Positions 1 to 32,000 of a DNA stretch of 32,000 nt are shown here, piece after piece; positions within the stretch are counted from its first letter, which is position 1, and each line of letters begins with the position of its first letter. The position numbers and the translations under genes are program-made. The notes beneath the pieces are model-generated. The model had not been told where the DNA came from and did no database searches. It saw only the letters and a list, made by a program, of their open reading frames with translations. This DNA is from Haloferax volcanii DS2 (GTDB taxonomy: Archaea; Halobacteriota; Halobacteria; Halobacteriales; Haloferacaceae). The stretch covers positions 1 to 32,000 of the forward strand of contig NC_013966.1 in assembly GCF_000025685.1 (NCBI RefSeq), in the 5' to 3' direction.

Positions 1-38
1 ACCCATCCACTTGTTCCACCGGTTACCGTCGTCTCCCA

Positions 39-121
39 GAACAGCGGACAAAGTGGAGGGGGTGTGTTCCCGCCTAAGTATATAAAGAACGAGAACAGCG
101 GACACTCCGGACGCGGTGGTT
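39..121 (+). repeat. Two ORB-like origin repeats upstream of orc1
   Basis: gaacagcggaca occurs at 39-50 and 93-104. Each copy is followed by a G-rich tail: aagtggagggggtgtg, then ctccggacgcggtggt. The same family recurs downstream of orc1. Confidence 0.55.
78..87 (+). promoter_or_regulatory. TATA-box-like element upstream of orc1
   Basis: gtatataaag lies about 30 nt before GTG 116 and 65 nt before ATG 152. The 10-mer tataaagaac also sits upstream of tnpB at 8118-8127. Confidence 0.4.
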
Positions 122-151
122 TTATCAACGAAGTGGTCGAACCGTGGTAGT

Positions 152-1402
152 ATGCCCCTATTCGAGCGGGACACCGAGATCTATCGGGACCGGGACGCCC
201 TTCGCGAGGACTACCAACCCGAGGAACTCGTGGGGCGTGACGAGGAACTCCGTACCTTCCAGGCTGCGCTACAACCGGTTATCAACGGCGAACAGCCCAA
301 CAACATCTTCCTCTACGGGAAGACCGGCGTCGGCAAGACCGCCGCGTCGCGGTACTTACTCGGTCACCTCCGCGAGGACGCGAGCCACTACGACGACATC
401 CACCTCACCGTCGTCTTCCTGAACTGCGACGGACTCACGAGTTCGTATCAGATTGCGACCCGCCTCGTCAACGAGTTCCGGTCGGAGTCGAACCAGATCA
501 GCACGACGGGCTACCCGCTCGGCTCCGTCTACGAGATGCTCTGGCAGGAACTCGACGACTGCGGCGGGACGATAATCATCGTCCTCGACGAAATCGACCA
601 CGTCAACGACGACAGCATTCTCTACCAACTTCCGCGAGCGCGGGCCAATGGGAACCTCGACGCGGCGAAGGTCGGACTCATCGGCATCTCCAACGACTTC
701 TCGTTCCGCGACGACCTCTCGCCGAAGGTCAAAAGCTCCCTGTGCGAACAGGAGATTCACTTCCCGGCGTACAACGCCAAGAACCTCCGAGCCATCCTCG
801 AACAGCGCGCGAAAGTGGCGTTCCGCGAGGGCGTCCTCTCCGACGAGGTGATACCGCTCTGTGCCGCTTACGGAGCGAAAGACGCCGGGGACGCCCGCCA
901 ATCTATCGACCTGTTGATGAAAGCCGGCGACCTGGCCCGCGACGACGACACCGACCGCATCGAAGAAGAGCACGTCAAACGTGGCCGACGCGCCCTCGAA
1001 CGCGGCCGCATCAAGGAGGGAATCAACGGACTGACCGAACACGGCCACCTCGTGCTCTACTCGCTTTTGACGCTCGAACTGGAAGACGAGACGCCGATTC
1101 GCTCCCGTGACGTTCGCCCCCGCTACACCCGGTTTACCGAACTCGCCAACCGCGACCCGCTCGTCCCGCGGCGGATGCGCGACCACCTCAGCGAGCTCGC
1201 GATGCTCGGTATCGTCTCCGTCACCGAGCGAAACGAGGGTCGACGCGGCGGGACGTACCGCGAATACGCCCTCGATATGGACGTCGGACTTATCGTTTCG
1301 GCCATGCGCGACACCATCGAACTCGTCGGCGTTCACGAGACGGTCGAACCCTTCCTCGACGGCGACAAAACGAGCACGCTCGACGACTTCATCGAGCAGT
1401 AG
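152..1402 (+). CDS. orc1: Orc1/Cdc6 replication initiator (AAA+ ATPase with C-terminal winged helix)
   Basis: Walker A is LYGKTGVGKT and Walker B is IIIVLDEID. The N-terminus (EELVGRDEEL) and C-terminal wHTH are typical of the family. The ORF is open from GTG 116. ATG 152 (MPLFERD...) is preferred, but GTG 116 is possible if the transcript is leaderless. Confidence 0.92.
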   Translation: MPLFERDTEIYRDRDALREDYQPEELVGRDEELRTFQAALQPVINGEQPNNIFLYGKTGVGKTAASRYLLGHLREDASHYDDIHLTVVFLNCDGLTSSYQIATRLVNEFRSESNQISTTGYPLGSVYEMLWQELDDCGGTIIIVLDEIDHVNDDSILYQLPRARANGNLDAAKVGLIGISNDFSFRDDLSPKVKSSLCEQEIHFPAYNAKNLRAILEQRAKVAFREGVLSDEVIPLCAAYGAKDAGDARQSIDLLMKAGDLARDDDTDRIEEEHVKRGRRALERGRIKEGINGLTEHGHLVLYSLLTLELEDETPIRSRDVRPRYTRFTELANRDPLVPRRMRDHLSELAMLGIVSVTERNEGRRGGTYREYALDMDVGLIVSAMRDTIELVGVHETVEPFLDGDKTSTLDDFIEQ

Positions 1403-1415
1403 GTAGGTCGACGCT

Positions 1416-1911
1416 CAGTACCGCGGACATCGTGGTGTGGCCTCGCATCCGGTTTCGGTGGCACATCCGGTTTCGGTGGAACAGTTCCCCGTGGCGGCGT
1501 CGGCACGACTGGTCGTTGACCTGCTCTGCGGAAACGTGGCTCGGTCGGGTGCGCCGACCGCTCGGTTCAGTCCCGACCAGTCGGAACACCACTCTGTCCG
1601 CAGTAATCCGGCAACGTTAGCCGACTACTGAAACAGCGGACATCGTGGTGTGACCGTCCGCCCACGACGAGCTATCTCCCCGGTAGCGATGCTCTGTGCG
1701 GCTCGTCATCGTCACAACAGCGGACATACTGGTGTTCGATGTCGCGTTTTCACCGTGTAAAATCGACCTGCGGTCTCGGGGCTGTGACAACAGCGGACGC
1801 GGCGGTGTTCGCCAGTCGCTTATCTCTTATCTCGGCTTCGTCGTCGATTGTCGCTGGTCAGTCGGCAGTCGACGGACCACGGGTCTCGAACACCGCGTTG
1901 TCCGCTGTTTT
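1416..1911. repeat. Cluster of ORB-like repeats (candidate replication origin) downstream of orc1
   Basis: The core (a/c)(a/t)gcggaca + 3-5 nt + (g)tggtgt(t/g) occurs at 1416-1440, 1631-1653, 1714-1736 and 1787-1809 (forward), and at 1585-1605 and 1889-1911 (reverse). The last forward copy and the last reverse copy form a convergent pair. Confidence 0.6.
1446..1479 (+). repeat. Direct 16-bp repeat, period 18 bp
   Basis: catccggtttcggtgg occurs at 1446-1461 and again at 1464-1479, inside the origin-like intergenic region. Confidence 0.8.
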
Positions 1912-2007
1912 TCCGATGTCCGGAACGGTTTTACTGTCTCTTCCAGCGCTCGTTTGTCCCGCTCCGCGCCATCACCGTACGGTCTCCCCGGACTCGTTTG
2001 CCACGCG

Positions 2008-2586
2008 TCACTCGTTGCGACGTTCGAGGACGGCATCGACGATTTCTTCGGGGTACTCGGCGGCGACGCGGACGAGCGCGTCGTGGAACTCGCGGCCGGT
2101 CAGGTCGCGCACGTCGTGTTCTCGGCGGAGGAGCGACTCGACTTCGAACTCGGCGTCGTCAAGTCGGTCGAGCGTCGCGGTTCGGACGTAGATGCTCTTT
2201 GCGGTCGTCGCCTCGAACTCGAACGCCGGGCCGCCCGCCGTCTCCGTCGCCTGCTCCGTGTCGGCGGCGCTTTCCGCGCCGTCTGCCTCGGCGTTCGATT
2301 CAGTTGCCTCTTCGGCTTCGTCGCCGTCGTTCCTCTCAGCGACTTCGCTGCCTTCGCCCGCGTCATCGCTCTCGCTCGCTTCGTCTGACTCCGGGTCGGA
2401 TTCGGCTTTCGAGTCCGGCGCAGAGTCGCCCTCGGACTCTGATTCGACCGCTGGTTCGGGTTCCGACTTCTCGGATTTGTCAGTGGTGCCCTCGTCCGCG
2501 GTCTGCTCGTCGTCGGATTCTGCGTCCGGTTCCGACTCGGATTCCATCGCCTCGCCGAGGCCGGCGAATCGGTTCTCCTTAGGCAT
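2008..2586 (-). CDS. Acidic ParA-coupled protein, candidate partition adaptor or centromere-binding protein
   Basis: Its start overlaps the parA stop by 8 nt (ATGCCTAA), which suggests translational coupling. It has a long D/E/S-rich N-terminal part and a structured C-terminal part of about 65 aa (KSIYVRTATLDRLDDAEFEVESLL...). The function is inferred from position only. Confidence 0.6.
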   Translation of the reverse strand: MPKENRFAGLGEAMESESEPDAESDDEQTADEGTTDKSEKSEPEPAVESESEGDSAPDSKAESDPESDEASESDDAGEGSEVAERNDGDEAEEATESNAEADGAESAADTEQATETAGGPAFEFEATTAKSIYVRTATLDRLDDAEFEVESLLRREHDVRDLTGREFHDALVRVAAEYPEEIVDAVLERRNE

Positions 2587-3403
2587 CGTCGGTCCCTCCG
2601 TGCTCGACGATTTCCGCGAGCCGGTCGAGTCGGTCTAACATGTCGTTCGACGGGTCGTACTCTCGGAGGGTCTTCCCGTCGCGCCAGGCGCGACTGAACG
2701 CGATTCGGTGTCTGATGCCCGGCCCCTTGGAGTCGGGGTCGTCGAACAGGTCCGAGCGGGCGAACGGCGGGATGAACTGCTCGAAGGGCGAGTCTTCGAG
2801 GTCGCGGATGATTCGTTTTTCCTCGTTGTTTCCGGTGAGGTCGTTCGGGACGATAGCGAGGATGTCGAGGTCGACCTCGCGGCGAATCGGGCCGATCTGT
2901 TGTTCGAACATCCGTTCGAAGCCGCTCACGCTCGGTTCGCTCATGAGGAGCGGGACGACGACGTTCCCGGTTCCGATGAGCGCCGCGTCGGACAGCGGGC
3001 CGAGACTCGGCGGCGAGTCGATGACGATGTAGTCGTAGTCGTCGCCGAGAAGCGGGTCGACGATTCGACGACGGACCCAGAGCATACCGAACGTCGAGTT
3101 CCGAACGCGGTCTTCGATGTCGTCGAGGTCGACGTGAGACGGGAGCACGTCGAAGCCCTCGCGGTCGCGTATCACTTCGCGCACGTCGATGGGGTCGTCG
3201 TCGGTCAGCACGTCGCCGATGTTCGGCTCCAACGACTCGTAGTCGTCTTTCAGCCCGACGCCCTCGGTCGCGTTCCCCTGCTGGTCGAGGTCCACCAACA
3301 GCACGTCGTTCCCCCGCGCGGCGAGTGCGTCGGCGAGGTTGATGGCTATCGTCGTCTTTCCGACCCCGCCCTTCTGGAGGGAGACGCTCACGGCTCGCGA
3401 CAC
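2579..3403 (-). CDS. parA: ParA/MinD-family partition ATPase
   Basis: It has the deviant Walker A SLQKGGVGKTT, LLVDLDQQGN, and Walker B YIVIDSPP. The start codon is GTG. Confidence 0.93.
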   Translation of the reverse strand: MSRAVSVSLQKGGVGKTTIAINLADALAARGNDVLLVDLDQQGNATEGVGLKDDYESLEPNIGDVLTDDDPIDVREVIRDREGFDVLPSHVDLDDIEDRVRNSTFGMLWVRRRIVDPLLGDDYDYIVIDSPPSLGPLSDAALIGTGNVVVPLLMSEPSVSGFERMFEQQIGPIRREVDLDILAIVPNDLTGNNEEKRIIRDLEDSPFEQFIPPFARSDLFDDPDSKGPGIRHRIAFSRAWRDGKTLREYDPSNDMLDRLDRLAEIVEHGGTDDA

Positions 3404-3432
3404 CTATCTGCCCTCCCGCGGAACGCGATGTT

Positions 3433-3804
3433 TACAAATTGTACACAGTCTACACTGTGTCTGCTGTTTGGGCGGTGCAAACTCCGTTTGAACTGCGGAC
3501 TGTGCGGACATCTGGAGGTTCGAACGGACGTTCCGCGGCATGCCACATAATTTTATCCACGACTTTTGAACCGTTGGGACTTCGTCTACATTCCGCACTC
3601 TTTATGATTTTTACAATTTCTACAAATTGTAAACGTTCGGCCATCGACGGCCGGTGACTCGCCTCCGTTCCGGCCTGAGAAGTCTCTACTTCGCTCACCG
3701 TGTCCGATTCTCGGACATCGCTCGCATTCTTTGCTGTTCTCACAGCGTACGAATCTCACGCGGTACAAACTGTCTGAAGATTCTACAATTTCCACAATTT
3801 GTAG
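3433..3804. repeat. TACAAATTGTA palindrome family in the parA upstream region (candidate operator or centromere sites)
   Basis: tacaaattgta occurs at 3433-3443, overlapping the TATA-like region of parA, and at 3621-3631. The reverse form acaatttgta is at 3794-3803. The copies at 3621 and 3794 are each preceded by tacaatttc (3612-3620 and 3784-3792), giving two related units of about 20 bp. Confidence 0.55.
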
Positions 3805-3875
3805 ACTGTATGTGAATTCTAAAACTCGGGAGCGGTGCGGACTTCGCGAGCGGTGCGAACCGCGTGGACGGTTTC

Positions 3876-3956
3876 GACTGCCTTCGCTGTTCGCACCGTT
3901 TGAACTGCTCTGACTGTCGAGACCGCTTTGACTGTTTAGACTGCCCCGACTGTCCG
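3876..3956 (+). repeat. Nine tandem degenerate 9-bp units (GACTGNNNN)
   Basis: The units read gactgcctt cgctgttcg caccgtttg aactgctct gactgtcga gaccgcttt gactgttta gactgcccc gactgtccg. A further in-phase gactgttcg lies at 4002. Confidence 0.6.
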
Positions 3957-4083
3957 CGCTCTCCTCACGGTTTCCACCGCGCTCGAAGTCCGCCCGGTTT
4001 CGACTGTTCGAACGTCGCCTCCGACGTTGCACGGGTCACTATCTTCACCAGAAATCGATTACTCAGCGGCGCTATCGAGAGAA

Positions 4084-4103
4084 TACTGCGGACATGGTGG
4101 TGT
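4084..4103 (+). repeat. Isolated ORB-like repeat
   Basis: tactgcggacatggtggtgt matches the reverse copy at 1585-1605 (tactgcggacagagtggtgtt). A weaker relative, tgcggacatctggaggtt, lies at 3503-3520. Confidence 0.45.
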
Positions 4104-4124
4104 CCACCGGCCGCCGCACCCGGC

Positions 4125-4241
4125 TCAGTTGGCGAGTTTGTCGGCGAACTTCTCGCGGACTTTCTCGACTTTCGGGCTCGCGTGGAACTGGCAGTACGCG
4201 TCGTTGGGGTTTTTCTCGAAGAAGATAGACGTGACCTGCAA
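4125..4241 (-). pseudogene. msrA: 3'-terminal remnant of peptide-methionine sulfoxide reductase MsrA
   Basis: The minus-strand translation is ..FFEKNPNDAYCQFHASPKVEKVREKFADKLAN*. It matches the conserved MsrA C-terminus (..EKNPN.YC..). No upstream MsrA catalytic region is present, and similarity is lost near 4225-4243. Confidence 0.6.
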
Positions 4242-4282
4242 AAATACTATAGAGCTAAGTGGGTGGTGTCCGCACGGGGAGT

Positions 4283-5641
4283 ATGGCCCGGAAGTACGAC
4301 CAGCAGTACGAGGACGCCCGAGAACGGATTCGGAACCACAGTACCGAGGGGACGCATCAGGTGCGGAAGGGAGTAGAGCGGACCCACCCCGGCTACGAGG
4401 ACGCGGAGGACGCGGAGCGCATCCTCACGATGGCTGACGCCTACGACGCGGACAACCTCGTAGTGGACTGCCCGGAGGGTCAGTCTACGAAGTCCGTCAC
4501 GACCCTCAAGAACTACCTCACCGGCCTCAACAAGATAGCCCCGCACGTCGCCCTCACGGATACGACCGCGACGGAACTGAACACGGTGATGCAGGGCTTC
4601 CTCGACGGGGACCTCCACAACGTGAAGGACTCCGGCCTCTCGAAAGGCTCCATCCGCGTCTACCAGAACGCCCTCCGGCAGTTCTACTACGTCCACGACG
4701 ACGTGGGCGTGGACCCGGAGGACATCACCCTGTTCAAGACGGACGACAAGGCCGTAGACCCGGCGGATATGCTGACCCGCGAGGAGATTCAGGCCATCCG
4801 GGACGCCGCGGACTGTATGCGGGACCGCGCCCTCTTCGACTTCCTCATCTACACGGGCCAGCGGAACACGGCCACGCGCTCCCTCCGCATCAAGGACCTC
4901 GACCTGGAGAACGACCGCTTCCGGCTCAACACGGACGCGGACGGCCTGAAGGGAGCGGAGACGAACGGGAAGTGGCGGGACCTCCTACTCTCGTCCGCGA
5001 CCGTCAAGCAGTACCTCAACACGGAACACCCGGCTCCGGACGACCCGGAGGCGTACGTGTTCACGTCCCGTCCGAAGTACGGCGGCCCCAAGCCCCGAGA
5101 GATGCTGGACGTAACGACGCTGGGCGGCATCGTGGGCCGTCTCGCGGACCGGGCGGCGGAGGACTACCCGGCCATCGCCAGCAAGCCGACGTACCCCCAC
5201 GCCCTCCGACACAACTTCGTGACCATCGCCCTCCGCCGCGGGATGGACGAGACGGCCATCAAGCACCAAATCGGCCACGCGCCGAACAGTTCCGTGATGG
5301 AGTCCACCTACGCCCACCTGAAGGACTCCGACCACATCCGGGCCGCTCGGGACGCCTTCGACCTGGAGACGGAGGACCACGAGAGCGAACTGACGCCGGA
5401 GGTGTGCCCGCGGTGCGGGGAGAGTCCGCCGGAGGACGCCCGCCTCTGCCCGTACTGTGGACTCGCCTTCACGCCGGACGCGGAGCAGGCCGTCGAGGAC
5501 GCGGAGGAAGCAGTCAACGACTCCTACCGGCAGACGCCTCCGGAGGACGCCGAGACGAAGGAGAAGATAGACCTCGTGTACGACCTGCTGGACGACCCGG
5601 ACGTGAAGGCGGCGATAGCCGAGCAGAAGGCCGAGGAGTAG
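4283..5641 (+). CDS. Tyrosine recombinase / phage-type integrase with a C-terminal zinc ribbon
   Basis: The catalytic region reads ...TGQRNTATRSLRIKDL ... HALRHNFVTIALRRG ... IGHAPNSSVMESTYAHL, giving the R..HxxR..H..Y pattern. The C-terminal extension contains CPRCG..x11..CPYCG. ATG 4283 follows a TATA-like aaaatactataga at 4241-4253. Confidence 0.9.
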   Translation: MARKYDQQYEDARERIRNHSTEGTHQVRKGVERTHPGYEDAEDAERILTMADAYDADNLVVDCPEGQSTKSVTTLKNYLTGLNKIAPHVALTDTTATELNTVMQGFLDGDLHNVKDSGLSKGSIRVYQNALRQFYYVHDDVGVDPEDITLFKTDDKAVDPADMLTREEIQAIRDAADCMRDRALFDFLIYTGQRNTATRSLRIKDLDLENDRFRLNTDADGLKGAETNGKWRDLLLSSATVKQYLNTEHPAPDDPEAYVFTSRPKYGGPKPREMLDVTTLGGIVGRLADRAAEDYPAIASKPTYPHALRHNFVTIALRRGMDETAIKHQIGHAPNSSVMESTYAHLKDSDHIRAARDAFDLETEDHESELTPEVCPRCGESPPEDARLCPYCGLAFTPDAEQAVEDAEEAVNDSYRQTPPEDAETKEKIDLVYDLLDDPDVKAAIAEQKAEE

Positions 5642-5823
5642 CGCCGCTGGCGGCGGAGGACGACCGGGCCGGCGGGACGCCGCCAACTCGGGGAGAATAC
5701 CGACGACGGTGAAAATATACTGGTTCATTCTCGGCACGCTCACGGAAAGCGTCCTACGTCTGGGCCAAGAACCTCTACAAATCGTCAAAGCATTTTTTAC
5801 CCCACTCTCGGTGGAATTGCATA

Positions 5824-6483
5824 ATGCCTGACGTTCAGCGATACCTCCAGTCGCTCACCGAAACCGCGAGCACAGGGGACACACGCGAAGAAAGCTACTA
5901 CGGCGACCTCAGCGAACTTCTTGAACAACACGCCGAAGAAAACGGGCATAATGACGTCCAAGTCACCACACTTCCTTCCCCAACGGACGGCGGGAACCCG
6001 GACTTCAGAGTGTGGAGCGGAACAAATGAAGTCACAGGGTATGTCGAAGCGAAGCTACCGAGTGGTCCCTCCCTCGACACTATCGAAGAGACAGAGCAAC
6101 TTACAAGATATCGGGACACGTTCGAGAATGTTATCTTGACGAATTTCGTCGAGTTCCGCCTCTACCGGAACGGCGAACAAGTCGCCGAAGCCGAGATAGC
6201 AGACCCACCCGAAATTCCTCGATTCGGAGACGCACCCGACGCCATCAATACTGACGACCTCGATAGCCTACTGGAGCGGTTCTTCTCGTTCTCCCGGCCA
6301 GAAATAGAGACGGCTCGAGAGCTTGCGACCGAACTCGCCAAACGAACGTCATTTATGAGAGAGGTAGTCCTGCAGGAACTCGGCCGAGAGATGGCCGGGA
6401 ACGACGGGCACATTCTCGGATTCTATGAAGCGTTCGAAGACTATCTGATGCCCGATATTAGCCGGCGAGAGCATCCGTTCTAG
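5824..6483 (+). pseudogene. N-terminal fragment of a type IIG-like restriction endonuclease/N6-adenine methyltransferase, truncated by IS insertion
   Basis: It has a PD-(D/E)xK-like motif, GNPDFRVW...GYVEAK, followed by TNFVEFRLY. No methyltransferase domain follows. The reading frame runs into the IS4 left end at 6472 and stops at 6483. Confidence 0.55.
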
Positions 6484-7916
6484 TTTAACGAAGAATCCAG
6501 TTGCTGTCTGTTGATTTGATATCGTCGCAACTACCTGATTGAGAAACCCGGTGGGAAGTATGACCTACAGCCCACCGGATTCGGTCATAGTTGACCGGAT
6601 TCAAAGAGCGTTTCCCTCTGATGAGTTGCGCGAGCGCGCTCGCGCAACGAATCTCGTCCAACGAGAGCGGAAATTCGACATCGTTGCGCTGTTCTACACA
6701 CTCTCGTTTGGCTTCGCTGCTGGCTCAGACCGCTCTCTCCAAGCATTTCTCGAACGCTACGTCGAGATGGCTGACTGTGACGAACTCTCCTACGCATCGT
6801 TCCACGACTGGTTCGAACCAGGATTCGTTGCACTCCTTCGAGAGATTCTCGATGACGCAATCGAGAATCTCGATACCGGACGAGAAGATTTGAACGGCCG
6901 TCTCGAACGCTTTCGAGACGTCCTCATTGCTGACGCAACCATCGTTTCGCTGTACCAGGACGCCGCTGATATCTACACAGCAACCGGCGACCATCAAGCC
7001 GAACTGAAACTTCACCTCACCGAATCTCTCTCGACTGGGCTCCCGACACGATTCCGGACAACCGATGGGACGACTCATGAACGGAGTCAGCTACCCACCG
7101 GCGAGTGGGTAGCTGACGCCCTCATCTTGCTCGATTTAGGCTTCTACGACTTCTGGTTGTTCGACCGAATCGACCAGAACGGCGGGTGGTTCGTCTCCCG
7201 GGTGAAGGACAACGCGAACTTCGAGATCGTCGAAGAACTGCGAACGTGGCGAGGCAACAGCATTCCGCTGGAAGGAGAGTCGCTGCAGGCCGTCCTTGAG
7301 GACCTGCAGCGACAGGAAATCGACGTACGCATCACGCTTTCATTCGAGCGCAAACGAGGGTCGGGCGCCAGCGCGACCCGGTCGTTCCGATTGGTCGGCC
7401 TGCGTAACAAGGAGAGCGAAGAGTACCATCTGTATCTGACGAATCTGGCGAGAGAAAGCTACAGCGCGCCCGATATCGCGCAGCTCTATCGGGCGCGCTG
7501 GGAGGTCGAACTGCTGTTCAAGGAGTTGAAGTCGCGGTTCGGCTTGGACGAGATCAAGACGACCGACGGCTACATCATCGAGGCGCTGATCATCATGGCC
7601 GCAATTTCGTTGATGATGAGTCGTGTAATCGTGGATGAGTTACGGTCGCTCGAGGCAAGACAGCGAGAGGGCGAAGCCGCCGCAGACGCCGACTCGTCGG
7701 CGTCGCGGCTCCCTCGGCGTCGCTGTTCGCTCGCCGTGGAACGCCACGGTCATCTAATCCAGTTGTATCTCATGATCGAGTTGGGCTACGAACTGCCGGA
7801 TTTGGACGAGCTGTTGCTGTGGGCGTCGCGTAATCCAAATCCACACAGGCAACGGTTACGTGAGCAGGTTGAACGAGGTGAGTTCGGCTTTGATCGCTAC
7901 TAAACTAGAACGCATG
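6472..7916 (+). mobile_element. IS4-family (ISH8-like) insertion sequence, about 1445 bp
   Basis: The terminal inverted repeats are catccgttctagttta (6472-6487) and taaactagaacgcatg (7901-7916), matching at 15 of 16 positions. The right repeat overlaps the transposase stop. No target-site duplication is visible. Confidence 0.65.
6560..7903 (+). CDS. IS4-family DDE transposase
   Basis: The DDE context reads LIADATIV, LLDLGFYD and the Y(2)R(3)E(6)K signature YRARWEVELLFKELK. ATG 6560 (MTYSPPD) is preferred over TTG 6539. Confidence 0.9.
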   Translation: MTYSPPDSVIVDRIQRAFPSDELRERARATNLVQRERKFDIVALFYTLSFGFAAGSDRSLQAFLERYVEMADCDELSYASFHDWFEPGFVALLREILDDAIENLDTGREDLNGRLERFRDVLIADATIVSLYQDAADIYTATGDHQAELKLHLTESLSTGLPTRFRTTDGTTHERSQLPTGEWVADALILLDLGFYDFWLFDRIDQNGGWFVSRVKDNANFEIVEELRTWRGNSIPLEGESLQAVLEDLQRQEIDVRITLSFERKRGSGASATRSFRLVGLRNKESEEYHLYLTNLARESYSAPDIAQLYRARWEVELLFKELKSRFGLDEIKTTDGYIIEALIIMAAISLMMSRVIVDELRSLEARQREGEAAADADSSASRLPRRRCSLAVERHGHLIQLYLMIELGYELPDLDELLLWASRNPNPHRQRLREQVERGEFGFDRY

Positions 7917-8114
7917 GTGATGCAACAGACACTTGCTGGCTGTGCCTTCTGCGATGCGGTTCCCGGTACAGACGTGGGGGAGGCACATACCTGGGGAAAA
8001 GACGAACGAGTCACAGAGGTGCAAGGAGGAAGCCCACGACTTCAGCCGTGGGAAGAATCCGACTCGAAACAAACCACGAGCGATAGCACCCCGACTCCCC
8101 CACGCAAGTCGTAG
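7917..8114 (+). mobile_element. Probable 3' remnant of a second IS1341-type tnpB/right end, or the left-end hairpin of the following element
   Basis: aagcccacgacttcagccgtggg at 8030-8052 is nearly identical to the hairpin at the 3' end of the intact tnpB (9419-9441). A Cys-containing motif lies 89 nt upstream, versus 90 nt in the intact copy. Confidence 0.4.
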
Positions 8115-9450
8115 TTTTATAAAGAACTAATCTGATATGTGAAATACGAATGGAGGACGTGATTCGCACCGTCAAGGTCAAACTCGACGTACCCAACGAG
8201 CGGTGCGACGACCTCCATCAGACAAAAAATCAGTTCCTCCACTGTGCGAACACTACTGCAGAGTGGGCGTGGAGACACCCGGACGACTACTGCGTGACCT
8301 CGAAACAGAAAGCCGAGAAAGCCCTCTACGAGCAACTCCGCAACGAGACAGAGTTGACTGCAAACCTCGTTCAGAAAGGGATTCGGCGTGCTATCGAGGC
8401 CACGAAAAGCGGTGTCGCCCGACTCAAGAAAGGCGACAACACGAGCCAACCGCACTTCGACGCGTGGAGCGTCGTCTACGACAAGCGTTCAGCGACGTTC
8501 CACCGCGACCACGTTTCGCTCTCGACGGTGAACGGTCGCGTCAAGTGTGACTACGTGATTCCCGACAGCTCCGAGGGAACGCCGATTGGCGAGTACCTGT
8601 TGAATGAGGATTACGAGTTCCGAATGTCCACGTTGCAATACGACCGCGCCACAGAGTCGTTCTACCTCCACGCACGGATGCGCCGAACCACAGACGAACA
8701 AGAGCTGTCGATGACTCATTCTGACGCCAAGCACAGAACAGTCCTTGGTGTTGACCTGAACGTGGACGGCTCGCTCGCCGTGACGTCCACAGGCGCGTTC
8801 ATCGGGAACGCCGACGAGATGAATCATCGACGCCGAGAGTTCGAGAAGACGCGTGGGTCGATGCAACAAACTGGAACGCGGTCGGCACACCTGTCGATTC
8901 AGTCGATGAAAAACCGCGGACACCGCTGGATGCAGGACGAACTACACCGAGCGTCTAACCAGATTCTCGAAGAAGCCCGCGACCACGACTGTACTCATAT
9001 CTCATTCGAGAATTTGACCGACATTCGTAAGCGGATGGCTGGCACCAAGCGGTTCCACGCATGGGCGTTCCGACGCCTGTACCAGTACACCGAATACAAA
9101 GCCGAAATGTTCGGAATCGGGGTTGAACAGATAAGTCCTGCATACACGAGTCAGCGGTGTTCCAAGTGTGGATTTACGCATGAGGACAATCGGCGGTCGA
9201 AGCACCAGTTCGTGTGTCAGAAGTGTGAGTACGAACTGAACGCGGAGTATAACGCGAGCAAAAACATCGCTCGCAAACTCTTGAAACGTCTCCACTCGGG
9301 GCAGAAGTCTTCGAGTGGAGGCGCACCCTGTCAGTGTGCGCTACCGTCAGGGACGCTGAACCTGAACGGCGATTTCTGCGCCTCCGTCGATTCGACGGCA
9401 GAAGGGGAGTCCACTGACAAGCCCACGACTTCAGTCGTGGGTAACTGACA
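8115..9450 (+). mobile_element. IS200/IS605-family (IS1341-type, tnpA-less) element; boundaries approximate
   Basis: It has a TATA-like ttttataaag at 8115-8124, tnpB, and a terminal hairpin cccacgac-ttca-gtcgtggg at 9422-9441. Confidence 0.6.
8150..9448 (+). CDS. tnpB: TnpB-family RNA-guided endonuclease (IS605 OrfB)
   Basis: RuvC-I is VLGVDLNVDG and RuvC-II is ISFENLTDIR. The zinc finger is CSKCG...CQKCE. RuvC-III reads LNAEYNASKNIA, with Glu where Asp is usual. Confidence 0.9.
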   Translation: MEDVIRTVKVKLDVPNERCDDLHQTKNQFLHCANTTAEWAWRHPDDYCVTSKQKAEKALYEQLRNETELTANLVQKGIRRAIEATKSGVARLKKGDNTSQPHFDAWSVVYDKRSATFHRDHVSLSTVNGRVKCDYVIPDSSEGTPIGEYLLNEDYEFRMSTLQYDRATESFYLHARMRRTTDEQELSMTHSDAKHRTVLGVDLNVDGSLAVTSTGAFIGNADEMNHRRREFEKTRGSMQQTGTRSAHLSIQSMKNRGHRWMQDELHRASNQILEEARDHDCTHISFENLTDIRKRMAGTKRFHAWAFRRLYQYTEYKAEMFGIGVEQISPAYTSQRCSKCGFTHEDNRRSKHQFVCQKCEYELNAEYNASKNIARKLLKRLHSGQKSSSGGAPCQCALPSGTLNLNGDFCASVDSTAEGESTDKPTTSVVGN

Positions 9451-9687
9451 CACCCGATCTGCGTCGACTGCGCGATCCAGTCGAATCCCGATCCCGACGA
9501 GCGTGACCATTACGCCTGCGATAGCTGTGGTCTCGTTGTCGATGCGCTTGCAGCCCTCACACAGTTCCGTGTCGAACTCGGCCACCTGGAAGGTCCACTA
9601 CAGCTGTGTGCGAGATGTAGTCCCGATGGGCCCGCGACGTACTGGACTCGCGACCTAGACGACCATCTAATTAGTGAGTCGTCGTAG
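9451..9687 (+). pseudogene. Start-less Cys-rich ORF fragment abutting the tnpB right end
   Basis: The frame is open from 9445 with no ATG or GTG. It translates as HPICVDCAIQSNPDPDERDHYACDSCGLVVDAL...LQLCARCSPDGPATYWTRDLDDHLISESS*. CxxC pairs suggest a zinc ribbon. Confidence 0.35.
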
Positions 9688-9707
9688 TCGGTCGGAAAGT
9701 GGTGTAG

Positions 9708-9722
9708 ACCGCTCTGTTGAAA
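9708..9722 (+). repeat. Left copy of the 15-bp direct repeat GACCGCTCTGTTGAA
   Basis: It is identical to 14641-14655. The flanking ggt is also shared. Confidence 0.5.
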
Positions 9723-9937
9723 TCCTCAGCGCGGATAGTTTGTTGGGCCGTGCTGAACACATCGCGCGAATACAGCATCTGGGTCGATACCGTCTAAGGT
9801 GTGGGCTCGTCCTGAGTACGAGCTAGGTGCCGAAGGTTTTCTTCCAAGTAGGCTAGCACCATGAGAAGACATTACAGTGTGAATGCTAAGCACCCTCATT
9901 ACAGTTTTATTACAATTGCGGCATGATATCATACTGT

Positions 9938-10657
9938 ATGGCATCAGATCCATTTGGTCGCGCAGTCCGTGATTATTACCTTGGCGAGCTAGAGGAACCA
10001 CTTATCGACCGCGATGGTGATGAAACTCGCGAGCATTCTATCGAAGAATGGTATTTTGGAGAATACCAACGTGACGAGTGGTTTGAATCGTGGTTAGAGG
10101 GGCCGCTTCTAGATATGGGCGCTGGCGCAGGGCGTGATACTCTCTATTTTCAAGAACAGTTTGAGACAATCGCCATTGAGGTCAGTGAACACCTCGTAGA
10201 GACTATGCAAGACAGAGGCGTTGATGATGCCCGTCTTGCAGACATGTTTTCACTTCGAGAACATTTCGGACGTAACCGGTTTCAGTCAGCGTTTGCACTT
10301 GGGACACAGGCACAGCTCGCAGGGTCGATGCACGGTCTTAGACAGTTTCTTGATGACCTTGCATTTGTTACTACCGAAGATGCGACCGTTATACTTCATG
10401 GATATGCTCCTGAATTGGAAGTTACAAAGGACATTTTCGCCTACCGGGAGGATCCCACACCGGGGTTAGCATATCGGATTTTTCACTGTGAGTACGACGG
10501 TGAAATCGGGAGAACATTGCTCTTCCAGCTATTCAGCATAGACCGTCTTAGAGAGGCGACGGTAGGAACGTCGTGGGAAGTTTCCGAAGCCAGTTACGGC
10601 CATCCCGAGTCGGAGGGTGAATCAAATACCTGGTTGGCTGTACTCACGAAGGCTTAG
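9938..10657 (+). CDS. Class I SAM-dependent methyltransferase
   Basis: Motif I is LLDMGAGAGRD, and an acidic post-I residue is present (AIEVS). The region is AT-rich. TATA-like agttttatta at 9903-9912 favours ATG 9938 over ATG 9923. Confidence 0.65.
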   Translation: MASDPFGRAVRDYYLGELEEPLIDRDGDETREHSIEEWYFGEYQRDEWFESWLEGPLLDMGAGAGRDTLYFQEQFETIAIEVSEHLVETMQDRGVDDARLADMFSLREHFGRNRFQSAFALGTQAQLAGSMHGLRQFLDDLAFVTTEDATVILHGYAPELEVTKDIFAYREDPTPGLAYRIFHCEYDGEIGRTLLFQLFSIDRLREATVGTSWEVSEASYGHPESEGESNTWLAVLTKA

Positions 10658-10785
10658 TCCTATCACTGAGAACCAGCAATCCCCCGATTATTCCGTATAT
10701 GCTGACTTCAGCCTCTGTGTGTGTCACGCACTTCCAGTCATAGTCTAGAAGTTTCAACAGAGTCTCACTTTCTACACCCTCGTGG

Positions 10786-11598
10786 TCAAATCGTCGTTGA
10801 GCGACGTTCTACACGCCCATCGGTTACCGCGACGGTGTCTTTCTCTTCCAAACGTCGCACAATCTCCTGTACGTCCGCTGCTGGCCAGTCGAGCTCCTGT
10901 TGCAGGTCAGCCACCGATTTCGGTTCGTCAAGCGCGTGTAGCACTTCGAGCTCTTCGTAGACGCGTTCGGTGATCTCCGCCACGGGGCCGTGCAACGGCG
11001 TCGTCACGTTGTGTTGTTCAGTGAGATCGGTCAACGCTTCGTTGACGTACGTCACGAACAGCTCTTGCTCCAAGAGTTCGACCTGCATCTCGAGTTCTGC
11101 TTCAACGACGTCGAACTCGAGGCCGGTCTGCATCAACGAGAACATATCCTCGATATCGTCCACCCGACCGGCAACCGCTTTGAACAGGAAGATGTCTTCT
11201 GGACTCACGAGTTCGACCACGAGACTCCCAAGATCGAGATAGCGTTCGCTCCGTTCACGGATGCCTGGAGACAGAATCAGCTTGCCGATCACCTGCTGGT
11301 TGAAAACGTCGATACGACACCCGTCATCGTTCTCGAAGATGCGCTGGGCACCGAGTTCTTCGTACTCTTCGTCCGGTTCCCGGACGATATCGTATCCTAA
11401 CTCAAGGAGCACCGCTTGTAGCTGACTCAGATCGTCGCCGGAGGAGACGATGAGGTCGATATCTTTGGTCGTCTCTTTGAGTCCGCGAAACGCCATCGAC
11501 CCACCGCCAATCAAGAAGACGGTGAGTGGGTTATCCAGCTGCTGGCCGATGCGCTCGAGCTCCGACCGGATGTATGAACTATCAAACCTCGCCCTCAT
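10786..11598 (-). CDS. Pol-beta-superfamily nucleotidyltransferase (AbiEii-like) with a C-terminal winged helix
   Basis: The motif GGGSMAFRGLKETTKDIDLIV fits the hG[GS]x9-13DhD pattern. A third acidic site is CRIDVF. The C-terminal part of about 70 aa (SVADLQQELDWPAADVQEIVRRLEEKDTVAV) looks like a wHTH. The ATG overlaps the upstream stop (ATGA). Confidence 0.6.
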   Translation of the reverse strand: MRARFDSSYIRSELERIGQQLDNPLTVFLIGGGSMAFRGLKETTKDIDLIVSSGDDLSQLQAVLLELGYDIVREPDEEYEELGAQRIFENDDGCRIDVFNQQVIGKLILSPGIRERSERYLDLGSLVVELVSPEDIFLFKAVAGRVDDIEDMFSLMQTGLEFDVVEAELEMQVELLEQELFVTYVNEALTDLTEQHNVTTPLHGPVAEITERVYEELEVLHALDEPKSVADLQQELDWPAADVQEIVRRLEEKDTVAVTDGRVERRSTTI

Positions 11599-12518
11599 AG
11601 CGTCACCTCGTACTCTTCAGCCAGTTCCTGGAAGTCCTCCCACTCGGGAAGTCGGGACGTCCGCTGGGCACCGCTGGTGTCGAGATACGTGTAGAGGTTG
11701 TCGACGACGTCGTCGACGCCGTACTTGGTGGCTTGGGCTCGGAGTTCGTCGCGGTCGATGTCGACGTGACTGAGCAGAAGCAGACAGTATGACTGCGTTC
11801 GTGCGCCCGAATCGACCACGAGCATGTGACAGCACAAGATCTCCGGCGAGAGCTCGCTCGTCGCCTCCGAATAGAGGTAGTACCGGCGGTCACGTGCCAA
11901 CAACGGGAGGCCGTACCGCTGGAACTGGTCTGGGCCTGTCGGGATGAAGTGTTCGTCAGCGATTTCTATCGTCGTCTGCACAAGGAACTCGCCCAGAGAC
12001 TCCCACAGAATCGTGTAGGTGTCGGTCTGTTCTTCGACAGTCTGACGGTGGACGTGATGGGCAAGCTCACGAGCGAATACGCTCAGCTGTTCGAAGCCGT
12101 CATTCAGTGCGTACGCGCCGTCATCAGTTTGGTAGACGATTCCGCGATGTTGAAGCGGGGCTAGCGCACGGTGGACGGTACTTCGGTGGACGTCGGCGCG
12201 GCGTGCGAGTTCGGTCGCGGTCCGTGGGGTGTCGAGGTAGTAGCACACACGGATAGCTGCCCCTGACAACAGCTCCGGCCAGTCGATGTGTGAATACTGT
12301 TGCGTGAGGTCCGTGAGTAACTCGAGGGCCTTTGCGTCCGACAGTCGAATCCGCTTTGTTTTCCCCTGTCGACGTGTCTCGACGAGGCCAGTCGTTTCGA
12401 GCCGCTCGACGAGTTCTGAGGTGTAGCTGAGACTCCGATCGAGATTCGTCGCGAGTTCAGAGACCGTCTGCTCACCGTGGAAGGCTGTAAGGGCGCGAAC
12501 CTCACCTTCTGTGAGCAT
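11595..12518 (-). CDS. Double winged-helix transcriptional regulator (AbiEi-like candidate antitoxin)
   Basis: The N-terminal wHTH is VSELATNLDRSLSYTSELVERLETTGLVETRRQGKTKRIRL. A second HTH is TATELARRADVHRSTVHRALAPLQHRGIV. The TATA-like atatataaat lies at 12541-12550. Confidence 0.6.
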   Translation of the reverse strand: MLTEGEVRALTAFHGEQTVSELATNLDRSLSYTSELVERLETTGLVETRRQGKTKRIRLSDAKALELLTDLTQQYSHIDWPELLSGAAIRVCYYLDTPRTATELARRADVHRSTVHRALAPLQHRGIVYQTDDGAYALNDGFEQLSVFARELAHHVHRQTVEEQTDTYTILWESLGEFLVQTTIEIADEHFIPTGPDQFQRYGLPLLARDRRYYLYSEATSELSPEILCCHMLVVDSGARTQSYCLLLLSHVDIDRDELRAQATKYGVDDVVDNLYTYLDTSGAQRTSRLPEWEDFQELAEEYEVTL

Positions 12519-12607
12519 CCTGTTGCATACTAGCGAACCAATATATAAATCGCTTCGGTATTTTGCAACGCAGAGCTAACTCTGTCGAGGACGTGAGCAT
12601 AACGGAT

Positions 12608-12795
12608 GAAAGCCCTCGGCCGCTCGACGTCCCGCGACCGCCGCTGCGCGCCTCGTGCCTGCGGTGCTTGCGGGGTCGGGGGACGGCCGAGACGCCCTCG
12701 CCCTTTCTGAGTCCGCCAGGATTGTTGTTGGTCCATCAAGCGACGTGGCCGGTTGGTCAGGTGTGTACGTACCGGCCCGCCCCGCTCGCCATTGC
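12608..12795 (+). repeat. GC-rich dispersed repeat, copy A
   Basis: By eye it is roughly 75-80 percent identical to 14805-14990, for example gctgcgcgcctcgtgYctgcKgtgcttgcg...tcgggg...cccttt. Confidence 0.55.
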
Positions 12796-12869
12796 TGGAC
12801 TGGATCAAAAACACAATCGAATCAAGTGGCCCCAACCCACGCCATGACAACCCTCACTTAGAATAGCGA

Positions 12870-13319
12870 CTACCAGTGCTCTTCTCGGAACTGGTACTCA
12901 AGCTGGGTTAGTCGTCCTTCGAGTTCGTTTACCTCGTCATCAGTACTTTCAAGCTCTTTTTCCAGTTTACTAAATCGACGAGGGAAGTTGTCTATAATCT
13001 CGGCTAACGGGAAAACCCCGGGTTTGCCGGAGTTAGCGTAATAGATTTCGACTGTGCCATCAGATTCAGTGACTGCCCGATCCTCGACAAGATCTCTTCG
13101 AGATTGCCTCTCGAGGACCCGATAGAGATAGGTCTTCAATGCTCGCTCATCTTCTCGCATCGTTTTGGGTATTATATCCGGTTTTTGTTCGAGAAGTTCA
13201 TCGGCAATCTCGTCTAGCGTCATGGCTTCGTCTTCGGATAAAATCGAACGAATATGGACAGCGGTCCAATCAAACCGATGGCCGTTCTCCCACTCATCAG
13301 AGTCCGTGTCTATCGGCAT
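12870..13319 (-). CDS. Hypothetical protein, probable wHTH plus C-terminal coiled coil
   Basis: The 149-aa ORF lies in an AT-rich segment. It has an HTH-like stretch, MTLDEIADELLEQ...YLYRVLERQSRRDLV, and a heptad-like tail, FSKLEKELESTDDEVNELEGRLTQLEYQF. Confidence 0.55.
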   Translation of the reverse strand: MPIDTDSDEWENGHRFDWTAVHIRSILSEDEAMTLDEIADELLEQKPDIIPKTMREDERALKTYLYRVLERQSRRDLVEDRAVTESDGTVEIYYANSGKPGVFPLAEIIDNFPRRFSKLEKELESTDDEVNELEGRLTQLEYQFREEHW

Positions 13320-13430
13320 TACTGATTGGTTATTTGAAGAACATTATATGCTTTCTGTGGGATTCCTCAGCTCGTTTCCATCGCGCCATCGACCTAAGGA
13401 CTATCACATTCTCAACTCGTAGCAAGAGCC

Positions 13431-13586
13431 ATGGTGAATGTCAAAGAATAGGACGGTGCAGTTCTAATCACAGTCAACGGCCGCCGCGGTCCAATCCACC
13501 GTTCAGTATCGGTCGAAGATGCCGAGGAGTTGTTACGAGATCTAGAGACTGCAATTGACTCCGCAAAAGAGAATAACTCCACCTGA
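13431..13586 (+). pseudogene. Small ORF interrupted by an in-frame TAG at codon 7
   Basis: It reads MVNVKE-TAG-DGAVLITVNGRRGPIHRSVSVEDAEELLRDLETAIDSAKENNST*. The downstream 44 codons have protein-like composition but no canonical start of their own. Confidence 0.3.
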
Positions 13587-13756
13587 TGGACGGTGTCCTG
13601 AGAACACTACAGGTGATGTCTATCGAAACCTATGAAGCAGAGATATGTTTGAAGCACATCACCTGGTAAAATAGGACGTCCATCACAGTCACGAGAGATT
13701 AGTCGATAAAACAACTCATCAACACGTTCTAATCAGCGGGCGGAGAACGCTCAGAT

Positions 13757-14635
13757 ATGCCCTCCCCGGACGAACCCTCCACACAGAAACAGGCACTCGT
13801 GAGTGCCCTTCAGTGGGGCTTGATTCAGACGTTTGTTCTCGATACCTTCGGTGGTCTCCTCCGAAATTATTACCGCGCAACAACGGATGCGTTCCTTCCA
13901 CCTAGTTGGGTGACATCAATCGAGTTCGCTGCCCCGCTTGGACTGCTTGTCGGCGGCATCGGCGGCTACCGCTGGGTGACGAGCGGTCGGGCCGCAACGT
14001 CGACATCAGCGCACCGTAACCGTGTTGTCTTCGTCGGGGCGCTTCTTGCTGGATGGGCGCTCGCCATCGTCCCGACAATGGCGTTCCAGTGGCTCCTCGG
14101 AGACCAGCTGTTTTCGGTGCCGTATTTTGTCCTCCCGACCCTCACAGCAGTCGCGGTCTTCGTCGCCTCGTACCTGCTCGCCTATCGAGTTGATACCGAA
14201 TGGTACCACCAGCATCGGATTCGACTCTTGGGTGCAGTCAAAGGCGCGTTCGCTGGAATGTTACTCGGGGTCATCAGCTTCGTCGTGTATGGTGGCTATC
14301 TCGCTGCGACACAAACCAACTACAGCCTCAGTGGTGGTCCCGGAATCGTCGTAGCCACATGTCTCGGAGCAATTGCTGGCTACGTGCTGACTGATTCAGA
14401 ACGGGGTGGAGATCGGTCTGCAGAATTTGTCGTCCTTCTGATTGTGTCCCTTCTCGGATTCAGTCTCCTGACAACCCTCAGTATGGCCGCACTCAGTGCA
14501 GTCGGGCTGTCGCTGTTTGATTTTATTCCGTCGTTCGTCTTTTCTCTCATCCCGCTTGTCTTCGCGCTTGGCGCAGCCAGTTACTTGGCATACGGTGTTC
14601 AGACAACGTTCTACCAACGAATCGTCGGTCGATAG
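13757..14635 (+). CDS. Polytopic membrane protein (about 8 predicted TM helices), function unknown
   Basis: It has repeated hydrophobic stretches of 20-25 aa, for example VVFVGALLAGWALAIVPTMAF and AEFVVLLIVSLLGFSLLTTLSMAAL. Confidence 0.7.
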   Translation: MPSPDEPSTQKQALVSALQWGLIQTFVLDTFGGLLRNYYRATTDAFLPPSWVTSIEFAAPLGLLVGGIGGYRWVTSGRAATSTSAHRNRVVFVGALLAGWALAIVPTMAFQWLLGDQLFSVPYFVLPTLTAVAVFVASYLLAYRVDTEWYHQHRIRLLGAVKGAFAGMLLGVISFVVYGGYLAATQTNYSLSGGPGIVVATCLGAIAGYVLTDSERGGDRSAEFVVLLIVSLLGFSLLTTLSMAALSAVGLSLFDFIPSFVFSLIPLVFALGAASYLAYGVQTTFYQRIVGR

Positions 14636-14640
14636 GTCGT

Positions 14641-14655
14641 GACCGCTCTGTTGAA
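14641..14655 (+). repeat. Right copy of the 15-bp direct repeat GACCGCTCTGTTGAA
   Basis: It is identical to 9708-9722 and starts 6 nt after the stop of the membrane-protein gene. Confidence 0.5.
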
Positions 14656-14804
14656 GACTTCAAAATCGTCTTGTCTATGGACTGCGCTTCCTCAGGGCCA
14701 GGAGGTGCCGACGCGTCAGCGAGACCATATGAACAGTGGATAACGCTGTGTCAAACGTCTTCTGTAGGGACAAACAGCTGCTAGCGTCGGTTGCGGTCTC
14801 CTCG

Positions 14805-15016
14805 AAAGCCCCCGAACGCTCGCCGGCCGCGACTCGCTGCGCGCCTCGTGTCTGCTGTGCTTGCGTCGTCGGGGCACGTCGAGCGCCCGGCCCCTTTCAG
14901 TCCCGCCCGGGATCTATTGGTGAGCCAGCGATCTCCATCGGTTGACTGGTGTGGTACGAACGGCACGCACCGCTCGCCGCATTCCGCCCTCCGCGTCGCT
15001 CGCGACCGACCATTCG
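14805..15016 (+). repeat. GC-rich dispersed repeat, copy B (longest)
   Basis: The left part matches 12608-12795. The right 56 bp (14960-15015) are identical to 20350-20405. Confidence 0.6.
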
Positions 15017-15099
15017 TAGAGGGTTCGATGTAATCACCAAGTTGGCGACAGTTTTTCACAGCCGTGCTGACTTGATGGAAATTCTGCTATCCCATCGGA

Positions 15100-15296
15100 G
15101 CGTGAATCAATTATGGGACGCAAGAGACCGAGCTGTATTCCGTGCGCTAGAGCACGTGGTGCTGACTGGTCCGAGTGCGAAAGAAGCCGAGTTATGGGCG
15201 TCACAGCCCGGATGCCGCTCCTGGCGGCATCCGGGAAAGCCCGCATAGGTGAATTTCTGATTCACGCACCGCCGTCCTATCCCGGAGGAACGAACC
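15100..15296 (+). ncRNA. Candidate IS110 bridge-RNA-like non-coding region in the left end
   Basis: It has a perfect 11-bp stem, ccggatgccgc/gcggcatccgg (15208-15234). It also holds internal copies of the left terminus (gtgctgact, 15159-15167), the right terminus (cataggtgaat, 15244-15254) and the left target flank (tcacagcc, 15201-15208). Confidence 0.35.
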
Positions 15297-16295
15297 ATGT
15301 ACCTCGGAATCGACCTACACAAACGATACGCACAGGTGGCAGTAATGGACCTCGAGGGCGAGATTGTCGAAGAGGTTCGCGTCAAAAACGCGAACCTCGA
15401 CGACCTCGCTCAGCGATACGCTGGCTCTCGTGCAGTAATCGAGGCGACCAGCAATTACTACCACGTCTACGATACTCTCGCGGAGTACTTGGACGTAACC
15501 GTCGCTCATCCAGGCAAACTGACGCTCATCGCTCGGTCAGACAAGAAAACCGACCGCGTCGACGCGAAAGAACTCGCGCGGCTGCTCCGGCTGAACTCTG
15601 TTCCGCAGAGTTACGTTCCTACCGACGAGATTCGGGAAGCCCGCGCACTCGTGCGCGGGCGACAGACCTTGGTCGAAGATCGGACCAAGTTCGCCAACAA
15701 AATCCACGGCTTGCTCGCCGATAACGGCATCACTCAGACGGTAAAACCGCTGAGTGTCGAGGGACGAGAGTTCCTCCGGGAACTCTCGCTCCCGTCTCCG
15801 TGGGACAGTCTCTTGGACTCGTATCTCGACGTGGTCGAGACGCTAACCGAGCAGATGACTCAGTTGGAAGCGGCGATTGAGGAGCGCGCTGGGTCTCTGA
15901 AGGAGACCCAGCTGCTGATGACCATCCCCGGTGTCAGTTACTACTCCGCGTTGCTGGTCTACGCTGAACTGGGTGAGATCGATCGGTTCGACGGCCACAA
16001 AGAGGTCGTGAGTTACATGGGACTGAACCCGACGATCCGCGAGTCCGGTGACTCGCGGATCGAGGGTGGTATCTCGAAACGCGGCTCAGGACGAGTTCGC
16101 TGGATCTTGGTTCAGAGTGCGTACTCAGCCGTGTACACGTGTAAAGACGCGTATCTAAGCACGTTCTTCCACCGGTTGAATCGTCGAATGAACTCGAAAA
16201 AAGCGATCGTCGCGACGGCACGAAAACTGCTCGTCTCGATGTACTACATGCTCGTCCGAGAGGAAGTCTACGATCCACCGGGGGTGAGCGCCTGA
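15297..16295 (+). CDS. IS110-family transposase (DEDD RuvC-like N-domain plus C-terminal Tnp domain)
   Basis: It contains YLGIDLHK, IEATSNYY, KTDRVDA, IPGVSYYSA and ISKRGSGRVR. Confidence 0.93.
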   Translation: MYLGIDLHKRYAQVAVMDLEGEIVEEVRVKNANLDDLAQRYAGSRAVIEATSNYYHVYDTLAEYLDVTVAHPGKLTLIARSDKKTDRVDAKELARLLRLNSVPQSYVPTDEIREARALVRGRQTLVEDRTKFANKIHGLLADNGITQTVKPLSVEGREFLRELSLPSPWDSLLDSYLDVVETLTEQMTQLEAAIEERAGSLKETQLLMTIPGVSYYSALLVYAELGEIDRFDGHKEVVSYMGLNPTIRESGDSRIEGGISKRGSGRVRWILVQSAYSAVYTCKDAYLSTFFHRLNRRMNSKKAIVATARKLLVSMYYMLVREEVYDPPGVSA

Positions 16296-16305
16296 AGAAG
16301 GGAAT

Positions 16306-16334
16306 CTGAGGAACGCCGGACCGGCGTTCCTCAG
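16306..16334 (+). terminator. Perfect 14-bp stem-loop just after the IS110 transposase stop
   Basis: The sequence is ctgaggaacgccgg-a-ccggcgttcctcag. It is conserved in copy 2, with a compensated loop region. Confidence 0.4.
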
Positions 16335-16537
16335 TGGCCGGATGAGGCCAGCGTAAGCGACAGCTCTAGCAAGACTCGTTCCGACCGCCTACCGGTTGTG
16401 GAGGTCTCAATCACCACGTTGTCTAGTGGTTTCTCGTCGTTGAGGGACTAGAGAAGCTAGATCGTGCGAACAACTTTATCGCCAGCGGTGGTTAGTTGAG
16501 CCAGCAGAATTTCCATAGGTGAATACAGCGCGCAAAT

Positions 16538-16759
16538 TCACCGAATAAACGACGTGCCTACCACGATGAAAATCCCCACAATAGAGAGAACGATTGAGAC
16601 CATCCCTACCAGTCGTTCAATCTGGAGTTGACCACGGAGAGACGGGTGAGCCGCCATTGCTGGGCCACTCGGCATCGGGCCGCTAGTCAAGATAACCCCG
16701 ATTACACCCGCCAAGACGAGTGTCCAGCCAACATTTCGCCCCATTTTCAGGGAATCCAT
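16538..16759 (-). CDS. Small two-TM membrane protein trapped between the two IS110 copies
   Basis: The 73-aa ORF has two hydrophobic helices (WTLVLAGVIGVILTS and MVSIVLSIVGIFIVVGT). It is the only ORF in the 336-bp inter-IS segment. Confidence 0.4.
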   Translation of the reverse strand: MDSLKMGRNVGWTLVLAGVIGVILTSGPMPSGPAMAAHPSLRGQLQIERLVGMVSIVLSIVGIFIVVGTSFIR

Positions 16760-16861
16760 GTTAGCATCTCGTGACAGGCAATTATGGTCTTTTTGTGTGT
16801 AGCTCCTCGGTTGTGAATATACCCCGACAGACCAGTACGAATTTGCTGAATGTAGCCTCTA

Positions 16862-18325
16862 TATTCACCTATGGAAATTCTGCTGGCTCAACTAACCACC
16901 GCTAGCGATAAAGTTGTTCGCACGATTCCGTGTCTCTCGTTCTTCAACGGTGAAAAACCACTGGGCAACGTGGTGATTGAGACCTCCACAACCGATAGGC
17001 GGTCGGTACGAGTTCCGCGATAGCTGTCGCTCACGCTGGTTCCATCCGGCCACTGAGGAACGCCGGACTGGCGTTCCTCAGATTCCCTTCCTCAGGCGCT
17101 CACCCCCGGTGGATCGTAGACTTCCTCCCGGACGAGCATGTAGTACATCGAGACGAGCAGTTTTCGCGCCGTCGCAACGATTGCTTTTTTCGGGTTCATC
17201 CGACGGTTCAACCGGTGGAAGAACCGGCTCAGATACTCGTCTTTACACGTGTACACTGCTGAGTATGCACTCTGAACCAAAATCCACCGCACCCGTCCTG
17301 AACCACGTTTCGAGATACCACCCTCGATCCGCGAGTCGCCGGACTCGCGGATCGTCGGGTTCAGCCCCATGTAACTCACGACCTCCTTGTGGCTGTCGAA
17401 CCGATCAACTTCTCCAAGTTCTGCGTAGATCAGCAACGCGGAGTAGTAACTGACTCCAGGAATCGTCATGAGCAGCTGGGTCTCCTTCAGAGACCCAGCG
17501 CGCTCCTCAATCGCAGCTTCCAGCTGTGTCATCTGCTCGGTCAGGGTCTCAACCACGTCAAGGTACGACTCCAACAACGCGTCCCACGGGGACGGGAGCG
17601 AGAGTTCCCGGAGGAACTCTCGTCCCTTCACGCTCAGTGGCTTCACCTCGCGGGTGATACCGTTGTCAGCGAGCAAGCCATGGATCTTGTTGGCGAACTT
17701 GGTGCGATCTTCGACCAATGTCTGTCGCCCGCGCACGAGTGCGCGGGCTTGCCTGATCTCGTCGGTGGGAACGTAACTCTGCGGAACGGAGTTGAGTCGA
17801 AGCAACCGCGCGAGTTCTTTGGCGTCGACGCGGTCGGTTTTCTTGTCGGAGTGAGCGATGAGCGTCAGTTTACCTGGATGAGCGACGGTTACGTCCAAGT
17901 ACTCCGCGAGCGTATCGTAGACGTGGTAGTAATTGCTGGTCGCCTCGATGACCGCACGAGAGCCAGCGTAGCGTCGAGCGAGATCGTCGAGGTTCGCGTT
18001 TTTGACGCGAACCTCTTCGACAATCTGGCCTTCGCTGTCGATTACTGCTACCTGTGCGTACCGTTTGTGTAAGTCGATTCCGAGGTACATTGCTTGTTCC
18101 TCCGGGATAGGACGGCGGTGCGTGAATCAGAACTTCACCTATGCGGGCTTTCCCGGATGCCGCCAGGAGCGGCATCCGGGCTGTGACGCCCATAACTCGG
18201 CTTCTTTCGCACTCGGACCAGTCAGCACCACGTGCTCTGGGGCACGGAATACAGCTCGGTCTCTTGCGTCCCATGCTTGATTCACGCTCCGCAGGGATAG
18301 CAGAATTTCCATCAAGTCAGCACGA
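16862..18325 (-). mobile_element. IS110-family insertion sequence, copy 2 (1464 bp, inverted relative to copy 1)
   Basis: It has the same termini as copy 1. The right ends of the two copies face each other. Confidence 0.8.
17092..18090 (-). CDS. IS110-family transposase, copy 2
   Basis: It is 332 aa and differs from copy 1 at 17 positions by my count. Confidence 0.93.
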   Translation of the reverse strand: MYLGIDLHKRYAQVAVIDSEGQIVEEVRVKNANLDDLARRYAGSRAVIEATSNYYHVYDTLAEYLDVTVAHPGKLTLIAHSDKKTDRVDAKELARLLRLNSVPQSYVPTDEIRQARALVRGRQTLVEDRTKFANKIHGLLADNGITREVKPLSVKGREFLRELSLPSPWDALLESYLDVVETLTEQMTQLEAAIEERAGSLKETQLLMTIPGVSYYSALLIYAELGEVDRFDSHKEVVSYMGLNPTIRESGDSRIEGGISKRGSGRVRWILVQSAYSAVYTCKDEYLSRFFHRLNRRMNPKKAIVATARKLLVSMYYMLVREEVYDPPGVSA

Positions 18326-18494
18326 GGTTCTTGTCATAATTTGAGGGTTACCTACTGAACTCCTTACTCCAATCTCGCCGATAGAGAGTTGTTTTTCGCC
18401 AGTCAGGGGTGCAGGCGTCTCAACAGGCCTGTGACGCAACTTCAGTGACGCAAAATGAACCAGCGTATCCAACGACGTGAGGTGAACCCGATCA

Positions 18495-18671
18495 ATGTCG
18501 GTTGACCTCAACGAGATCGAACAGGCAGAGGTCGACCTCGAAGAGTGGTTAGTCGAACAGGCAACGTCCGGTGTTCCCGAACTCGTCCTCGTCAATCTCC
18601 TCCGTGACTACGCGGACGACGTCGAGGACCTTGGCTACGTCCCACGAATGTGGGGCAACAGCAAGCAGTGA
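18495..18671 (+). CDS. Small acidic hypothetical protein (58 aa), below the ORF-track cutoff
   Basis: It reads MSVDLNEIEQAEVDLEEWLVEQATSGVPELVLVNLLRDYADDVEDLGYVPRMWGNSKQ*. The composition is typically haloarchaeal, and a T-run follows at 18698-18703. Confidence 0.5.
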   Translation: MSVDLNEIEQAEVDLEEWLVEQATSGVPELVLVNLLRDYADDVEDLGYVPRMWGNSKQ

Positions 18672-18755
18672 TGTGAATTCCGTTCGACTCGCCGTTGTTT
18701 TTTCGCGCCCGCGATGGGCGGAGGCGCGCGGAAGTGCAGACGTGCCTCGACAACC

Positions 18756-19970
18756 ATGCCAGACGAACGAATCCGAACAGTCGTTGCGTCGCTCGTCGAG
18801 CCGACGTCGCACAAAGAGCAGAAGCTTCAGAACCTGCAGTCAACCTATCGGGAAGCCCTCTGTGAAGCGTTCGACGCCAACGCAACGACGATGACGGCGG
18901 TCAACGATATTGTAACGCCCTACGACCTCCCGTACCAAGCGAAGGACGCGTTGAAGCGCCATGTTCCAGGCCTCCTCAAGAGCGGGTCAGCAGAACTCAG
19001 CGAGACCCAACCGATTCGGTTTACCAACCGGGCGGCGGTATTCGATCATTCCACCGACCGGACGCACGCATTCTGCTGGGAAGTTCCCCAACCTGGCCGT
19101 GGCACCAACTTCTGGATTCCGCTCGCAATCAATCCAGACCAACGCAAGTGGTGGCTCCAGTTGCTTGATGGCGAGGCTACTGCTGGACAGCTACAGCTGA
19201 TCACCCGGCCGCGACAGGCCCGTTGGGAACTGCACGTTCCGCTCAAACTCCCAACAACGACATCCGAAGTCGATTGCGAGACCTGCACGCCGGTCGGGTT
19301 CGACGTCGGCGAAGCGATTCTCTTGACCGGCTGTGCGCTCGTGAACGGGCGGCCAGTCGATCCGTTGCTCGTGGATGGTGGCAGAGCCCGACACCTCAAT
19401 CAGACATTGCAGACGACACTCCAACGGTTGCAGGAACGTGATGCCGCAGAGTGGCGAATTGACGAGCAGGCGGCGTACTTCCGGAACGCACTTCGGGACG
19501 AGATCGAGACGGCGACGCGAAACGCTGTGGAGTATGCCGCCGGGTTCGATCAGCCGGTACTCGTCCTCGAACAGCTGACGTCGATCCAAGAGGACCTCGA
19601 CTTCGGCCCACACATGAATCGGCGACTCCATGCGTGGGCTTTCGACCAGCTGCAAACGCGACTCGCAGACAAGGCTGCCGACGCGGAGATTCCGGTTCAG
19701 TACGTCGATCCGGCGTACACGTCCCAGATCTGCCATGCGTGTGGGGTGATTGGAACCCGTCCCAAGCAAGCGGAGTTTCGCTGTACGAACGACGACTGCT
19801 GGGTGTCAGTCTATCAGGCCGATATCAACGCGGCGGCCAACATTGCAGGTCGCCTTGATCCGTGGGGTGAGAGCTGTCCCTGGAACCCGGCCAGCGATGA
19901 CACGCTACGGAACGGGCGCACCCGTGACAGTGCCACAGGACCTCGTGAGCAGAGCCCGTCACAGCGATGA
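18756..19970 (+). CDS. tnpB: TnpB-family RNA-guided endonuclease (IS605 OrfB), second type
   Basis: It contains VGFDVGEAILL, the WAF motif (HAWAFDQLQ), the zinc finger CHACG...CTNDDC, and an intact RuvC-III YQADINAAANIA. ATG 18756 (MPDERIRTV) is preferred over 18714. Confidence 0.88.
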   Translation: MPDERIRTVVASLVEPTSHKEQKLQNLQSTYREALCEAFDANATTMTAVNDIVTPYDLPYQAKDALKRHVPGLLKSGSAELSETQPIRFTNRAAVFDHSTDRTHAFCWEVPQPGRGTNFWIPLAINPDQRKWWLQLLDGEATAGQLQLITRPRQARWELHVPLKLPTTTSEVDCETCTPVGFDVGEAILLTGCALVNGRPVDPLLVDGGRARHLNQTLQTTLQRLQERDAAEWRIDEQAAYFRNALRDEIETATRNAVEYAAGFDQPVLVLEQLTSIQEDLDFGPHMNRRLHAWAFDQLQTRLADKAADAEIPVQYVDPAYTSQICHACGVIGTRPKQAEFRCTNDDCWVSVYQADINAAANIAGRLDPWGESCPWNPASDDTLRNGRTRDSATGPREQSPSQR

Positions 19971-20340
19971 CGCTCACGGGATCAGTCCTGAAACCTCGGT
20001 ACTCCCCCCCCTGTGCGAGGGGCCATGAGGCAAGGATGTCACTTCGGGTGGTCTGCCTACGACCGTAGGTAGGCAGTCAACGTAGGGCGAATCGATGAGC
20101 AAGAGCGCGTTGACCCGTAATGAGAGAGCCTGACTTGGAAACTGACAGGCAATGACTCGTCACGGGATGGGAGCACTCGTGATAGTGCCACGACCCACCG
20201 GAAGCCGAGCGAGCAATCCTCGTGGCTGACGCTTCCGAGTCGTCGGGTCGAAACCCGTTCACATCCTCCTGTGGAGGATATCATTCCGTCTCGGAACGTG
20301 GGATATCACTCCGGGCATGTGGGCACTCCTTGACCAGATG
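19971..20340 (+). other. Structured non-coding region 3' of tnpB (candidate right end / omega-RNA scaffold)
   Basis: It has two hairpins: ctgcctac..gtaggcag (about 20054-20078) and atcctcc-tgt-ggaggat (about 20265-20281). No credible ORF is present. Confidence 0.3.
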
Positions 20341-20347
20341 GAGTTCG

Positions 20348-20405
20348 GACGGCACGCACCGCTCGCCGCATTCCGCCCTCCGCGTCGCTCGCGACCGACC
20401 ATTCC
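20348..20405 (+). repeat. GC-rich dispersed repeat, partial copy C
   Basis: The 56 bp at 20350-20405 are identical to 14960-15015. Confidence 0.7.
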
Positions 20406-20691
20406 GGGCTGTCGCGGTCTCGCTCCTTCGTCACTCGACCGCGTTCCGGGCTAAAGTGAATCTGGTCTCGACGCCAGCATTAAGCGCGTTTTCGGTTGCG
20501 CCCCTCGCGGGCTTTCGCGTTCCAGCGCTTTGGGCCGTTCCGCGCGGCGAGTCACACCACGACTCGCCGTGCTCACGACCGTCGCCCTGGACACGGACCC
20601 GCAGTCCGGGCCGGACACGAGAAACGGCTTAAAGCTGGCCGCTTGCTCCGGGCGGGTCGGCGCGCGGTGCTGGTTGGGTGGCCTCCCTATG

Positions 20692-20747
20692 GCGCGCTCT
20701 CGCTCGCGCCCCAGGGGGCGCTCGCGAAGGCGCGAGCGAGAGCGCGC
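20692..20747. repeat. Perfect 17-bp inverted repeat with a 22-nt spacer
   Basis: gcgcgctctcgctcgcg (20692-20708) pairs with cgcgagcgagagcgcgc (20731-20747). Two more hairpins follow: accgcgatg/catcgcggt (20779-20802) and ggcgc-tga-gcgcc (20808-20820). Confidence 0.75.
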
Positions 20748-20840
20748 AGATGGTTCTGTCGGTCGGTGTCGTCGGAAAACCGCGATGTAGCAGCATCGCG
20801 GTGTCGGGCGCTGAGCGCCTTCAGGTCTATGGTGAGACCA

Positions 20841-21737
20841 ATGTCAAGTAACAACGCAACCAGTAATGTAGTTTCGGTCGATGAACAGGCATTCGAAAAG
20901 GCGGACGAAGCGGCGGTCGACGAAGACGGCTTCGAGGTCGTTGATGAGACGCCGGAGTTCCGGGCGACGGTGCAGATGGAGGTGCAGGCGAAGGTCGATG
21001 CGAACCACCCGGACGGGATGGTCGACACCAGTGACGAGCGGATCTACGGTGCGACCCTCGAACAGGAAGAGCGCATTCGGGCGCGAGAGGCTGAGCTGGA
21101 GCGTATCAGTGCCCAGGCAGAGCTGGGGACGCAGGAAGGTCGGGAGAAGCGGACGCGAGAGATTGCGGCGAAGCGGAGCGCTGAGCGGCGTGCAGAGTTC
21201 CAGAAGCGGGCGGCGAGCGTGAACCCGATGGCTGACCTGGAGCGAGGCGATCCCCGTGCAGAACTCACGCAGGAGCAGTTGGCGGCGGTGAACAAGCAGT
21301 CGATGCGGCTGGCGGAGAAGCTGGATGGCTGGTCGCGAGCGGCGATTGGTCGGCGGCTGGGTGAGGCCGTCGTCGGTGGGAAAGACCTGATGAGCGCGGT
21401 CGTCGGCGTGTTCGAGGAGTTGCAGACGGCACCCGGGACGGTGGTTCCCATCGGGAAGCTCGAGGACGTCAATCGCAAAGAAGTGAGCATCGAGGGTCGT
21501 GTGACGCAGCTTTGGGAGCCGTCGAGTTCAGCCATTTCCCAAGTGGGGCTCATCGAAGACGACAGTGGGAAGACGAAATTCACCAGTTGGGTTGCGAGTG
21601 ACCAACCGTGGATCGAGGAGGGCGAGCGCGTTCGCATTCACGGAGCGGCGAAGAACTGGTACAATGGGCGCGTCTCGGTAGCTCTGACCGGCTGGAGCAC
21701 CGTGCATTTCCCTGAGCGCGGTCGGTGGTGGGAGTAG
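20841..21737 (+). CDS. OB-fold nucleic-acid-binding protein (RPA-like C-terminal domain)
   Basis: The C-terminus reads VSIEGRVTQLWEPSSSAISQVGLIEDDSGKTKFTSW...RVRIHGAAKNWYNGRVSVALTGWSTV, a typical OB barrel pattern. The start is ATG 20841 or 20829. The longer track ORF from 20496 translates GC-rich repeats. Confidence 0.7.
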   Translation: MSSNNATSNVVSVDEQAFEKADEAAVDEDGFEVVDETPEFRATVQMEVQAKVDANHPDGMVDTSDERIYGATLEQEERIRAREAELERISAQAELGTQEGREKRTREIAAKRSAERRAEFQKRAASVNPMADLERGDPRAELTQEQLAAVNKQSMRLAEKLDGWSRAAIGRRLGEAVVGGKDLMSAVVGVFEELQTAPGTVVPIGKLEDVNRKEVSIEGRVTQLWEPSSSAISQVGLIEDDSGKTKFTSWVASDQPWIEEGERVRIHGAAKNWYNGRVSVALTGWSTVHFPERGRWWE

Positions 21738-21751
21738 CCGTCGTCGCACCC

Positions 21752-21760
21752 TTCTTTTTT
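21752..21760 (+). terminator. T-run terminator candidate after the OB-fold gene
   Basis: ttctttttt lies 15 nt after the stop. Confidence 0.4.
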
Positions 21761-21972
21761 GCTACGTGCCAGACCGACCCAGGCCCCACCGCCCCACCCT
21801 CCGCTCCGTGCTCGCTTCGCTGCGCGCGCAGCCACGACCTTGCGAACTATTAACACAGACAAGTTACTGCCCATTGATAAATTGGTGTCACAGATTTGAA
21901 TATACCTCTCGTGTCGATCACTTTCGCCCCGCTTGCGAACCATTTTTGCCGGATTAACGGGAATCGTGAGAT

Positions 21973-22293
21973 ATGAGCGAGAATTCAGATTCCGGGAACG
22001 ACTCCGGAAGCGATTCCTCCAGCAGTGACGGCCGGAAACTGTCCGGTAAAAAGGCCGAGGCCCTCTCCGCACGGAAGTCCGACACCAACACGAGAGCGAA
22101 CGCCGCCGAAAAAGCAACAACGGACAGCGGGACGAAGGTCGAGAAAAGCGGGAGCAAGCAGCCGTCGTCCGAAGCAGCTCCGAGCGCTGAGGGCGAGAGC
22201 ATCCCACGTAGCGTCCGCGGCTCGGGAGACTCCGGTGGGTCCAGCGAATCAGGGAACGGTGGTGACAGCTCCGGGTCGGGTGGCTCGGAGTAA
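21973..22293 (+). CDS. Ser/Gly/Asp-rich, probably disordered, hypothetical protein
   Basis: The 106-aa product is low-complexity. TATA-like catttttgcc lies about 27 nt upstream of the ATG. It sits 12 nt upstream of the next gene. Confidence 0.45.
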   Translation: MSENSDSGNDSGSDSSSSDGRKLSGKKAEALSARKSDTNTRANAAEKATTDSGTKVEKSGSKQPSSEAAPSAEGESIPRSVRGSGDSGGSSESGNGGDSSGSGGSE

Positions 22294-22305
22294 CCCCGGT
22301 CCAGC

Positions 22306-23010
22306 ATGGCTACAGTTCCCGGCGACATCCTCTTCTACGTCGTCTTGGTAGCGCCCGGGTTCATCGCAGTGATGACCGCGGTCAGCCTCGCAGCGGTCGA
22401 GGACGAGATATCCCAGTTCGTCCTGCTCATCTGGAGCCTGGTATCTAGCATCATCATCGACGGCTTGTTCCTCGCCGGGTACCAGCTGGTCTACAACCCG
22501 ATCGGATCGTACGAGGAACTGCGGACGTTCCTGTTCGACCCGTTCTTCCGGGTAGACCTGATCGCGCTCATCTTCCTCCTGTCGGGTGTCATCGGCGTTG
22601 CGTATGCGGTCGGCATCCTCGTCGACCTTCCCGGCCGGCTCCGCCGGACGTTGCAGGCGAAGGCGCATATCACGTACAATCCGCGTCAGCCGTGGGAGAA
22701 CTTCATGAAGGGTTCCGGGTCGATCCGTATCAAGACGAGTGACGACGAGCTGTACGCGGGCAACGTGGTCGAGTGGAGCAGGGCGGGGAAGCCGAAGGAG
22801 GTCCGGGTGAAGCACCCATACCGGTACAGCCTTGAGGAGGAGGAATACGAGTGGGTGGGCGGTGAATCAATGCTGTTCCTCGAAGATGATATCGACCGCA
22901 TCCTGCTGCGGAAAGGCGATGGAAGAGAGTCGTTCTGGGCGCGGGTCCGTTCTCGGTTGAGTCGTGATTCGTCCGCCGCCGAGGAGAATGAAGGCGAGGA
23001 CGATGACTAA
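22306..23010 (+). CDS. Membrane protein with a C-terminal soluble beta-rich domain (possibly DUF6338-like)
   Basis: It has three N-terminal TM helices, then PWENFMKGSGSIRIKTSDDELYAGNVVEWS...VRVKHPYRY. The family assignment is from memory only. Confidence 0.6.
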   Translation: MATVPGDILFYVVLVAPGFIAVMTAVSLAAVEDEISQFVLLIWSLVSSIIIDGLFLAGYQLVYNPIGSYEELRTFLFDPFFRVDLIALIFLLSGVIGVAYAVGILVDLPGRLRRTLQAKAHITYNPRQPWENFMKGSGSIRIKTSDDELYAGNVVEWSRAGKPKEVRVKHPYRYSLEEEEYEWVGGESMLFLEDDIDRILLRKGDGRESFWARVRSRLSRDSSAAEENEGEDDD

Positions 23011-23098
23011 TCTGCTCCTTGGTTAGTAGGGTTATCCGCACCGGTTCGCCATCAAATCAACGGGCCGAAGACTCAACCACCGAATCCGTCGGGCCAAG

Positions 23099-23500
23099 CT
23101 AGTCCGATTCGGCCTCGTCCCCCGCGTCGCGCTTCGCATCATCCACCATCCGATCCAGCCCGCTCTTCTCGGCCTCCTCCTCGAGGATCTGCTTCGCCCG
23201 GTCCAGGCCGACGTCCTGCACCAGATCGTCGATCGCCGCCAATCGGGCCTCGCGTTCCTTGTTTCGGGCGACTTCGCCCATCTCCCGGACGCCCTCGCAG
23301 ACGCGTTCGATGGTCTCCTCGTCCGGGCTCACGGTCGGTGCGGACTGGCCGAACTGGCCGTTGTCCCGGAAGTAGCAGACTCGAACCTCGTACCGATCCG
23401 TGTCTTCAATCCTGACAGCCTGTACCTCGGCGCGGCCCTCTTCGTCGCCCCACCGGTCCACAACAACGCGCTCAATCACTTCGTAGTTCGCCATGTGCAA
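23099..23500 (-). CDS. Hypothetical acidic protein
   Basis: The ORF is 133 aa. TATA-like gttttatgat lies about 27 nt upstream. It is co-directional with the HEPN-like gene. Confidence 0.55.
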   Translation of the reverse strand: MHMANYEVIERVVVDRWGDEEGRAEVQAVRIEDTDRYEVRVCYFRDNGQFGQSAPTVSPDEETIERVCEGVREMGEVARNKEREARLAAIDDLVQDVGLDRAKQILEEEAEKSGLDRMVDDAKRDAGDEAESD

Positions 23501-23616
23501 TTTTCACTAAATACCACTACTATCATAAAACTACCGATGAGCCGGGTTTCGGAGATAGAGGCGATATAGCCACTAATTTCGTGGAGATTGTGGTATGGGG
23601 CCGCCACCACCGGAGA

Positions 23617-24615
23617 TCAGCCGTGCTGCTCGGTCAGGTCCTCGACGTGATCGAACAAGCGTTCCTGTTTCTCCCGGAATTCGTCGTTCAACACAACCTG
23701 GTAACTGGCGTCCACCGTGACGACATCAGAGGTCGGTCGCGTCTCAGGCCCCCAGTCTGGGCGGAGATCCTCACCGTACACAAACTCGGGGTACGCAGGT
23801 TCTCCCTGGTTCTCGATCTGCCGCTTCAACCCCTGCAGCAGGTGGTTCTGTACGACCGCCGTATTGCGGCTGATGGTGAGATACGCTTCGCGGGGCCGGT
23901 CACCCATCAGGAGGACGTGCGGCTCGAAATCGTCGTCTTGCCACTTGGCCGTGGCGAGGTAGTCGTCGCACCAGTCCGGTAGGTCGACCGGTTCGGCCTG
24001 TTCGTCGATGAGGACCTGGTCGCTGTTCATCAGGATGAAGAATCCGTGTGTGATCTTGTTCCGCGCCGTCCGGAGCACGTCCCACGCCTGTTTGGCGACG
24101 AGGTAGAAGTCGCGGTACGCCTGGAGATTCCCCAGCATATGCGCGCGGTACCAGGGTTCGTCCGCTTCCGCAATGTCCAGGTCGTCGAAGTCGGGATAGG
24201 CGAAGATGGAGGCGAACCGGTCCAGGTCGGTGCTGTCGTCGATCGTGTCGAAGAAGTCGTGGATCTCGTAGTTCCGGTAGGTGAGGAGCTGCTTCGCCCG
24301 GTCCTCTGGCGGGTCGTCAGGATTCATGCTGACCGCGGCCAGCGCCTCGATGATAGACACCGTTTCCTGGATGATCTCGGCGTTCAGTGCACGGATTATG
24401 TTCTGCCCCTGTGCGGGCGTGAGGGGTTCGTCGAAGTCGATGGACCCGTTTCGGATCTCGTCGATGGTCCGCGATGCGTTGCGGATGAGGAAGCTGCGGT
24501 AGTTCAGGACTTGCTGGGCCGAGGAGAGGATGGAGTGGGAGACGACGCGGTCAGGCGTGAAGTAATCCGGATGGTGGTCAAGATCGTCGGAGTTGTGCGG
24601 GTCGATAGGGGCCAT
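23617..24615 (-). CDS. Hypothetical protein with an Rx4H (HEPN-like) motif
   Basis: WDVLRTARNKITHGFFIL contains the R-N-x3-H motif that is canonical for HEPN RNases. The region is predicted helical. ATG 24615 (MAPIDPHN) is preferred over GTG 24627. Confidence 0.6.
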   Translation of the reverse strand: MAPIDPHNSDDLDHHPDYFTPDRVVSHSILSSAQQVLNYRSFLIRNASRTIDEIRNGSIDFDEPLTPAQGQNIIRALNAEIIQETVSIIEALAAVSMNPDDPPEDRAKQLLTYRNYEIHDFFDTIDDSTDLDRFASIFAYPDFDDLDIAEADEPWYRAHMLGNLQAYRDFYLVAKQAWDVLRTARNKITHGFFILMNSDQVLIDEQAEPVDLPDWCDDYLATAKWQDDDFEPHVLLMGDRPREAYLTISRNTAVVQNHLLQGLKRQIENQGEPAYPEFVYGEDLRPDWGPETRPTSDVVTVDASYQVVLNDEFREKQERLFDHVEDLTEQHG

Positions 24616-24691
24616 ACCTCGGCCCACTCAGTGTAACCCGGTTATTCTTTCTCACATCACTCCTTCTATTCAGAGAATCTGGTTCCGTCCG

Positions 24692-24859
24692 TTAGAGGTC
24701 GCGGGGCTGTACGGTCTTCCGGTCATTCGCCTCGGTACGTCGAGCAGCGTCCTCAAGCAGTTCTTCGACCTCGGCGTCCAGCGCTTCGTAGAAGTCGGCC
24801 GAAACGTTACTGCCTTCGAGCGCGTCCTTCACGGCGGATTTTACTATCAGGTCCGTCAT
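24692..24859 (-). CDS. DUF1931 / histone-fold-like small protein (55 aa), absent from the ORF track
   Basis: It reads MTDLIVKSAVKDALEGSNVSADFYEALDAEVEELLEDAARRTEANDRKTVQPRDL*. This pattern is typical of the archaeal DUF1931/NFYB-like family. Confidence 0.7.
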   Translation of the reverse strand: MTDLIVKSAVKDALEGSNVSADFYEALDAEVEELLEDAARRTEANDRKTVQPRDL

Positions 24860-25022
24860 ATCGCCCGGTTGCTCACCGGTCGGGGTAAAATGATTTGCTA
24901 AAAACGGCGTGACGACGTCTCCTCGCAGCGTGTGGCAGGGGTTCGCGAGTGCTATCGTTTAACAGGCAAGACATAAACCGGACAGTCGGCAATCCGAGTG
25001 TAAGTGGTGTTCATCATGGCAC

Positions 25023-25706
25023 GTGACGAAGTTCAGCCTCGAAATCGTTGCTGACGACGACAAGGTCAAGATCAATCTCCCGGGCGACCGAACGTTCGGT
25101 ATCACGTCGACGTCCAGCGGGGCAGCGTTCATCCCCGACTGGAACGACCGCCACTTCACTTGGGCCGCCGACAAGGACACCGGTGCCCCGTTCCACCACA
25201 TCACCGACGAGACGCGGGATGAGCAGATTGCGAAGGTCGAGTACGGTTCCGAGGACGAGTACCTCTTCGAGATGTACAGCGCGTACGGTGCATTCGGCCA
25301 GTTGAAGCCCGCGAACTGGGTGAACGCCGACTACCTCTGGGAACTCGATACCGACGCCTATGCCGACGTCCTCGAGGAAGCGGGTGTTATGGAACGAAGT
25401 GAAGACCGGCTGTGGTTCAGCTTCACCCGCCTCATAACGTACATAGAACAGCTAGTCCAGGACAAGGACAAGTTGGTTGAGTTCCTCAACCGAGTCTACA
25501 ACGGGGTCGGCCGCCGAGAGGCGTGGGAGAGCGATTCCCGTCTCTTCTTCACCCCTGGATTCGAGAGCCTCATCCTGCAGCGGCCTGACGGGTATGTTAT
25601 GGAGCTGTCCATGGCGGACCCGGTCAATGTGTTCGATCGAATGCGGAGTGCCCGATCCATCGACGTGATGTGCCAGCTATTCGACGAGCCGGCGTTCTCG
25701 ACATAG
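25023..25706 (+). CDS. Hypothetical protein
   Basis: The 227-aa ORF has a GTG start and an acidic composition. I recognise no motif. Confidence 0.55.
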   Translation: MTKFSLEIVADDDKVKINLPGDRTFGITSTSSGAAFIPDWNDRHFTWAADKDTGAPFHHITDETRDEQIAKVEYGSEDEYLFEMYSAYGAFGQLKPANWVNADYLWELDTDAYADVLEEAGVMERSEDRLWFSFTRLITYIEQLVQDKDKLVEFLNRVYNGVGRREAWESDSRLFFTPGFESLILQRPDGYVMELSMADPVNVFDRMRSARSIDVMCQLFDEPAFST

Positions 25707-25827
25707 CTCACATACTTTTCCGTTATTGTTCAAGTAGAGGTAGCTTTCGTACTGGTAGCGTCTATTTCCCCCTAAATGGGTGAGGGGCTCGCCGAGATGG
25801 CGAGTTCCACGTAACCTGGTGAGACAC

Positions 25828-26754
25828 ATGGCAATTAGAGATATCTACCAAACTGGCTTCGACGAAGACGTCCGAACGGAGTCGAGCGCGAACCAATGTC
25901 CCGAGTGCAACGGACGGGTCACCACGAACGCGGTCGAAACGGTCTGCGAGGACTGTGGCTTGGTCATCGACGAACAGCGTATCGATCACGGGCCGGAGTG
26001 GCGGGCGTACGACAAGGAGGAGTGTGAACGAACGGGCGCCCCGCTCACTGCAGCTCGCCACGATCGAGGCTTGTCAACGGAGATCGGGCGTGGCACCGAC
26101 GCGAAGGGGAACGAACTCTCCGGGAAAAAGCGGCGGCGACTCGCTCGGATGCGTCGTGAACAGACTCGGGGTCGCTGGCGGTCGAAAGCAGAACGGAATC
26201 TCGCACACGGATTGGGCGAAGTGCGTCGGTTGGCGAGTGCCCTCGAACTCTCCAATTCGGTCCGTGATCAGGCGTGTCAGCTCTTCCGGAGCGCCCAGAA
26301 CGAAGATCTGCTTCGAGGCAGATCCATCGAGGCCATCGCCGCGGCCAGCGTGTACGGGGCCTGCCGGTGCAACGGCCTCTCGCGGTTGGTGGATGACGTT
26401 AGCGAGGTGGCCCGCGTCGCGGAGTCACGAGTCACGAACGCGTACAAAACGCTGAACGAAGCGCTAGGGCTCCCGGCCGAGCCCGTCCTCCCCAGCATGT
26501 TCGTGCCGCGACTCGCCTCGGACCTCGAGTGTCCGGACGAGATCCGACAGCGGGCCCGAACCCTCGCGGAGCAGGCCGAGGAGCGCGGCGTCACGACCGG
26601 CGTCCATCCGGCTGGGTTTGCAGCGGCCTGCCTCTACAAGGCCGGTCGCGAGGAGGGGCGATGGCTGACGCAACGTGACGTTGCCGAGTCCGGGGACGTC
26701 ACGCCAACCACGGTTCGGACGCATCACGAGACGCTCAATGAGCTCGCTGTCTAG
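25828..26754 (+). CDS. tfb: Transcription initiation factor IIB (TFB) paralog
   Basis: It has the N-terminal zinc ribbon CPECNGRV..VCEDCG, the B-finger/linker HGPEWRAY, and two cyclin-like repeats. ATG 25828 (MAIRDIYQ) is preferred. Confidence 0.92.
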   Translation: MAIRDIYQTGFDEDVRTESSANQCPECNGRVTTNAVETVCEDCGLVIDEQRIDHGPEWRAYDKEECERTGAPLTAARHDRGLSTEIGRGTDAKGNELSGKKRRRLARMRREQTRGRWRSKAERNLAHGLGEVRRLASALELSNSVRDQACQLFRSAQNEDLLRGRSIEAIAAASVYGACRCNGLSRLVDDVSEVARVAESRVTNAYKTLNEALGLPAEPVLPSMFVPRLASDLECPDEIRQRARTLAEQAEERGVTTGVHPAGFAAACLYKAGREEGRWLTQRDVAESGDVTPTTVRTHHETLNELAV

Positions 26755-27239
26755 ACCGGCCATGTAGGAAGCGAGGGCGTCCCATTCTCCCAGTGAATCG
26801 CCTCTACCGCCGCTGGGAACTGCTGCAGTCGGTCATCGAGGATGGCGAGTGGATGCGCGTCGAGAAACGTCGCGCTATGCCGATCGACAGGCGTGTCTTC
26901 GTAATTGAGCTGGATGTGACAGGGCCCGAGGTCCGGATGATCGGCATCCTGATGAAAGCCGAGCATCAGGTTCCGATCCGGTTCAACCCAGTTGATGCGG
27001 TAGTATTCGTAGTCGACGCCGGCGGGGTACCAGAAGCGAATCTCCAGTCGTGCGGTCTCCGCGTCGTAGGAGTTACTCAGGAACGTCGTCGGGTCAACAT
27101 CCGCGATGACGTACCGAGGCCGTCGTCGAGACGGGCGATAACGCACGTCCTCACACCCTGCCTGCCTCGTCAATCGGTCGTGAACGTCGCGGAGGAGAGT
27201 CCGCTGTGTATAGCGGTCGCGACCGGCAAGAAAGATCAT
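26751..27239 (-). CDS. Hypothetical protein, possibly TumE/DUF6516-like
   Basis: LMLGFHQDADHPDLGPCHIQLNYEDTPVDRH resembles the His-rich core of TumE-family toxins, judged from memory. It lies 17 nt downstream of a wHTH gene. Confidence 0.55.
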   Translation of the reverse strand: MIFLAGRDRYTQRTLLRDVHDRLTRQAGCEDVRYRPSRRRPRYVIADVDPTTFLSNSYDAETARLEIRFWYPAGVDYEYYRINWVEPDRNLMLGFHQDADHPDLGPCHIQLNYEDTPVDRHSATFLDAHPLAILDDRLQQFPAAVEAIHWENGTPSLPTWPV

Positions 27240-27256
27240 ACTGTGAGAGAGGAGGA

Positions 27257-27808
27257 TTAGCTCGTGGCGCGGTCAGCTACATCGGTCATCTGTTCGCGGG
27301 CGGCTTCCACATCCGAGTAGAGTTCCAGTGCGTGCTTGATAAGGCGGCGATCCTCCTCATCCTCGCGCCAGAACGCGATGACGTCACGACGTTCTCGGAG
27401 CTCGCCACTTGAGAGCTCCCCATCAGCAAGCGACTGTTCGAGGTCTTCCCATGTCTCGACGTCGTAGGTCGCCTGCCACTCCTCAATCTCCTCGGTAATC
27501 GCGGCCAATTCGTTCCGCAACTCCTCGCGCGTGTTCTCCTCGATGAGCGTGCGGATTTCCTCGAAGAGCAGTCGCGTGTAGTCCGGCTGGTAGCGCGTCG
27601 TCTCGCCGGCCTCGACGCGGCGCAGCTGCCCTTGGTCGACGAGATCTTGGAGCTCCTCGTTGGTCGTGCTCCAAGCGGCGTCGGCCTGCTCGCTGATCCA
27701 GTTAACCGACCGGGGTTCACGAAGCGTCTCAGCGACGGCTCGAATACGGTCGCGGGCGCTCATCGACTCAGTCCACGACTGGACGCCATTCCGTGGGGGT
27801 TCCGACAT
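27257..27808 (-). CDS. wHTH plus coiled-coil protein (candidate cognate regulator or antitoxin)
   Basis: It contains RDRIRAVAETLREPRSVNWISEQADAAWSTTNEELQDLVDQGQLRRVE and then a long acidic helical region. ATG 27808 is preferred over the track start at 28003. Confidence 0.6.
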   Translation of the reverse strand: MSEPPRNGVQSWTESMSARDRIRAVAETLREPRSVNWISEQADAAWSTTNEELQDLVDQGQLRRVEAGETTRYQPDYTRLLFEEIRTLIEENTREELRNELAAITEEIEEWQATYDVETWEDLEQSLADGELSSGELRERRDVIAFWREDEEDRRLIKHALELYSDVEAAREQMTDVADRATS

Positions 27809-27932
27809 GCTTAGCACCTCTTGCAACAGTGTTCGCACCTCACTCCCATATATGTTTGTGCCTTCTCGGATAATCGAGAGTGGGTTACGAGCATACACGT
27901 CCGGACATTGAAATGCGAAACCGACAGAAGCT

Positions 27933-28826
27933 ATGAGCCAACCGATGCACAACAGATATTCTGACTTTGAGGAACTGCGGCCGACCGGCGAAGCGTCCCA
28001 CATTCCAGACCAGAGGCTGGACGACGGGTGTGAGGGTGCCCCTCGGCGGCAACGCGTCGCGACGAGCTCTGGTGGCTACCCTGATGCGCCGACGGTCGCC
28101 GATGGCGAGTGCCGGTCCTGTGGGGCGTCAGTCCCAGACGGCCAGACGAAATGCCGGTTCTGTCTCACTAACCATCTCGGTAGTGACGCCACTAGCACGG
28201 ACGAGTCAGCGTCGACGACGTACCTCGGCATCGTCCACCTGGTCGTCGAGTCGACCACGTTCTACGGCGCCGTCGCGAAGGGCGGCGCCGCGGCGAAGCT
28301 CCTCTCTGCCAACGAGGCGGAGCCGGCCGTCGACAACTACACTCTCATCTACGATCTCGACGAGGCGCCGGCGCGCCAGCTGGCCGAGCAATGGCCCTCA
28401 CTCCCCGACGCGGTACAGGTGTCGTCAGAGGAGGGAGAGGGGCTTCTCAGTGCCGCCTGTGACCGGACTGGGTGGTACGGGCAGGAAGCGTCGGAGCGTC
28501 AGGAACAGGCCCCGACGCGGCTCTACGACCAGCGGGGGAATGGCATCCGCGACCCGTCGCGTCTCACTGAGATCCTCGATGACGCCGACGATACGGTGTG
28601 GCTGGTTCCAGCGATAGCGCTGAGCGAATCCACTGGCGGGGCTGCGGCTGATCGCCAGGTATCGTCGGTACCGACGACGCAGGAACTCGACTGTCAAAAC
28701 TGTGGCCGGGCGACCGACCACCGGTTCAAGACCCACGAGTCGGTCCCGGATGAGGCGTGGACGGGGCAACCAATCTGGGAGTGCCGAGTGTGTGGCTCGG
28801 CTCGCTACGGGCCCAGTCTCAAGTAG
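27933..28826 (+). CDS. Hypothetical protein with N- and C-terminal zinc ribbons
   Basis: The N-terminal ribbon is CRSCG..x11..CRFC and the C-terminal ribbon is CQNCG..x27..CRVCG. Confidence 0.6.
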   Translation: MSQPMHNRYSDFEELRPTGEASHIPDQRLDDGCEGAPRRQRVATSSGGYPDAPTVADGECRSCGASVPDGQTKCRFCLTNHLGSDATSTDESASTTYLGIVHLVVESTTFYGAVAKGGAAAKLLSANEAEPAVDNYTLIYDLDEAPARQLAEQWPSLPDAVQVSSEEGEGLLSAACDRTGWYGQEASERQEQAPTRLYDQRGNGIRDPSRLTEILDDADDTVWLVPAIALSESTGGAAADRQVSSVPTTQELDCQNCGRATDHRFKTHESVPDEAWTGQPIWECRVCGSARYGPSLK

Positions 28827-28845
28827 CCCCAGTGCTGAGCGCCGA

Positions 28846-28887
28846 TTAACCAACAAACTGCGAGTACCGTCGAGGTTCGTTGGTTAA
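28846..28887. repeat. 13-bp inverted repeat (one mismatch) with a 16-nt loop
   Basis: ttaaccaacaaac pairs with gttcgttggttaa. It lies between the zinc-ribbon gene and the next operon. Confidence 0.6.
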
Positions 28888-28922
28888 GGTCGTGGCCTCC
28901 TCCAACCCCGACGCCAGTCTCG

Positions 28923-29153
28923 ATGGGGAGTCTTTCCGCGCCGGCGAGCGGTGAGGCGCTTCCGATGGACCAACAGTTCAAGCAAGGCTACCGGATGCAT
29001 CGTGTCCTCAGCAATCTCAACCGCCTCGACGTCGACCGGTTGGACGAGGCGGATCGAGAGCGAGTCGAGAACGCGAGAGACCTCCTGGAAGAGGTGAGCC
29101 TTCTCACGCGGCCGGGTGACGGAGCCGGGGCGGATGCCCACGCAGACTCCTGA
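28923..29153 (+). CDS. Small hypothetical protein
   Basis: The ORF is 76 aa, with an alternative start at ATG 28965 (MDQQFKQGY). It has a helical acidic C-terminus. Confidence 0.45.
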   Translation: MGSLSAPASGEALPMDQQFKQGYRMHRVLSNLNRLDVDRLDEADRERVENARDLLEEVSLLTRPGDGAGADAHADS

Positions 29154-29203
29154 CTAGAGTCCCCGACCACGCCAAGCGAGGGGCCTCTCGCGTCTGTTTA
29201 TCG

Positions 29204-29227
29204 CCCCCAAGAGGGGTGCGGGGGCGA
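29204..29227 (+). promoter_or_regulatory. Conserved intergenic motif, copy 1
   Basis: cccccaagaggggtgcgggggcga lies 41 nt before ATG 29245. It is related to 29636-29658. Confidence 0.45.
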
Positions 29228-29244
29228 CCCCGTGAAGTCCAAAA

Positions 29245-29625
29245 ATGGCCACACTGCAAGCTGCGACGACGTCGACCGGCGCGATCGTATCGGATCCACA
29301 GGCAGTCCGCGAGCTATGTGAGAGCTACTGCTTCGGGACGCTCGACTGGGAGGTGACCGAAGACGGAGAACTCACCATTTGGGGATACGACGATTTCGAA
29401 GTGTACGAGGCGCGGGGGAACGGCCTCCCGGATTACGAGGGCGGCATCGTGACCCACGAATTCCTGCGAGAACTCGCCGACCACCTCGAAGCCGACGAAG
29501 AGTTCGATATCCAGACGGCAGGGTTCACCAAGTGCCGCTTCCCAGTCCTGGCCAAGCGGTACGTCGTTCGCGACGGCGAAGTCCTCCACGCGGACCTCAG
29601 TTCCCTCGAGCCGATCAACGAGTAG
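29245..29625 (+). CDS. Hypothetical protein
   Basis: The ORF is 126 aa and acidic, with clean coding-like composition. Confidence 0.6.
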   Translation: MATLQAATTSTGAIVSDPQAVRELCESYCFGTLDWEVTEDGELTIWGYDDFEVYEARGNGLPDYEGGIVTHEFLRELADHLEADEEFDIQTAGFTKCRFPVLAKRYVVRDGEVLHADLSSLEPINE

Positions 29626-29635
29626 CGTTGTTCAT

Positions 29636-29658
29636 CCCCCGGGAGGGGTGCGGGGCGA
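29636..29658 (+). promoter_or_regulatory. Conserved intergenic motif, copy 2
   Basis: cccccgggaggggtgcggggcga lies 59 nt before ATG 29695. Confidence 0.45.
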
Positions 29659-29694
29659 TCCAGTCGTGGGGCGCCCTGCGAAGGTGATTGTTCA

Positions 29695-30357
29695 ATGGGC
29701 CACCGCGCGCTCGTTGCGTACGAACGCACAGACGGACAGTACACGCTCCACTACAGCCATTGGGGCGCAGCGAACCTGAAGCTCAAGCACCGAATCTCGG
29801 CTGAGTCGCCGTTCGGTGGTGACGACACCGACTCCAAGTGGGCGAAACAGCTCCTCGCAGAGCTTGCCGATGGCCTCGAGGCAGATGCGGTCGACGGCTA
29901 CCTCGCCGGCGAGGATCGTCCGTCGTCGGTCGTCGAGCCGAAACCCCGCGCCACCGGGCTCACCCTCGACGAGATCGTCGCGGACCATCTCAACTACCTC
30001 CACCACGAGGCGTTCTTCGTGGTGTCGACGACGTTCGAGGTGACCGCCTATCGGACGCTGTGGTTCGGGCTCCAGTACGACTCGGAGACGGTCGAACAGG
30101 GAGAGACAGTCGGGAACGGCGCGCTCGCGACGGTGCGCTGGTACGACGGCGAGCCGGTCGGCGACGGCCACCTGCAGGGCCAGTTCGCGGCCCTCAAAGA
30201 CGTCGTCGGCGATATGCTCGACAAGGGCGTCTTCACGCCGTCGACGGCGAGACAGTACCTGAAACGGAAGCTGGCCGAGCGGGTCGGAGACCGACAGGAG
30301 CTACTCATTCCGACCGGGGAATCACCCTTCGAGAAGGCGAGCCTAAATCACTCCTAG
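29695..30357 (+). CDS. Hypothetical protein
   Basis: The ORF is 220 aa. The N-terminus is MGHRALVAYERTDGQYTLHYSHWGA. Confidence 0.65.
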   Translation: MGHRALVAYERTDGQYTLHYSHWGAANLKLKHRISAESPFGGDDTDSKWAKQLLAELADGLEADAVDGYLAGEDRPSSVVEPKPRATGLTLDEIVADHLNYLHHEAFFVVSTTFEVTAYRTLWFGLQYDSETVEQGETVGNGALATVRWYDGEPVGDGHLQGQFAALKDVVGDMLDKGVFTPSTARQYLKRKLAERVGDRQELLIPTGESPFEKASLNHS

Positions 30358-30431
30358 TTCGGTCTGCTTCGTGGCCGCTGCTGTTTTTCAGAGACCGGAA
30401 TGGGTGAGCCCCGCCGTAGGCTCGTGATTCG

Positions 30432-30848
30432 ATGACCTCAGACGACGATCCATTCCACGACTGCGAGTTGGACCCCGAGGCAATCCTCGGGGCACACACA
30501 TTCGAAGACGTCCTGTTCACCGACGACACGGAAGCCCCGGTGAACGTGCTCACCGGCGAGACACCAGCACATTCGCAAGCAACCGTCGAGGAAGCGAAGG
30601 AGTTCGCTGCGAGTATCGACACGGAGACGCCCCAGATCGCGCTCCCGGCGTCGGTGGAGACGCAAATCGAGAGGCAGAGCAAGCCCTACACGTCGGCTGC
30701 GTTCTTCCACTTCAAGGCGACAGGCTCACTCGAGCGTCACCGCGCCTACCACGCCGCCTACGACTCGGACGCGTTCACCGTCGACTTCGAAGCGGACTAC
30801 GAATCCGGGAATCTGACCATCACTGTCGACCGAGCGGACAAATCCTGA
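30432..30848 (+). CDS. Hypothetical acidic protein
   Basis: The ORF is 138 aa. Confidence 0.55.
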   Translation: MTSDDDPFHDCELDPEAILGAHTFEDVLFTDDTEAPVNVLTGETPAHSQATVEEAKEFAASIDTETPQIALPASVETQIERQSKPYTSAAFFHFKATGSLERHRAYHAAYDSDAFTVDFEADYESGNLTITVDRADKS

Positions 30849-30954
30849 GACGCAACCACCAGGGCAGGTTTTTCGAGCGCCGGCGATGGGTGCCGGCGCA
30901 GCAGGAGCGAGCGAGCAACGACTCCGGGTGCGTTGGCGTTTCGAGGTGTTCGAG

Positions 30955-31446
30955 ATGCACATGGTAATTTACTCCCTCGTAGAGGCATCGACCCACGACG
31001 ACGCGCTGGCCACCGGAAAGACGGTGTTCGACCGACTGGTCGGCGCGGACCCACACGCCGGCGCCGTCTTCGACTACTACGTGACTTTCGAGGAGGAGGA
31101 CACGTCCGTTGCGGGCAAAGCGCGGTGGGGCGAGCTTCCGACTGCGGTTCCTGTCGACTCCGACGACGGCCAGGACCTGCTCGAGCGTGGGTGGGAGGCG
31201 ACGAAAGAAGAGTTCGAGCGCAATCTCGACCGGGTGAAAGAGGCCATCGAGGAGCTCTCCGACGAGGAGATCATGCGCGATGAGGACCTCGCTCGGCACG
31301 CGTTCCATCAAGTCGGCGCGTACGACGGTCCGTCGGTGTTCCTGTACACCGAACACGCAACCGGCATTCGCCACCGTGGACAGCTGGATCGACTCCTCGA
31401 AGAGAGTGAAGAACTCTGGATCGTGCCCGCTGACGTCCACTTCTGA
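30955..31446 (+). CDS. Hypothetical protein
   Basis: ATG 30955 (MHMVIYSLVEAS) is preferred. The upstream part of the track ORF is Ala/Arg-rich and looks non-coding. Confidence 0.6.
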   Translation: MHMVIYSLVEASTHDDALATGKTVFDRLVGADPHAGAVFDYYVTFEEEDTSVAGKARWGELPTAVPVDSDDGQDLLERGWEATKEEFERNLDRVKEAIEELSDEEIMRDEDLARHAFHQVGAYDGPSVFLYTEHATGIRHRGQLDRLLEESEELWIVPADVHF

Positions 31447-31449
31447 ATA

Positions 31450-31815
31450 ATGCCCCGCATCACCAACTGGCGACGCGAGAGCCGCTCGCCGACACTCGCG
31501 TATCGGAACACCGAGACCGGTGCGCGAGCCGTCCTGCATCGAGCGCCGGACTCCGACCGGTACAAATGGCGTGGGGCAATCCTCGTCGACGGCTACCCGG
31601 TCTGGTCACATGGGTACGAGATGAAAGACGCGAAGTCGTTCCGTAACGAGCTCCGGAAACGGCCATCGCCCGAACTGAGTTGTCCGGAATGTCTCCACGA
31701 CGACATTGTTGTCGGTGGAAAGTCGGCTGACGGCGCGAAAGTCCAGCGCTGGTTCGAGTGCCGAAATTGTGGATACGAATCCCCCTCCTGCCTCGTCTAC
31801 GGTGCCGAGCGCTAG
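31450..31815 (+). CDS. Hypothetical protein with a C-terminal zinc ribbon
   Basis: The ribbon is CPECL..x21..CRNCG. The gene starts 3 nt after the previous stop. Confidence 0.6.
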   Translation: MPRITNWRRESRSPTLAYRNTETGARAVLHRAPDSDRYKWRGAILVDGYPVWSHGYEMKDAKSFRNELRKRPSPELSCPECLHDDIVVGGKSADGAKVQRWFECRNCGYESPSCLVYGAER

Positions 31816-31899
31816 CCTATTGCACTGGATTCACTCTAAAGAGAGAGAGATTGTCTACCAGCTTACGAATGGGTGCCTTGATCGAGACAGGGGTATCCA

Positions 31900-32000
31900 T
31901 TAAAAAAGCGAGTCGAGTTCGTCGGCATCATCTCCAAGAATCGATTCGAGATGGCGATCCGAGGAACCCGTCCTCTCCGCGCCCGTGGTCTGTGCTTCAC
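31900..32000 (-). CDS. 3' end of a minus-strand gene that continues beyond the window
   Basis: The minus-strand translation is ..EAQTTGAERTGSSDRHLESILGDDADELDSLF*. The acidic C-terminal LxxLF tail resembles a PIP-like peptide. Confidence 0.35.
   Translation of the reverse strand, partial: EAQTTGAERTGSSDRHLESILGDDADELDSLF

Follow-up and report, generated by a model that had tools for sequence, protein, structure and literature searches.

Positions 10786–12569 on the minus strand of the 32,000-nucleotide stretch of Haloferax volcanii DNA analysed here (the window) probably hold, though we put this only modestly, a two-gene toxin–antitoxin (TA) module for addiction or defence that is MenAT/AbiE-like and has a new domain architecture. 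The cassette is part of an uncharacterised family spread across the archaea; literature searches on HVO_2833, DUF6036 and DUF2204 turned up no experiment on any of its members, and the literature on AbiE in haloarchaea yielded nothing useful. The TA-like reading is supported by gene order, coupling and a mobile, patchy distribution, all of which fit an AbiE/MenAT-type module; by an inverted-repeat operator, a MenT1-like nucleotidyltransferase (NTase) fold and retained Thr and catalytic Asp residues; and by a pattern of decay in which a frameshifted NTase gene stands beside an intact gene 1.

A coupled gene pair in an AT-rich island

Two open reading frames on the minus strand, of 307 aa (gene 1) and 270 aa (gene 2), make up the pair.

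11595..12518, minus strand: gene 1, putative antitoxin, predicted autorepressor and NTase partner (ORF, Pfam, 321 homologues, AF2 pLDDT 92.2)
[quoted passage not shown]
11595..11598, minus strand: ATGA stop/start overlap, translational coupling (junction sequence; 4-bp overlap in 68 of 78 related loci)

The junction reads ...acgctATGAgggcg, with ATGA common to stop and start, confirming the overlap described in the initial annotation. Each protein has more than 300 homologues, in nearly equal numbers, so the genes are not a product of chance. The annotation had also placed the pair in an AT-rich island bounded by insertion sequences, and this too was upheld: GC content is 0.51–0.58 from ~5.5 to 18.5 kb of the window and 0.60–0.67 outside, and the island borders carry an integrase, an IS4 transposase, two TnpB genes and two IS110 copies. 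An Rfam scan and a tRNA search of the window for RNAs and attachment sites returned no Rfam family and no tRNA.

Gene 1 combines tandem winged helices with a third domain

Gene 1 had been described as two winged-helix modules. Both are present, at residues ~3–62 and ~83–146, with Pfam MarR_2, TrmB and HTH_IclR each matching two stretches, but a third, well-conserved domain (residues ~160–307) had been overlooked. The AF2 model of the protein has a pLDDT of 92.2 and a pTM of 0.85.

12333..12518, minus strand: wHTH1, residues ~1–62, ArsR/SmtB-like (Pfam TrmB/MarR/HVO_A0114; PDB profile matches SqrR, HlyU)
12099..12281, minus strand: wHTH2, residues ~80–140, MarR/IclR-like (Pfam MarR_2/HTH_IclR; invariant residues)
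11598..12089, minus strand: long linker helix and C-terminal domain, residues ~144–307 (PF24271 on 189–305; AF2 secondary structure)

The recognition helix is SLSYTSELVERLE in wHTH1 and VHRSTVHRALAPL in wHTH2, where H111, R112, S113, T114 and R117 are invariant. Residues 189–305 match Pfam PF24271, HVO_2833_C (E 6e-46, 156.1 bits against a gathering cut-off of 34), which was the sole Pfam family matched in all 17 diverse C-terminal domains scanned. AF2 predicts an alpha/beta part of four strands and, after it, five helices; among polar residues, T194 and H231 are invariant, along with E177 and Y244. We propose this as the domain that binds and neutralises the NTase. A profile of the isolated domain retrieved nothing from the PDB with a cut-off as loose as E<=10 and showed no similarity to the NTase family (hhalign probability 0.1). 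The full gene 1 model retrieved mainly wHTH proteins from the PDB with Foldseek (best E 1.4e-3, TM <=0.25) and again from BFVD, neither search yielding a fold match for the C-terminal domain.

A predicted bipartite operator spans the gene 1 promoter

The initial annotation overlooked a 48-bp element that covers the TATA box ahead of gene 1.

12522..12569, minus strand: predicted bipartite palindromic operator (24-nt arms, 75% complementary; conserved, covarying)

On the minus strand, the outer boxes are GTTGCA (12564–12569) and TGCAAC (12522–12527) and the inner boxes CGAA (12554–12557) and TTCG (12534–12537), with N6 between outer and inner box on both sides; the TATA box TTTATATA (12542–12549) occupies the centre, N4 from each inner box. 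As the operator/TATA centre lies 27.5 nt ahead of the gene 1 ATG, the mRNA is leaderless or nearly so.

The stretch of ~55 nt that leads up to the ATG is conserved in 16 close loci even when the sequence farther upstream is unrelated, and the operator layout recurs at equal distance in ~70 of 78 loci, with box sequences that differ and covary. Among 40 non-redundant promoters, the outer box was complementary in 82–97% of cases, with 3–4 pair types, and the inner box in 72–88%. Overall complementarity was 0.69, compared with 0.23–0.32 in slid controls and no more than 0.44 in 500 permutations. Box sequences also covary between clades with the recognition helices of the two winged helices. Because the wHTH1 helix type covaries with the inner box, wHTH1 probably reads that box; wHTH2, whose helix type changes between clades in step with the outer hexamer, probably reads the outer one. 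On these sequence grounds the cassette is predicted to be autoregulated, with the gene 1 protein as the repressor of its own promoter.

Gene 2 has a MenT1-like nucleotidyltransferase core and its own winged helix

The Pol-beta nucleotidyltransferase signature recognised in gene 2 by the initial annotation is indeed present in the translation, as FLIGGGS-x11-DID plus CRIDVF. Residues 12–167 match Pfam DUF6036 (PF19502) at 26.5 bits (gathering cut-off 23.6), an annotation also carried by database homologues of gene 2; the AF2 model has a pLDDT of 89.8 and a pTM of 0.85.

11455..11508, minus strand: catalytic motif G31-G32-G33-S34 ... K41 ... T44-K45-D46-I47-D48 (invariant in 29 non-redundant members)
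10789..10998, minus strand: long helix and wHTH3, residues ~201–270 of the NTase (AF2, Foldseek wHTH matches)

Across 29 sequences of <80% identity, ranging from Halobacteria to Bathyarchaeia, G31–33, K41, T44, K45, D46, D48, D97, K140, R145, D148 and D151 are invariant. Pol-beta motifs I and II (defined as hG[GS]-x(9-15)-DhD; PMC3985639) and the third acidic residue, I30-G-G-G-S34 ... D46-I-D48 and D97, are invariant family-wide. T44-x-D46-x-D48 aligns with T39-R-D41-V-D43 of MenT1, and T44 is found in 29/29 non-redundant sequences; judged from the alignment, T44 is the equivalent of the phosphoacceptor MenT1 T39 or AbiEii T65 (residue roles in PMC11375011, PMC3985639 and bioRxiv 10.64898/2026.01.19.700257).

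With Foldseek, the NTase core matched MenT1 (8AN5_B/8AN4) at E 6.5e-6 to 1e-4 and probability 1.00, the two superposing with a TM of 0.57–0.60 on the target over 185–223 aligned columns, and MenT1 was likewise the top PDB match of the NTase family profile (E 0.022). The depositors of the MenT1 structure label it an AbiEii/AbiGii-family toxin. The second-best fold match (E 7e-5, TM 0.66 on the target) was TM1012 of Thermotoga maritima (PDB 2EWR/2FCL/4HX0), which differs in being an uncharacterised, 156-aa stand-alone putative NTase without a wHTH.

An extra wHTH had been read at the end of the NTase, and the predicted structure agrees, showing a helix and a wHTH at residues ~203–270. Helices at 229–236 and 240–252 and strands at 256–265 were modelled with pLDDT >90; Pfam gave weak TrmB/MarR matches, and Foldseek gave matches of ~1 A to IclR/OhrR wHTHs. 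Its recognition-helix position is variable and has an acidic sequence (AADVQEIVRRLEEKD), and conservation is the lowest in the NTase (0.42). A role for wHTH3 as a third operator reader was considered and rejected, the helix being acidic, variable and uncorrelated with operator sequence; wHTH3 probably does not read the operator.

The cassette is mobile, and its genes are tightly linked

A gene 1 homologue lies directly upstream of the NTase gene in 80 of 81 loci from many archaeal phyla, in a family of 765 cluster representatives at 50% identity that extends from Halobacteria to Bathyarchaeia. HVO_2833_C and DUF6036 also occur in one chain, as fused ORFs at two loci (L065, L066) and as single-chain forms in 13 of the best 150 cluster representatives. 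Occurrence is patchy: among 185,579 species genomes the pair was found at 235 places, with multiple copies in several genomes, and haloarchaeal plasmids hold the cassette at 130 places in 101 plasmid records. DNA homology to close relatives is confined to ~10770–12569, a 1.8-kb cassette whose proteins are 94–97% identical across genera and between families, identity not following taxonomy. The neighbourhoods are unrelated, from TA, restriction and IS islands to ribosomal and thermosome genes. No plasmid has the island as a whole, the cassette alone being common to them, and none of 50,697 phage and archaeal-virus records matched the NTase by tblastn; PHROGs gave generic wHTH matches only. A frameshifted NTase stands beside an intact gene 1 at L013, L048 and on H. 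salinarum pKBTZ03_355; L072 has the sole damaged gene 1 beside an intact NTase, and there wHTH2 and the C-terminal domain are retained. These cases of decay are too few for statistics.

The distribution bears on the scenario that the initial annotation had named as contrary to its own proposal, a chromosomal pair with a housekeeping regulatory role, shared by all haloarchaea. Although the pair is widespread in Halobacteria and sits on some main chromosomes, such a role is scarcely credible and was rejected: the pair is patchy and mobile, frequent on plasmids, multiple in some genomes and near-identical between families against taxonomy, its neighbourhood is different in every genome, and pseudogenised copies exist.

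A second alternative, which we regard as somewhat unlikely, is that the two proteins, or the fused chain, form a non-toxic, DNA-bound enzyme–regulator holoenzyme that causes neither growth arrest nor addiction. Its NTase would modify a ligand, a protein or nucleic acid, and this would be one step of a transcription switch that responds to a signal. The whole architecture is recurrently fused in one chain, which is unusual for a toxin and its antitoxin and is fitted equally well by a single holoenzyme; there are three wHTH domains per heterodimer, and the pTM of both models suggests rigid multi-domain bodies. Several copies, moreover, are embedded among housekeeping genes without mobile or defence neighbours, which also counts against the TA-like reading, and the NTase drew no defence-family match from PADLOC. 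Opposing a transcription switch, the sole DNA target seen to be conserved is the promoter of the cassette itself, and no conserved neighbour gene presents itself as a possible regulon; the cassette also moves alone, its nearest structural relative is a bona fide toxin, and decay strikes the NTase beside an intact partner.

Relation to AbiE, MenAT and other nucleotidyltransferase modules

The initial annotation matched the pair to AbiEi/AbiEii. The resemblance stood for gene order, coupling, operator and NTase fold and motifs, but not for family membership. Like AbiE of Streptococcus agalactiae and Lactococcus lactis and like MenAT3 and MenAT4, the cassette is bicistronic, with a wHTH-plus-C-terminal-domain antitoxin (here putative) ahead of a Pol-beta NTase; it has inverted repeats across ~49–50 bp of promoter with outer TGTTGC/GCAACA, known in those systems for autorepression; it is found on mobile elements; and a phosphoacceptor Thr lies two residues ahead of the first catalytic Asp, the T65/D67/D69 spacing of AbiEii equalling that of T44/D46/D48 (PMC3985639; PMC11375011; bioRxiv 10.64898/2026.01.19.700257). 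The type IV label that came with the initial match is out of date, AbiE having been reclassified as type VII, that is, antitoxin-induced toxin auto-phosphorylation, in a 2026 preprint (bioRxiv 10.64898/2026.01.19.700257).

Regular membership of AbiE, an AbiEi antitoxin with an AbiEii toxin acting in abortive infection, is nevertheless improbable, even though the abiE operator of S. agalactiae has a similar outer half-site and ~50-bp span (PMC3985639) and archaea are reported to have DUF1814 systems (PMC3985639; PMC11375011). The NTase had no match at E<=1 to Pfam AbiEii/DUF1814 (PF08843), hit 0 NCBIfam families and returned two wHTH-type matches only in PADLOC, with no AbiEii among them. For gene 1, no Pfam AbiEi family was among the matches listed, and PADLOC AbiEi reached only a sub-threshold E of 0.011 over residues 102–154, in the wHTH2 region, with 0 significant stretches. 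In AbiEi a single wHTH is joined to a C-terminal domain of COG5340, whereas gene 1 has two wHTHs and PF24271, with no detectable similarity; Foldseek, PDB profile and Pfam searches found no fold relation between the two C-terminal domains, and AbiEi (6Y8Q) and Rv2827c (1ZEL) were absent from the PDB profile matches and from the best 50 Foldseek matches of gene 1. These missing profile matches, and a gene 1 C-terminal fold that cannot be related to that of AbiEi, also weigh against the TA-like reading itself. AbiEii, for its part, belongs to DUF1814/COG2253 and lacks a wHTH; the initial annotation was right that the extra winged helix departs from canonical AbiEii, since it is a feature of neither AbiEii nor MenT. 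K140-A-V-A143-G-R145 and D148-I-E-D151, both invariant, resemble AbiEii motifs III and IV (PMC3985639), but motif III is K-x2-A-x-R rather than KLxAaxxR (K-to-R spacing 5 versus 7), and motif IV has a non-basic residue ahead of DxxD where AbiEii has +DxxD. No homologue was found among sequenced viruses, and no defence phenotype is known.

MenAT1 (Rv0078B–Rv0078A) of Mycobacterium tuberculosis provides the best PDB match to the NTase core by both structure and sequence profile, and shares the T-x-D-x-D loop with Thr at the phosphoacceptor position, the catalytic Lys, DxxD and a partner gene upstream of the NTase gene. Its antitoxin is quite different: MenA1 has 68 aa, no DNA-binding domain and no transcriptional autoregulation (PMC10435456; PMC11375011), whereas the partner in the cassette has 307 aa, two wHTHs and a large C-terminal domain, and its operon carries a conserved operator. 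MenT1, in turn, has no wHTH, and the cassette NTase has no DUF1814 profile match. PygAT of Pyrococcus yayanosii, as cited in PMC11375011, is an archaeal DUF1814-superfamily TA with a regulator-type antitoxin upstream of the NTase toxin, and shows that such TA operates in archaea; as described in that paper, it differs in its COG2253/DUF1814 lineage.

HEPN/MNT (HepT–MntA) type VII systems likewise comprise two genes, one of them for a minimal Pol-beta NTase, and neutralise through covalent modification, but there the NTase acts as antitoxin to a HEPN RNase. If polarity were reversed in this way here, the NTase would silence a toxic gene 1 C-terminal domain by nucleotidylylation. NTases do serve as antitoxins in HEPN/MNT (PMC7641770), and T194, H231, E177 and Y244 of gene 1 could form an active site; even so, we consider this arrangement very improbable. 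It is usually the antitoxin that binds DNA and represses its own operon, the closest match of the NTase is the MenT1 toxin and not MntA, and decayed copies keep gene 1 and lose the NTase, which would be lethal if gene 1 were the toxin. A HEPN-type partner was rejected, as gene 1 has no HEPN domain or nuclease family match, no Rx4-6H motif around the invariant His231 and no Arg 5–7 residues ahead of it.

Proposed mechanism and implications

For the MenAT/AbiE-like TA module that we favour, we infer the following mechanism. Two copies of the gene 1 protein would bind the 48-bp palindrome across the TATA box and transcription start, with the outer hexamers contacted by wHTH2 and the inner boxes, a helical turn away, by wHTH1, and would thereby keep the leaderless operon repressed. 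The C-terminal domain of gene 1 would bind the NTase and hold it inactive, perhaps in the manner of MenA and AbiEi, by pushing Thr44 into the active site and leading the NTase to auto-phosphorylate. Were the partner lost or displaced, through cassette loss, stress or infection, the free NTase would add nucleotides to a cellular target and arrest growth; by analogy with MenT1, MenT3 and MenT4, the target may be the tRNA 3' CCA end. That this model assigns no role to wHTH3 of the NTase counts against it.

A module acting as an archaeal antiviral sensor–effector rather than as a plain addiction cassette is a rather unlikely variant that may use this domain. Either the acidic, fast-evolving wHTH3 or the gene 1 C-terminal domain would sense an invader protein or nucleic acid, and sensing would detach the NTase from the partner bound to DNA. 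Single-chain forms would then be self-contained fused TA immune proteins with a logic like that of CapRel, and the tandem winged helices and two-box operator would constitute a readable archaeal wHTH–DNA recognition code.

If the TA-like reading is true, the MenT/AbiEii class of translation-blocking NTase toxins reaches a large, unrecognised archaeal family, currently annotated merely as 'DUF6036' and 'HTH domain protein', whose antitoxin architecture differs from known systems and in which natural fusions occur. Because the namesake of Pfam HVO_2833_C resides in the tractable Haloferax volcanii, toxicity, Thr44 auto-phosphorylation and tRNA targeting are directly testable. With its covarying bipartite operator and recognition helices, the cassette lends itself directly to studies of how tandem winged helices read archaeal TATA-box DNA, and it can serve as a marker of mobile or accessory DNA in haloarchaeal genomes.

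Organisation of the gene pair

The cassette comprises two overlapping genes and a promoter palindrome:

10786..11598, minus strand: gene 2, ORF of 270 aa, encoding the nucleotidyltransferase (NTase)
11595..12518, minus strand: gene 1, ORF of 307 aa, encoding the putative antitoxin/autorepressor
12522-12569: palindrome with 24-nt arms, candidate operator

The initial annotation had read the pair as an AbiEi/AbiEii-like module and called for HMM searches and structure prediction of both proteins, which were run. The junction (...GTGACGCTATGAGGGCG...) bore out the claimed overlap, ATGA being common to the gene 1 stop and the gene 2 start. Two winged-helix (wHTH) modules had been claimed for gene 1; several Pfam wHTH families matched it twice, in agreement with an AF2 model (pLDDT 92) that has H-H-H-beta-beta units at residues ~4-59 (wHTH1) and ~87-138 (wHTH2). 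Half of gene 1 had been overlooked, namely a third domain, Pfam HVO_2833_C (PF24271; residues 189-305, E 6e-46), which is the most conserved portion of the protein and was modelled by AF2 as a long helix, a four-strand alpha/beta unit and then five helices. A Pfam scan of this domain returned PF24271 only, its profile matched no PDB chain and showed no similarity to the NTase, and Foldseek with the whole gene 1 protein returned only wHTH proteins.

Gene 2 contains both motifs described earlier, GGGS-x11-DID and CRIDVF. In Pfam its product exceeded the DUF6036 threshold and, by a small margin, that of DUF2204, and AbiEii/DUF1814 profiles gave no match to it in Pfam, PADLOC or NCBIfam. The wHTH-like end that had also been noted appeared in the AF2 model (pLDDT 89.8, pTM 0.85) as a long helix and wHTH at residues ~203-270 (pLDDT >90). 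Not every family member has this third wHTH: no C-terminal wHTH is recognisable on the NTase in loci L069, L070 and L074 (Halorubrum/Halopenitus) and in ~220-aa cluster representatives such as P0286 and P0315, where the tail is divergent or shortened.

Fold and active site of the NTase

Foldseek placed the NTase nearest to the toxin MenT1 of M. tuberculosis, both free and within the MenAT1 complex (E 6.5e-6 to 1e-4, prob 1.0, TM 0.57-0.60 on target), with the uncharacterised TM1012 next. MenT1 was also the best PDB match of the family sequence profile, but with an E of only 0.022. Across 29 sequences, each <80% identical, residues G31-G33, K41, T44, K45, D46, D48, D97, K140, R145, D148 and D151 were invariant, and from this conservation of catalytic residues the enzyme is predicted to be active and under selection. 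T44-K-D46-I-D48 aligned residue for residue with T39-R-D41-V-D43 of MenT1, and the spacing is the same as that of T65/D67/D69 in AbiEii. In MenT1 and AbiEii, the antitoxin turns the toxin off by inducing its auto-phosphorylation at this Thr (PMC11375011; bioRxiv 10.64898/2026.01.19.700257). K140..A143.R145 and D148xxD151 are similar to AbiEii motifs III (KLxAaxxR) and IV (+DxxD), with different spacing (PMC3985639). By analogy, the NTase is predicted to work like MenT/AbiEii, yet it is no DUF1814 member by available tests.

The AbiEi/AbiEii assignment thus held in part: the cassette resembles AbiE/MenAT in the layout of its operon, in its predicted mode of autoregulation, and in the fold and active site of its NTase, whereas profile and family membership did not follow. 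Its proteins come from other families (DUF6036 and HVO_2833_C), gene 1 has two wHTHs predicted to read DNA and a C-terminal domain that could not be matched to theirs, the NTase carries its own wHTH, and single-chain versions exist. Since the membership tests fail, we consider it improbable that the pair is a plain AbiE member.

A palindromic candidate operator

The 55 nt ahead of the gene 1 ATG were conserved in 16 close loci, even those in which all sequence farther upstream was unrelated. The palindrome reads GTTGCA-N6-CGAA-N4-TTTATATA-N4-TTCG-N6-TGCAAC. Its centre and that of the TATA box both lie 27.5 nt before the ATG, a distance that, by the usual layout of haloarchaeal promoters, implies a leaderless transcript; a repressor on the palindrome would exclude TBP/TFB. 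The same layout and distance recurred in about 70 of 78 loci, in all clades, with different box sequences (other outer boxes TGTAAC../..GTTACA, GTCTCA../..TGAGAC, GTTTCA../..TGAAAC and GTTCCA../..GGAAC; inner boxes CGAA, ACAAC, GCAAG and TTGAAAA). Among 40 non-redundant promoters, outer box positions were complementary in 82-97%, with 3-4 pair types, and inner box positions in 72-88%. Overall complementarity was 0.69; with one arm shifted by 1-3 nt it fell to 0.23-0.32, and none of 500 permutations exceeded 0.44. Judged from these alignments, change in this predicted protein-binding palindrome is compensatory.

The wHTH2 recognition helix varied with the outer box: VHRSTVHR was found with GTTGCA, NYRNTVNR with TGTAAC, (A/V)SRATVYR with GTCTCA, and K(A/S)T(F/L)WR with GTTTCA/GTTCCA. 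Loci L033 and L036 differ in outer boxes and in wHTH2 helices; the inner box is ACAAC in both, and their wHTH1 helices, SH(I/V)SR, are alike. The centres of outer and inner box are separated by 11 bp, which puts the two boxes on one DNA face. From this covariation and spacing, we propose that every monomer of the gene 1 protein contacts one outer box through wHTH2 and one inner box through wHTH1. The 'recognition' helix of the NTase wHTH (AADVQEIVRRLEEKD) is acidic and poorly conserved, within the least conserved region of the gene 2 protein, and no tracking of operator sequence by this helix was found across clades; the NTase wHTH probably does not read the operator as a third domain.

The inverted repeat was absent from the promoters of L071, L073, L076 and L077 (Methanosarcinales/ANME-2), where the genes overlap by 8 bp and TCCAA-containing boxes stand in direct orientation, which may reflect a different binding geometry. 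In the S. agalactiae abiE promoter, the AbiEi operator is TGTTGCTTTTA-N27-TAAAAGCAACA (PMC3985639); it has outer TGTTGC/GCAACA half-sites and a ~49-50 bp span in common with the main haloarchaeal clade (TGTTGCA...TGCAACA). The sole PADLOC AbiEi match, sub-threshold, fell on wHTH2, the same domain that changes in step with the outer box. The likeness could be coincidence or distant homology.

Linkage, fusion and mobility

Homologues of gene 1 and gene 2 numbered 321 and 319 in a word-indexed database, and those from other genera (among them Haloferax, Haloprofundus, Halorussus, Halorarum and Natrinema) were up to 97% identical. An exhaustive profile-free scan gave 765 cluster representatives at E<=1e-3, and 235 places (one genome per species) encode a relative, in Halobacteria, Nanohaloarchaeota, Methanohalarchaeum, Thermoplasmata, Methanosarcinales/ANME-2, Baldrarchaeota and Bathyarchaeia. 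A gene 1 homologue lay directly upstream of the NTase on the same strand in 80 of 81 fetched loci, the other being cut by a contig end, and the overlap was exactly 4 bp in 68 of 78 pairs. The genes form a single ORF in L065 and L066, and fusions of 544-565 aa made up 13 of the top 150 cluster representatives, in the Pfam order wHTH-wHTH-HVO_2833_C-DUF6036-wHTH. Strict linkage and recurrent fusion indicate that the predicted proteins work as a physical complex. Single-chain fusions and the presence of three wHTHs would also suit a non-toxic, DNA-bound holoenzyme, a reading we regard as unlikely.

Nucleotide homology to the closest relatives started just past the NTase stop (~10770) and, in the most divergent flanks, stopped at 12569; the shared segment, about 1.8 kb, is operator, gene 1 and gene 2. 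Neighbourhoods were mutually unrelated (a Fic/restriction/IS200-605/VapBC island; metal-resistance and PIN genes; a molybdoenzyme operon; a conjugation-like region; thermosome and glutamine synthetase genes; fibrillarin, Nop and ribosomal genes; a BREX-5 locus). On haloarchaeal plasmids the NTase turned up at 130 places in 101 records, and sequenced viruses gave no match; several genomes had two cassette copies. This pattern is typical of toxin-antitoxin cassettes. A mobile segment with plasmid copies, unrelated surroundings and duplicates within genomes rules out a housekeeping pair, whose probability we put close to nil. In the library searched, no publication on the family was found; the cassette is genuine, broadly distributed, uncharacterised, and open to direct tests in Haloferax volcanii.

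Model and decayed copies

The best-supported model, from which we infer function, is a MenAT/AbiE-like module, and we lean modestly towards it. The gene 1 protein would repress the operon at the palindrome and keep the NTase inactive, possibly via induced Thr44 auto-phosphorylation. Released NTase would stop growth, by analogy with MenT1/3/4 through extension of tRNA 3' ends (PMC10435456; PMC7450476). L013, L048 and Halobacterium salinarum plasmid pKBTZ03_355 (L090; NZ_CP146626.1 313143-319948) each combine an intact gene 1 with a frameshifted NTase, which in L090 is unannotated, and the single damaged gene 1 next to an intact NTase still has wHTH2 and the C-terminal domain. These few decayed copies fit the MenAT/AbiE-like model. 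Reverse polarity, as in an HEPN/MNT-like system, is very doubtful, as HEPN is absent and the decay pattern is wrong. The L090 copy adjoins an AAA ATPase gene and a BREX-5 pglX methyltransferase gene.

The surrounding island

An AT-rich, IS-bounded island had been described, and GC content was indeed 51-58% across 5.5-18.5 kb against 60-67% outside. Besides a tyrosine integrase and an IS4 transposase, it carries two TnpB genes and two IS110 copies. Neither a tRNA gene nor an attachment site was detected in the window.

4259-5641: tyrosine integrase with C-terminal zinc ribbon, low-GC boundary
6539-7903: IS4-type DDE transposase, low-GC boundary
8150-9448 and 18714-19970: TnpB/Cas12f-like genes, bracketing the island
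9923-10657, plus strand: 244-aa ORF with SAM-methyltransferase motif LDMGAGAGRD
12607-12790 and 14797-15070: GC-rich, internally palindromic dispersed repeat (TGAAAGCCCTCGGCCGCTCGACG...)
15063-16546 and 16841-18324: IS110-family elements, 1,484 nt, inverted orientation

The ~320 nt past the first TnpB gene (9448-9770) are conserved in L002, L008 and L010 and are probably the IS end or a guide-RNA region. The two IS110 elements, 294 nt apart, are 90% identical, and their 332-aa transposases 95% identical. The dispersed repeat looks MITE-like and matched no Rfam family; among its copies in other haloarchaeal loci (L003 4979-5160, L002 1-76, L009 13131-13206, L006/L010 ~6775-6992, L082 8672-8909), some adjoin the cassette and others lie kilobases off. 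The 9923-10657 ORF had no Pfam match at 1e-3; a homologue annotated as 'class I SAM-dependent methyltransferase' adjoins the cassette on a Natrinema caseinilyticum plasmid.

What the first reader, a model, noticed from the sequence alone, without database searches (positions are those of the whole stretch)
15063..15296. The IS110 left-end non-coding region carries internal copies of both element termini and of the target flank (bridge-RNA-like)
Comparing the two IS110 copies defines the termini precisely: the left end is cgtgctgact... and the right end is ...cataggtgaata. Three short matches lie inside the 234-nt left-end leader. (1) gtgctgact (15159-15167) equals the left terminus at 15064-15072. 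(2) cataggtgaat (15244-15254) equals the right terminus at 16514-16524. (3) tcacagcc (15201-15208) equals the left target flank plus the first IS base at 15056-15063. The flank-like and right-terminus-like segments bracket a perfect 11-bp stem-loop (15208-15234). All three segments are conserved in copy 2, apart from one base change in the right-terminus copy. IS110-family recombinases are known to use an element-encoded bridge RNA, with one loop pairing to the donor (the element ends) and one to the target. This arrangement fits a haloarchaeal version of that RNA. Copy 1 is flanked by CAGC on both sides, a possible core or duplication.
Basis: partly seen in the sequence, partly recalled or inferred. 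Interest (0 to 1): 0.72.

Follow-up and report, generated by a model that had tools for sequence, protein, structure and literature searches.

The report
Bridge RNA of a haloarchaeal insertion sequence
The untranslated leader of this archaeal jumping gene almost certainly encodes the guide ("bridge" or "seek") RNA that tells its recombinase where to insert; this mechanism has been known since 2024, so this is a new member with one unusual layout feature, not a new principle.

Summary
All three exact matches are in the sequence. Two beat chance (9-mer about 1%, 11-mer below 0.05% of shuffles). The third (TCACAGCC) is at chance level.

Comparison with 80 haloarchaeal relatives supports the bridge-RNA idea but changes the anatomy. 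The element does not end at 15063 and 16525. It recombines at a TG present at both junctions (15068-69 and 16520-21).

The leader folds into two arms, with covariation support.
- **Arm 1 reads the target.** GGTGC-TG-ACT (15158-67) copies the left flank, the core and the first IS bases.
- **Arm 2 reads the element's own ends.** These guides are CGAGTTA (15188-94) and ATAGG-TG-AA (15245-53).

Across 24 guide classes the guides predict their own flanks (0 of 10,000 permutations do as well).

Four features place the element in the IS1111 group: a 14-bp subterminal inverted repeat, 7/3-bp terminal extensions, the order of the guides, and the closest transposases. However, its RNA lies upstream of the transposase gene, not downstream.

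No transcript was shown. I rate it a new member of a known kind.

The parts
15068..16521 (+). IS copy 1 with both flanking TG cores. The element proper is 1452 bp if one TG is counted.
   Evidence: Junction comparison across 60+ insertions. Uninterrupted target-like sites.
15063..15067 (+). Left target flank CGTGC. Positions -4 to -1 (GTGC) are read by the guide.
   Evidence: The guide matches the flank at -4..-1 in 92-98% of 62 insertions, at -5 in 50% and at -6 in 15%.
15068..15069 (+). Left copy of the TG core (crossover dinucleotide).
   Evidence: TG at 67 of 68 left junctions.
15068..15074 (+). 7-bp left terminal extension, TGACTTG.
   Evidence: A (7,3) extension pattern occurs in 51 of 56 loci. 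This is an IS1111 hallmark (PMC11187229).
15075..15088 (+). Left subterminal inverted repeat, ATGGAAATTCTGCT.
   Evidence: 14 of 14 complementary to 16503-16516 (I3). The repeat is 12-18 bp in relatives.
15100..15106 (+). 5' strand of the closing helix P0 (GCGTGAA). It pairs with 15261-15267.
   Evidence: Seven pairs, three with changes on both sides. The minimum-energy fold closes here.
15115..15120 (+). 5' strand of a second long-range helix (GGGACG). It pairs with 15273-15278 and crosses P0.
   Evidence: Six pairs, three with changes on both sides, 99% paired. Role unexplained.
15126..15130 (+). Target arm, basal stem 5' strand (GACCG). It pairs with 15167-15171.
   Evidence: 100% paired; two pairs have changes on both sides.
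15132..15140 (+). Right-target guide GCTGTATTC. It is the reverse complement of core G plus right flank AATACAGC (16521-16529).
   Evidence: Own-flank identity 0.84 against 0.48 permuted; 0 of 10000 permutations reach it. Positions +1..+7 match at 63-96%, then 23% at +8. In W1 the 9-mer is reached in 20 of 2000 shuffles.
15141..15156 (+). Target arm, top hairpin (CGTGC / GCACG).
   Evidence: Three pairs have changes on both sides.
15158..15167 (+). Left-target guide GGTGC, plus core TG, plus ACT (the IS start, handshake-like).
   Evidence: Own-flank identity 0.88 against 0.36 permuted; 0 of 10000 permutations reach it. TGACT becomes TGATT in both the guide and the IS start in L032 and L037.
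15188..15194 (+). Donor guide for the IS left end. CGAGTTA pairs with top-strand TGACTTG, with two G-U/G-T wobbles.
   Evidence: Columns 130-133 co-vary with IS start columns 4-7. L032, L037 and L079 change on both sides.
15195..15243 (+). Donor arm interior: inner stem TGGGC / GCCCG, inner loop with the conserved ACAGCC, and a 12-bp top hairpin (15207-18 with 15224-35).
   Evidence: In the top hairpin, four pairs have changes on both sides. ACAGCC is conserved in relatives.
15245..15253 (+). Donor guide for the IS right end ATAGG, plus core TG, plus a 2-nt handshake AA that equals the first 2 nt of the right flank.
   Evidence: ATACGTG and AGAGGTG variants occur in both the guide and the right end. 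The two handshake columns have their highest mutual information with flank +1 and +2 and with the matching guide columns.
15261..15267 (+). 3' strand of the closing helix P0 (TTCACGC).
15297..16295 (+). Transposase/recombinase gene, 332 aa.
   Evidence: PF01548 and PF02371. NF033542 scores 250 bits against a cut-off of 140. D6, E49, D86, D89 and S250 align with IS621 D11, E60, D102, D105 and S241.
16306..16334 (+). GC-rich hairpin just after the stop codon.
   Evidence: A hairpin is kept in 49 of 49 distinct right ends, with different stem sequences.
16467..16479 (+). Conserved A/T-rich BRE/TATA-like box (CGAACAACTTTAT) facing outward. It is a candidate promoter that would read across the junction in a circle.
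   Evidence: A conserved A/T-rich block lies 40-52 nt before the IS end in 49 distinct right ends. Promoter function is inferred only.
16503..16516 (+). Right subterminal inverted repeat, AGCAGAATTTCCAT.
   Evidence: I3.
16517..16519 (+). 3-bp right terminal extension, AGG.
16520..16521 (+). Right copy of the TG core.
   Evidence: TG at 56 of 59 right junctions.
16522..16529 (+). Right target flank AATACAGC, read by guide 15132-40.
16866..18319 (-). IS copy 2 with both TG cores (18319-18318 and 16867-16866). Transposase gene at 18090-17092.
18247..18255 (-). Copy 2 right-target guide GCTGTATTC. Its right flank AATATAGA (16865-16858) matches at 6 of 8 positions.
18220..18229 (-). Copy 2 left-target guide plus core plus handshake, GGTGCTGACT. 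Its left flank is CGTGC (18324-18320).
18193..18199 (-). Copy 2 donor guide for the left end, CGAGTTA.
18134..18142 (-). Copy 2 donor guide for the right end plus core plus handshake, ATAGGTGAA.

Best explanation
Each copy is a 1452-bp insertion sequence of the IS110 superfamily, of the IS1111 type. Its 229-nt left-end leader encodes a bridge (seek) RNA of roughly 170-210 nt, about 15100 to 15267-15278, on the same strand as the transposase gene.

The RNA has two internal-loop arms.

**Arm 1 reads the target, about 13 nt in all.**
[quoted passage not shown] - It then runs on for 2-3 nt (15165-67) that copy the start of the element. This looks like a handshake guide for the strand that arrives after exchange.

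**Arm 2 reads the joined ends of the excised element.**
- Its 5' strand (15188-94) pairs with TG plus ACT(C/T)G of the left end.
- Its 3' strand (15245-51) pairs with the complement of ATAGG plus TG of the right end.
- It then runs on for 2 nt (15252-53) that copy the first 2 nt of the right target flank.

The DEDD-plus-serine recombinase would then recombine donor and target at the shared TG.

**Shown here:** the guide-to-flank and guide-to-end co-variation, the stem co-variation, the TG junctions, and the family hallmarks.

**Inferred:** that the RNA is made and bound by the protein, its exact ends, and the order of strand exchange. Also inferred is that a conserved outward-facing BRE/TATA-like box in the right end (16467-79) drives RNA and transposase expression only after the ends are joined in a circle.
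For: **Guides predict flanks.** Across 46 insertions in 24 guide classes, the reverse complement of 15132-40 matches the own right flank at 0.84 against 0.48 for permuted pairs. Across 62 insertions in 24 classes, 15158-62 matches the own left flank at 0.88 against 0.36. In both cases 0 of 10000 permutations reach the observed value. The per-position match stops sharply at +8 and at -5/-6.

**Donor guides co-vary with the element's own ends.**
- TGATT, TGATG, ATACGTG and AGAGGTG variants change on both sides.
- The two handshake columns have their top mutual information with flank +1 and +2.

**Structure.** 62 distinct leaders are 97.7% paired. 15 pairs have changes on both sides, against 5.2 in shuffles and 2-7 in slid controls. 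There are many G-U pairs, which fit this strand only.

**Selection.** The two copies in the window differ at 3.0% of the RNA core, 9.7% of the coding sequence and 15.9% of the middle of the right end. None of the 5 core differences falls in a guide or a stem.

**The right end carries no guides.** The longest match to the own target is 5.57 nt against 5.64 for other targets. For the leader it is 7.93 against 6.02.

**Protein.** Pfam and NCBIfam give 'IS110 family RNA-guided transposase', and the catalytic residues are kept.

**Geometry.** Guide order and the 4/7-nt flank geometry match published IS1111 seekRNAs. For ISEc11, a 4-bp left flank and a 7-bp right flank were used in the mini-IS donor (PMC11187229).
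Against: - There is no transcript, 5'-end or protein-binding evidence.
- No Rfam family matches the leader.
- No convincing archaeal promoter lies inside the leader upstream of 15100.
- The helix that closes the donor loop on the outside is uncertain.
- Two co-variation-supported long-range helices cross each other.
- No circle junction and no empty-site allele turned up in metagenome contigs.
- Copy 2's right flank has a mismatch at a paired position (+5).
- Many sequences in the co-variation set are related, so the counts overstate the number of independent events. Even so, 24 guide classes is a lot.
Confidence: 0.9

Rival explanations
1. The element runs 15063-16525. GTGCTGACT is an internal copy of the donor's left terminus. 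TCACAGCC is the target-flank guide. CAGC is the core or a target duplication.
For: The two copies in the window are alike exactly from 15063 to 16525. All strings are present.
Against: Sister copies of one IS differ at -4, +1, +2 and +4, which lie inside the supposed termini. The variable bases next to TGACT and after GGTG track the guides, not the IS lineage. Uninterrupted GCCGTGCTGAATA sites exist. TCACAGCC is at chance level, and ACAGCC is conserved regardless of flank. CAGC flanks copy 1 only.
Confidence: 0.04
2. The leader is a structured 5' UTR, or a set of DNA sites bound by the transposase, that controls expression or end recognition. It has no guide function.
For: The leader is structured (z = -2.8). 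One conserved helix reaches to within 20 nt of the start codon (15273-78). Subterminal repeats could be protein sites.
Against: A regulatory leader or a protein site has no reason to co-vary with DNA outside the element. Here 24 guide classes match their own flanks on both sides. The strand asymmetry of the two guide halves, and the handshake columns, are what RNA-DNA pairing predicts.
Confidence: 0.04
3. The internal matches are chance, or are leftovers of nested or tandem insertions.
For: One of the three matches (the 8-mer) is at chance level.
Against: The 11-mer is reached in 0 of 2000 shuffles and the two 9-mers in about 1%. The same arrangement is kept in 62 distinct leaders from many genera, with co-variation.
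Confidence: 0.01

Closest known systems
IS1111-family elements and their seekRNA / bridge RNA (ISEc11, ISPa11, ISKpn4, IS1111A; Siddiquee et al. 2024, PMC11187229; Durrant et al. 2024, PMC11208160)
   Same: - A long subterminal inverted repeat: 14 bp here, 12-18 bp in relatives.
- 7-bp left and 3-bp right terminal extensions.
- The segment complementary to the top strand comes before the bottom-strand segment.
- About 4 nt of left flank and 7 nt of right flank are read.
- The transposase is about 330-340 aa.
- The best blastp matches among nine reference transposases are IS1111A (E = 2e-29) and ISPa11 (E = 3e-23).
   Different: The guide RNA lies upstream of the transposase gene, not downstream; the right end carries no target matches. 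Both non-coding ends are long, about 230 nt each. The host is archaeal. The transposase is only 26-29% identical. Siddiquee et al. mention that a few IS1111 elements have an upstream non-coding region or two long ones, but do not characterise them.
IS621 bridge RNA (IS110 group; Durrant et al. 2024; Hiraizumi et al. 2024, PMC11208158)
   Same: - The RNA is encoded in the left end, upstream of the recombinase gene.
- Two internal-loop arms, target loop first and donor loop second.
- Each loop has one guide per DNA strand, overlapping on a core dinucleotide.
- One guide reads about 9 nt and the other about 6-7 nt, including the core.
- 2-nt handshake guides copy the non-cognate partner.
- The catalytic DEDD plus Ser residues are kept.
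   Different: The polarity is mirrored. [quoted passage not shown] Here it pairs with the top strand, so the site is flipped relative to the gene. The core is TG, not CT. There is a 14-bp subterminal repeat instead of 2-3 bp. Protein similarity is weak (26% identity, E = 7e-14; PDB match to the C-terminal part only).
REP-, attC- and TIR-targeting IS110/IS1111 elements (ISPpu9, ISPpu10, ISPa11, IS4321/IS5075)
   Same: The targets of the commonest guide class look like members of a short, repeated intergenic sequence family. They share bases beyond the guide-paired 13 nt.
   Different: The haloarchaeal target family is not identified. There is no consistent neighbouring gene and no longer repeat.

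Membership tests
IS110 superfamily (DEDD recombinase insertion sequences) | [quoted passage not shown] | tested here: met
   E = 1.8e-18 and 2.2e-20, both above the gathering score. NF033542 'IS110 family RNA-guided transposase' scores 250 bits against a cut-off of 140.
IS110 superfamily (DEDD recombinase insertion sequences) | Catalytic D-E-D-D plus serine | tested here: met
   D6, E49, D86, D89 and S250 align with IS621 D11, E60, D102, D105 and S241. They are invariant in 22 homologues.
IS110 superfamily (DEDD recombinase insertion sequences) | No terminal inverted repeats; a short core shared by both junctions rather than a true target duplication | tested here: met
   TG is present at both junctions in 52 of 56 loci with both ends.
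IS1111 group | Subterminal inverted repeats of 7-17 bp | tested here: met
   A perfect 14 bp, 15075-88 with 16503-16; 12-18 bp in 55 of 56 relatives.
IS1111 group | Asymmetric terminal extensions, 7 bp left and 3 bp right | tested here: met
   TGACTTG and AGG. The (7,3) pattern occurs in 51 of 56 loci. Criterion from PMC11187229.
IS1111 group | The top-strand complement comes before the bottom-strand match in the RNA | tested here: met
   15132-40 (complement of the top strand) lies 5' of 15158-67 (copy of the top strand).
IS1111 group | The guide RNA is encoded in the non-coding region downstream of the transposase gene | tested here: not met
   All four guides lie in the upstream leader. The right end has no target matches above background: 5.57 against 5.64 nt.
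IS1111 group | Transposase closer to IS1111-type than to IS110-type references | tested here: met
   IS1111A E = 2e-29, ISPa11 3e-23, ISEc11 7e-17. Against these, IS621 gives 7e-14, IS2112 4e-6 and ISEc21 is not significant. Only nine references were used, and no tree was built.
Bridge RNA (IS621 type) | Two internal loops, each with a pair of guides for the two strands of target or donor, overlapping on the core | tested here: met
   Co-variation of all four guides with flanks or ends. Stems supported.
Bridge RNA (IS621 type) | Handshake guides complementary to the non-cognate DNA | tested here: met
   15252-53 co-vary with flank +1 and +2. 15165-66 follow the IS start in L032, L037 and L079.
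Bridge RNA (IS621 type) | [quoted passage not shown] | tested here: not met
   The order is reversed here.
Bridge RNA (IS621 type) | The RNA is expressed, binds the recombinase and is required for recombination | not testable with these tools
   No expression or biochemical data. No Rfam model exists for comparison.

The most novel reading that the evidence does not exclude
A widespread haloarchaeal clade of IS1111-type elements has moved the complete two-loop bridge RNA to the 5' side of the recombinase gene. It may express that RNA from an outward-facing archaeal BRE/TATA promoter in the right end, and so only after circularisation. This would be the first archaeal (high-salt) bridge recombinase system with a fully assigned guide code: a 4-5 + TG + 7 nt target, 2-nt handshakes, and 24 naturally reprogrammed guide classes. 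It would also be a natural intermediate between the IS110 and IS1111 layouts.
Probability: 0.4. Interest if true: 0.45.

Novelty: new member of a known kind. Interest (0 to 1): 0.3.

Why it matters
**What it adds.** RNA-guided IS110/IS1111 recombination was described in 2024, and NCBI already names these haloarchaeal proteins 'RNA-guided transposase'. The principle is therefore not new. The added value is a concrete, co-variation-backed guide map for an archaeal lineage.

**Evolutionary interest.** The element combines IS1111 hallmarks with an upstream-encoded RNA. That bears on how the RNA gene moved between element ends during the IS110/IS1111 split.

**Practical uses.**
- The map allows correct annotation of element ends, which are off by 4-5 nt if taken from copy comparison.
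- It allows target sites to be predicted in haloarchaeal genomes.
- It offers a salt-adapted recombinase and RNA pair that could be tested as a genome-engineering tool in Haloferax or Halobacterium.

Tried and rejected
**Searches that found nothing**
- Rfam, at gathering and at permissive thresholds, has no family in the leader.
- A metagenome scan for the predicted circle junction TTTCCATAGGTGACTYGATGGAAA gave 0 hits. So did a scan for the reconstructed empty site of copy 1.
- The circle-junction pattern is also absent from the 80 loci.
- The Durrant supplement has no haloarchaeal IS names, and no paper holds both 'bridge RNA' and 'haloarchaea'.

**Ideas tested and rejected**
- *The target is the right end of TnpB (IS605-type) elements.* An intact target-like site lies 300 nt downstream of a tnpB gene in the window. 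However, no tnpB lies within 1.5 kb of any of the 80 loci, the flanks hold unrelated genes, and copy 2 sits upstream of, and inverted relative to, the other tnpB.
- *The 62-nt repeat left of copy 1 is part of the target.* It ends 50 nt short of it.
- *The variable trinucleotide 15200-02 is a further guide.* It has no co-variation partner.
- *A second guide RNA lies in the right end.* Rejected.
- *C/D-box or K-turn motifs.* I looked by eye. The CUGA-like strings are not conserved across relatives.

**Weak lead**
- A Haloferax volcanii sRNA survey lists highly expressed sRNAs at IS110-family transposase loci, but calls them antisense (PMC5892119). I treat this as a lead, not as evidence.

Full report
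**What is there**

The window holds two copies of one insertion sequence.
- Copy 1 is on the plus strand, with its transposase gene at 15297-16295.
- Copy 2 is on the minus strand, with its gene at 18090-17092. The two lie tail to tail, 344 bp apart.

The 332-aa protein carries both IS110-family Pfam domains. It passes NCBI's model 'IS110 family RNA-guided transposase' at 250 bits against a cut-off of 140. It keeps the residues that align with IS621 D11, E60, D102, D105 and S241.

Close homologues (76-91% identity) are abundant in haloarchaeal genomes and hypersaline metagenomes.

**Check of the observation**

All three pairs of strings are at the stated coordinates. The hairpin between two of them is a perfect 12-bp stem.

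I compared 2000 dinucleotide-preserving shuffles of the leader interior with 30-nt junction windows.

| Match | Shuffles reaching it |
|---|---|
| 9-mer GTGCTGACT | 19 of 2000 |
| 11-mer CATAGGTGAAT | 0 of 2000 |
| any 8-mer, four comparisons | 332 of 2000 |

TCACAGCC is therefore not above chance. GCTGTATTC (15132-40) pairs with GAATACAGC across the right junction (20 of 2000 shuffles).

**Relatives**

A protein-profile scan of one genome per species returned 80 haloarchaeal loci. I extracted 62 distinct leaders and the sequences of both junctions. Four results follow.

*1. The element ends are not where the two copies stop being alike.*
- Across the family both junctions carry TG: 67 of 68 left junctions and 56 of 59 right junctions.
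- The few bases outside TG vary from lineage to lineage. They even vary between sister copies of one IS in one genome, at -4, +1, +2 and +4.
- Uninterrupted GCCGTGC-TG-AATA(C/G)AG... sequences occur in the window (9748-63) and in several loci.
- So CGTGC (15063-67) and AATA (16522-25) are target DNA. They look like element only because both copies chose similar sites.
- Copy 1 is 15068/70 to 16519/21, which is 1452 bp.

*2. Arm 1 of the leader reads the target.*
- The reverse complement of 15132-40 matches each element's own right flank. Class-level identity is 0.84 against 0.48 for permuted pairs, with 0 of 10000 permutations as high. This covers 46 insertions in 24 guide classes.
- The per-position match is 63-96% at +1 to +7 and falls to 23% at +8.
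- The segment 15158-62 matches each element's own left flank at 0.88 against 0.36, again with 0 of 10000 permutations. This covers 62 insertions.
- Here the match is 92-98% at -4 to -1, 50% at -5 and 15% at -6.
- This segment continues through TG into ACT, the first bases of the element. Where the element starts TGATT (L032, L037) the guide reads TGATT too.

*3. Arm 2 reads the element's own ends.*
- 15188-94 (CGAGTTA; CGAGTCA in most relatives) is the reverse complement of TG+ACTCG. It co-varies with the element start (L032, L037 and L079).
- 15245-51 (ATAGGTG) copies the right end plus TG. The variants ATACGTG and AGAGGTG occur in both places.
- The next two bases (15252-53) have their highest mutual information with flank positions +1 and +2 and with the matching columns of the right-target guide. 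This is what a 2-nt handshake guide predicts (Hiraizumi et al.).

*4. The stems are real.*
- On the 62 leaders the proposed helices are 97.7% paired.
- 15 pairs have changes on both sides, against 5.2 in column shuffles and 2-7 when partners are slid.
- There are many G-U pairs, which would be C-A on the other strand.
- The minimum-energy fold of 15100-15267 gives the same two-arm shape closed by 15100-09 with 15258-67.

Selection agrees with this picture. The two copies in the window differ at 3.0% of the RNA core, 9.7% of the coding sequence (73 of 97 differences at third codon positions) and 15.9% of the middle of the right end. None of the five core differences touches a guide or a stem.

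**What it is like**

Compared with IS621, the logic is the same: target loop then donor loop, one guide per strand overlapping on a core, a longer and a shorter guide, and 2-nt handshakes. The polarity is mirrored. [quoted passage not shown]

That mirrored order is exactly what Siddiquee et al. report for IS1111-family seekRNAs. The other IS1111 hallmarks are present too:
- a 14-bp subterminal inverted repeat (12-18 bp in relatives);
- 7-bp left and 3-bp right extensions, in 51 of 56 loci;
- about 4 nt of left and 7 nt of right flank recognised, matching the 4-bp and 7-bp flanks used in the ISEc11 mini-IS donor;
- best blastp hits to IS1111A and ISPa11 rather than to IS621 or ISEc21.

The one defining feature not met is the position of the RNA. 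In IS1111 elements it lies downstream of the gene. Here all guides are upstream, and the 224-nt right end has no target matches above background. Siddiquee et al. note that a few IS1111 members have an upstream or a double non-coding region. Durrant et al. report a minority of exceptions in RNA location. This layout is therefore a recognised but uncharacterised exception.

**Expression (inferred only)**

I found no conserved archaeal promoter in the leader upstream of 15100. The right end has a conserved purine-rich and A/T-rich box (CGAACAACTTTAT, 16467-79) 40-52 nt before the element end, facing outward.

With the usual archaeal spacing, transcription would start near the right subterminal repeat. 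It would cross into the leader only when the ends are joined in a circle. This would be the archaeal counterpart of the junction promoters of IS621 and ISEc11. Such a transcript would begin with a 14-bp hairpin made of the two subterminal repeats.

**Open points**
- Two co-variation-supported long-range helices cross each other: 15100-06 with 15261-67, and 15115-20 with 15273-78.
- The outer closure of the donor loop is unclear.
- The variable trinucleotide 15200-02 has no partner.
- In L027 and L049 the right junction reads TA while the left reads TG. L008 shows the reverse. This suggests the second core base can differ between donor and target.
- Neither a circle junction nor an empty-site allele was found in metagenome contigs.

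**Verdict**

The feature is a bridge/seek RNA of an IS1111-type haloarchaeal insertion sequence. It is well supported by comparative evidence and lacks only experimental proof. It is a new member of a known kind, with a noteworthy upstream RNA position. Interest is modest.

Noticed in passing
window 8150-9448 (+) and 18714-19970 (+): Two TnpB-like ORFs of 432 and 418 aa, both with Pfam PF07282 (Cas12f1-like TNB domain). They are only 25% identical to each other. They point to IS200/IS605-type elements in the same window.
   Followed up: partly
window 9716-9790: An uninterrupted target-like site, GTTGAAATCCTCA...GGGCCGTGC-TG-AACACATCGCGCG. It has 2 mismatches to the 16-mer that the guides of both copies specify. 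It is a possible free landing site, 300 nt downstream of the first tnpB.
   Followed up: partly
flanks of W1, W2, L005, L008, L009, L017, L019, L021, L025, L033; uninterrupted copies at L021:3422, L055:2645, L062:1985(-), L031:2968(-): Targets of the commonest guide class share sequence well beyond the 13 guide-paired bases (GTTGAAAnCCTCA ... GCC GTGC TG AATAnAG AGCGCG nAT). This looks like a short intergenic repeat family, comparable to the REP targets of bacterial relatives. I found no consistent neighbouring gene and no longer repeat.
   Followed up: partly
window 16306-16334, and the same place in 49 of 49 distinct right ends: A GC-rich hairpin lies immediately after the transposase stop codon. 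It is kept with quite different stem sequences, so it is conserved in structure. It may be a terminator or a 3'-end stabiliser. A weak Rfam hit there (STnc420, 27.6 bits against a threshold of 70) is chance.
   Followed up: partly
window 14954-15015 and 20343-20404; also 12608-12790 against 14804-14978: A 62-nt direct repeat (97% identity) and a looser 187-nt repeat (74% identity) lie in intergenic DNA. One copy ends about 50 nt left of copy 1 and is not part of its target.
   Followed up: partly
L070, right end: The last roughly 85 nt of the right end occur twice in tandem (…CCATAGGTGCCGGTTGGGAGAACAGCAG…CCATAGGTGCAGCCGAGCG). This may be the trace of a second, truncated insertion or of an aberrant recombination at the element end.
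   Followed up: no
L027 and L049 right junctions; L008 left junction: The second base of the core differs between the two junctions of one element: TG on the left and TA on the right, or the reverse. In L027 and L049 the right-target guide carries the matching U.
   Followed up: no
L046 and L068: These are truncated elements. The leader is replaced upstream of the donor arm by unrelated DNA, while the transposase gene and the right end remain.
   Followed up: no
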